DNA of 64,000 nt from Octopus vulgaris (taxonomy: Eukaryota): positions 42,532,001 through 42,596,000 of the forward strand of contig OX597824.1 in NCBI GenBank assembly GCA_951406725.2, given 5' to 3'. Each line of letters starts with the position of its first letter. The first letter of the stretch is position 1. Position numbers and translations under genes: made by a program. The notes beneath the pieces are model-generated. The model was not told the origin of the DNA. It worked only from the letters and a program-made list of their open reading frames with translations, and searched no databases. Shown piece by piece: positions 1 through 64,000 of the stretch.

Positions 1-262
1 GTGTCTGTGTGCGTGTGTGTGTGTCCGTGTGCGTGTGTGTGTGTCTGCGTGCGTGCGTGCGAGTGTAATGGTGGATAAGTGAAAGAAATAGATATAGATA
101 TAGAGAACTGTATATATTTTATGAATTCATCCCGACACACATACCAATGAGTACAAAGACAGGGAGAAATATGTGTGTGTATGAGTATGTGAGTGTGTGT
201 GTGTGTGTGTGTGCGTGCGTATGTGTACGCGTGCGTGTGTGTGTGTTTGTGTATTTGTGTGA
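1..262. repeat. (GT)n/(GCGT)n microsatellite tracts
   Basis: Direct dinucleotide arrays; ORFs 119-346 and 147-359 are their translations. Confidence 0.9.
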
Positions 263-466
263 GAAAAAGTGTGTTGTATGTAGTTTTTGGCATTGGCATA
301 ATCCAGATCTATCTGGGAGAAGCATTTCGATATTAGGGTGTTTCATACTTTCGCTATGAGAATTACCATATTCTAAAGTATGATTGGCTTCGACTAGGGA
401 AAGAGTAATGCTGCATTCCTAGAAATAAAGCCCTCGATCGTGTGTGCAATTAATATATGTTGTATG

Positions 467-1050
467 TAAAGCGGCGAGCTGGCAAAAACGTTAGCACGCC
501 GGGCGAAATGCGTAGCCGTATTTCGTCTGCCGTTACGTTCTGGGTTCAAATTCCGCCGAGGTCGACTTTGCCTTTCATCCTTTTGGGGATCGATAAATTA
601 AGTACCAGTTACGCACTGGGGTCGATATAATCGACTTAATCCGTTTGTCTGTCCTCGTTTGTCCTCTCTGTGTTTAGCCCCTTGTGGGTAGTAAAGAAAT
701 AGGTATTTCGTCTGCCGCTATGTTCTGAGTTCAAATTCCGCTGAGGTCGACTTTGCCTTCATCTTTTCGGGGTCAATTAAATAAGTACCAGTTACGCACT
801 GGGGTCGATATAATCGACTTAATCCGTTTATCTGTCCTTGTTTGTCCTCTCTGTGTTTAGCCCCTTGTGGATAGTAAAGAAATAGGTATTTTGACTGCCG
901 CTACGTTCTGAGTTCAAAATCAACCGAGGTCGACTTTGTCTTTCATCCTTTCGGTGTCGATAAATTAATTACTAGTTGCATACTGGGATCGATCTAATCC
1001 ACTGTCCCCCTCCCCCAAAATTTCGGGTCTTGTGCCTAGAGTAGGAAAGG
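467..1050 (+). mobile_element. Trimeric tRNA-derived SINE (Meta/MESC-like central domain) with 14-bp TSD
   Basis: B-box-like GTTCAAATTCC plus GTCGACTTTGCCTTTCATCCTTTCGGGGTCGATAAATTAAGTACCAG in three ~180-bp units. ATATATGTTGTATG flanks it at 453-466 and 1051-1064. Confidence 0.85.
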
Positions 1051-1109
1051 ATATATGTTGTATGATTTGCGCAAGTGTGGGTGAAAGCGGTTTTTTTTTT
1101 TATCTAGGC

Positions 1110-1272
1110 CGTCGATATATGGTAAGAGGGTTGCTTCTTAAACACATGGTTTTGGGTCCAGTCCCTTTGCGTAGGACCTCGGGAAATTGTCTTCTATTAT
1201 AGCTTCGGGTTGACCAAATCCACTCACAAAGCCTTGGTCAACCCGAGGCTATAGTAGAAGACAATTTCTCAA
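1110..1272 (+). mobile_element. 5' part of abundant tRNA-derived SINE (family A) ending in a fold-back
   Basis: Matches the head of the copy at 15695-16088; 1181-1217 is inverted at 1234-1270. Confidence 0.75.
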
Positions 1273-1395
1273 GTTTATGCAGATGGCACGATCCAACTTA
1301 GTGAATAAATCCGCCCTTGTTTGTTCAGACATGTACTTTGTATAAAGATACTTTCCAAATTCTTCCGAAGTGCAGATTCCAGGGTAGATGGGTAA

Positions 1396-1604
1396 AATAC
1401 AAATGTGTAACAAAGATGTATAAGTGTCAATTTGTTACGGCCGTTTCGAGTGACTCCTTTAATTGATCAACGAGAGCATTACATCATTACAAAGAAAACC
1501 GGTTTTCTTAATAATGATGTAATGCTTTATTGATCAATTAAAGGAGTCGCTCGAAACGGCCGTAATGACTTGACGCTTATACATATTTGTTACTCATTTA
1601 TATT
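1396..1604. repeat. ~105-bp-arm palindrome, PLE-terminus-like
   Basis: Arms meet at AAGAAAACC|GGTTTTCTT (1500/1501). Each arm carries GAG-nnn-CTC GAAAC GGCC GTA. A (TA)n tract follows. Confidence 0.85.
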
Positions 1605-1911
1605 ATATATATATATAATAAATTGCTTAAGAGAATAGGCACAGATATTCATATTCTAATCATTGTGCAGTCATAAAGAACTCAATATGACCGCATAGTG
1701 ATTAAAAATGAATATCAATGTCTATTCTCTGTTTTCTTAAGAATGAAGTCTCTATAGAGACAACTGGATTTTCGGAAGTGAAAAGTACTTGGAATTGTCA
1801 AACTAACCACATACATGCATATATGTGTATGTCTGTGTGTGTATGTGTGCGCGCGTGCGTGCGTGTGCATGCGCATGTATGTGCACGTGTGTGTGTGTGC
1901 GGATGTCTTTT

Positions 1912-2125
1912 CCTTTGTGTTCGTCCTCCGCGAGCGCTTGATAGCCGGTGTTCGTGTGTTTACGTCCCCATAGCATAGCGGTTCAGAAAAGACGCCGATA
2001 GAATAAGTGCCATGTTTTAAATATAAAAATAAGTACTTGAATCAACTCATTCGACTAAAAATCTCTTCAAGGTAGTGCCCCAGCATGGCCGCAGTCTAAT
2101 GACTGAGACAAATAAAAGATAAACG
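1912..2125 (+). mobile_element. SINE family A, 3' half
   Basis: GTGTTTACGTCCCC...GATAGAATAAGT...CAGCATGGCCGCAGTC...GACTGA tail shared with 15900-16088. Confidence 0.75.
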
Positions 2126-2438
2126 ATGAAACATATATCTGTAAATCTCTGTGTCTGCTTATATATAAATATAATCGAGAACACCCAAGCCATCAATAAT
2201 GACGGTGGGTGCTTTATTAAACTTATTGATAACTACAAGACTTCGGCTTCTACCGATGAATATTGGCTTTTCCCAATTGGAAAGATTGTTGGAAAATGTA
2301 CATGATGAAAGAATGAAGGTTGCTAATGAGAGTATGAGGATAAAAATGAAATGCCAAAATAACAGGAAAATAAGAAAATTATGTTTATCACTCTTTAAAT
2401 ATTATACAGATTTGATTATCTTTAATATGTTGTAAGAC

Positions 2439-2784
2439 CAGTGGTTTTCAACCGCGGCCCATATGGCCCCTGAGGGTCTATATAAGATTTTTGGGCGTCA
2501 GCGCAACAAAATAGTAAATTGGAAATCTACAATAGAATTTTAAGGGACCCTGAAAAATTTGTATTGGTATTCGTACTGGTATGTATCGTGAGAGATAACT
2601 AAGTTTCTTCCTCTAACGTTTTACATAGTTCAACTTATACAAGTTAATGTGTGAAAAACGAAATAGGAATTTGAAAAGAAGTTTCCATAAAACTAGTTTT
2701 TAAACATCGAATGGCTATGATGGTCCACCAGAATAAAATAGTAATCAAAGGAGTCCATAGATATAAAATGGTTGTGAACCCCTG
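2439..2784. mobile_element. Non-autonomous hAT (Charlie/Buster-like) MITE
   Basis: Termini CAGTGGTTTTCAACC / GGTTGTGAACCCCTG, imperfect 8-bp TSD (TGTAAGAC / TTGCAGAC); a second copy lies at 60612-61211. Confidence 0.75.
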
Positions 2785-2965
2785 TTGCAGACAAGCAGGC
2801 AGAATTGTTAGCACGCCGGGCAAAATGTTCAGCGGTTTGTTCGACTAAAAACCATTCAAGGCGGTGCCCCAGCGTTACCGCAGTCAAATGACTGAAACAA
2901 GGAAAGGATAAAGATATATATATATATATATATATATATACATGTGTGTGTGTGTGTGATGTGTT

Positions 2966-3216
2966 GAGGCGCAATGGCCCAGTGGTTAGGGCAGCGGACT
3001 CGTGGTTTCGATTCCCAGACCGGGCGTTGCGAGTGTTTTTTGAGAGAAAACACCTAAAGCTCCACGAGGCTCCGGCAGGGGGTGGTGGCGATCCCTGCTG
3101 TACTCTTTCGCCACAACTTTCTCTCACTCTTTCTTCTGTTGGCCTTCTCGCTTAGCGAGCGGGGTGGCATCATTTGAAGGCTAAAACATCTGATAGCCTG
3201 GTCAGTCACGGTGATC
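2966..3216 (+). mobile_element. tRNA-derived SINE (head GGCGCAATGGCCCAGTGGTTAGGGCAGCGGACTCG)
   Basis: A-box TGGCCCAGTGG and B-box GTTTCGATTCC; an inverted relative lies at 3255-3602. Confidence 0.75.
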
Positions 3217-3254
3217 ACAGTGATATATTAATATATATATATATATATCGTAGC

Positions 3255-3602
3255 ACTCCGTCGGTTACGACGTCGAGGGTTCCAGTTGATCCGATCAACG
3301 GAACAGCCTGCTCGAGAAATTAACGGCCAAGTGGCTGAGCACTCCACAGACACTTGTACTCTTAACGTAGTTCTCGGGGAGATTTAGCGCGACACAGAGT
3401 GTGACAAGGCTGACCCTTTGAAACAGGTAGAACAGAAACAGGAAAAAAGAGTGAAAGAAAGCTGTGGTGAAAGAGTACAGCAGGGTTCGCCGGAGCCTCG
3501 TTGAGCTTTAGGTGGTTTCACTCAATAAATACTCACAACAATTGAAACCGCGATCATACGACAACGAGTCCGCTGCCCTAACCACTGGTCTGTTGCGCAT
3601 CC
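3255..3602 (-). mobile_element. tRNA-derived SINE, same head as 2966, tail shared with the 58152 SINE
   Basis: Reverse complement of the head at 3560-3600; tail ...GTCGTAACCGACGGAGT as at 58440-58470. Confidence 0.75.
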
Positions 3603-4304
3603 GCACGCACACGCGCACGCACAGATATGTGTACGTGCGTATGTGTTTTATGATTGTTTGTCTCGATGTATATGTGTATCGGTTCAGCGCTTGTGTCAAT
3701 GGATGTATGCGTTTATATCAATATTTGATTTCTATTTGTGTATATTTTTGTAGCAGGTATAGCTGTAGAATATTAGAATTGAGATTAGCAGAATTGCTCA
3801 CTCATTTCACTCATGGTGGCTTGGCAGAATCGTTAGAGCTTCGGATCCCAAAGGTGTTGATCTGTTTAGTTACAGCCATTTTTCTTCTGTATTCAGTTCC
3901 GTCGACACAAACTTTGCTTTTCATCTTCCTGAGGTCGATAAAAATAAAGTGCCCGTTAAACACTGTAGTCGATGTAATTGACAACTCCCTTATCCAAAAT
4001 TTCTAGACATGTGCTTATGTAAGAAATTATGAGGGCGGAAATTACTACCAATATTTAGTTATGGGTCTTTACTTTCTGAGATGAAATTGTTTCGACTAAC
4101 ACTTGCCTTCCCAGGTTCTACTTTGTATCTATCATAAAACTGTCCAATTCCTCTGACATCAATGTGACAAATAAAAGAAATCATCATCATCATCATCATC
4201 ATTGATGTAATCGACTTCTTCGATGTAATCGACTTCTTCCCTCCCATCAAAAACTGCTGGCCCTGTGATAAGAACTGAAACTGAACGAAAATTACAAGCT
4301 GATT

Positions 4305-4515
4305 TCGGCTTCAAATTTTGACACAAGGCCAGTATTTTCGGTGTTGGTGGGGGAATATATTGACCCCAGTGTTCAATCGGTTCTTATTTTATCGACCTCG
4401 AACGATGAAAGTTAAAGTTGACCTCGACGGAATTTGAACCCAGAACGTAGTGACGGACGAAATGCCGCTAAGCAATTTTTCAGGCGGGATAACGACTTTG
4501 CCAGCTCACCGCCAT
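4305..4515 (-). mobile_element. Meta-like SINE copy (further decayed copies at ~3820-4025, 16345-16470, 19350-19535, 37340-37750, 39270-39485, 40970-41185)
   Basis: Reverse complement of the unit seen at 467-700. Confidence 0.75.
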
Positions 4516-4949
4516 AAATTACATGCTGTTATCATTTGTTTATGATTGGGGCAATATGTCAGATGATGTAAAATTTCTCCATGAAGCAAAAGTCGCAGTA
4601 TTTTTTTTTCTATCCGTCTCTGTATGTTGTTGTTTTACAATTGCTCATGTTATGTTTGTGTTTATTCTTGTATCTGTTGATTTTCAAATTCCTTGGGGTT
4701 GTGCGGTAGATGTTTCCGAGTGATGCTCACGACATTAGCTATTGCGTTGGAGCAGGCGGTTTTAAAATACAGTTAAAAGATACTTCAAACACAATATTAC
4801 TATGTTTTTGTAGTCTTTATTTTTTTTTTTTTACGTGGCTTTTGGTTTGTGTGAGACGTGTCTCTATATTACGGCAGTTACCTCTTTCTTGTCGCTCTTT
4901 TTTACTTTTTTTTTTGTCGTGAGATAACCTTCAATTTAACTCTTTATAA

Positions 4950-5333
4950 TCTCTCTATATATAAACGGCAGTTTGTCTGTCTGCGTGTCTGTGTGTCTGT
5001 TAGGTTGTACCCTCACCCTGACCACGGCTTTCAACCGATTCTGATGAAACTTGACCCACACATAGCCCAATGTCATAATTCAAAACTAACGCAGCGAAAA
5101 TTTTGAAAAGTTCCCCCAGTTCTGAAAAAAAATCGATAAATTCAACATGGGGTCGAGAATCAGAAACACAAACCACAGACTATCTAGGGGACGCAACTCG
5201 ACCTTTTTAACTCTCAAAAAAATTTACCATCACTTTTTCCCCATTTTTTTGCTATTTTTTGGCTATAACTCTCTAAAAATGCTTTATAGTTATTTCCCTT
5301 ACAAACCCGAGCAACGCCGGGTGATACTGCTTG
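4950..5333 (+). mobile_element. Non-autonomous Helitron-like element
   Basis: A|TC...TATATATAA 5' end; 3' hairpin CCCGAGCAACGCCGGG then CTTG|T (CTAG variant); no TSD. The last ~120 bp are near-identical to ~45990-46120. Confidence 0.75.
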
Positions 5334-6831
5334 TACTGAATAAATCTTTATGTTGAATTAAGTACCCTTAACAGTTCAAGATGACTACTCTTGCAGTACA
5401 TTCATATGGGTTGCACAAAGAATTCGGGACCCGCTATATTATTGTATATTATATACAAATCAATAGTGAAATTTAACATTAAAAATTCTCCATGGCTTAC
5501 ACTTCGGAGTTTGTAGTGGTTACACCTATAGATGTCAGATAAGTAGTTTCCATACTTATCAATATATTGCACTTATTTGTTATGTTATATTCATATGATA
5601 TTTTTATTGCTTCTTAGATTATTAACTGTTTTACTCTTAAGACATCTGTTTAGGATGTTTTTAAAAATTTCATTCAGGAATAGTTGTTGACTAGTTCGTA
5701 ATTTTGCATTAACGTGTGACAGTTTTCTGCCAAGCTAAGTTCACATGTCTTTGTACCTCCATTAATGGTATTGGCAGGTTCAATTACAAGCCATTCGTTT
5801 TAATTTTGTTTTTACCATCCCCTTGCAGTGACCAAATCTGTTTTGACAAAACCGTTACATTCTTCGTTCATATATGTCTCCAAATGAGCAGGCAGTTTAT
5901 ACATAACAGTTGTCAAATCTATTTTAAATAAGTGACAGGCTGTAATTTAAGAGGCAATCAAAATGTAACACGCGAATATAGCGAAGTAAACAAGTTGGAA
6001 AAACCTTCTCTGACATCCGTGAAGTAACTAATTTAACTCGAAGTAGTAGGAAAATTATACTGATTTTATCACACTTGAAATATGTATTTATATCAATGTG
6101 CAAATCTCTTACCTTTCAGTATTTTATCTAAATTCTGACATTAAAGAATTGGCCGGTTCCTAATTAAGAAACAACGCCTCTTTCACAGTAATTTAAATCA
6201 TCACAATAATATTAACTTCCATATTGAATTTTTCATAGATTGCACATAGTTGCACGGTTTGGTTTACGATTGAGTTTTGAGAATACCATTATAGTTAGAT
6301 TATGTATGAATGTATATATATATATGATTGTATGTGTTCTATATGTATGTTGTATGTATGTCTGTTTGTGCGTATGTACACCTATACATGTGTGTAAGCT
6401 TATGTACATGTGTGTGTGTGTGTGTGTGTGCTTCCATGATACTGAGTCGAGTGTTATTTATATTATTTATATGTTCATTGTTGAATATCAAACCGATTTC
6501 TAACAAAAAACACATGACTTCGTTGTGTGAATAGATTCAGGTTATTTGTGAATGTTTGCATGTCCGATAATGTATATATGTGACATGTGTATATGCGTAT
6601 TTGTGGACGTATTTATACTGATGTAATGGGTGTATATATCCTTAAGTAATTTGCTATTTGGTATTGCATTTTATATATGTATGTTTACATATATATGCAT
6701 ACACACATACACACACATATATATAGTCAAATCGAATTGAAAAGTTGAACATTAACAATCATAGTCGAGCATAAAAAATAACAATAAGAAAACAACAAGA
6801 TGGCGTGCATATAGAATGTATTAGCTTGACA

Positions 6832-6870
6832 CTCAGTAAGTTTCGAGCAAAGCCCTTCGTCAGAAAGAGG
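6832..6870 (-). ncRNA. Decayed minimal hammerhead motif (C3-G8) in a PLE-terminus-like fragment
   Basis: Minus strand reads CTGACGA A GGGC TTT GCTC GAAAC TTA; stem I/III do not pair well. Confidence 0.45.
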
Positions 6871-6924
6871 AAAAAGAAAAAGTTCACAAAACACACGTGA
6901 CTGGTTACATGACTGAAATGACCG

Positions 6925-6977
<53 letters not shown>

Positions 6978-6985
<8 letters not shown>

Positions 6986-7353
6986 AATCCGTTCTGTCTA
7001 TCCGTGTGTGTGTCTTCTAGGATCTCGGGCATACTCCCTCCGATTGCGCTCAAATTTGATATGTAGATACCGACGGTATCAAGGCGTGTATAAGTCTTGA
7101 AAAAATTATAAAAATCGATTCCAGGTGAGAATGTGATCGATAAAGCCGTGGGAACGTCCATTTGTACGCGCAAGTACATCAGCTGCTGCGATCGATATCT
7201 TTATTTCTTCTTTAGCTGGTGTCTCAATTTTAGGTTAAATCAGTGTTTCTCAAAGGGGAGGCCTATGGGACGGTCGGACAAGTTATTTTGAGAAAATTTT
7301 GTTTAAATGTTTGACAACTCGGCACCGTCGATTGGACGGGGGGCGTTTTGCTC
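6978..7353 (+). mobile_element. Non-autonomous Helitron-like element in a (TA)n tract
   Basis: 5' TATTATAAAATCCGTTCTGTCT; 3' hairpin CCGTC-GATTG-GACGG (7325-7339) then CTCG|T. Confidence 0.6.
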
Positions 7354-7392
<39 letters not shown>

Positions 7393-7443
7393 TAGATAGA
7401 TAAGAAAGTTGGTTTGTGAAAGCACGTGGGTGAATATATAGAA

Positions 7444-7906
<463 letters not shown>

Positions 7907-8735
7907 TTTCACTCTCTTCAACGAATATATACATTTAACCCCTTTCAACGGAAATGAAACAGAGATTCCACAAATTTGTTTGCAAATCTTCACTGTACCA
8001 CAAATAAATTGTATTTGGATAATACCAGGCTTTCTTTGAAAAAAAAAAACGAATTTATTTGCTTTTATGCAAATACGCTACTACCTAATGCATGACATAC
8101 GACAATAGCTATAAACGAGGCTCTATTGATTAGAGTTGGAAGTTCAAGCGTAGATACTCTGTTTTTCTAAAACTTTAGATGAGTAATTCCTAACAGTGCA
8201 TGACTTTCATTCTGCTGTACTGCAGAAAAATATGAGGTTTGTTACGTTTGTACCGGATTGTTGTTTTGTATTAGAATAATCCACAAAAATCTATTAATTA
8301 TAAGAATACGGATACATTCCAGATAAGATGTGCTTTTTTCTGTGACCACCCAGAAAATCCTTCCACTGGATAACAATGCTAATATATTTCGCCACAATGT
8401 CATGTTCTATGAGAATCTGGTACTTAGTGGGTATTTTTGTTGGTAGCTGCTTATGAAGTTAGTATGGCATCATCAACTACTTCTTTTTTATATATATCAC
8501 AACGTATTAGCTTAGAGTGTCAGAGCTATGCTGTCGGGAAATTCGGTTCCTGGTAGGGCCACCCAAGGCGGATTGGTCTGACACCGAGTGGTATTAGGGC
8601 CACAACCCAGCAGACGGGGCTCTGGTGAAAATCCTCGGAGTGTCTGTTTTGGCAACCGGCGGCTCCTCGATCGTTCTGTCCCTGCGTCTGTGGACAATCT
8701 GCAGCAAACAGGATGTCTCTACATGCGGGATTGTT

Positions 8736-8835
8736 NNNNNNNNNNNNNNNNNNNNNNNNNNNNNNNNNNNNNNNNNNNNNNNNNNNNNNNNNNNNNNNNN
8801 NNNNNNNNNNNNNNNNNNNNNNNNNNNNNNNNNNN
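8736..8835. other. Assembly gap (100 N)
   Basis: Run of N. Confidence 1.
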
Positions 8836-9439
8836 GGGGATCGCTTGTGAAATCCACATATTCCCACGAAACTTCTTCCATGGTAGAAGAAGCCGACCCA
8901 ACCCGCCCAGGGTTAATGTCGCCACAAGTACAAGTACAAGTATTAGTTTAGAGGTATCTTCATTTACTTATTTACCAGGATCAGATACGTCGTAAATCCT
9001 ACGTATCCTATTTCTAGGTGGGATGGTACATATCTATGACAAGTCCAGAAGAGGCCACACGTTTTGTTAATGCGATAGTTGTTCTCTAGCTTGCGGGATA
9101 TGTAACTATGGTGTTCCTTTCCTCTGATATGATTTTTTGAGTGTTTTGAGCAGTGATGAGATGTACTCCTTTCAGTCTTCACAAAACAATACTCCCTCTC
9201 GTGACATGATTCGGCAATCAAACACTGTTTCGTCTGATGTGTGCCTCTGTTTCCGCTCCTCCACCTAAAGCAAATCCTTTTAACTCAGAAGTTTCTAGTG
9301 GGGGTTGATATATCTTCCTAGTTCCGGCTACAAAAACTAATGTTTCAGGTTGCTAGTGAAAGTCTGTAGCTAAACGCATACTAAACGCATACTGAATTGA
9401 TGTATAAATATGTTAAAATATATCTGTAGTATTTAAAGT

Positions 9440-9770
9440 AAGGGAAAAGGCCACCTTCGGTCATGAATGACCAAAGGATTGCACCAAGAAAGTTACCCTC
9501 CGAGCAAGGTTGTTTATGGAAGACCAGCAGTCGCCCATGTATACCAACATTCTCTCTCCACGCCACCGATGTTATCTAAGGTAAAAGGCAAAGGCCACTA
9601 CAGCTTGACATCAGTGACGTCGCAACTCATTTCTACAGCTGAGTGAACTAGAGCAACGTGAAATAAAGTGTCTTGCTCAAGAATGCAACACACGTCCCGG
9701 TCCGGGAATCGAACTCACTACCTTGTGATTGTGTGCCCAACGCTCTAACCACTGAACTATGCGCCTTCAC
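9440..9770 (-). mobile_element. CORE-like tRNA SINE (head B), tail type 1
   Basis: Minus strand: GGCGCATAGTTCAGTGGTTAGAGCG...GAGTTCGATTCCC...TTGAGCAAGACACTTTATTTCACGTTGCTCTAG. Confidence 0.8.
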
Positions 9771-10747
9771 AGAAGTATTTAAAAGCTCAATGATTAACAT
9801 ATCGTTAAACTCCAATACATTGTTAGAATGCAATAAATATTGGTGGATTAAACTTGCATGTATGTACAGGATGGCTTCAAACGATAGCAGAGAGCAACAT
9901 ATTTAGACCAGTCAAATGGGGGAAAACATAAATTCATATATGATTCATAATTTAATTGTTCTCTATAACTGTCTCAATAGAGTAAAAAAAGAATCAAGAT
10001 TTACATAATTACGTAGTTAACATACATACTTAATTGATTTAAATGTGATCTGTTAACAATTTCCTCAGGAGAAAATGAAACGTATTTCTGGAACATCAAA
10101 ATTGCATCACGTTTTGTATACACAATGATGGCATTCAGCAGGCTGAAAATTAACACTTTCGAGAGTAAATCTATTTGAAGATGTAATAATTTTAATTCAC
10201 TTATCCCTTTTCACTAGATTAAGTCAAGCCTATATAGAACTAAAGTTATAAAACTTCAAAACTGCTCAAGAACTAACGGTTTTTATAGATGACACAATTT
10301 TATTCCTGTTTTTACAAATCATGAACTTCGTCTCTGAAGAGAGCCTTCAATAACCACTTAAATATATTTTGCTACGATAAAAGGATTGAGGTGAATGCCA
10401 AGTCCTTTTATGTTTAAAATAAAATTAAAAGAAAATTCGATTTTACGAGAGAACTAAAAAGTTTAAATTTCATGCATGAGAGGTTATTTCTGATTGCCAC
10501 GGGGCCAAGTTGCTTCCGATGTAGAATTATGGACATTTTTACATTAATACCATGCCTGTGTATTTTTTCTTTTTTGTCTATCCTTTTAATTATTTATCTA
10601 TTTATCTATCTCCATACCTATCTAGCCACACGCATTTTGTCTACCTGTCCACATACGTATTTATTAATTGTTATGTTTACCTACCTATCTATCAATCAAG
10701 CTGACTATATTTACATTTTCCTCTTACTATCTGTACACATCCATATA

Positions 10748-10906
10748 CACATGGCCAAAAGATTGGAACGTAGGTCTAAAAATTAAAATTATTATATTAA
10801 ATGACCAAAGGTATTTAATTTTCGATATATTATTACTACATACAGTAAAATGGTGAGTATAGCAATTTTAATTGAAAAAAATGTTCCAATCTTTTGGCCG
10901 AGACTG
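10748..10906. mobile_element. Tc1-type MITE (~160 bp)
   Basis: Perfect 17-bp IR GGCCAAAAGATTGGAAC (10753-10769) / GTTCCAATCTTTTGGCC (10883-10899); TA on both flanks; right end CTG|TA. Confidence 0.75.
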
Positions 10907-10922
10907 TATATATATATATATA

Positions 10923-10960
<38 letters not shown>

Positions 10961-10977
10961 TCTATATGTATGTATAT

Positions 10978-11009
<32 letters not shown>

Positions 11010-11233
11010 ACACACAGAGGCATGCATTTACACATACACACATATGTATATACTCACACACACACACACACTCACACACACACATATATAAATATATACA
11101 TACATCTATATATTGAGAGAGAGAAATTTGTATCTTAAAGTCAATGATATATATTTACAAAATAATGTCTTGTATTCTATAATTGCTTCTGTATCTTTGT
11201 CGCTTTATCTTCCATTAACATTCATCTTCACTG

Positions 11234-11317
<84 letters not shown>

Positions 11318-11418
11318 ATTCTTTCCTTCTTTCTCTCTCTCTCTCTCTTTGTCTCTTTCTTTATTCCTCTCAGTACACTTCATTACTTTCTTTTTCTAAT
11401 GCCCATACCTCTCACCTC

Positions 11419-11461
<43 letters not shown>

Positions 11462-11463
11462 CA

Positions 11464-11522
<59 letters not shown>
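10907..11522. repeat. (TA)n, (GT)n, (CA)n and (CT)n microsatellite cluster
   Basis: Direct. Confidence 0.9.
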
Positions 11523-11523
<1 letters not shown>

Positions 11524-11785
11524 TTCTTTGCTCTCCTTTTCTCTGTTTCTCTCTCTTTCTGTGTTTCCGTCACCCACTACTGCACTCAATTATGCATTCA
11601 ATCAAATACAGTTATATTTCCTCTCTCCCAGCCAGCTCATCCTCATCCTCCTCTTTCTTTTCTCTTGCTCCTCCTCGTCGTCGACGTCGTCGTTGTCGCC
11701 ATCGTCGTGGTGTCGTGATGATAATGAGTTTCATGACAATCATCATCATCATTTCCATCATCTCTAATTCATTATCTCTTCTTTC

Positions 11786-11837
<52 letters not shown>

Positions 11838-12519
11838 CATACATAAATACATACATACATGCATGCACACATATACACACAATGCGCATACACAATCACA
11901 CGCACATACACAGGCACATGAACATGTACAGGCATATACCCATCATTTCCAGCTCCAGCACGGCCACCACCCCTGAAGATGTCCAATGATCTGGTCACTG
12001 CTTCAGCCGGAACTAATCTGGCTCTAACAGGACGTTATTTAGAGGAGAGGTTATTGTAGCGGGTGACAATGAGGGCACGAATGGTGGCAATCACTGCGGA
12101 GGTGGCGAGAGCAAGCGACGACGGCGATGTTGAAGACGACAGCGGTGGTGGTACCGAGGGAGAGAAGATGATCATCATGATGATCATGAGGAAGGTGGTG
12201 GTGGTGGTGGTGGTGATCACGATGATGACGGCAGTGAGATGTCGAAAAAGATGATGATGCACGACCGAAAACTCGACAACGATAATTCATAATTTATCAA
12301 GCGACACACATTAACAGACATGTGCAATTTGGTGCACAAAATTCGGTGCACACAAGCATACACACACAAACACAAACACGCTTTCATACACACACACATA
12401 AATACGCACACGCACACACGTACACTCACACATTTTATAGCTACAAGCACACAAGTGCAGACACGTACCTTTAACCGTATAAACAACAAACATACACATA
12501 CGTAAGCAATGATCACAAA

Positions 12520-13070
12520 ATGGAGGAAGACAGCGCAGAAGAGACTAGTGTTAACAAGTATTGTATCAGCTTAACGCTAAATAGTAAGTGAAAGCGTCTT
12601 AACGTTTCGTACACAAGTCTTTCATTAAATGAAAAGTATGAAAGAAGAGGATAGAAGGAAAGTGAAAGATCAAAAGTGTTCAAAGGGGAAATACTAGGTG
12701 AAGCATAGGGAATCAAGTGGTAATGTTGTTTTATGAGGGGGAATTAAAGGGAGTGTGTGCTAATGCAGAAGTGTTTCCATGTACTGAAGTGGGCATAAAA
12801 AGCCATGAGTGTCCGTAGTTTTTTCTTATAAGGGCGTATATATGTAGAGTTTTGCAAGTGTGGAAATGTTGTAGCCCGGGATAGTGGGAGTATGGGTTGT
12901 CGGAATGTACGTGCAAGCGTATTGTGTACGAGGAAGTCACGAAAGTGCGAATGTGAGGTGAATAGAAAGACGAGAAGAATGCGGAGGGTATGGTAGAAGT
13001 GTGTGCGAAGGTACGATTGTGAGATGCTGTTTGGAAAAGACAAGAGAGAACAATAAGAGAGAAAAAATAG
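12520..13070 (-). mobile_element. Decayed Penelope-like element 3' fragment
   Basis: RDFLVHNTL resembles the PLE linker LRDLLV. Decayed hammerhead TTAATGA A..GAAACGTTA at 12596-12632. Terminus similar to 6790-6870. Confidence 0.45.
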
Positions 13071-13509
13071 CAATACAGAATCAGTGCAAAAAAATTGTTT
13101 CTGTGCGGAATGAAATTTATTGGGACACGTTGAAGGGCAAGATGAAGGCTAGAATCGTTAGCAACCGGGCAAAATGCTTAGCAGCTCAAAGGACCTCTGA
13201 ATAAGGCTTGTTTAATGATGTTGAACGAAACACCCATGTTTCCAGAGGTGAATTATTCAAACTCCAAAGAATTCCTCTCAACACATGGTTATGATACTCC
13301 CCCACTACTCCTGCTCGTGATCAGAGATACAGCTATAATCAGCCCCCAACGGATTAAGGTCAAGCAACTGACAAGTAAATCTGTGCTATTGAGCAGAATA
13401 TTTGCTGTAGCCCATCTTATACCAAAACATGTAGATGATAACACTTCAAATCAGTTAAGACCAGAAACTATGAGAACCACTACCTTATATCGCATCATCA
13501 TCATCTTTA

Positions 13510-13735
13510 TTATCATTATCACTCGAGGACAGCACTTCCCTTTCCACTCTTAATTTCCCTTTCAAGTGAAACTTGAAGGAGTCAATGAGAGCTCTACCAA
13601 AGAATAATGTATCTATCCTCCTGCCTTTCAGCCTTGTCCACCAAACAACCTCTTTCGCCATAGCCACCAGGCAAAGGGAAACTCACTTGCCTGCCCGATT
13701 GAAGAAGGGCAGCGGTGCGATCATTACAGGCAAAC
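13510..13735 (-). pseudogene. Tx1/L1-clade LINE ORF2 C-terminal fragment
   Basis: AMAKEVVWWTRLKG...FKFHLKGKLRVEREVLSS is homologous to ORF 26381-26605. Confidence 0.7.
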
Positions 13736-13739
13736 TGAC

Positions 13740-14200
13740 CTGATTTCATTGTGAAAAATCATATTGAAAAGACATGTCTTCTGACTGATGTTTCAGTCCC
13801 CACAGAAAAAGTGTATCTCCAAAAACGCTTGGAAAACTGATCAAGGACCTGGAGGTTGAAGTCGGAGGAATATGGCATCTCAAAACAACAGCATAACCTA
13901 TTATCATCGGGTTACTATTATCAAGAGGAATAAACAAGAATGTAAACCAAATTCTTGGCAGCTCCAAAATGAGCGAATTACAAAAGATCATACTTATTAG
14001 GTACCAAACATTCTACGTAAATTCCTCTCCATCTATATGCAACCTTACGCACTCGGTATTTTTTCTGCCATAATATCGGTATTTCCAATTGCATGGCACC
14101 TCACCTGTTAGCATCTTCAGATACAAAACTTTGTGGTCCATTGACTTCTCTGGTTGAGACTTGGGAGTAGCCTGTATAAAGTAAAGCAAAGCCAAAACAG
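13740..14200 (+). pseudogene. R4/Dong-type non-LTR element: restriction-like endonuclease end plus 3' UTR
   Basis: TCLLTDVSVP..KDLEVEVGGIWHLKTT..PIIIG..ELQKIIL..ILRKFLS with frameshifts, matching the RLE motif IDVSIP..KYKDLEIE..MW..PIIIGALG. Confidence 0.7.
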
Positions 14201-15609
14201 AACATAGTAATTCTTTTTACTTTAGGCACAAAGCCTGAAATTTGGCGGAAGCTTCGCAGAGTCGATCACATTGATATATATTTGTCCTCCCATCATCGTT
14301 TGACAACCGATGCAGGTGTGTTTACGTCGCCGTAACCTAGCGGTTCAGCAAGTGAGCCCGATAGAATAAGTACTCAGCTTACAAAGAATAAGTCCTGGGG
14401 TCGATTTGTTCGACTAAACGCAGTATTCCAGCATGGCCGCAGTCAAATGACTGAAACAAATAAAAAATAAAATAATATATTTATATATGTGTGCGTGTGT
14501 GTATGTGTGCGTGTGTGTGTGTGTGTGTGTGCGCGCGCGCGCGTGTTTGTGTGTGTGCGAGCGTGTGTGTGTGTGTGTGCGTGTGTGTGTGATAAACAAA
14601 ATACAATTCATGATTAAAAAACCCACAGTTTTATTTTGATTAAACTACCAGCGTCTTCAGTGCAAAACCTTTGAATGCTGTTCACCTGCCTTAACATCTG
14701 TGGCTGTCACCTATTCGCACTACGTTTGTTGTCTTCTTTTCCTAGCATGTCAGTTGAAGCACACATTGAGTTTTATTAAGATGCTATGTAAGATTCTTTT
14801 GGTGGTTTCCGGTGAGAAGGCTTTTGTCCTTTATCCCAGTTAAGAATCCTTCAGTCTTCGATAAGAATCTTGTTCATCTCAGCCAGTGTTACAATTATTG
14901 TTTGTCTATTACAGCCTTGTTTTATATTTCTTCGCTTCCTTGAACACACAAAATAACTTTTTGTCTTTTACATATTTTGGAGCAATAATTTAATTTAGAT
15001 TTCCATTATCCTTTATTAGATATTTTTGTAGTCCTAAATTTCATATATAATGACGATTTTCTAGTTACATAAGAGTTCTAACTCCCTGTAATCGTAGTAA
15101 ATGTAATCTTACTACGTCAGATTTTGAGCTGTGAATTCTAAATACAGTCATTAATTTTCATGATTTAAAAACTTTTTTTGATAGTTCATTTAACGTCCAG
15201 TTGAGAACATCAAACTATAGCTTATTATTGGAACAGCTCGTGTATTGAGGACTTTTACTGGATTATTATCAACTCTTTCGCGTATAATTCCATAATAATC
15301 CAATTAATGTCTAAGATATTCGTTTCTACACTTTTCTTCAATTTTTGCATTTTGAATAATATACATACTTAGATATGTTTAGATATGTATGTGCACATGT
15401 CAGTATGTACGAATCTAACGGAGGCTTCAAAAGACATTTTAAAATGAACAAAGATCAGAACTTATCTGCAACTCTTGGTGGTCCAAACCGGATCTGCAAT
15501 CCATATAGGTGTCTTTTCAAAACATAGTCTAGTTTAAAAAGTCACATCAGATGCCATGATGGTTGTAAGGTGTAAGTACAGGAGGTGGTCAAACTCTGAT
15601 AAGGCGTGT

Positions 15610-15683
<74 letters not shown>

Positions 15684-15694
15684 ATATATATATA

Positions 15695-16088
15695 AGGAGT
15701 GGCTATGTGGTAAGTAGCTTGTTTACCACCCACATGGTTCCGGGTTCAGTCCCACTTCGTGGGACACTTGGGTAAGTGTCTTCTACTATAGTGTCGGATC
15801 GACCAAAGGCCTTGTGAGTGGATTTGGTAGACGGAAACTGGAAGAAGCCCGTCGTATATATGTATATATATATATGTGTGTATATGTTTGTGTGTCTGTG
15901 TTTTCCCCCTCCCTCAACATCGCTTGACAACCGATGCAGGTGTGTTTACGTCGCCGTAACTTAGCGGTTCGGCAAAAAAGACCGATAGAATAACTACAAG
16001 GCTTACAAAGAATAAGTCCTGGGTTCGATTTACTCGACTAAAGCGCTCCAGCATGGCCACAGTCAAATGACTGAAACAAGTAAAAGAG
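15695..16088 (+). mobile_element. Near full-length SINE family A with internal microsatellite
   Basis: GGAGTGGCTATGTGGTAAG head, B-box GGTTCAGTCCC, internal (TA)/(TG) tract, tail ...GACTGAAACAAGTAAAAGAG. Confidence 0.85.
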
Positions 16089-16239
16089 TGTGTTGGTATG
16101 TAGCTGTATGTATATATGCGCAAATACATGCATGCCTGCATGTGGGTGCGTTGTAAATGCGTGGCTATATAACTGCATGTGAATATGTGCATGCGCACGA
16201 GTGTAAGTGGATGCCAGAGTGCGTGTGTGTGTGTATATA

Positions 16240-16308
<69 letters not shown>

Positions 16309-16709
16309 ATATGTATGTATGTATATACATATATGCATATATACGTATCCTTTCGGGGTCGATAAATTAAGTACCAGTTACGCACTGGGTCGATGTAATC
16401 GACTTAACCCGTTTGTCTGTCCTTGTTTGTCCCCTCTGTGTTTAGCCCCTTGTGGGTAGTAAAGAAATATATATATAAATATTTATATTATATACATATA
16501 TAAAAACACATATATGAATTTATATAAATACACACACACACACACACACATATATGTATATTATATATGCATACAAACTTAGTATCGTAGGAGAATTATA
16601 TGGAGACAGTTACACAAACACAAACACACACAAACACACACACACATGTAGGCACGCTATTCCTTTCGTTTATTTTTTGTCTTTTATCAATATTAGTATT
16701 ACTACGATC

Positions 16710-16839
16710 ATATTATCGTTATTGCTATTATTATTATTATTGTTGTTGTTGTTATTATTATTATCATTGTTGTTGTTGTTGTTGTTGTTATCATCATCAT
16801 CATCATTATCATTATCATTACCATACATTTTATTATTAA

Positions 16840-16876
<37 letters not shown>

Positions 16877-16922
16877 GTTATTGTTATTGTTATTATTATT
16901 ATTATTATTATTGTTGTTATTG

Positions 16923-16960
<38 letters not shown>

Positions 16961-16982
16961 GTTGTTGTTGTTGTTGTTGTTG

Positions 16983-17019
<37 letters not shown>

Positions 17020-17021
17020 CA

Positions 17022-17085
<64 letters not shown>

Positions 17086-17115
17086 CATCATTATTATTAT
17101 TATTATTATTATTAT
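16710..17115. repeat. (TTA)n/(TTG)n/(TCA)n trinucleotide array
   Basis: Direct; explains the poly-L ORF 16554-17282. Confidence 0.95.
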
Positions 17116-17662
17116 ATATTTTAAATCCCGTTTTTTATTGGCAACGTTATTTCATTCTACTGTTTGTTTTTTCACCTTTTTTCTTTCTTTCTTTACTTCG
17201 TTTGTTTTTGCTGTTGTTTTTGATAGCGATGGTGATGGAGGGGGACACAGAGGCCGAGGCAGGCAGGCAGGCAGGCAGGTAGGGTGACGGTGGCCTTCTT
17301 CATTTCTTTCTATTTCTTTTCCTTTTTTTTTTCTTTTCAATAACAATGTACATAACGACATTTGTTACAGCTTCCTTCATTCAAATGTCACAGCTTTGTC
17401 ACCCTGCTTCGCACACATATTCAACATCGTCCACCATTGCACGAGAGATGCATTTCCTATCCGTCCAATCTGATAAACTTCCGCTTATCAGCCATGTGTA
17501 AAGTGTCCTTTTCACTCCGACTCCCTTTCTTTCCTTTTCTTTGTTACCTTATGTCCTTTCTTCCTTCCTTTAGTCTTTCCTTCCTTGTATTCATATCGTT
17601 TTTTTTTACTGTCATTGCAAGCATTCTACACTTTTTGTTATTCTTCAAATTTCATTTGCTCC

Positions 17663-17736
<74 letters not shown>

Positions 17737-17751
17737 TTTTATTTATTTTCA

Positions 17752-18010
17752 CTTACTTGTTTCAGTCTTTTAACTACGACCATGCTGGAACAGCCCCTTT
17801 TGTCATAGAAATTGACCCCAGGACTTATTCTGTGTAAGCATAGTACTTATTGTATCGGGGTCTTTACGGGGACGTAAACATACCAACATCAGTTGTCATG
17901 TGATTATGGGGGGACAAAGACACACACACAGGAACATACACACACACAAGCACATACACACACACAGGCACATATACACACACAAGCACATATACACACA
18001 CACAGTTAAA

Positions 18011-18059
<49 letters not shown>

Positions 18060-18200
18060 CGACGGGCTTCCTTCAGTTTCCGTCTACTAAATCCACTCAC
18101 AAGGCTTTGGTCGGCCCGAGGCCATAGAAGAAGACATTTACCCAAAGTGCCATGCAGTGGGACTGAACCCGGAACCATGTGGTTGGTAAACAAGCTACTT
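17752..18200 (-). mobile_element. SINE family A copy
   Basis: Reverse complement of 15695-16088 with an expanded internal (CA)n. Confidence 0.8.
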
Positions 18201-18792
18201 TCCATATACACACACTCACACACTCACACACTCACACACGCACACACACGTATATATATTTATATATACATGTGCATTACTCGATATGGAGCAAATAATT
18301 CAAGATATTAATTTTGTCATTATCCAGAGTAACTATTTTAAAAAAATTATAATAACAGAATCAATAATATAGGTGATTGCAGGCGCCCAAGCCCACCCAC
18401 CCACCCAAAGCATTAAATATCTGACGGATTAATCCTTCAGATATATAAATGTATATATATGTATGTATATATATATTCATATTTATATATGTGTGATATG
18501 TATATATAAATATATACACACATATAAGCATATATATATATATATATAATATATATTCATATGTATTTATATATGTGTAATATGTATATATGAATATATA
18601 TATACATATACCTATGTATATATGTTGCTTGTGTATATGCGTATAATTGCATACATATGCATATATGCGTGCGTGTATATATCAATGTATGTGTGTAAGT
18701 ATGCGTGTGCGTGTGCGCGTGCGTGTGTTTGCGAGTGTGTGTGTGTGTGCATGTGTATGAGTGTGTGTGTGTGTGTGTGAGCGTGTGTGTGT

Positions 18793-18831
<39 letters not shown>

Positions 18832-20554
18832 ATGAACACTCTTCGGAGATGCATGAATGCACACACCCATGTGCTTTTCTTTTTCTTTTTTTTATTTTAC
18901 TTCAGTTATGTTTTGCATTTTCGTGAAGGTGGAGCTGGGGTACATTTAGATTTAATTTTTCGAGGGAACTATTACATAAGACAATGAAGAAATCAATTGT
19001 GGTGACCTGGTGTTTACGTTTATTAAACAGGTATATTCATTCAGAAACCTAAACAACTATACGCCTACGAAGATGCATATAAATATATATATGTGTGTGT
19101 GATTGCGTGTGTGAGTGCGTGCGTGTGTGTGTGCGCGTGTGCATATGTACGTGTGCATGTGTACGTGTATGTATGAGTGTGTGTATTGCTGTACTGAGAG
19201 AAATGTCTGTCTCTGCTCAGAGTTTTGCGCATGTCACTGATTACGTAGTAGATTTACACGTGAGAGCACACTGCATTTTCTCTAGAATCGTTTTTCCTGC
19301 CACTGTCCTAGGGGAGAAAACTCTTACCTATGACATGATGCACCTACAATGTGCTAAATGCTTAGTGGCATTTCGTCCGTCTTTATGTTCTGAGTTCAAA
19401 TTCTGCCGAGGCCCTCTCTCCCTTACAACTCTTTTGGGATCGATAAAATAAGTACCAGTTGAGCATTGGGGTCGATGAAATCAATTTACCTCCCACCCCA
19501 AAATTGCTGGCCTTGTGCCAAAATTTCAAACCAATATATATCAGTTACTTTTCTATCTGTTATTATGATGTATTACAAACACAAACACAAACACACATGT
19601 ATATATATATGAATATACATATACACACGCACACATATATGTACAACACGGTTTAGTTATACGTTTCATTATTATTTTTTCATTATTTTGGATTAAAACC
19701 ATAAACCAATGAAACAAGAAAACGAAATTGGTTTTATTTTTCATTATTTAATTATATTTATTTTCTATGTTTATTACAATTTTATTTTTATTTTCATTAT
19801 TATTTCACTTGCCATTTCCATATTTGACTTTCTCAGATTGTTATTCTTTTCAACATACACCCCATATCCCGCAATTCTCGATAGTTCCCATAAAATTTGT
19901 CCTGTCCCATTGTTAATAATTAGAATAATATTATTATAACTTCAAATTTTTAATTTCTAAATTTCATTATTATAAAATACCTAAATAATTAATCATTAAT
20001 TTTTAATTATCTCTTTTCAATATTAACTACCTTATTAGATTTACAGCAGAACATTTTAATTTATTCACTAATTCCCAAATACAGGCTTAGATAGACTGAA
20101 CTATAAGACAATGGATAGAATACATTTATCTCTGAGTATAGTTATATATATATGAGAAGGGTATAAATAATGGTCACATACTTTTCCTTTATTGGAGTAC
20201 ATTTGGCGCACAGCTGATTCCAACAGATATAATAGGTTCGCTACTGATAGGTTTCTCAATTGGTCTATTGATCAGACAGGAAACAGCTGAAGGCCAAATT
20301 TACTCCAAGAAAGAGAAAATACGTAATGGCCACTATTTTATACCTTGTTTGAATATCACTGTGTAAAAACCAGTTCAACTGGAGGGCAGACACGGATTTA
20401 CCACATAGAATGGTGATGAACTATAACCTCGGAACCCCGCTATGAGAATTTTTGGTGTTCTTTACTAAGCTAAACAATATGGTTTGCCTAGTGGGCCAAC
20501 AGAGGGTTTATGAAGTACTTTGCCCGGATTGATAATCCCGTACCAATAACTATG

Positions 20555-20601
<47 letters not shown>

Positions 20602-20604
20602 TAT

Positions 20605-20850
20605 AATGGACTTACCGAACAACCACACAGATGATTTGTTTATAGTGATCAAATGTTTGTGTAGACATAAGCTCACTCCCTCCATCAAATCGACATTACC
20701 TGTACAGGTACGACTGGTTGTCACACGTCGAAAGGATCGCAGAGCAACGTGAAATAAAGTGCTTTGCTCAAGAACACAAGGAGTGCCCAGTCTGGGAATC
20801 GAACCCACGATCTTGCAATCGTGAGTGCAACACTCTGACCACTAAGCCAT
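20605..20850 (-). mobile_element. CORE-like SINE (head B), tail type 2
   Basis: Same head and core as 9640-9770 but an unrelated 3' tail. Confidence 0.7.
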
Positions 20851-20984
20851 GTTTGTGTTTGTGTGTGTGTCTGTGTCTGTGTGAATGTTTTATCTTTCAT
20901 CTCTTACATGTTTCAGTCATTTGACTACATGCTAATAGTGTTTTTTTGCCGAACCACGAATCATGGGGATGTAAACAAACCTCA

Positions 20985-21690
20985 TATTCCTCAAGTTTGT
21001 GCTTGGTCACATTGGCAGTATGTGCAGGAGCATTGCCATGCTGTATGAGTGCGCGTCTTCTATTGACCAATACCGTATAGCGGGCTTTCGAAGCATTATA
21101 TACACGCTGTAGTTGTTAAACATAAAGTTAACGTTCAATGCATGACTGTGGGGCAAGTTTAAAGTGAAACACCTCTTGGAAATTCTACCAAGCACACATG
21201 ACATTCTGTTCAAACAGCTCTTGTTTGAAAACAGGTTCTGAAACGTCGCCGGAAAGAAACCACTAATTTCTCTTAGTAGGATTATGAAAAGAGATCCAGT
21301 TTTCATCCTTAGTTACAATTCAATACCAAAAACGTGCATCTCGAAGATTTCGATCCCAGTTATTTGCAAATATTCACCTGTCGTTAAGCCTGGTCATTGA
21401 CCAATTCATAAAAAAACTGTTCACATCGTGAAGGCCCAAATTCTACCGACATTGTAGGAGTGCTTGTGCTTGGCTATTGTTCAGCTATTTCAATCAAGGC
21501 TTCATCTTCGACAAGAGATCTCCCTGACATTGGTTTGTCTTCCAGACTGGTTTCACTTTCTAAGAAAAGTCTGAACCAGCTTGGTGCGTCACGTGATTTT
21601 GAGAGTTCCTGGGTCTTCCACTTCATCATTAATTCCTACTGCCACTGCCCTGCTGCACTTGCAATCAGTATGTGTTTTTGTGTCTCTTTG
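20985..21690 (-). pseudogene. mariner transposase remnant
   Basis: Minus strand translates as WFRLFLESETSLEDKPMSGR (HTH), IVTKDENWI (first D) and LIQHGNAPAHTA (second D), with stops and frameshifts. Confidence 0.8.
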
Positions 21691-21985
21691 GCCTTCACCA
21701 CCAATTGGCAACCGATTTCGGCGTGTTTACGTCCATGCAACTGTGCGGTTCTGCAAAACGGACCGTTAGAATAATTACTGGGGCCGATTCGTTCGACTAA
21801 ACTTCTTCAAGACGAAGCCCAGCATAGCCGCAGTTTAATGACTGAACCAAGTAAAAGAATAAAAGAATATATGTATGTTCACATATATACACATATATAC
21901 ATGCTTATACATATTAAGATATATGCATACATACATACGTATACATATGCATATACATAAGTACGTGCATAAATACAAACATACA

Positions 21986-22019
<34 letters not shown>

Positions 22020-22761
22020 CATGTATATACATACATACATACATACATACATACACACACACATATATATTTGGTGTGACATGCGTAATGCACTCGCTTC
22101 TTGACGTGTTTATACTTCAGGGAGAAAAGCCAGGGAAAATTAAATGCACGCGCGCACACACAGACACACACACACGCATACACACGCACACACACACACA
22201 CACACACACTCACACATACACACAAACACGCACAAGAAATACAAAACGAAAATAATTGCTAAAAATTGCGTTACATGGCATGGAGTCGTTGAAGCAAATT
22301 ATACGGGTTGTATTTAATTTTGAAGTAACATTATTTATAACATTATTCGTGGAGCATGGATCGAGATATTGTATATCACTCAAGCGTTACTGTGGCATTG
22401 GGAAAGACGCATAAGTTTATATGCCTAATTAAGATATAATTATTAATCATATTGATTGAATGCTGACTCATATATCAGCGTGCCCTGAAGCAAACGCATG
22501 AAATTTGACCTGAAATCAAGTCGAAAGTTATAAGTTTATGTGTAGTACGCTTTATAAATCTGTAATACAAATATCTACTAAAAGTTATTTACAAAGCAGC
22601 ACATGAATTTATACATAAATAAGTTTATCAGATATTTAATTATATGTGTATATACATATATATAAATATATATATAGCAGAATTAGAAATAGAAAATCCT
22701 TGGTACGGTATTACATATTTGAAAAAGTGAATAGAAACGGCTTTCCACAAAGTTGTACTTT

Positions 22762-23077
22762 TATTCTTTTATTTGTTTCAGTCATTTGACTGCGGCCATG
22801 CTGGAGCACCGCCTTTAGTCGAGCAAATATGCCTAATACTTATTCTATTGATCTCTCTTACCGAACCGCTAAATTACGGGGACGCAAACACACTAGCATT
22901 GGTTGTCAATGTATATACGACGGGCTTCATTCAGTTTCCGTCTACCAAATCCACTCACAAGGCTTTAGTCGGCCCGAGGCTATAGTAGAAGACACTTACC
23001 CAAGTTGCCACACAGTGGGACTGAACCTATAACCAAGTGGTTGGTAAGCAAGCCACTTACCGGCCACTCCTGCGCCT
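22762..23077 (-). mobile_element. SINE family A copy
   Basis: Reverse complement of the family A consensus. Confidence 0.8.
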
Positions 23078-23093
23078 ATACACACACACATAC

Positions 23094-23139
<46 letters not shown>

Positions 23140-23224
23140 GCACACACACACACACATATATATATGCACACACACACGTATATATAAACATGTGTATGTT
23201 TATATATTTATGTGTATATATATT

Positions 23225-24406
23225 CATGGTGTGTAAAATATTTGAGGACAGAATTATGTTTATAAAAAATCAGATATATAATAACAGATAATAACTTTAT
23301 TTATCAAAAAATGCTATAAGGATAAAAATAAACCTTTTTTTTCTATGTTGTTATTCAACAAAGCCACCTTCAGCTTCAACAACTGCTTCTGTATGAGATC
23401 TAAATCATCTACATGCTCAAATCATGTAGTCCTGGTTCATTTTAGACATTACTCTGACTATGACAGCTTTCATAGAATCTTTGGTATTGTGTACGTGTTC
23501 ATTGACCTCTCTTTCTCAACAATGTTCCAGTTCCATATGTAATAGTCCAATGGACTGAGGTCCGGGGAATTAGGAGGCCAAATGTTAGGGGTTATGTGAT
23601 CAGGAAAATTTTCAGCCATTCATTTCTGTGTTACTAGAGCCATGTGTGATAGTGCAGAGTCCTACTGAAACATATACGGCCATCCATTGCATACACTGTC
23701 TATCCAGGTGTAACAATTATTTCCAGGACCTCAAGGTAGGCAGCAGAGTTAACTCTAAGGCCTTGTGGAAAGAAATAAGGAGGCATCACATGTCCTTCAT
23801 TGCTGACAATCCCTAAAATCATGACAGTTTCAGGAAATTTTGTATGCATAACACTTAGAACTTCAGTAGGGTCTGCACATAGCCATTTGTCATTTCTTCT
23901 GTTAACTTTTTGATCTTGGTCGAAGTTTTTCTCGTTTGAGAAAAAACAAATCAAATCTTCTGTTGGATTTTTCAGTTTGTTTAAGAGCCTTTTAGATCTG
24001 AATTAGCGATTTTCTTTTGCTTTTTCGGACAATTTGACCTATCCTCATCATATAAGACTTATATCTGATGTCTTCGTGGACAACATTTCTGATTGTTCCT
24101 CCTGACACTTGGAGATCTTTTGCAATTGGCCTCATGGACTTTCTGAAATTGCAATCAATAGTCTATTGAATTTGCTGAATAAATTCAGGTGTTCTGATGA
24201 TTTCAGAGCGTTTAGAATACTTTTTATGCTTTGATACTGGCGATACGTTTCCATCTCCAGTCTCCAGCTCCTTACTAACTTTGTAGACAAAAGATCTGGC
24301 AACATTTAATACTCTAGATATTAGTAAATCACTATGCACAGTCTTTATAACCACAATAACAGCTTGACCCCAAAAAGGTATGTCCTCAAATATCTTACGC
24401 ACCCTA
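23225..24406 (-). mobile_element. Tc1/mariner transposon, maT (DD37D)-like, inactive
   Basis: 26-bp TIRs at 23225-23250 and 24381-24406 (22/26 identical). Motifs FFSNEKNF, TKFPETVMILGIVSNEG and WPPNSPDLSPLDYYIW. Confidence 0.85.
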
Positions 24407-24862
24407 TCGCCTGGCTCTTTCAAGGTAATGGACGACATTTCTTTTCGCTCCGCTCGTCGTCCATAAAAAATTCTGCGTTTGCAATACTTTTTTTCGTTCG
24501 GCATCAACAGCCCTTCTTATCTTGTTTTTCCTTGTCCTGTCCTTTACTATTTACAATTTGTACTCTCGTTACTGTCCTGTTTTTACCATTTTTTACCCCT
24601 CTGCGAAAAGATCTCAGAATTTTAATTGATTTGCTTTTCGCAGGAAGGAAAGTTTTCTTGTCGAAGATACGTCTCGCTTTTATCCTTCGAAACGTAGAGT
24701 AGAGGAAATCTTTAGCGACTGAAGAAGGGGTTTTTCTTTGTGTTAATTGTCCTGTACTCTATTTTTTTTTGCTGTTTTTAAATAAATGTCCAGTTCCTTT
24801 GTTTTGTGTCTATGTTTTCGTTTCTCTTTGTGTTCGACGTCCTTTTGGTGTCCTGTACTCAT

Positions 24863-25072
24863 ATATGCGTGTATATGTACATGTAGAGGTAGGTACGTAC
24901 ATATATGTTTATATATATGCATATGTTTTATTTTATTTATTAATATATTATATATATATATATATATACTGATATATATATATATAATATATTAATAAAT
25001 AAAATAAAACATATGCATATATATAAACATATATGTACGTACCTACCTCTACATGTACGTATATACGTATGT
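24863..25072. repeat. Near-perfect ~100-bp-arm inverted repeat of low-complexity DNA
   Basis: GTACATGTAGAGGTAGGTACGTAC... is mirrored by ...GTACGTACCTACCTCTACATGTAC around a (TA)n centre. Confidence 0.9.
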
Positions 25073-25150
25073 ATTTATGTATGTACGTTTATCAAGAGTG
25101 TAACATAAAAATAATAAATAAATGAAAATATTGGTATCACTTTTATTATC

Positions 25151-25252
25151 CAGTTACGATCGTTTTAAAACCAGATGAGATAGTTAAATCAATTAACATA
25201 CTAGAACATATATATTTACTATGATTAGGAAAGCCCTGGCCTTATTAAACTG
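25151..25252 (-). ncRNA. Decayed type I hammerhead, U3-A8 type
   Basis: CAGT TTAATAA GGCCAG...CTGGTT tt AAAAC GATC GTA ACTG; G5 and G12 are mutated. Confidence 0.4.
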
Positions 25253-25901
25253 TCACTTCAAATAGTGTAATACCATTGCACATGTCCTTCAGGGCTTACC
25301 CCTTTCTTCTAATTAATGTCCATTTGAGAATATCTCTGTATTTTACTGCTACTCAGATATGAATACCTTCCTCTCTGCTCAGCTTCTTTGCTACAAAATC
25401 CATCATTTGACCTGCTTGAGCTAGTGAATCTGGCGTCACAGTAAATGTTATCTCGTAAGTCTATGCGTCTTTCTGTATATTGTATTCATTTAGTTCGTGC
25501 GCCTTTTTTATATGTTAACCAGAATATTTTATCGCAAAGACATTTCTAAGTCCCATTAATAACTGCATTAATAACAGCATTCGTTTACGTGCAATCGAAA
25601 CACAGTGTTTCAAAATCCTGATGCAATGATAATTTCACGTATTCTTTTACTATTGCAAGGATTTGCTTAATCATTGGATGCTCCAGCATGTTACGTGATT
25701 TACTTATCCACCAGATATTCAAACAATCATAGCTAAATAATAAATGCGATACCAATACTTTCATACCTATGTTTTCTTTCATACACACACACACACACAC
25801 ACACACATACATACACATATAATTAGATAAAGATAGTTATGGGCTGTGTCTGTCTGTCTCTGTTTCTCTGTTTCTCCCTCCCCCTCTTTCTCTCTCTGTA
25901 T

Positions 25902-25934
<33 letters not shown>

Positions 25935-25946
25935 CAGGTAGGTAAG

Positions 25947-25991
<45 letters not shown>

Positions 25992-26020
25992 TGATTGATT
26001 GATTGATTGATTGATAGATA

Positions 26021-26672
26021 TGTTTCTTTATTAGCCACACAGGGCTGCACACAGATAGAACAAATTACAAGGTAGAGCTTTTCTTTTGAAGGTAAAAAAA
26101 AGGGGGGGTGTTCGATCAAAAGGGATCGTAAAAGGAGAGAAAGAGGACAAAAAAGGGGGGGTTAAAAAAGGGGGAGAGGAAAAAAATTGATCAATAGGGA
26201 TCGTTATCACAGAAATGTCAATATGAAGTGTAAAGGGGAGGACAGGTGAGGTTTACACGTGGAAAGAAAAGCCTACGGAAAAGACCACGGTAACCTCGGT
26301 CAATGAAGTCACATGTTATATTTCTTTCTTTTATTTTTTTTTTTTGCAAATAAGCAACTCTCTGTATTAATTTTTATGGTTCATAGAATCATAGTCAAGG
26401 TGGCTTCGTCATTCATACGTGCCATCCTTGCTACATTCACCCATCTTTTTTTAAAACATTCACTAGACAAAACTTGCCTCTCTACTCTCACTTTCCTCCT
26501 CAAGTGATACTTGAAGAAGTTGATGAGAGATTGACCAGAGAGGAAAGTGTTTGTCTCTAATCCTTTCAGGCGCGTCCACCAGATACATTCTTTCGCCATA
26601 GCCACAAGTATGATAAAAATAGCTCTTCCTTCCCGTTTGAAGGAAGGAGGCGTGACGATATTAACGATAGAC
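26021..26672 (-). mobile_element. 5'-truncated Tx1-clade LINE embedded in a (GATA)n array
   Basis: ORF2 C-terminus AKECIWWTR...FKKRW (26381-26605); 3' UTR ends AATAAAGAAACA; (GATA)n on both sides (25900-26020 and 26673-26910). Confidence 0.8.
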
Positions 26673-26699
26673 TAGATAGATAGATAGATAGATAGATAT

Positions 26700-26749
<50 letters not shown>

Positions 26750-26787
26750 TGATTGATTGATAGATAGTTAGATAGATAGATAGATAT

Positions 26788-26825
<38 letters not shown>

Positions 26826-26846
26826 TGATAGATAGATAGATAAATT

Positions 26847-26910
<64 letters not shown>

Positions 26911-27342
26911 TACACGTACATTGTCATATTTGGGGATGGACATATTTTTTGCCAATTAATTCTTATACTAGACTCACTGTCGTTGTGTATTTATTGTTCT
27001 TCATAAATATTTTTGGTGACTTTTCGCTCTCTCCCAAGAACTGAGGTCGATTCAATTGACTAAAATTCCTCAAGGCCTCTAATGACTGAAGCAAGTAAAA
27101 GTGAAAGGATAGCTAAAATCCTAAATTGAACAAAGCTCTGTGACTATCAACTGAAGACTGCAGTTTGGAACCTGCCTGGGTTTTGCACTACCCAGCTCAT
27201 CTGTGCACGTGTGTATGTCAGAGAGAAAAAGAGAGAAAGAGAAGGAGAGAGAAAAAAGGAAGAGAGAGAGAGAGAGAGAAAAGGATGAAGGGAGATATTC
27301 TGTCATTGTTGAACAAAATAATGCTCAATATTTCCTTTGATA

Positions 27343-27505
27343 ATGTCGTCCGTCTTTACCTTCTGAGTTCAAATTCCGCCGAGGTCGACTTTGCCTTTCT
27401 TCCTTTCGGAGTCGATAAAATAAGTACCAGCCGAGTACTGGGATCGGTGTAATCGACTTATCACCCCCGCCCGAAATTGCTGGCCTTGTGCCAGAATTTG
27501 AGACT
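27343..27505 (+). mobile_element. 5'-truncated Meta-like SINE with 16-bp TSD
   Basis: TSD at 27327-27342 and 27506-27521; the empty site AATATTTCCGTTGGTA is visible at 28418-28433. Confidence 0.8.
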
Positions 27506-29263
27506 AATGTTTCCGTTGGTAGCCTAATAGAATAAACCGCTGTAATGTAAGAGAAATTTCGTTCAAAGATATACAAATGGATGAGATGAGGTGGATAACG
27601 TCAAACGCGAAGATTAAAAGAGAATAAATATATATAGTTCTTGTATGTTTCAATTACTTTAATACTATTATTTGGTTACTTGTAGTTAGGTCTATGCTGT
27701 CTTGAAAATATTTTAAACCAAACATCAGCGTATAAATCTTATTTACTGTCTCTGAAATATTTCCAATGAGACATTAAGACACATATACTGTTAAACTGCT
27801 CTGTTATTTTAAAGTCCAAATAATATTTACTGCCAATTCAGAACTGCTAGCCGACTTCACAAAAAGATTTGTAAACATTACAGCATACTTTATTCGGATG
27901 GTGGTTTACAGATACCCTCCAGGGACGCTGATAGAATACAATGATGTCATTGTGTTGTGGGACATTCAGATAAATACAGATTAGAGGCGTACTAGTAAAT
28001 TTACTGGAGATTGTAATAAAAGATCGTTGCAGCAAGCCCTGCACGTTGATGGATGTTGCATGTTTAAAGGCTTTCTAAATATAACACCTCGGATATGGCA
28101 GTTGATTATAAGTGGAGAATAAAGACAAAAACTGCTTCTATGATAAAAGAGACACAAGGGACAACAAGCTTCGGGATGTAGGATTTGCCAAGATTATGGA
28201 AAGAGAGAAATAATTTGAAGTGAGAGAAGGGGAAGTAGGTGTATATATATGTAGAGAGAGAGGGAGGGAGACTGTTTTCCGTTGAAGTACGTGCGATCAG
28301 AGAGAGAGAGAGAAAGGTGAGAGAGGGAGGTGAAAGAAAGAGGAGAGAGAATGGTAGAAGGAAGGAGAGAAAAGGAGGGTGGGAAGAATGCTGTCATTGT
28401 TGAACAAAATAATGCGCAATATTTCCGTTGGTAACTTAATAGAATAAATCGCAGTAATAAAAGAGAAATTTCGTTCACAGATATACAAATGGATGAGATG
28501 AGGTGAATAATGTTAAATAAACGCGAGGCAATAGACAATTCTCTACATACACGACGACAGATAAAATAGGTGAATCACGGATGCAACCAAATGAACTTAG
28601 GGTGAAAAGTGATGAACAAATTATTGTTAATGATGCTAGAACAACAGAAATGGAGTAAGAGGTGAGAGTGATGAACCGGAAAATTAGAGAAGTGTTAAAA
28701 ACTGGAAACGTATAAGGATCAGTTGTATGTATTATAAATTGATAGAAGGCAACTATAGGAAAATAGCATGGAATCAGGGAACATCTGAGTGAGTTGATGT
28801 AAAACAAATCTGAATAGAAAAGGAGAAAGGTTAGGGCGTGGAGGAAAACATGTATTTAAAGAGACGTCGGAAAAAGAAAGACCTGAACGAAATTAGGTGC
28901 TTTTATCGATAATGAAGGTAGAGTTATTGAATCGAAAAATAAGGGTTAGCTATTGTCTCTTTTTTTTTATTATCTTTTTTCTTGTTTCGGCCATTAGACT
29001 GCGGCCATGCTGGAGCACTGCCTTAAAGAATTTGCAGTCGAATGAATCGACTCCAGTACTTGTTTTTGTTTAAAACTGATACTTATTCTATCGACTCTTT
29101 GGCCGAACTGCTAAGTTACAGTAACATAAACACACCAACACCGGTTGTCAAGCGTTGGTGGAGGACACACACACACAGATATATACATACATATATATAT
29201 ATATTTCGTTTTGGGATTTGGTTTGCAAGATTCTTTATATGAGTTCGTGCGTTGAAGCATATT

Positions 29264-29513
29264 CTGTTGTGTCTGGGGAGAGTCATTCTCTTTTAGTGCC
29301 TTATTATATAACACACTCACTGGTAAAATTTCCACTTATTTCTTATTTTTCCATTTTCTAAAATTTTCGTTGCGTCTTGCAACCTTTTCAATAGTCTTGA
29401 TTCTCAAGAGAAAATTTAAAAAAATGAAAGAATAAGAAATAAGTGGAAAATTTACCGGTGAGTGTGTTAAATAATAAGGCACTAAGAGAGAATGACTCTC
29501 CCCAGACACAACA

Positions 29514-29514
<1 letters not shown>
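29264..29514. repeat. Inverted-repeat element (~105-bp arms)
   Basis: 29264-29368 is the reverse complement of 29410-29514; (TA)n follows. Confidence 0.9.
29358..29394 (-). ncRNA. Minimal hammerhead-like motif, U3-A8 variant
   Basis: CTA TTGAAAA g GTTGC aagac GCAAC GAAA A TT T TAG: 3-bp stem I, 5-bp stem II, loopless AAUU stem III. Confidence 0.5.
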
Positions 29515-29561
<47 letters not shown>

Positions 29562-29770
29562 TTATATATAGAGAATATGAGGGGTTTAGTTCACTTGTGA
29601 TCTAAACGAATAGGTATGCTGAGGCTGGATCTAGGAATCCTTATTAAAGCTCCGTTTTAGCCAGTATATATCATAGGTAAATTCACACTACCCTAATTAA
29701 ATTATTCTAAATGACTTGAGATACTCGTTCTACCTTGGTTTTGCTTTTTCCTCTAATATAATATAATATA

Positions 29771-29804
<34 letters not shown>

Positions 29805-30041
29805 CGATGGGCTTCTTTCAGTTTCCGTCTACCAAATCCACTCACAAGGCTTTGGTTGAGGCTATAGTAAGAGACACTTGCCCAAAGTACCACGCAATGG
29901 GACTGAACCTGGAACCATGTGGTTGGGAAGCAAACTTCACACCACACAGTCACGTCTGTCGTTGAAATTAAGGAGAAGATATCAAGAATTTATTAGGTAG
30001 CGAATACACTAATTTGAAAATATGGTCAGAATGGATATCTC

Positions 30042-30101
<60 letters not shown>

Positions 30102-30342
30102 TGCTTATTCATTTCAAACTCGAAGCAATTCTTTAATCGACAATTAGACTAATTGTCAATTAGACTTAGAGAATGTTCCAGAAAATGTGACTGGATACAA
30201 ATTATGATGCTCAAAACTTCTCTAGGAGTCTCTGTATTTCATAACAGTAATAGTGAGTAGAAAATCAATTGCAGCGTGGAAGGTGTTTATAAACCATTTA
30301 AAAAAAAATAAAACGTTAAATTCACTTCAACCTTTAAATTTA

Positions 30343-30396
30343 ATTTTTCAAAATATTTTCGTCGTTTTGAAACCGCGCGCTGTTCACTGACAAAAT
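30343..30396 (-). ncRNA. Minimal hammerhead-like motif, G3-C8 variant
   Basis: TTTGTCA GTGAACA G...C GAAA A TA T TT TGAAAAA: palindromic AAATATTT stem III; stem II partly decayed. Confidence 0.5.
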
Positions 30397-30552
30397 TCCG
30401 AGCTAAACTTATTTAGAATTTACATTATATATCTTGCTTCTATCTTTGGATTTGTTGATGAGCATTTCTTTTACCCTGGCCTATTTCATTAAGGTACTAA
30501 ATGAAACCTAAGATAGAGGGATGAAAAAAGTTGTTTCCGAGTAAAAGAGCAG

Positions 30553-31118
30553 GACGAAATTCTGGTTCAAGCACCCCATTTAACTCCTCCAACATTTTTT
30601 ATGGTTTAGAATTTTCAGAAAGTTCTTGCGAATTTTTGTTCTACATAAGGGAATTCATACGATTAGAGGAAATATTGTAAAAAATTTTTCAACACCTCCT
30701 CCCCCATAAATCCTAAAATTTCCGCTCTTTTTTCAATTCGTCTTTCTTTTTTTCTTTCTTTTTTTTTTAAATCAGAGTTTAAAATACGGGCAGCTCGAAT
30801 TTTTTGCTTAAATCCCAGTAATGGGTCACCTTTGAGTGTATCATCATTCAATTAAATGTGTTTAAGGAAAGAAAAATATTGAAAAACATCAATACATGTC
30901 AGAATGACAAAGAAACGAGGAAGGTATGAGGTGGTCGTGAGATGTGCTAAAAAATAATGGCTAAATCACCCTTCAATCACAAACACACAAAATAAATTTT
31001 CATTTTTTCATAACCGTATGAATTCCCCTGTGTAGAACACAAATTCGTCAAAAATCTTCTGAAAATTCAAAAGCAATTATGAGGGTGCGATATGGGAAGC
31101 TTAAACCAGAATTCCTCC
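30553..31118. mobile_element. Putative MITE with ~110-bp imperfect TIRs
   Basis: GAAATTCTGGTTCAAGC...GTTCTACATAAGGGAATTCATACG versus CGTATGAATTCCCCTGTGTAGAAC...GCTTAAACCAGAATTCC. Confidence 0.6.
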
Positions 31119-31417
31119 AAGAGTAAAATATGGAGCTTCAAAGGTGTATACCAATGTTGTGGAGTCTATGGTATGTACGATGTACGATGGGGGATGTACG
31201 ATGTACGATGGAGATAATAAATGTTTATTTTTTCTCCTTGATATTCAATTAACGTTTTCATCGCTCATCCCAGACTGCACGTCGAATGGCAACATGCCGG
31301 ACAATACAGTTATATCTTCTTGACACCTTGGTTCAAATACCGCTAGGTTCGATTTTGGTTTTCATTCCTACGAATTCGATCAAATAAGCAAGCGCCCCTT
31401 TTTGCTGTTGTTGTTGG

Positions 31418-31449
<32 letters not shown>

Positions 31450-32245
31450 CTGTTGTTGTTGTTGTTGTTGTTGTTGTTGGTTAGCTACGTGTTAGTCCTA
31501 ACTGAGAAGAGATATGTTTGAATCCATTCCAACTGTCACCAGCCTGTCGCCTTATGAGGTGTCCCGGAAGACTGCGATATGCGTCTTTCTTATTGAAGAA
31601 GCTAAAGCATGGTCTTCATCATGCATGTAACGACCTTGCCGAGTCATTTTTCATTGGCGCGTGTAAAATATACATCACATGCTTAAAAGGATGCTATTAC
31701 ATAAACTCGAATCATTTGCTCCACAGTTTTGTCTTTAAGCAAAATGTCGTCTGAAGTCACGAAGGTGCAATAGATGACGATAATTGTAGCAGTCATGTCG
31801 GTAGCGATGAAGTGTTTTGTTGCTTGTAGTGATTTTGGTGTGGGTGTTGGTGCGGGGAGTTTATATGGAGGAAACAGTTAATAGTCCAGATAATTATTCT
31901 CAGACTTCATAGAAAGATCTTCGCTTAAAACTGGGGAAAGTAAAAAAGACATACCCATTCATGTTTCTTTTTAACATAGATATTTTTTCTAGAATCCCCA
32001 ATTTAATGTAAATTTTTTTTACTATGTTTCCGCCAAACTTCACTCAATACTCCACGTTGTGCCCTATTAACTCTTACAAGGTCTTGAATATGTGTATTTG
32101 TTTATTTGTTTGCGCGCGCGTGTGTGTGTTGTGTGCATACATGTATGTATTGTGTATGTAAGTATATACGAATGTGTGTGAGTATGAACGTAAATATAAA
32201 TATATGTATGTATATACTTCGCTTTTGTATGTGTGTATATATATA

Positions 32246-32307
<62 letters not shown>

Positions 32308-32309
<2 letters not shown>

Positions 32310-32367
32310 CATGTGCCCAGTACCGATGAAGGATAAGACCCAGAAACCATGGTCTACTGGTCATGCC
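32308..32367 (+). ncRNA. Type I hammerhead ribozyme (near intact, U4C)
   Basis: GGCATG tgc CCAGTA CCGATGA aggataagaccca GAAA C CATG GTC TACTGG t CATGCC: 6+6-bp stem I, palindromic ACCATGGT, GUC site at 32352-32354. Confidence 0.7.
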
Positions 32368-32594
32368 AAGCTGGAGGGGACTTACTCGCTCCCTTACTCA
32401 CAATATATCTGACAAAGATTGTGTGCCATTCACCAGCTGGAAAAGACGCTTTCCTGGGGTTAAAATGTAGTAACATAGTTCTTTATAGAACAACCATGTT
32501 ATAGTGGCAAAAAAAAAAAAAAGAAAAAACGTTACCGTCTAGTATTGTTACTACTTATGTCTCGTTTAGAGATTTTGGAACAAGCTGCTCTACT

Positions 32595-32638
<44 letters not shown>

Positions 32639-32643
<5 letters not shown>

Positions 32644-33872
32644 GTCGGACAAAATAATGGAAAACATCTTGAAATTTCAAACAAATTCATTTTAATATGG
32701 GGTAGGACTGCCTTTAAAAGTAATTACAGCTTGAATTCTACGATGTATGGACCCGTACAAAGTTTGAATTGTTTCCAAAGGAATTTTTGTCCTTTCTTTA
32801 GCTAAAACAGTCTCCAGTTCTTGTGATGGTGGTAGAGGATATCGACTCCTATCTTATTTTTCTAAAATGCACCATAAATGTTCAATAATATTGAGATCTA
32901 GGGACTGTGGTGGCCAGATAAGATGTTCAACTTCACTAGAATGTTCTTCGTGCCATTCAGTAACAACTTTAGCTGTGTGAATTGGTGCATTAGCATCCAT
33001 AAAGATTGCATTTTCCCCAGGAAAAAGTTCCCAATCATAAGATGAAATCTGATCAGATAAAATGCTTAAATAGTCTTCACTATTAATTCTGCCATGAAGG
33101 GAAACCACTGGGCCGGGGGATTTCCAAGATATAGCCCACCAGATCATCACAGATCCTCCTCCATGTTGGAAGAAAGCAGCCTGGGTCAAATGCTTCTTTT
33201 GGCTGTCTCCACACGTATACTCGGCCGGTGGTCGGAAATAAGGTAAAGGATGACTCGTCCGAGAAAATAACATTCTTCCACTGTAGGTTTTTACTCCACT
33301 CTAAACGCTTTGTAACGTTTGTTTTTGAAAGTAGTGGTTTTCTGATTGCAGCCCTCCCGTGAAATTCGGCTTTGTGCAGCTCTCGGCGAGCAGTTTTTGT
33401 GGAAACTGGGTTCTCGAGTTGGTCATTAAGCTCTGCAGTAATTTTGGGAGCTGTACTTTTGTGATCCTTTCTAACAATTCGCATAAGAGTCCGATGGTCC
33501 CTATCTGAAAGTTTTGGTTTTCTTCCGGAATTTTGTTTCGATGAGGTTTTTCCCTCTTTCTCAAATGCTGTCATTACTTTCGAGACAGTACTTCGTGATA
33601 CACCAAGCATTTCGGCTGTTTTCATTACGCTAGCGCCTTCCATACGAGCACGAACAATTTGACCGCTTTGAAAGTTGATAATTCCGTCATTTTAATTAAC
33701 TGTTTCTAATGATATCTGAAAAGAAATAGCAATTTTAGCAAAACATATTAAGTAACACTAATAATAAATAATAAAAAAACATGAAAATAAACAAGCTTTT
33801 GACTGTTTTACAGATATTTCAAGATTATATTGCTATAATGCTAGGTGTTTCCATGATTTTGTCCAAACCCTG
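32639..33872 (-). mobile_element. Full-length Tc1-like (DD34E) transposon with frameshifted transposase
   Basis: ~30-bp TIRs (CAGGGTTTGGACAAAATCATGGAAACACC), inserted in (TA)n. Motifs GRKPKL, VIFSDESSF, GGGSVMIW, DANAPIH and WPPQSLDLNIIEHLW across ORFs 33083-33643 and 32854-33273. Confidence 0.92.
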
Positions 33873-33880
33873 TATATATG

Positions 33881-33949
<69 letters not shown>

Positions 33950-34178
33950 TTGTTATTCAATCCAAGGAAAATATATTCCTTCAAAAGGATGGAAAACATC
34001 CAATTTTCACTACTTCTTCAGTTAAATACCACAATATAGTAGAGGAAAAAATGAAGAACTTAAAATGGTATAATTTCAATATATAAATATTACAAGAATT
34101 AGAGAAATAAATTGACATATTATAAATTTATTATTGTTATAATATAATATAATATGCTATAATATAACAAATGATTAA

Positions 34179-34279
34179 AACAAATATATATCCTACAATT
34201 TGTTTTGATTGATATTCACAAGTGACTCTATAAAAAATTCACATTTATGTATATGAATCTCGTCAGGATAATATTTGTC
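34179..34279 (-). ncRNA. Hammerhead copy with inactivating G12A
   Basis: CTGACGA core at 34260-34266; GAAAC reads AAAAC. Confidence 0.65.
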
Positions 34280-34350
34280 AAAAATTTCATGCAAGGACTG
34301 CTAAATCATAAAATGATTTAGCAGTTCTTGAAACTTTTGTCTATCTTTTA

Positions 34351-34450
34351 GACAAATATTATCCTGATGAGATTCATATACATAAATGTGAACTTTTTAT
34401 AAATTTACTAATGGATATGAATCGAAACAAATTGTAGGTATATATTTGTT
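34351..34450 (+). ncRNA. Type I hammerhead ribozyme, intact core
   Basis: Stem I GACAAATATTATC/GGTA(t)ATATTTGTT; CTGATGA at 34364-34370; stem II GATTCATAT/ATATGAATC; GAAA at 34424-34427; C-aaatt-GTA. Predicted cleavage after 34436. Confidence 0.85.
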
Positions 34451-35361
34451 TTAATTATTTGTTGTATTATATATATATATAAATTTATATAAGTAAGGAT
34501 AAGATCAATATTTAAAATACCGATCTCTTATCAGGTGGCCAGCATGGGGATAAAAACCTCAAAGGTAATAATTAATATTAAAATTAAAATTAAGGGTATC
34601 TAGGAGATACCACCATGTTAGGAACAGCAGCCAAAACTTGACTCTAAAATCACATTTACTGTTCATACTCCAGCAGGAGAGAAGTTAAAGAGATAAAATA
34701 AACACTTTGACCAAAATCTTCAAATCTGGTGTTGCTTTTGTTACTACCTTCAGCTGTGATTATTTGATGGCAATTGTAGTGGGGTTCGTTGTTGTTAAGG
34801 AAACAGATCGTTTCAAGTTGCTGCCTGCCGTTGTAGTGCAAGCAATGCCGATCGTAATAATGGTACTGTTATGACTACTGAACAGTTTGCTGTTTGTTTT
34901 ATTGGTTTATTACTATTGTTTTTGTTAGGCATGTTTTTTATTGCTCCTGCTGGTGGTTTTGCAGTTGTCGTTATTGTCACGTGTTGCTGTGGAGCGGTAA
35001 TGGCGATGGTGTTTGGCAGATTGTCCTTTCTTTCATTATGTGGCACGTTTTGTTGCTAATGTCACTGATTTGGCCGCTCGTCGAAGTAGCGATGGAGTAG
35101 GTTTTTATTCTTTATACTTTGGGGAGACGAAATCTTCGATCAATGACCGAATGTATGGGGAGAGACGAAGAGCTAGCATCAATACTACTTTCCGCTTCTC
35201 CATCTAGTTGACTTACTATTAAAGTACCGCCATGTTTTAAATTTAAGTTTACCGAAAACAAAATTTTTAGAATTTTGCTCAAATTTATGCTCCAAAGGCG
35301 CAAGAGACAAGAGGGCCAACTTGTCCATCATGATGCTGGTTGATATAGCAATAGGCAAATA

Positions 35362-35790
35362 ACGCGGACGTGGTTGTGTGGTAAGAACCTTGATTCCCAA
35401 CTACATAGTTTTGGATTCAGTCCTACTGCATAGCACCTTGGGCAACTGTCTTTTACAATAGCTTTGAGCCAACCAAAAGCCTTGCGATTGGACTTGGCTG
35501 AAGGAAACTGAAAGAAGTCCATCGTGTATGTATGTGTGTGCGTGTGTGTATGTGTGTGTGTGAGAGAGAGAGAGTGTGTGTCTTCGTATCTGTGTATGTC
35601 CAACACCACCACTTGACAACCGGTGTTGGTGTATTTACGTCCCTGAAACCTTGTTGTTCGGCCGACACAATCAGGACAAGGCTTTAAAAGAATATGCACT
35701 GGGGTCGATTAACTTGACTAAAAATTCTTCAAGGCGGTACCCCATCATGGTCACAGTCTTATGACTGAAAGCAATTAAAAAATAAAAGAT
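35362..35790 (+). mobile_element. SINE family A copy (diverged)
   Basis: Head, internal (TG)/(GA) tract and tail as in 15695-16088. Confidence 0.75.
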
Positions 35791-37268
35791 AACTGATATT
35801 AATAATGGAAATACCTCTAGATCTACGAAAACTCTAAAACTATTGCATCGCATTAGAGTGCATGTTGTTAGTACAACGAATCATATTGGTAAAATGAATC
35901 AATTAGTACAATTTGTACATGTGTTAGTACAACGCATAGCATTAGTACAACGCACCAATTAGTCCAATTAGTACAATGCCTCGCATTAGAGTATATGTTA
36001 AATACAACAAACAACAACGATGATGTTAGTAATTTCTGTATCTGCCACTAGGGCGATGGGAAAGAGAGCATTTCAGGAACAAATTACAAAAAAACAGATG
36101 TGGATAATAAACATAAGATATTAATGTTTATCAAATAAAGACTATGAAAGGGGAAAAAGAAAATAAGGAAAAGGTTAAGTTACAGATAATGGGTGAAATA
36201 AAACGAGAGAAAACGAGAAAACACCACCGGTTCGTTCTTTCGGTTTCACTTCCGGTATATCAGAAGCAGGAGAGTGGTACGTCTTTCAAATCTTTTTTTT
36301 TTTTACTTTCATTCTTATTCTTATTATTTTCAATGAATGTTATAAATGATCGACAGCATTAAAACATTTTTCCACTAGCATCCCGTTCTGTCTGTGTGAT
36401 TGTATTATTCTCACAAAAGCACACACTAACGTGCGCGTCCTTTTTCTATTTTCTCTGTTTATACTGAAGGGAGGTAATAAAAATGTAGACTATAAGAAGT
36501 TAGAAGCGAACAAAATACGTCAACAAAGTGAGGACAAAAAAGGAACAGGATTTTTTGACGCAAAACATTTACATTTTCAAATATTATCTTTCACCAACTC
36601 CACCATCTTTCTCTCACTTCCTGCCTCCAACCCTGCCTTTAAATGGGAATGAAGAAAAGACTTAGTAAAAAGAAACTGTGATAGGCAAAGGGGAAAAACA
36701 GAGAGAATGAGAGATCGTGTGTGTGAGAGAGAGAGAGAGAGAGAGTAAAAGGGGAAGTGAGCAAAACTATCTCTGTTCAGGAATATTGAAATGAATAAAT
36801 TTGTTTCACAGTCACGCACACACGCACGCGCGCGCAGAGAGAGGAGGCGAGAGAAATTGAGAGTGACAGACAGACAGACAGAGAGAGTGAAGAAGATGAG
36901 CTCGATAAAAATACACATAGAGATTCACTCACTCTTCCCATTTCGTTTTCTCTCACTCACTTTCTGATTGCATCCGTCTCATACAAACACATATATACAA
37001 GTATACATACATATACAGCCATAGTCACACACACAGGCACACTCAATGCACTAACAAATACAAACAATGGAGAGAAATGGAGAGAATGGGAGAAGAAAAG
37101 AGGCCATAATGATCCGTTGTTATATGAAGCTTAAAGAGTAAAAGACCGGAAGTTGTCTTGCAAAGATAGTTTCGTGACTGCAATAAAAAGGTGCAGGATT
37201 GGTTGACAGAGATAAGGATTTTGTTTCCGGTTCTTCTTCTTCTTCTCCTCCTCCTCCACCTCCTCCTC

Positions 37269-37325
<57 letters not shown>

Positions 37326-38329
37326 GGCAAAATTGGCTGTGCTTGCCTCGGACTAAATGCCTTGCTGTATTTCTTCCAGCCCTTTCCATTCAGAGTTCAA
37401 ATTGCGTTGGGGTCAACTTTGTATTTCATCCTGCCAGGATCGATAAAATAAAGTACCTGCTTAGTTCCGCGATTCGATGTCATCGGCCAACTCCTCCCTC
37501 CAAATGCCCGCTTTGTGCTTCTATTAAGGGGGTGGCAGGTTGGTTGGAATCGTTAGAACGTCGGAAAAAGTGCTTAGCAGTTTTCTTTCCAATTCTTTTC
37601 GTTCTGAGTTCAATCCATCGGAGGTTAACTCAATTTTTTTTGTCCAGTGTGATAAAATAACTAGCCAGTCCAATTGATTTAATCGACAAACCACTCTTCT
37701 CCCACTACCTCCACCCTTTTAACTTTTTAGCCTTGTGCCATTGAAAGAAATTAACGATGAGTGTCCAACTGTGCGATCAAATACGCTACTCATTCAGTGA
37801 TTCAGCGTCCCCGTTGTTGAGCATTCCACTGATACATTTAGCCTCAACATAATTCTCAAATGGAATGAGTGTGACGCAGTGTGACAAGCTCTGGCCTTTG
37901 AATTAGTTTCTGTCTAACTAATTTTACCTACAAGGTTTGTTCAACTCGCAACTATGATAAAAGATGCTTGTTCAAGATGTCATGCGTGTCGGTGATATCA
38001 CTTCTGAAAAGGGGGCATTTGAAAAGAATGGCATTTTTTCAAACGCTCTGTCCCTATGTTTTGCTAAAAAGAAAATAACGGAAAGAGCACAGATTATGTT
38101 AGTCAAACACCAAATTTTGAACAGTGGTTTATTGCCCATATTTTTATGACATAAGCCCATCCAACATGTTCAACTTTTTTAGATATTTTCGTGGAGTACT
38201 AAACCCGATCTTTTAATTTTTTTCCCTGAAAACTACTAGAGAAAGCAATGACTTACTTTGAAGAAGATTTCTATAATTCATTTTTTTTTTTTCAGTATTT
38301 CCGCATTTAGAACTAGTTAGGTGTGTTTT

Positions 38330-39153
38330 TCATCTCGGACAGTCAATTGTGCAATTGGTGAGAGTAGGAGATATAACACGGAGGAAAATTTTCAGCTTAA
38401 AATTAAGTTACCAATTGAAGAGGTTGTCAATGGATTTGAAGATTTGTCAGATGAGGAAAGCATCCCTTCTGAGTTTATCATTTATTTTGAGAATTCATAC
38501 ATTGGGACTGTAAGAGGACGGGGTCTTCGTCGACAAAGAGAAACCCACAGTTTCCTATCCAACTTTGGAATGTACGCGACCGCATTTTAAATGACTTGCC
38601 AAGAGCAAAGAATTCGGTAGAAGGGTTCCACAATGATTTGCAGTCAACGATAACATCCACACATTCAAATTTGTGGAAACTTTGCAATGCTCTTTAGACT
38701 GAAGAAGGCTTAAGCCAGACGAAAATTGCGCACATTCGACGTGGGGACTCAACAACAAAAACAAAGTCCTATCAAATGGTTGATGCACGACTAAAGAAGC
38801 TAGTTGAGAATTATCAATCTGAAAACGCTCTGCAATTTTTAAGAAATATTGTACGCAATTTGTCATTAAAGAATTTCCTTCAAATATATTAACTTTTTTC
38901 ATAACTTTATTTTATGTAGTCACCATCATTTTTATGTAGATATGTTAATAAAATGTGAACTAAAACGTATTCATATTACCTATAGGGAAATTTACCGTAG
39001 GGGAATTTATCGTAGTGGAATTTACTGTAGTGGAATTTGCCGTAGTGAAATTTACCTCAGTGGAATTTACCTCAATGGAATTTATCATAGTGAAATTTAT
39101 TGTAGTGGAATTTACCATAGTAGAATTTACTGTAGTGGAATTTACCTAGAACC
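38330..39153 (+). mobile_element. MULE-type transposase C-terminal remnant with subterminal 15-bp tandem array
   Basis: FIIYFENSYIG...PQFPIQLWNVRDRILNDLPRAKNSVEGFH. About 11 copies of TGGAATTTACCGTAG at 38986-39150, ending TAGAACC. Confidence 0.7.
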
Positions 39154-39494
39154 ACACACATACACACACACACACACACAGTGTTATACAGATATACGTA
39201 CATACATACTCACACAAACACACACTCTCTCTCTCACACACACACATACACGTTATCATTTTTTATCTATTCGGCAGAATCGTTAGCATGCCGGGGAAAT
39301 GCTTAGCGGCATTTCGTCTGTTTTTACGTTTTGTGCTCAAAATCCGCCGAGGTCGACTTTGCCTGTCATCCTTTCGGGGTAGATAAATTAAGTACCAGTG
39401 AAACACTGGGATGTATGTAAGCAACAAATCCACACCACTACCAGCACCAAAATTTCGCACTTTATGTATATAATAGAAAGGATTATTATTTATT

Positions 39495-39732
39495 AACTTG
39501 TTTCAGTCACTGGTCTGCAGCCAGGGCACCGACTCAAAGAGTCTTTTAAGTCGAATGAATCAACTCCAGTACTTTTGTAAGCCTCATATTTACTACTTCG
39601 CAATCTTTTCTCGAACCGCCAAGTTACGGTGATGTAAAGGAACCAACACTGGTTGTCTGGGAGTGAGGAAACATACACACACATATGTATATTCATACAT
39701 ACACACACATATATATATACACATACATAGAT

Positions 39733-39795
<63 letters not shown>

Positions 39796-39964
39796 GTCAC
39801 AGGAATGGCTGTATGGTAAATAGCTTGCTTACCAACCACATGGTTCCTGGTTCAGTTCCACTGTGTGGTACCTTGGACGAGTGTTTTCTACTATACCCTC
39901 GGGCCGACGAAAGCCTTGTGAGTGGATTTGGTAGACGGAAACTGAAAGAATCCCGTCGTATATG

Positions 39965-39997
<33 letters not shown>

Positions 39998-40320
39998 ATG
40001 TGTTTGTTTGTCCCTCCCTCCAACATCGCTTGACAACCGATGCTTAGCGGTTCGGCAAAAGAGACGGATAGAATAGTACTACGCTTACAAAGAATAAGTC
40101 CTGAGGTCAACTTGCTCGACTAAAGGTGGTGCTCCATCACGGCCGCTGTCAAATGACTGAAACAAGTAAAAGAATGACGGGTTTCTTTCAGTTTCCATTT
40201 TCCAGATTCTTGTACAAGCTTTGGTCGGCCCGAGGATATCAGAGATATCAGAGCGCGGAGAGGGACTCAACTCATTTGGTTGGAAAGCAAACCTCTTACC
40301 ACACAGCCACGTCTGCGCCT
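39495..40320. mobile_element. Cluster of three SINE family A copies (-, +, -)
   Basis: 39495-39665 minus tail; 39800-40173 plus, near full length; 40175-40320 minus head. Confidence 0.75.
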
Positions 40321-43045
40321 TTTATACACTGTCCGAAAATGACGTATCGATCAAAATTAATCTGGGATTAAACAACAATAAAAATAATTTAAATCGAATA
40401 CGTGGCCAGTGAGGGGCTGTGCTGCCTATAAAGGGGAAAAAAACTTAGTAAAATGAATTAAATTTCGTTCGTTTTCCGTTAGTTAAGCTGGATTTCTTCT
40501 CTTCTGATGAACCCTTTAAGCCCATAACGTCGATATTTACTTCTCGTGATGGCACAGAAGAATGATTTTACGAATTCTGCTATCTAAACCTTAAGAAAAT
40601 ATCTTAAAGGTTCTGCAATACTATATCTTAGCTCTATGTTAGCTCAATAACTTTAAAAGCCAAATCGATCCACATCAACATTTACATTCACTTTCCCAAG
40701 GTTTCGATTAGCTTATCCCATTTGAGTTGTCTTCCTTGGTTCTTTTAGATTTTAGACATCCCTTAGAGGGATATTTTATTTTCTAATTGCATGAATAATC
40801 TCAGTTACCGAAAGTTTTCAGCTCACCATATTACATACATAAGACCCTTACTGCATGCGTATGTTGGATGGACAAGGCTCTGATGCTGTATTTCCATTTA
40901 GCTATATTGTTGTCGTAGTTGTGCAACAGAAATGTGGCTATGATTTTCTTTTCAATATAAATTGGTCACAAGGCAGCGAGCTGGAAGAATCGTTAGTTTG
41001 CCGGGCAACATTCTTAGCGGCGTTTCGTCCGTCTTTACATTCTGAGTTCAAATTCCACCGGGGTCGAATTTGCCTTTCATCTTTTCGGGGTCCATAAAAT
41101 AAGTACCAGTTGAGCACTGGGGTCGATGAAATTGACTTAACCCCCAGCCACAATTACTGGCCTTATGCCAAAATCTGAAACCGATATAGGTTGATCAAAG
41201 GACTGGCGGTACTCACGTTCTTTAATGGCCTTTATTGTTCACCTTGGATTGTATATTCGTGTTTCTTGGAAAAAGCGTGACTGAGAAGGCAGTTCTGAAG
41301 ATTTACTATGATGGGCAACGTGTTGTTTAATGCATATCTCAGCCAAAGTGCAACTGTGAAAATGAGGGATGAAGAAGAGGAGAGTGGGATGAGGCCTAGG
41401 AGGAATGAATATGCAGCGACGATGTCGTTCACAAGAACAAACACCGTTTAAATTATGATAAAAGAACAGACCAACATATCAGCATGTCTGTGAGCTGGTG
41501 CTTGCAGCATGGTGTTGATGGTGAGTGTATCGTTTCGAATAGTCGAAAGCCGTTTTTTTTGGGGGTTTTTTTTTTGGATGTGGTCTTAGAGGAATAATGT
41601 CTGAATGAGTAAGATACGTTGACAAATAGAACTGATATGGGATTTAAAAAGAAAAAGAAAAGGGCAGGGAAATACTTGATTACTTATTAATAAATAGAGA
41701 ATTATTACTTTAATTGTGGAAAACTGTGTACAAAGTTTGCAATTACATTTAGCTTATCAATAAAAATATATAAGATTCGGTAGATCGTAAGCTTCCAACT
41801 TCTCTACAGGGCTTTCCACTGATATATTAAATCTCAAGTGGAAAGAATAGACATTGGTAATTTAATTAACTATATTTCGAAAGTACAATCATTGTGATTT
41901 CGAATCCCACTGGCATTGTTCTCTCTCTCGACCCCCCTTTTTTTTACTCCCCTTTTCTCTTTTCCTCTCTCTTTCTCTCTCTAATACAAACATCCGCGCT
42001 CGCACACGCTTTCTTTCTTGCTTTCATCCTTTTTTCTATTCGTAAGTGCTTTTTTATAAATTAGTCTTCTATAAAAGAAGATACTCTCTCGCAGCAACCC
42101 ATGTGGCAGCTGCTTTACTGTGAGGGAAGCTCGAGGAAATAATCACGTGACATCAAACCGTGCTAAGTGGTTCAACGTCCTTAATCGTACACTTTGACAT
42201 CTCATCATCCGGTGTAATGCTGGTATTTATTTTAATCAACCTTTTAAAGTTAATGAAATGCAAGGTTGGGTGCTCGAAGGCGCTGAACTTCATATCTGAA
42301 AATGAGTTCAGCTCAAAAGTTTCCAGCCTAAGCTACTTAAGATTTTATAGTTAATTAGTTACGTGGTCTTCCTTTGAATTAATTGGTTCTTCACGTTACA
42401 TCTTAATAATTCTCTTTTAAAGGTTCATACGGAGTTACTTATTAATCTTTCTGCTCATATTGATTTCTCACGCTGTCACAAGGCTTCAGATTTGTTGGGA
42501 AGAGAATAGTTAATTCAATTGACCCTCCCTCCCCCCCACAAATACATGCTTGTTAATTAGTTTATCAGTATTGGCGAGATGAAAGGAACTTCTGCTCACC
42601 GTGTACAGCATTTCTGTTCTTATTATGAGAAATTATTGAGACGAACTATCTTCCGTTGATGTGATTTCGCTCCACTTACATATTTATATTTCATTTTAAA
42701 CTTTTGCATTACACTTTCTCTAAAATATACCCTTGGTTCAAGAAAAACAAAACTGGTTTCGTTTGAAAATTTTGCCAGAAAACGTTCGAAGTTTCCAGAG
42801 GGTTGAATCTAAGATCCGTTTTCGGGTTCTCAGTTTAAGTCAGTTTGCTTTTTGAAGCCGGTGTATGCTAATGCTTATGTTGATCAACATCAAAGAGATG
42901 GACGACAAGATCGATCCCGATGGGACTCTAGCACAGAAGACAAAAATAAATGAATAAATAAATCGCAATGAATAAGTGCTTTACTACTTCTGTAATTTTA
43001 ATATCATATTAATGATTTCTTTTAATATTTACTTACTTACTTACT

Positions 43046-43078
<33 letters not shown>

Positions 43079-43146
43079 AACTACAACTACAACGACGACG
43101 AAGATGACTACTACTACTACTACTGCTGCTGCTGCTACAACTACAG

Positions 43147-43181
<35 letters not shown>

Positions 43182-44325
43182 ACCACCACCTACAGTAATG
43201 CTACCAATAATAATGGTTTCAAATTTTGGCACACGGGCCAGAAATTTCGGGGAAAGTGAGGTAAGTTGAGTACATTGATCCAACAGAAATACGAGATTCA
43301 ATCAAATATTTCCTAACCAGCGACATCTTATCTAAGAGCGAGAGAGGAAGAAAATAATTTACCTTTACTACACAAAAGTGAGATTTTTTTCTAAATGAAC
43401 TAAAAAAATAGTTGAAGAAAGCGTTAACTAATATGTAGGAAAGGTGTGATCATCTGCCGGAGTGGGGCTACATGGGAGTGCTGACTAGGTTGTTTAAAAT
43501 TAAATCGAGATGTTAGATTTGTTGCACATCTGTTCGCAGTCTTATAATGCAATACGTGGTTCATCGGAAAAGTCACTGTCAGTTGACGTTGAGGTGAGGC
43601 TTATCAAATTTGTGGCAGAACACAGGCTGGTGGTGAATGCCGTGAAGCAATTATAAAATAGGAGGAGCCTGTACGGACATCGAAATTTATTTACCCTCCA
43701 AAGAGCACAAGGTCAAGATAGCTTCCCGAGGAACAAATGCCACATTCGAAAAAATCCTGTAAATATGTCTTTAACTTGCCTAAACAGTTTAATTTGAAAA
43801 TTTTGAAAGATGCTACGTATAAAAGCAACAGGAAAGGCATGAATAAGGGAACTCCAGAGGGACAATGTCGGGACAAAAAGACTGGGTGTGCGTGGGGGGT
43901 AGGGTAGTGCGGGGTCTGGGTAGTTGGACACAAGTATGATAAAAGGAGGCTAGGCGAGTGAGTCGAGAATACCTGAGAAGAGAATTCATCAACCAACCAG
44001 CTCTGATGACCTGAGGCCATTAGAATATCGGAAAAAGAGAGGGAGAGAATGAAGCAGTACGCTAGTATGTCGAAGGCTGGAGTATATCCTAAATTAATTT
44101 ACATCAGTCAAGTGTCCAAAGCTAGTGTCATACCTATAAAGAAACAACAACTTTGTCCCTTCCCTCGCATATTAATTGATTGGAGAGAAGAAAAATCTAT
44201 TTATGATAATTCTCTCGGAAAGAGAAGACACTAAATGAATAAATGAATAATTATCCAAGTTATGACTACCTCCTTCTTCAAATATATCATAAATAGTTTA
44301 TTTATAGGAAATTCATGCCATATGG

Positions 44326-44388
44326 TGCTATTAAGTTAGACATGGCCTGGGCCAATAATGGCCGAAACCTATCAAAGTATCAAAGTAT
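44326..44388 (+). mobile_element. Mini-element / LINE 3' tail with (TATCAAAG)n
   Basis: Near-identical copy at 50958-51028; hairpin GGCCA-ATAA-TGGCC followed by 8-bp tandem tail. Confidence 0.65.
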
Positions 44389-44479
44389 GTGAGTTAGTTT
44401 AAAAATTTAGATTTGTACTGGGAAGAAAATTTCTTTGTTATTTCGAATCTATGTGTTTATGTGTGTATGTGTGTGTATA

Positions 44480-44518
<39 letters not shown>

Positions 44519-44616
44519 GTCTGTCTGTGTCTGTCTGTCTGTCTGTATGTATGTGTATTGAATCTTTATATAAAATCTCTACACCACTTCCAACAACCTC
44601 TTCGAGAAGGAGAGAA

Positions 44617-44651
<35 letters not shown>

Positions 44652-44944
44652 TTGACGAAAGTAGCCCCTGTTCTTGCTAACCTAATAATGTGATATTTTG
44701 AATTCACTATATATAAAGCGTCACTTCAAAAATATGGATATCCATTTCACCATTATATAAGAGAGAACTGGAAAAGAAATCTGGATTTATCATTCGGAAG
44801 GAGACTTTTGGAAAACCTTTGGAATTTAAATCAATACTAAATAGTATAAACCCTAATATTCAGTTTACAGTGGAATATGGCAAAGAACAGCTTCCTTTTT
44901 GAGATATTCTCATAAAAAAGTCAACAATCAAATCTTAATTGACA

Positions 44945-46120
44945 TCTCTTATTATAAAAGGCAGATTTTATCTGCCTCCCTTTGGGAGTTATACAAATCT
45001 ACAATATAGGATTTCTTCAATTACAATTTACCTAGCAGTTTTAAGAGTACAATGCATCGCGTCATGCCAGGTCCAGTTGTTAAAATTTAAACTCCAATTA
45101 AGCAAAATTTACAGAAAACTCACATTCTGGTGTGTGTGTCAAATGCTTTTCTTAGTCTGGTTTACACCACACGCAAACGCACACACACAGTGGGCAACGA
45201 ATAAAATGAAAGTAAATGTAATATTTATTTCTGTCTATCACGCTGATAGATACATGAGTAAAATGTATGGGAAGCTAACAGATAACAGTGAGTGAAAATG
45301 TTCTTGGAAGAGAGTAAATTAGCGACAGTGATTTGAGGAAGACTAAACTGAAACTATGAAACAGTGTTTATGTATAAACAGACGACACTTATATAAACCC
45401 TTTCGTTACCAAACCGCCCGAATTTACCTATTCATATTTAAATGAGAATATCAGAGTAAATCTCTTTAGTACATTCGTGAAAACACGTATTATACTTCGT
45501 AAACACTTCAAATACAGTTCTGTACAAAAATCGAAGTGTAATTTTAATTCCGTGAATTATGGGAGATTTTTTTTCCGAAATTTGTTCCTATTGTGTTTTC
45601 AAAATTTGTAATTCTGACAAAAAATGGATACGAATTTCATTATATCAAGCAGCGAGTCAGAATTCGAAGGATTTTCTACTGAAGACCTTCATAAATCTAA
45701 CTCTATGACTGAAAAAAAAAAGCATCTTTATATAAGAGTGAAGTTGTGTGTCTGTCCCCTTCGATTTACATTCGTAATTACTCCCACATTTTGCGGTGCA
45801 GTTTAACCAAAAGCGGGTATCTTATAGTCGTGATTCATATCGAGCCCTTCTGGGTATTAGCGCGCGTCTACGATGAGTCTACGATTTTAAAAAAATTTAC
45901 CATCATATTTTTCCATTTTAATGCATTTTTTTCGCTTTTATATAAGGGAAGTAACTCTCTAAAAATATCTACGATGTGTCAACGATTTAAAAAAAATTTA
46001 CCTTAATTTTTTTTTCAATTTTTAATGCATTTATTTTGCTATTTTTTGGCTATAACTCTCTAAAAATGCTTATATAGTTATTTCCCTTACAACCCGAGCA
46101 ACGCCGGGCGATACTGCTAG
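44945..46120 (+). mobile_element. Composite non-autonomous Helitron
   Basis: A|TC start at 44945; second TC..TATATAA start at 45725; hairpin CCCGAGCAACGCCGGG and CTAG|T end; no TSD. Excision restores GAC ATT TAT CAT AAA CCA (DIYHKP). Confidence 0.88.
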
Positions 46121-47170
46121 TTTATCATAAACCAACGGACTCGAAGCAATATCTTCCTTTTAGCTCTTGCCAACCGAAACACATCAAAAGAAATATCCCC
46201 TTTAATTTAGTGAAAAGGATTTACACAATAGTGTCTGATGGAAATACTCTGGACCTCCGTCTTCAAGAACTCAGAACAACATTAACTGAGAGACACTATC
46301 CATCCTTACCTAGAGAGGATGGAATTAAACGTGGCAAGAAAATAAGCATTAAGATACTAAGGGAAGCAAAACGAAACACCACACCTCACCTCAAAATACT
46401 ACCGTATATATATCAACTCAGAACCCTAGAAACAATGAGGCATACAACCCTATTGTACAAAATCTACCAATGCTCAGTGGGAATCAAAAAGTGAGCAACA
46501 TTCTGAAAACACATAAATTCATCAAATGTAAAAAGCAACCCAAATCGCTGAAAAGAATTCCAATTTGAACAAGGAGAGTGGTTCACAATTAAGACCAACT
46601 TGACTTGTGCATCCGAGAATTCAATTTATGTTATAACTTGTTCATGTTGTAGATATAACTATATAGAACAGACAAGTATGGCACTTAGACGAAGAACCAC
46701 ACTACATAAGGAACAGATCCGTTTCCCAAAGTATTGACAGATACATTCGAGTGAAGGCATAGAGAGACGTGCAGAGAATCTCCAATCAAATTTTACAGTT
46801 TTTCCTTATCTACCAGTGCAAAGAAACAATTTCTGTACATGAACGTTTAAACAAAGAAAATTTATTTATCGAAAAATACAGAACATGCCTAAATCTGAAC
46901 GCATAACCAACTTTGGTCTCAGTATATATTTTAATCCATGATTACATATCTATCACTGTACATATTTCATCTCACAACTTTAGCTTATGAATTTTTGTAT
47001 GGTTATTTATCCCACCCCAAAAATGAGCAATTACCTCCCCTGTCCCGAGTAATAACTATCATCAATTACCTCCCCTTAGATTTTTCTACTTGTTCATTTA
47101 TTCACAGACTTTCATACAAGAAAATGGACTAAAACTTTCTTAAGAAAATACGAAATTACAATAACTTTAA

Positions 47171-47203
47171 TGCCATGATTAGCGAAAGCAAAACCGGTCG
47201 ACA
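47171..47203 (+). ncRNA. Minimal hammerhead, A3-U8 variant (G12A in this copy)
   Basis: TGCC ATGATTA GC GAAA GC AAAA C CG GTC GACA. Confidence 0.6.
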
Positions 47204-47396
47204 ACCACAATACTCTTTCCTTTAGAATATATTAAAACTATGTAAACCATGTGCATTTTCCATATTTTATATATACCTACATGCATGCATACATGCATAC
47301 ATACATACATGCATATATATATATATAACAAAAAATAAGGATAATGCACACAGTTTACATAGTTTGAATATATTTTAAATGAAAGAGTTTTGTGGG

Positions 47397-47429
47397 TGCC
47401 GACCGGTTTCGCTTTCGTTAATCATGACA
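47397..47429 (-). ncRNA. Minimal hammerhead, A3-U8 variant (G10.1A in this copy)
   Basis: TGTC ATGATTA AC GAAA GC GAAA C CG GTC GGCA, within the inverted copy (47320-47459) of 47142-47273. Confidence 0.65.
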
Positions 47430-47460
47430 TTAAAAATGATTGTAATTTCGTATTTTCTTT

Positions 47461-47539
<79 letters not shown>

Positions 47540-48414
47540 AAATGGATAGATACATGGACGTGTGTGAGTGTAGATACACACACACACGTGTGTGTATATA
47601 TATATATATATATATCATATATATATTATATATATATGTGTGTTTGTGTGTGTGTATATAATATATGTATGTGCCAATTATTCCTTTGATACATGCTTGG
47701 ATTTGCAGGATATCTGACACGGGTGAACTACCCTTTCACCTCTACATTGATCACTGATTTGTAAGTATAAATTACCAGAAATATTTGGAATAAGCTGTGC
47801 TGCCAAAACGTGTGGTCTGACCCGTTGTTGATTTCATGTGATCTGATTTAATCGATACCCTACTTCCTTTTTACTATACATATATATATACATGCGTGCG
47901 TGTGTGTGTGTGTGTGTGTGGAGGGTTATTTCATGACGATGAAACTTAATATTTATACTAGTTGTAGAATCCGTGACATTCATACAATCTCAGAAGTCTT
48001 TAATAACCCGAGTGAAAGAAATTGTGGTTCAGAACAGAAATTGATTCATGGTGTCAATTGGATCGAGAACTTTCCACCAAAGTAGTCGTTTGTGTGCCAT
48101 ACTTCTTTCTGTTTATTATTACATAACACTGATCTGTATGTTTGTAATAGCCTCTCTCTCTCTACACACACACGTGGTGTATGTGTGTGTATGTGTGTGT
48201 GTGTGTGTGTGTGCGTGTGTGTGTGTGCGTGTGTGTGTCTATGTATCTGATTCTACATATATGCATCTACATACACCCTTTCCTCTCTATTGAAGTGGGT
48301 TTTGTTTCCTTGTGCTGTATTATGCATGTCTTTTTTCCTTATTTCATTTGTATACGTGTATACATATGTTCTATTTAAACATTCATGTGTTCATGTCTCC
48401 TTGTATACGGATTC

Positions 48415-48499
<85 letters not shown>

Positions 48500-48570
48500 T
48501 GTATGTATGTATGTATGTATGTATGTATGTATGTATGTATGTATGTATGTATGTATGTATGTATGTATGC
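48415..48570. repeat. (TA)n-(TATG)n microsatellite
   Basis: Direct. Confidence 0.95.
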
Positions 48571-49294
48571 ATGCTTATATGGGTGGGCATATGTGTATAC
48601 ATGGGTGCTGTGTGATTATGCGTCCAGACGGATGTGCAAACAAAAAAATTGACAAAATATCGTCAGTGTGTGAACCCAAACCGGCCCACCCATCCTCGTT
48701 GCAAAGATGCTCCATTCTACCCTTCCAATTCTTTCTTTACACCACGCCACCGATCCCTCGCCCAACAACTCCACTGTAGCCGAATTCCTGTCATTTTGTT
48801 GAACTACTCCCTTTTCTTCTTCTTTTCCCATCATTATTTCCCCTCTTCCAAACTCTTTTTCTCTCTCTCTCTCTCTCTGTTCCTTTGCTCCGCTCACCTC
48901 CCCTGTATTCCAGCATCCCTCCTCCTCCACACATGACACTTCCCATGCCATCACCTCCATTATTCCATTCCTGTTCTGCACATTCATTTCCAACCCTCTC
49001 ACCTTCCTCTTTAACTAGCCGCTCGTTCACCACTCTCCATCTTCACTCTCCACTCTCCCACAAAAGCCAACTTTTTCACTCTCCACTCTTCACTCTCCAC
49101 TAACCTCTTCTTCATCACCGTCATTTTCCAAACTACCACTATCAACCATAGTACACCTCACAATTGTATTGTTTTGTTCTTTATTGTTTTTATTCATCAT
49201 TTTTTTATATCTCTATATATTCTCTTTCTCCTTTGGTGTCTGTCTCGAAGAGCTCCTCTTCCTGTTGTTGCCCAGACTAGTCAAGTTTTGGCTT

Positions 49295-49358
<64 letters not shown>

Positions 49359-49555
49359 CCACCACCACCACCATCATCATCATCGATATCATCATCGTCG
49401 TCGTCGTCGTCGTCGACGTTGATCTTCGTTATCATCACCATTATCATTATCACCAACATTATATAATAATAATAATAATAATAATAATAGTAATAATATT
49501 AATAATAATAACAACAACAATGATAATAAAACCATCAGCATTATCACCATCATCT

Positions 49556-49610
<55 letters not shown>

Positions 49611-49645
49611 CATCATCATCATCATCATCATCATCATCGTCGTCA
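49295..49645. repeat. (CAT)n/(CAC)n/(CGT)n/(TAA)n/(TTA)n trinucleotide mosaic
   Basis: Direct. Confidence 0.95.
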
Positions 49646-50097
49646 TTGTTATTCTTCTTATTATGAAATAGGCAGTGACCATTTTAATGGTGTCATTGGC
49701 AATAGCTGCTTCTTTACGGACTCCTGACCACGAAAGTCTTCTGCGAATGATTATGTGTTTGCAAGCATGTGATTTTCAGTGTGTGTGTGCGTGTGTCTGA
49801 GCGCACTCGCGTATGTGTATGTGTGCGTGTGTGTGTAAGTCTGCGTGATTGTGTGTGAGTGTATTTAATTAGGGTGTGTTTATGCATGTGTCTATGAATC
49901 TGTGTGTATTTATGTTTGTTGCATGTATATATATATATGTGTGTGTGTGTGTGTATGTGTGTGTGCGTGTGTGTGTGTGTGTGTTTGCGTATGTTTGCAT
50001 ATATGTACGACTAAATATGTTTATTGACACATATATGCATATATAGATATATACATGTAGATACATATATACATGCATATATATAGTATATGTTTAT

Positions 50098-50149
<52 letters not shown>

Positions 50150-50569
50150 TGGATACATATGTGTTTGAGAATCTATCATTCATTGCTCATGTGTTTCTAT
50201 GTATTTGTTTAAGAGTATTTCATCTGTATTTGTATGTATGATTTTCGGAGATTTTATCATCTCTGTGTACATGTATGTCTATGCATTTATGTATACGTTT
50301 CTTGTCGTAGAAATCTTGTGTCCCCACCTCCATTTTCTCTCTATTTATATCTATGTGTAAGTGTGCATGTGTGTGTGTGTGTGTGCGTGTATGTGTGTAT
50401 TCGTTCTTGTATCTCAATGAATGAATTCCTTAAGCACCTCCTAAGCCATACCATAACCCTCGTTGCATCTTATAATAGTATGGTTCGTTGGTGTTCCGGT
50501 TGATTTCATGTGCAAAACCAGCATTGGTAATATTTTTACAATTATTTTCTTAAAATTATCTTTATCTTT

Positions 50570-50600
<31 letters not shown>

Positions 50601-50606
50601 TTATTC

Positions 50607-50650
<44 letters not shown>

Positions 50651-50957
50651 GATAATAATAATATCAAGAATAATAATAAACGATATTAACATGATTGATT
50701 TTGTTATGCTAAATTGTTTTTTTTTTTCTTTCTGTTGTTCCCCAGAAAAAAAATAATCCAGGTAGAAAGATGGTTGACAGACAAATAAATAGATTGATAG
50801 TTAAATAATAGAGAATATATGTGCATGTGTGTATGTGTGTTTGTGTCTGTGTTTGTGTGTGTCAGTGTGTGTATGCACGCGCGTATGTTTCTGCGTATGT
50901 GTATGTATGTATGAATGTATACATACACACAAATACACACACATATACATATATATA

Positions 50958-51028
50958 TGCTATTAAGTTAGACATGGCCTGGGCCAATAATGGCCAAAAC
51001 CTATCAAAGTATCAAAGTATCAAAGTAT
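50958..51028 (+). mobile_element. Second copy of the (TATCAAAG)n-tailed mini-element
   Basis: One mismatch to 44326-44388 and one extra tail unit. Confidence 0.65.
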
Positions 51029-53399
51029 ATATTTAATTGTGTGTGTCTGCAGAGAGAGAGAGAATATATATATATATATATATATGAAGGACATTAAGCT
51101 TTGTGCGTGTGTTCTCGTTTACACACACACACACACATGCACACATACCTATATACATACATATGTACGTACGTACGTACGCCCATACATGTAAATACGT
51201 ATGTACGTACATATTTAGGTAAGTAGATATGTATGTATATTAGAGGACGTGCATTTTTTGAAATGAGTTCGTGCATGAACGTACATATACATGTATGTAT
51301 GTACATATATATGTGTGTGTGCGCGCGCGGATGGTAGTGTCTGTATGTATGAGAGAAGGAATGCATGACTGATTGAAAACGGTCCAGTATAAGATAAAGT
51401 CAGAGGGAATGACTGGAATCGAAACTGATGATACAAGGAGAAAAGGAGGGAAAGGAGATAGTACTGTAGGAGTTCATGAGATAGAGAAATGAAATGAAAT
51501 GAAGCAAGAATAGATAGGTAGAATGGTGAGATTTTTGAATAGGAAGTATGATTTGGCAAGCATTAACGGAGGCGTTTTAAAGACCATTATTTTAGGAACA
51601 AAATATATAAAGACATAATAAATATATAAATAGAACTAAAATGTTGGGTGAGAATGAATCGTTAATCTTAATGTAAGTGAAAAGATTGCAGGAGCTGTGT
51701 GGGTATCTTATTTGTTATTGATCTGTTTTAGGGTGGTGGTGAGTGAATAGAGTGCTGAAGAGGGTGGGAGGGAATATATCATTTTTTTTTTTACTTTATT
51801 GAATCTAATTATGTTTAGGAGGGTTTGGGTGGAAAGATAGAAGGAAAATAAAACAGAGAAATAAAATGATGAGTATAAAATTTGAAGGAAAACTTTGAAT
51901 GCGATGAACTAAAAATTTGAAAAAAGTATATTTAAAAAAAAAAAAAGTGAAAAAATATGAAGTCCACTGACAGAAAAAGAAACGCTACAAAGAAAGCAAT
52001 GAGAGAATTAAATAAATGAATTAATAAAAATACATACAAGAGAAAGAAAAAACTGAGTTGAATAAGACGACAATATTTGCCACTCTTGACTCTGGTTTTA
52101 GAAAAATATCTGCTGAACAGTATTTCTGTATAAGCCCTCAGCTTTCACATCAAAAAGTACTTGAAATAGCTCGTGAGGATTTGGCTGGAGAGGAAAACCA
52201 ATGGACGTTTTTCAGAATCTTCACTATGGCTATCATGTAGTGGAAAATTGACTTCATTTTTCCGGAGGAAGCCAACATGACAGGAAAGTTTTCTTTATGA
52301 ATTTTGGATGTCCATCCTACATGTCACATACTTCCACAAATCAATAGTTTATGGTATGGACCAAGTCCATGGAGAATACTTTCATTCTTCTCTCCTTATA
52401 GTGGACCCATCTAGCTGACATCTCACAACTTTATCCTTAATCCTCGAAGGGATTTTGAAACTAAATCATCCATAACCCACAATATTATAGATGCGTAAGG
52501 TATTATTCATTACCAACAACAGAGTGACATTGTTCTATTGTGAAACTGGTAGAAAACCTTAGGCAATTGAAAACACTCAGAATTTAAAACGCTCATCATC
52601 GCTTCAATTATGCCCCAAAGCTTTAACCCGGTCAAAATAAATTGCTGTTGTCAGACATGCCTGACAAAAGACTGATAATCCTGCCCACTGTCCAGAAATA
52701 TAAACTTATTTCACAGCGTCTCTACTTATCTACCGTCAACGACATCACAAGTTCTTTATGCTGCGGATGCTAGCGGTAAGGCACTAAAAGATCCGGCCCC
52801 AGATTAAAGACGTTTTTGTGCTAATGATTTTAGACCGGTGATTAGGCGCTAGCAAGTTGCTGTCACTTATTCTACGCAGAACTCATTTGGTATCGAATGA
52901 TTTGTCTGTGAGATGTTTGGGCACCAAAAGAAGAAAAAAAAGAAAAAATAACTATTCTACATAAACTAATTAACTCACAAAAGCCACATGGAATTTAAAA
53001 AAATAAATACAGGAAGGCTTATAATTATTAAATGAAAAACGAAATAAAACTATACTTTTCATATGTCAATATACCGTTTTTCATTTATAAACAGTAGTAA
53101 TCGTTTGTTGTGTATTGTCTTATATAAAAGGAGGTTACCTTATTTTTTAGTCGCTTCATTTTCATTTCAATACATTTTAGCATTTTTATCTTGCAAATTT
53201 TTATTCTCCCCCAGTCTCGTGTGTATGCGCGCGCTCGCGTGTGTCTATGTGTGTGTATCCTCACCACCAAATTGCCCATCAGCAGATCAGCTGGCACCAA
53301 AACGTCCACATTCAATCGTTCAGTTCAAACCAGTCTCTTTCGCTACAAGCAACATCATAAACGTTCCAAGCTGGTTAGATGTTCCCTGCAGCAAGATGC

Positions 53400-53720
53400 A
53401 GTGTCGCATACATCCACAATCTATGTCGGCATTCACCACATCCGCCTAATACTTCAAAGATAGCTGCCAATTCAATTCCAGAATAACCCTAGTTATTACC
53501 TCATCTAATATCTTATTCAACCTGAGGACAATACCGAACCAAACTCCCATCACTTTAACCAGAATCTTCAACTAGCTATGAAGCTTGATTGCATGAATTT
53601 TCTCCGCTACAGATTGAGTTAAAGGCTTCTTAATCTGTATTCAGCAGCAAACTTTCTCACATTTGAATAGAAAAGGATTTCAAGTAAATAAAATTTGATT
53701 CCCCTGATTATCTTCACTTC
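53400..53720 (-). pseudogene. Tx1/L1-clade RT C-terminal fragment
   Basis: VKVMGVWFG...LSLKY*ADVVNA resembles the K.LGV.F / LSL.GR....N motifs. Confidence 0.5.
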
Positions 53721-54532
53721 TAACATAATGTATTTTGGGTTTTTCTTTTCTCTTTCGCCTCTTCACTTCTCAGCTTTATGTTACAGGTTGGAACAACTTA
53801 GAATGAATGACAGCAACCGACCTATAGACGTTCTTTATGGTCACTCAACCTGCTAGAGATAGCGGCAAAATCCTACATAAATCATATTCTATGGCCTTAA
53901 AACTGGAAGGACACTAGATAACTCATTATTTCATACCCGTAAACATATGGAGTGACCACATTTGGAATATCACAGACATGCTAGATGAGTGCTGACCTAG
54001 GGTAAACAACAACTATAAATCGAAGGATGCTAGTGCTTTCCGTTGTTTCACAGTGAGAGGCTGCCACTTATACTCTCATCTTCTGAGGATTTCCTTGTCT
54101 TACTCTTTTCTCTTAGCTATTTGGATCCAAGCTCCATCTCCATCTCGTTGCTGTGCGTACATTTGCTGGCTTTATAGCCTGGAGGTTCTGGACGATATCG
54201 TGTTAGAAAGAACCTATAGTAGTAGATTGGCTTCCATCCAATAATACATATTGGAGTGTTAACTGTTCTGATGAAGGTCTAACATTTTTTCTTCTTACTA
54301 CCCAGGTTCGGGGCTTGTTAGACCAGTACTCTTGGACTTGGACTTAGACATCTCTTCTAACTATAACTTCTGTTGTGATGTTAATTGTTGCGATTATCGG
54401 TTTTTATTACTCTAGATACTTCTGTTTCGGTTAACCTTCTTCTTATAAAAATACTACCCGAGTGCCTAAATTAAAAACAATTATTACAGCAATGGTTTGA
54501 CAGAATCGTTAGGGCAGGGAAATGGAATCGTA

Positions 54533-54764
54533 AAGACGGCGAGCTGGCAGAAACGTTGGCACGCCGGGCGAAATGTTTAGCAGTATTTCGTCTGTCGCTA
54601 CGTTCTGAGTTCAAATTCCGCCGAGGTCGACTTTGCCTTTTATCCTTTCGGGGTCGATTAAATAAGCTCCAGTTACGCACTGGGTCGATATAATCGACTT
54701 AATCTGTTTGTCTGTCCTTGTTTGTCCTCTATGTGTGTAGCCCCTTGTGGGCAGTAAAGAAATA
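54533..54764 (+). mobile_element. Full-length Meta-like SINE monomer nested in an older SINE head
   Basis: Same sequence as 467-701; AGAATCGTTAGGGCA (54502-54516) and AGAATTGCTAGGGCA (54765-54779) flank it. Confidence 0.85.
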
Positions 54765-55014
54765 AGAATTGCTAGGGCAACGGACAGAAATGCCTTGTGA
54801 TGTTTAGTTACAGCTTCTGCGTTCAGAATTCAAATCCTACCGCGGTGAAAGTTTTCCTTTCATCTTTCAGAAAATGCTAAAATAGGTATCAGTCAATTAC
54901 TGATGATGACGCAATTGGTATTATTACCATTATTTCCAATGTTTTGTTTTCTTTCTCTTCTCATTGATAAAGGCTTACTAGACTGTTTATAGTAATTTAT
55001 TGACATCCCTAATA

Positions 55015-56428
55015 CAGGGTGACACCCCCACCCAAAAAAAAAACCCAGAACTTTTGAAAAAGCCAACGAAAATAGGTTCAAATCCAACAAAAAATTGATT
55101 TGCAAGTATTAAAGTAACAAACCGGCAACTTTTGAAATGCATAATGGCAACCATGTAGTACTGTACATTTGGCAGTACTACTGTACAATGAGCTTCATAC
55201 AGAAACAACTTTGCAATTTAGTAACGATGGACCAATGGAACGGTTAACAGTGTGCTTTCGCCATAAAAATGCTTTACAAAAACAGCGATAGTTTGGAGGG
55301 TGCACCGCGTAAGTTCCAACGTCATCTCAATTTAGGGCGTCGTGGTCAAGTTCCCTCAAAACACGCAATAAAATCGTGGATCAAAATTTTTGAAGAGGCT
55401 GGATTGGTTCTGAAAAAGAAATCTATAGAACGACCAAGTAGTATTCGTGCTCCACACAATACTGAGGCTGTACATGTTTTAGTCTTAAAGAGCCCACATG
55501 GTTCAGTTCATAAGCAAGCAGCTGCAGTAAGGTTGTCTTGAGAGATTATTTGCTGAATTCTCCATTTTAACTTAAAATTTCATCCGTACAAGCTGCAGAT
55601 CGTGCAAGAACTCAAGGAGAATGATAACCAATTGCAATCAGAATTTTCAAAAACATATAGTAAATATAAATGAAAACAACAACCTTTTGAACAAGCTGTG
55701 GATGTCAGATGAGGCCCATATTCATCTCACGGATTATGTGAATAACTATCGTTACTGAGCAGACAGCAACCCTAAAGAACCTCATGAACGCCCTTTACAC
55801 AGCAGCAAAGTGACGGTATGGTGTGCAGTTTCGTCACATGGGGTCATCAGACCTTACTTTTTCGAAAAGGAAGAGGGGATCACAACAACTGTCACTTTGG
55901 ATCGAAATGTAGAGATGCTGTAATCTTTTTTGTACCTGCATTGAATTTTCCGCAACTTCACGATGGTACGACATCGCACAGTACAAGGCAATCAATGGCA
56001 GCTGTGCAAGATTTGTTTGGTAACCGTGGCCTCTAAAGATTTGGCGACATTGACTAGCCCCCAAGATCACCGGATCTGTCCGTTCGAATTTTTTTCTTGT
56101 GGGGGCTACCTTGAGCGTCAGGTCTACACGACTCAGCCAAGGACACTGAAACATAGAGTGAACTGAAACAAAGAATTCAAGACAAAATTCGTAGTATGCC
56201 AACTGAAACATTGCACCAAGCAATGGGGAACCTCAGCAGCAGTTTGACAGATTGACATATATAGAAGAGGATGCCATCTACAGGACGTAATTTTTAGACA
56301 TTAATACTATGATTATTGATTATTAGAAGGTAGGTTGTTTAGTTTCTGTCCATAAAATTTTTGTTGGATTTGGAATTTTCCTATTTTTGTTGGGTCTTTC
56401 AAAAGTTCCCGATTTTTGGATAACCCTG
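55015..56428 (+). mobile_element. Tc1/mariner transposon with long TIRs (DUF4817-type HTH, rosa/DD41D-like), inactive
   Basis: TA|CAGGGT...ACCCTG|TA with ~80-bp imperfect TIRs. Motifs HPYKLQIVQEL, LWMSDEAHIHL, PLHSSKVTVWCAVS and PPRSPDLS..FFLWGYL. Confidence 0.88.
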
Positions 56429-56731
56429 TACAATGAATATAGATTATTTTCAAAACCAGGAATCCTAGCTTCATCATTTATAATATTATTTTGCATAGCA
56501 CAGTATTTGTTCTAGTGATACACTTATATAAACTTCACTATGGAACACTATCTCTCAAATCCCTTCTCACATTTCTGAGACTTTGTAACATTACTAAATT
56601 CCTGAATTATACTTTAGAACATGTTTCCTGCCAGCCGTTTGATACACCACAAAAAATGTCCTCACCAGCTGTATTTAATGCGTTACAACAATATTGAAGT
56701 TATAACAAACAACTCGCTTACAAAAGAGGTA

Positions 56732-56968
56732 CAGTAATACCTCGCCATCTGGCGGTTAGCCTATTGTGGTTCACCTACCGCGGTTTATTATTTAAGCTTA
56801 CGTCGATTCCTCCGTGGTGTTGTTTTACATTCATAATAAAATAGATATATACAAATTATAAAAATAATTTTTTTAAATATACAGTACAGTACTGTTTCTA
56901 CTTCGCAGATTTTCACCTGTCGAGGGGGATTTTGGAACGTAACACCCGCGATAGTTGAGGGATTGCTG
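56732..56968. mobile_element. Tigger/pogo-type MITE
   Basis: TA|CAGTAATACCTCG...GAGGGATTGCTG|TA; internal TACAGTACAGTACTGT. Confidence 0.75.
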
Positions 56969-57292
56969 TAATACATTTCACAACACTTATGGCAGAAAGG
57001 ATTTCCGTCGTTCATCGATGAGAAATGTGTCATTTAATTAACTGAATTACCTGCTCCAGAATTTAAGCGTAAACAGGTTAGCATTCCACAGACACGTATA
57101 CTCTTAAGATGAGTCTCAGGTAATATTAGCGCGATACAGTATGTGGGATAGCTGTACCATCTACAACCAACCTGATGCGATTTTGTATAGTTTCCGTCCA
57201 CCCAATTTGATAAAGTATGGACCGACCTGAGGATACAAAAATTTACATCTGCCGAAGATGCCAAGGAATGAGATTGAACCCAGGTCCTTGAG

Positions 57293-57361
<69 letters not shown>

Positions 57362-57437
57362 TGAAGCCCTAGCAATCCGTTACACCACTTACCTAGTGTA
57401 CCTAATCGTTTAGATCACCTGTAAACTAAACCCCTAT

Positions 57438-57472
<35 letters not shown>

Positions 57473-58151
57473 CGCGCGAGAGAGAGAGAGAGTACATTTT
57501 CCATTATACACTCGACAGCAAATTGTCAGAGTCGTCAAATATTGCCGAAGTCATCTTAAGCTTTCATCCTTGAAAAGATGCAAGTCACAAATAAAATACT
57601 GGTCGACAAAAATGCATCGTGATACGTCTTCTGGCTCTTGATATTTTGAATTTATATTCTGTTCATCATGTTGAAAATTTGAAACTTGAAATTGTTTCAC
57701 TAGGTTAAAATTTTCAAATATGTTGTCAGCATCCTTCCATAGTTGAGCATGTTTCACATGAAACTTTAGAACTTGTCTCATTATGTTTAAGATTCTTCTA
57801 TATCTTTTCCTTTATGTTTTATTTGTTTCATTCAATGGACTGCTGCCATGAAGGGACACCGCTTTTAAGGGTTTAGTCGAACAAATTGACCCATTACTTA
57901 TTTTTAAAACTCGGTACTTATTCTACCGGCCTCTTTTGCCAAACTGCAAAGTTAGCGGAATGTAACCAAAACAACACCACTTGTTAAGCGGTGGAGATGT
58001 GGGACAAGCGTGTTTAGTATGTAACATTAGAATTTGTTTCATTATCTTACAAAGTTCCATTGTCTTTTATTTCTTCCCATAGTTAAGGTTATTTAGTGCG
58101 TAACACCCGAACACAAATCGTGACAAACAGAATAACGTTAGAGGAGATAAG

Positions 58152-58478
58152 TGAGGGCGCGTGGCTTAGTGGTTAGGGCATTCGGCTCATGATCATAAGG
58201 TTGTGAGTTCGATTCCCGGCGACGCGTTGTGTCCTTGAGCAAGACACTTTATTTCACGTTGCTCCAGTCCACTCAGCTGGCAAAAATGAGTTGTACTTGT
58301 ATTTCAAAGGGTCAGCCTTGTCACTCTCTGTGTCACGCTGATTATCCCCGAGAACTACGTTAAGGGTACACGTGTCTGTGGAATGCTCAGCCATTTGCAC
58401 GTTAATTTCACGAGCAAGCTGTTCCGTTGATCGTATCAGCTGGGACCCTCGTCGTCGTAACCGGCGGAGTCTTTTTTT
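58152..58478 (+). mobile_element. Full-length CORE-like tRNA SINE (head B), tail type 3, with 11-bp TSD
   Basis: A-box TGGCTTAGTGG, B-box GAGTTCGATTCC, core TGTGTCCTTGAGCAAGACACTT, ends in T7. AGAGGAGATAA at 58140-58150 and 58481-58491. Confidence 0.9.
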
Positions 58479-58865
58479 AAAGAGGAGATAAAAAGAGGAT
58501 TATTCTTTTTCAATCTCCTCTCATATATTTTTAATCTTGTATGAAACATTGATGCAAAAGTGAAAAACATAGAAAATCGAAAGTTATGTTCCGATTTTTA
58601 ATGTTAAGTTTTCTTCTGTATGTTTACAACGACATTTAAATTTACACGCAAGATTGCGCAAGAAATTTGTTTCGCAATCATGTGGTTCTGAGTTCGATCC
58701 CCACTCTGTGGAACCTTGAAAAACTTTTCCCATAGGTTTGAATTTACCAATATTCTGTCAGTGGACCTGGTGGACACAAATTGTGCAGAAATCCATCCTA
58801 CACACACATACCATTTATATATGCATATATGTGTATGTGCGTATCTGTAGAGCTGATGTATATAG

Positions 58866-59477
58866 TCGAAAAGAAGCTTGCTTACCAACCAGATGGTTCC
58901 GGGTTTAGTCCCACTGCGTTGGCTTCTTGGGCAAGTGTCATCTACAATAATCTCAGGCCGACTAACTCCTTGTGAGTGGATTTGGTAGACGTAAACAGAA
59001 AGAAGCTCGTCGTATATATTTATATATATATATATTCTTTTACTCTTTTACTTGTTTCAGTCATTTGAATGCGGTCATGCTGGAGCATCGCCTTTAGTCA
59101 AGCAAATCGACCCCGGGACTTATTCTTTGTAAGCCCAGTACTTATTCTATCGGTCTCTTTTGCCGAACCGCTAAGTGACGGGGACGTAAACACACCAGCA
59201 TCGGTTGTCAAGCAATGCGAGAGGGACAAACACAGACACACAAACATATACACACACATACACATATATATATATGTCCCATCACCATCGCTTGACAACC
59301 GATGTTGGTGTATTTACGTCCTCGTAACTTAGCGGTTCAGCAAAAGATATATATGGAATACATACTAGACTTACAAAGAATAATTACTGGGGTCTATTCA
59401 TTCGACTAAAAATTCTTCAAGTCGGCACCCCAGCATTGCCGCATATTAACGAGTGAAACAAGAAAAAGGTAGAAAGA
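58866..59477. mobile_element. SINE family A (+) split at its internal microsatellite by an inverted 3' half (59035-59250, -)
   Basis: Head 58866-59013, inverted tail, then direct tail 59277-59477. Confidence 0.75.
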
Positions 59478-59715
59478 TATATACATATATATTCAAATAT
59501 GAACGAGAAGCAACCTGAGGTATATAAACAATATTGAATACACATACACAAGGTATTTCTTTTGCTAGTTCGTGGTCAGGCTGCGATTATAGGCGCAAGA
59601 GAATATACTCTCGTCAATTCACCTGTGTATTTGTGTTCGATTTTGTTTATATACGCTTTTGTGTGTGTGTGTGCGTGTGTGTGTGTGTGTGTGTGTTTGT
59701 GTGTGTGTGTGCGTG

Positions 59716-59760
<45 letters not shown>

Positions 59761-60389
59761 ATGTGTGTGTGTGGATAGGTGTGTGCGTGTATGTGTGTGT
59801 GTGCGTATAGCCAAAATAATGGTTCCTTTTGAACGAAATTCTTTTCAGAACAAAGTCCTCTGCACCGATTTACTGACTCTCCTCTTGTCACGCTTACTCT
59901 CAGAAGTGCAGTCAAGCACTGATTGGTCCATTGGGAATCTATAACCAACAACGCTATTGTTCACCAAACGTGATACATTTTTTGAGTTGCAAAGAGATTA
60001 TGACCTATTAAAAGGGGTGTTTATCTCTCATCTGTTCCTCAAACATTGGTGTAGAAGCAAAATGGCAGGGTAGATATGATGAGATCCCAGAGGGATAAAA
60101 TGCTACAAACTGGTCATCACTCATATTTACTTCATAATGATATCTAACACTTATAGGTAATGAAAAATTTTGGAAGACAAACACAGTGAAATAAATCTAC
60201 CTCTGGATATTACTGGTACTTGGTTTATCGACACTCTTATCCCGGATGAAAGAAATATAAAGTCAACCAAGGCGGGATTTGAAGCTATAATGTACAAGGA
60301 CGTAACAAAGACATGGCATTTTGTTTATCACTTTACTTATTTTATTAATCCACTTCCGTTCCAGCCCTTAGACATAACTGCCTGAAGTC

Positions 60390-60605
60390 TTAGAACTCAT
60401 GGGGCCAGTTACCTCGTTTCCATAGCGTAGGAGTGGCCGAAATCATAACATTCTCACTGAAGGAGATGCCAGTCCGTCGTAGAGATACTCATTTACCACT
60501 GAGCGAACTGGAACAACGTGAAATAAAATGTTTTGTTCAAGAACGCAAGATACTTCCCGGTCCAGGAATCGAAACCACGATATTGCGATCGCGACCACAA
60601 CACTA
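60390..60605 (-). mobile_element. CORE-like SINE (head B), tail type 4, interrupted by a hAT MITE
   Basis: GGAACAACGTGAAATAAAATGTTTTGTTCAAGAAC...GGAATCGAAACC; the remainder of the head resumes at ~61212-61235. Confidence 0.65.
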
Positions 60606-60611
60606 TTATTT

Positions 60612-61211
60612 CAATGGTTCTCACCCGAGGTCCATGTGACCCCTGAGGGTCCTTATAAGATTTTCGGAAGAAAGGGCGCGCAGTAAAATTATAAATTGGG
60701 GATCCGCAATAGTATTTTAAGGGCCCCTGAAAAAACTTTGCTTTAGGTGTATGTGTTGGCATGTTTTGCATGAAACAGCTTCGCTTCTTTCTCTAACATT
60801 TTATATATATTTCTTTACTACCCACAAGGGGCTAAACACAGAGGGGACAAACAAGGACAGACAAAGGGATTAAGTCGGTTACATCGACCCCAGTGCGTAA
60901 CTGGTACTTAATTTATCGACCCCGAAAGGATGAAAAGCAAAGTCGACCTCGGCGGAATTTGAACTCGGAACGTAACGACAGACGAAATACGGCTACGCAT
61001 TTCGCCCGGCGTGCTAACGTTTCTGCCAGCTCGCCGGTTCTAACATTTTATATAATCTAACCAACACAAGTTAATGTGTGAAAAACAAAATAGGACTTTT
61101 GAAAAAAGTTTCTATAAAACTAGTTTTTACCCATCGAATGGCTATGGGGGTTCACCAGAATAAAATAGTAATCAAAAGGGTCCATAGATAAAAAATAGTT
61201 GAGAACTTCTG
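60612..61211. mobile_element. hAT MITE (same family as 2439-2784) containing a SINE
   Basis: CAATGGTTCTCACCC ... GTTGAGAACTTCTG termini; internal sequence is collinear with 2439-2784. Confidence 0.8.
60808..61038 (-). mobile_element. Young Meta-like SINE monomer with 16-bp TSD
   Basis: TCTAACATTTTATATA at 60792-60807 and 61039-61054. Confidence 0.9.
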
Positions 61212-61907
61212 TTCTAATCTCTAGGCTACGCGCTTTTACTCCGCTCAACACTGTATTGCTTATTCTTTCTTTCTCATTCATAGAGTGAGGGTAACAAGAT
61301 TGATAGAAGTAAGAAGTGAATATCCTTGCTTTGGCGATTCGTGTTGCCCATTCCCAAGAGATGGGCAGAAAAGGGATTCCTGTGCTTGGTTAGTATTTCA
61401 TTTAAGGACCTCGAAAGAATAATGAAAAATAGAGTTGGCTTCGGCAGGATTCGATCCCAAGAGCGTAGAGAGCCGAAACAAATATTGTAATGATCTTTAT
61501 CGGGCGTTCTGACTTTTCCGCCGAGTAGACTAACAACAGCAACAACAACAACAATAGAGAACAATTGCTGACTTATCACAAAGCAACACAAAACCGAGAG
61601 CATACGACCATACACACACAACAACAACAACATGTACAACTACACACTGCAGATGACACATAACAAACAAGACACAGAACAGAGAAACAAGATGCACACA
61701 CACACGTACATAAATGCACACGCACTTACACACATACACACAATCATACAAGCATAAACGCACACACACATACACACGCACCACACTCACATACACACAC
61801 ACACGCACACAACACAAATGCACCCAGCACTGTAGAACAACAGACAACAATAAGAAGAAACCAAAAAATAGTTCCACCGAAGGACCATATCATTCAGCTT
61901 GCATTCT

Positions 61908-61921
61908 GTTTCCATAGCAAC
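61908..61921. promoter_or_regulatory. RFX X-box-like motif GTTTCCATAGCAAC
   Basis: Close match to the palindromic RFX consensus GTNRCC-AT-RGYAAC in non-repetitive sequence; no linked gene seen. Confidence 0.35.
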
Positions 61922-62731
61922 CGAGATGCGGGTACTACCCCCATTTAAAAAAAAAACGTTTTTTTTCCCATTTTCTTTATTTTCTATTTTCTTTTTTTTA
62001 ATTAATGAATTACTGCTCTTGTTTTTGTTATTTTTGTTGTTTTTGTTGTTTTTGATAGTTTTACAGTTGTTTTTCTGACAGTATTTGCCTCACTTTGCTC
62101 TCCGTGTTGTTGTTATTGTCAGTATTGTTGCCTCTGTCAGTTGTCCATATGTGCTTGTGTGTCAATGAATGTGTACCAGTGTACACCTCCCTATGTATTC
62201 TCTACGTATGTGCATGTGCGCGCGCGTGTGCCTGTGTGTATGTGTGAGTGTTTGTACGTCGGTCCTATATGTATGTCTGCATCTATGTATAGCTATATGT
62301 CTAAATTTGCGTAAACGTTTATGTTTGTATGTCTGCCTTTATGTATATGTCTCTGTTTGTGCGTATTTTTGTACATAAGTGTCTGTATGAGTATCTGTAT
62401 TACCTGTCTGTATATGTGTGGGTGCGTGTATTTCTATAAATTTGCGTATATGTGTATCTATCTGTATATCTGCATACACCTTTGTATGTGTGTGTATGTA
62501 AAAGTGTATGTGTGTCTGCATGCTTGTTTGTGTGCGTCTGTGCATGTGTACGTCTGTGTGATTGGCTCTTTGTGTGTGTATGTGGCTGCCTCAATGCGTG
62601 CTATATATTTATGAACGTATTTATGTGTGTATCTGTGTGCTTTGTACATGAGGTCAGCATTCGTCCATTAATTAATCCGCCATTACCCAACCCCAACAGA
62701 CTCGGACAAACATTGTCCCTATGCTAAAATA

Positions 62732-62758
62732 TTGTTGTTGCTGTTGTTGTTGTTGTTG

Positions 62759-62817
<59 letters not shown>

Positions 62818-62821
62818 GTTG

Positions 62822-62884
<63 letters not shown>
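62732..62884. repeat. (TTG)n/(TTA)n microsatellite
   Basis: Direct. Confidence 0.95.
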
Positions 62885-62885
<1 letters not shown>

Positions 62886-63330
62886 GCCATTTGGCGGATT
62901 CATGATTTAATTGGAATGCATGTGAAACTGATTTTTCGGCTTTTCCTTTAGAAAAACAAATATTTTTATGTGCGTTGTGTGAAAATTGTCACTGATGGTC
63001 GACAGTTTGATAAGATCTCTGTTTGTCGTTGTTGGGAACTTTTGAAATTATATATTAAATCAGAACTTTGTAAAATGTCAGGAGAACGGAGGGAGAAATG
63101 GAATTAATGCTATGAATGCATGTATCCGTATGTCGGGGTGAATGAATGCGTATGTTTGCGCATACATCTAAGGATGTACACGTGCGCATACAAGTCTGGG
63201 TATACGCACAGGCAAAGCCGACTGGTTAAGAAGCTTGCTCTGTAATCATAAAGTTTTAGGTTTGCTACCAAAATGTGCTATGTTAAGAAAGCGTCTTTAG
63301 CTAAAGTTTCAAGTTGACACAAAAAAATGA

Positions 63331-64000
63331 TGTGCGTATGATGTCTTTTCTAAGCCAACCTAATGTATGGCCGTTAGCGCCTCTGGAGATGGCTAAGGCA
63401 TCATTTCTATATAGTAGACTTTTATCCATCGATATAGAAAATGTTACTTGATAGGGCATTAGTATATGCTAGATGAATTACCGACATAAGTGATAGAGAA
63501 ATAGATATAATTATGCACACCAGGAAAACGCTACTGTTCAGCCAGGATTCAGCCTGAAGACTCCTTTGACGTCGCGATGGGAGGGTACGACAGCGCTGAT
63601 ATTTGCAACCTTATAGGGTTTTACATTCTGGACTCCCTGGGTAATAAATTCCCCTCTGTCCACTTCGGTTTATATGGAGATGATGCCTCAGAGGCGCTAA
63701 CGGCCATACTTTAGATAGGCTTACAAAAGACATCATACACAACCTCAACAACCTTGGCCTTAAAATCACCATAGAGCCTAACCTCACCGTGGTGAACTTC
63801 TAGGATGTCACGCTTGATTTAGATTGTGGCACCTACAGACCATACCGCAAATTGAATGATAGGCTATCATACATTAATACAGCCTCCTGCCACCCACTCA
63901 TAATGCTCAAAAGCCTAATAAAGGGTATCAGTAAACGGATTTCGATCTTATATTCAAATAAAGATATTTTCGACGCGGCGGATCCTACTTACAATGAGGC
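63331..64000 (+). mobile_element. Penelope-like element RT fragment with inverted 5' segment; runs off the window
   Basis: IVDFYPSI; IMHTRKTLLF; FDVAMGGYDSADICNLIGFYIL; GLYGDD; GLKITIEPNLTVVNF*DVTLDL..YRPYRK..YINTASCHP. 63331-63412 is the reverse complement of 63671-63741. Confidence 0.88.

Follow-up and report, generated by a model that had tools for sequence, protein, structure and literature searches.

The analysed stretch of DNA, hereafter the window, is 64,000 nt long and comes from Octopus vulgaris (contig OX597824.1, positions 42,532,001 to 42,596,000, forward strand). It carries the remnant of a Penelope-like element (PLE) and, behind it, a second copy of the element's terminus (Table 1). 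The two inverted arms, 47142–47268 (+) and 47332–47459 (−), are 87–88% identical and stand tail-to-tail around a microsatellite, as had been described in the initial annotation. About 100 nt of the element, including the CX4CxxC linker, are deleted near 46555. The insertions nested in its ORF are younger, and parts of them (44944–45344 and 45729–46120) match other loci at 91–97%; one part starts with a TCT/ATT boundary.

Table 1. Features of the PLE remnant and of the inverted terminus, in window coordinates
Feature	Position	Strand	Remarks
End of RT domain, frameshifted; start of the 5'-truncated element, just after a (GA)n tract	44655..44945	+	From translation, blastn to family copies and tblastn
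Later insertions of other repeats, splitting the ORF	44946..46120		44945 joins 46121 directly in family copies
Remnant of RT thumb and GIY-YIG endonuclease, with stops and frameshifts	46121..46906	+	Ends with TAA at 46904–46906
3' UTR/pseudo-LTR (pLTR), subfamily S1	46907..47270	+	Its end is the first of two (TA)n end points used by the family
Hammerhead motif copy 1, minimal type I	47171..47203	+	A3 = 47175, U8 = 47180
Palindromic helix III of copy 1	47193–47198	+	Predicted cut between 47199 and 47200
TA/TACA microsatellite between both tails, 63 nt	47269..47331		Insertion target type of the family
Second terminus copy, 128 nt, 5'-truncated, tail-to-tail	47332..47459	−	Probably a separate insertion
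Hammerhead motif copy 2	47397..47429	−	A3 = 47425, U8 = 47420; predicted cut between 47401 and 47400

Each arm encodes a 33-nt hammerhead-like motif, which reads TGCC ATGATTA GC GAAA GC AAAAC CG GTC GACA in copy 1 (47171–47203, plus strand) and TGTC ATGATTA AC GAAA GC GAAAC CG GTC GGCA in copy 2 (47429–47397, minus strand). The initial annotation was right that ATGATTA is present in both, and its distance of about 270 bp from the GIY-YIG stop agrees with the 265 nt measured from the TAA. It had also assigned one different G-to-A core lesion to each copy. The two lesions do differ, being G12>A at 47190 in copy 1 and G10.1>A at 47418 in copy 2, but the latter breaks the closing pair of stem II and is not strictly a core change. 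Neither is the single lesion of its copy, as T>C at 47173 breaks a stem I pair in copy 1 and A>G at 47399 leaves a stem I wobble in copy 2. The perfect minimal hammerhead read from the two copies stands as the family consensus, with cleavage as a prediction, but its Y and R are copy-specific changes; stem I of the family is TGTC/GACA when family copies are compared. Copy 1 alone fails the conserved-core test because of G12>A, and in homodimer folds of both window copies the double hammerhead is not the best fold. The two window copies are probably inactive. An Rfam scan of 42000–50000 gave 74 matches at E ≤ 10 with no hammerhead family among them, both scanned copies carrying lesions, and the assignment to hammerheads is therefore made by fit to the consensus and by covariation.

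Near-full copies of the family (L106–L117) align along a 753-aa relative, P0006, and encode a single ORF with GLKF, DKG and RT motifs, a CX4CxxC linker and a C-terminal CCHH GIY-YIG domain. Homologous proteins carry PF00078, PF26215 and PF01541, and PLE proteins of this genome match octopod entries. Pfam GIY-YIG scored E = 2e-4 and 22.1 bits on family copy L048, just below the cut-off of 22.6; three RT/thumb fragments gave no Pfam match, and none of the family copies examined retains an intact ORF. L123, L136 and L141 carry a 5' pLTR in which this hammerhead recurs. The element ends at one of two (TA)n end points that are separated by about 50 nt, with an optional tail, and truncated copies occur inverted. 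The CX2-5CxxC linker before the endonuclease is kept in family copies and lost by deletion from the window copy; according to the accessible part of Craig et al. 2021 (PMC8557442), it is absent in Penelope/Poseidon. By the features described there, which also include the C-terminal GIY-YIG with CCHH, the DKG and GLKF motifs, (TA)n targets and inverted truncated copies, the family is more probably of the Neptune than of the Nematis type, an assignment made by described features, as the trees contained no named reference elements. Unlike the Neptune clade as presented there, its ribozyme core is non-canonical and would be missed by a CUGANGA descriptor. In the tail region, which separates hammerhead and ORF start, the second of the (TA)n end points is flanked by two CACGTG palindromes (L123:1090–1180 oriented, L120, L136 and L141). 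By analogy with the anole element, this region may possibly form a stem-loop where reverse transcription starts.

The A3-U8 pair is the state of the whole Penelope-like family. In the 2.8-Gb genome searched, a pattern with positions 3, 7 and 8 left free gave 58 exact matches (49 A3-T8 and nine single mismatches), another genome-wide pattern gave 177, and A3-T8 combined with the family stem II gave 282; the control was 0 each time, so the motif is not a chance occurrence. No other Watson-Crick 3-8 pair was present among the 58 matches, as counted from the list. Matches with both positions changed numbered only two, G3.A8 and G3.G8, neither of which pairs (control 0). In 115 distinct collected copies, A3-T8 was found in 98, C3-G8 in none and any other Watson-Crick pair in none, in a set that was partly pattern-selected and included loci fetched on purpose for an odd position 8; the fairer counts are therefore those from sets collected without selection by motif pattern, 26 of 29 for ORF-anchored copies and 32 of 35 for BLAST-anchored ones. 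The core is fully intact at its conserved positions in 51 of the 115. The BLAST-type genome search returned 1089 candidates, and the 40 that were scored have 82–90% identity.

These counts bear out the proposal of the initial annotation that A3-U8 belongs to a specific PLE family. The case that it had named against itself, family members with CTGATGA, did not appear: C3-G8 was absent from the 58 pattern matches, the two doubly changed matches and the 115 copies. Among 38 copies without A3, the letters are G (18), C (12) and T (8), scattered over the subfamilies in a way that matches decay from A. A C3-U8 intermediate subfamily was considered and is unsupported by these letters.

Two comparisons with the window used 1156 and 1363 contigs of other data sets. 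These carry the family letters at the window lesions 47173 and 47190, and the rows listed show no other letter at 47175 and 47180. T>G occurs in the comparison at 47057 alone, so that G8 at a share of 10% or more is excluded. No relatives were found in the viral contigs searched. Canonical minimal-hammerhead matches in the octopus genome number 507 (control 41), and A3-U8 is therefore not a genome-wide habit.

Each window copy differs by about 7% from the S1 subfamily consensus, and one derived change is common to both. Among 56 other copies, all of which retain the motif, 23–25% are as close or closer to either window copy than the two are to each other (87.7% identity). With one common derived change, this indicates that both inherited the pair from the family master. 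The initial annotation had placed A3-U8 before a local duplication of the terminus; the copies look like independent family members, and a local duplication is unsupported by the divergence and derived-change comparison, so that its argument adds nothing. Among the first 100 of the 282 A3-T8 matches, counted by eye, eight inverted pairs are head-to-head, the usual inverted arrangement of the family, and none is tail-to-tail. The window copies most plausibly represent two insertions at the same TA-rich site, with a single event followed by decay as a possible alternative origin.

In hammerheads generally, the 3-8 pair positions the general-acid residue and is among the most conserved features. 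In this family, C3 and G8 of the CUGANGA identity are lost and the 3-8 pair is Watson-Crick as A-U, while U4 G5 A6, A9, G12 A13 A14, A15.1-U16.1 and H17 show no difference among the three subfamily consensuses. These consensuses differ at 0 of 11 core and at 1–2 of 31 motif positions, against 14–22% in the flanks (gaps excluded), which is a modest excess of conservation in the motif (Fisher p 0.035–0.074, gaps excluded). Changes between subfamilies are confined to free positions, namely N7 (T or A) and one stem I pair that changes in a compensatory way; within S3, copies also vary in loop II. The stem I pair is G-C in 80 copies, A-T in 24 and mixed in eight (Fisher 2e-16), in counts that come from copies sharing ancestry. 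In 27 chosen motif rows, which share ancestry and were picked for a fitting motif, the 3-8 pair is C-G in 17, A-U in six and U-A in four and is never unpaired, and helix III is palindromic in all 27. Active masters have more probably been under selection for the fold.

The stems are very short, with 4 bp in stem I and 2 bp in stem II, and in the computed folds it takes two molecules to form the 6-bp helix III, ACCGGU. The minimum-energy homodimer of the intact S1 copy L002 is the double hammerhead, at −14.9 kcal/mol, and its monomer with helix III closed is at +2.7 kcal/mol. The intact S3 copy L073 folds best into another dimer (−12.7 kcal/mol), and its double hammerhead, at −11.1 kcal/mol, lies 1.6 kcal/mol higher.

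It is conceivable that the motif had already lost its function and that both letters of the 3-8 pair changed by chance and were spread by a single successful master lineage. The borderline excess of motif over flank conservation would fit this, as would an AT-rich genome in which A and T are favoured. Both positions have changed, yet they stayed complementary, and did so twice in one clade; stem I also changed in a compensatory way, and the core shows 0 of 11 differences while the flanks diverged. We regard a chance origin as very improbable.

Related loci from metagenome and genome contigs (n = 57) comprise 30 with C3-G8, which come from other animals, two doubtful (L205 with U3.G8 and L206 with U3-A8) and 25 without a call; the C3-G8 labels were given by script and, for 24 loci, by eye, and several stand for redundant contigs of one family. 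Weak antisense A-T matches in L231 and L241 were judged to be chance. Several of the related loci share the TGYC/GRCA stem I and the ACCGGT helix III with the A3-U8 family. Protein searches with two octopod homologues in the genome of the window revealed three sister families, A, B and C, which all carry U3-A8 at the same place together with a palindromic helix III. Family A is young, has intact ORFs and has the core TTGACAA; family B is young, with TTGAAAA; family C is older, with TTGATAA in one of three copies and single decay changes in the other two. The nearest relatives carry U3-A8 and not C3-G8, a point missed by the initial annotation. A search for RNA data sets with the pLTR of a young U3-A8 family as the query listed none that contains it.

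In a quick maximum-likelihood tree of 49 rows (a hand-picked subset with a quick search, SH-aLRT support only and midpoint root), the window copy falls within the A3-U8 clade (SH-aLRT 99). This clade groups with family B and P0004 (SH-aLRT 99) in a three-way fork without internal resolution, and the group nests in a clade with families A and C (96). All C3-G8 rows fall outside the U3-A8/A3-U8 clade (100). The same nesting was obtained in a second quick tree, from which rows under 400 residues were left out. By parsimony, the likely path is a change of C-G to U-A at the base and of U-A to A-U on the branch of this family, an order that we only infer, since the tree is midpoint-rooted and several closely related proteins (P0004–P0010) come without DNA context.

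In family B (L345–L349, e.g., G000:C3:148377500-148386500), which of the relatives known stands closest to the A3-U8 family in the tree, helix II comprises 4 bp and position 17 is an A. The doubtful U3-A8 motif of the metagenome contig L206 (3610–3979) belongs to an element that the tree places well apart from the octopus clade; provided that the motif is genuine, it would represent an independent origin of U3-A8 there.

For metazoan PLEs, C3-G8 and U3-A8 have been reported in minimal type I hammerheads (Cervera and De la Peña 2014, PMC4209133). As far as that account is accessible, the octopus motifs share with them the position in the pLTR, a short helix I, a small palindromic helix III, a predicted action as dimers, the G10.1-C11.1 pair and many truncated copies. 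They differ in the A3-U8 core, which is present in none of the Fig. S3 rows examined, and in having a 2-bp helix II and no extra base after A9, whereas the Schistosoma mansoni families of the same account have 7–8 bp and a bulge. Natural U3-A8 is represented by Schistosoma Cercyon PLEs (PMC4209133), and U3-A8 variants appear also in the accessible text of Perreault et al. 2011 (PMC3088659). The octopus family resembles these variants in natural Watson-Crick covariation at 3 and 8, its sister families being exactly U3-A8, but its polarity is opposite (purine at 3), fixed in the family and nested among U3-A8 relatives. With the Poseidon element PAc of Anolis carolinensis, as described in the available portion of Frangieh et al. 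2024 (PMC11167929), it shares a pLTR hammerhead close to where the ORF begins, a pair of end points with an optional tail and AT-rich targets. PAc is a Poseidon with C3-G8 and an ORF that starts inside the ribozyme, whereas this family is of the Neptune type, with the ORF starting about 170 nt downstream.

Swaps of the 3-8 pair have reportedly been assayed in vitro by Przybilski and Hammann (2007). No natural A3-U8 hammerhead, from octopus or otherwise, was found in the literature search, with Lünse et al. 2017 and Nelson and Uhlenbeck 2008 lying outside its coverage. The family-wide natural A3-U8 is thus provisionally new to the literature, U3-A8 being already known.

We hold it likely that the window carries two decayed end-repeat copies of an old Neptune-type PLE family that has A3-U8 throughout, flipped from U3-A8, and for which slow self-cutting as a dimer is predicted. 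The ancestral U3-A8 would have flipped on the branch of this family. In this model, the family RNA would cut slowly after C17 as a dimer, pLTR-ORF-pLTR transcripts would presumably be the substrate, and the protein of the element may possibly help. According to the accessible parts of the two papers, cleavage by PLE hammerheads is weak even in the dimeric form (PMC4209133), and their activity is described as weak, dimeric or protein-assisted (PMC4209133, PMC11167929). The anole PLE hammerhead is reported to need protein, while in the in vitro assays presented its ribozyme mutants insert unimpaired and no reads end at the cut (PMC11167929).

A different reading is that the fold has been kept for a non-catalytic job, such as RNA dimerisation or a handle for protein, and that A3-U8 is catalytically dead or negligible. 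In the full double-mutant scan of a type III hammerhead, as far as the accessible data of Roberts et al. 2023 (PMC9901934) go, only the G:C swap rescued the 3-8 pair and all other double mutants in the motif were low; the low A:U and U:A swaps would speak for this reading. The same holds for the anole PLE, which in the available account inserts in vitro without need of cleavage (PMC11167929), and for Naiads, which are described in the accessible source as spreading without canonical hammerheads. A fold kept for structure alone does not sit well with G12, the GAAA stretch, U4-G5-A6, A9 and a non-G at 17 that are constant in all subfamily consensuses, nor with a 3-8 pair that is still Watson-Crick after two double changes. 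The tertiary 3-8 pair is moreover part of the active conformation, according to the accessible part of PMC3884650. A non-catalytic role is considered rather unlikely, and should A3-U8 not cut, the fold would still suggest a structural one.

The letters A3-U4-G5 spell AUG, and A3 might have been favoured as the start of the PLE ORF or of an upstream ORF removed by self-cleavage. In the anole PLE, the ORF starts within the hammerhead according to the available text (PMC11167929), and here the core AUG opens a frame of 16–18 codons in all three subfamilies. That frame closes after these 16–18 codons, no conserved splice acceptor that could link it to the main ORF was seen in the 5'-pLTR copies L123, L136 and L141, and the U3-A8 family A shares the downstream start context yet has no core AUG. 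The core AUG as the PLE ORF start is ruled out, as in these three copies the main ORF begins about 170 nt farther downstream. Selection for AUG in either form has very little probability.

Returning to the slowly cutting dimer, a more far-reaching version is that one retrotransposon clade has moved its 3-8 pair through C-G, U-A and A-U while mobile, acting as a protein-chaperoned dimer whose rate would be set by the RNP and not by the core. This we put forward tentatively, as a possibility with the balance against it. If it were true, a family would have stayed mobile with an A-U state that is near-dead in free-RNA scans, and consensus-based searches would overlook whole families. In a bolder version still, the AUG of A3 would be an upstream start removed by cleavage.

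Families with C-G, U-A and A-U in one clade, among them U3-A8 sisters from the same genome that are young and intact, form a natural series. This series addresses whether PLE hammerheads must cut, how fast they do so, and whether the protein of the element rescues them. CUGANGA descriptors undercount PLE ribozymes.

Some further observations concern the relatives. In family A (L283 = G000:C13:52239500-52249000; L280–L291 and L250–L279), 110 near-identical copies were scored. Its 3' UTR contains about 2 kb of TG/TA microsatellite-like sequence common to the copies, and the element therefore spreads simple-repeat DNA through the genome. Helix II is closed by a U.U mismatch at 10.1/11.1 in place of G-C in L207, L209, L219, L223, L249, L283 and other relatives. 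Tandem arrays with a spacing of about 359 nt carry one canonical C3-G8 hammerhead per unit, with the same ACCGGT helix III, and are retrozyme-like; examples are L153–L159 (G000:C1:20002278-20004542) and many other canonical-match sites.
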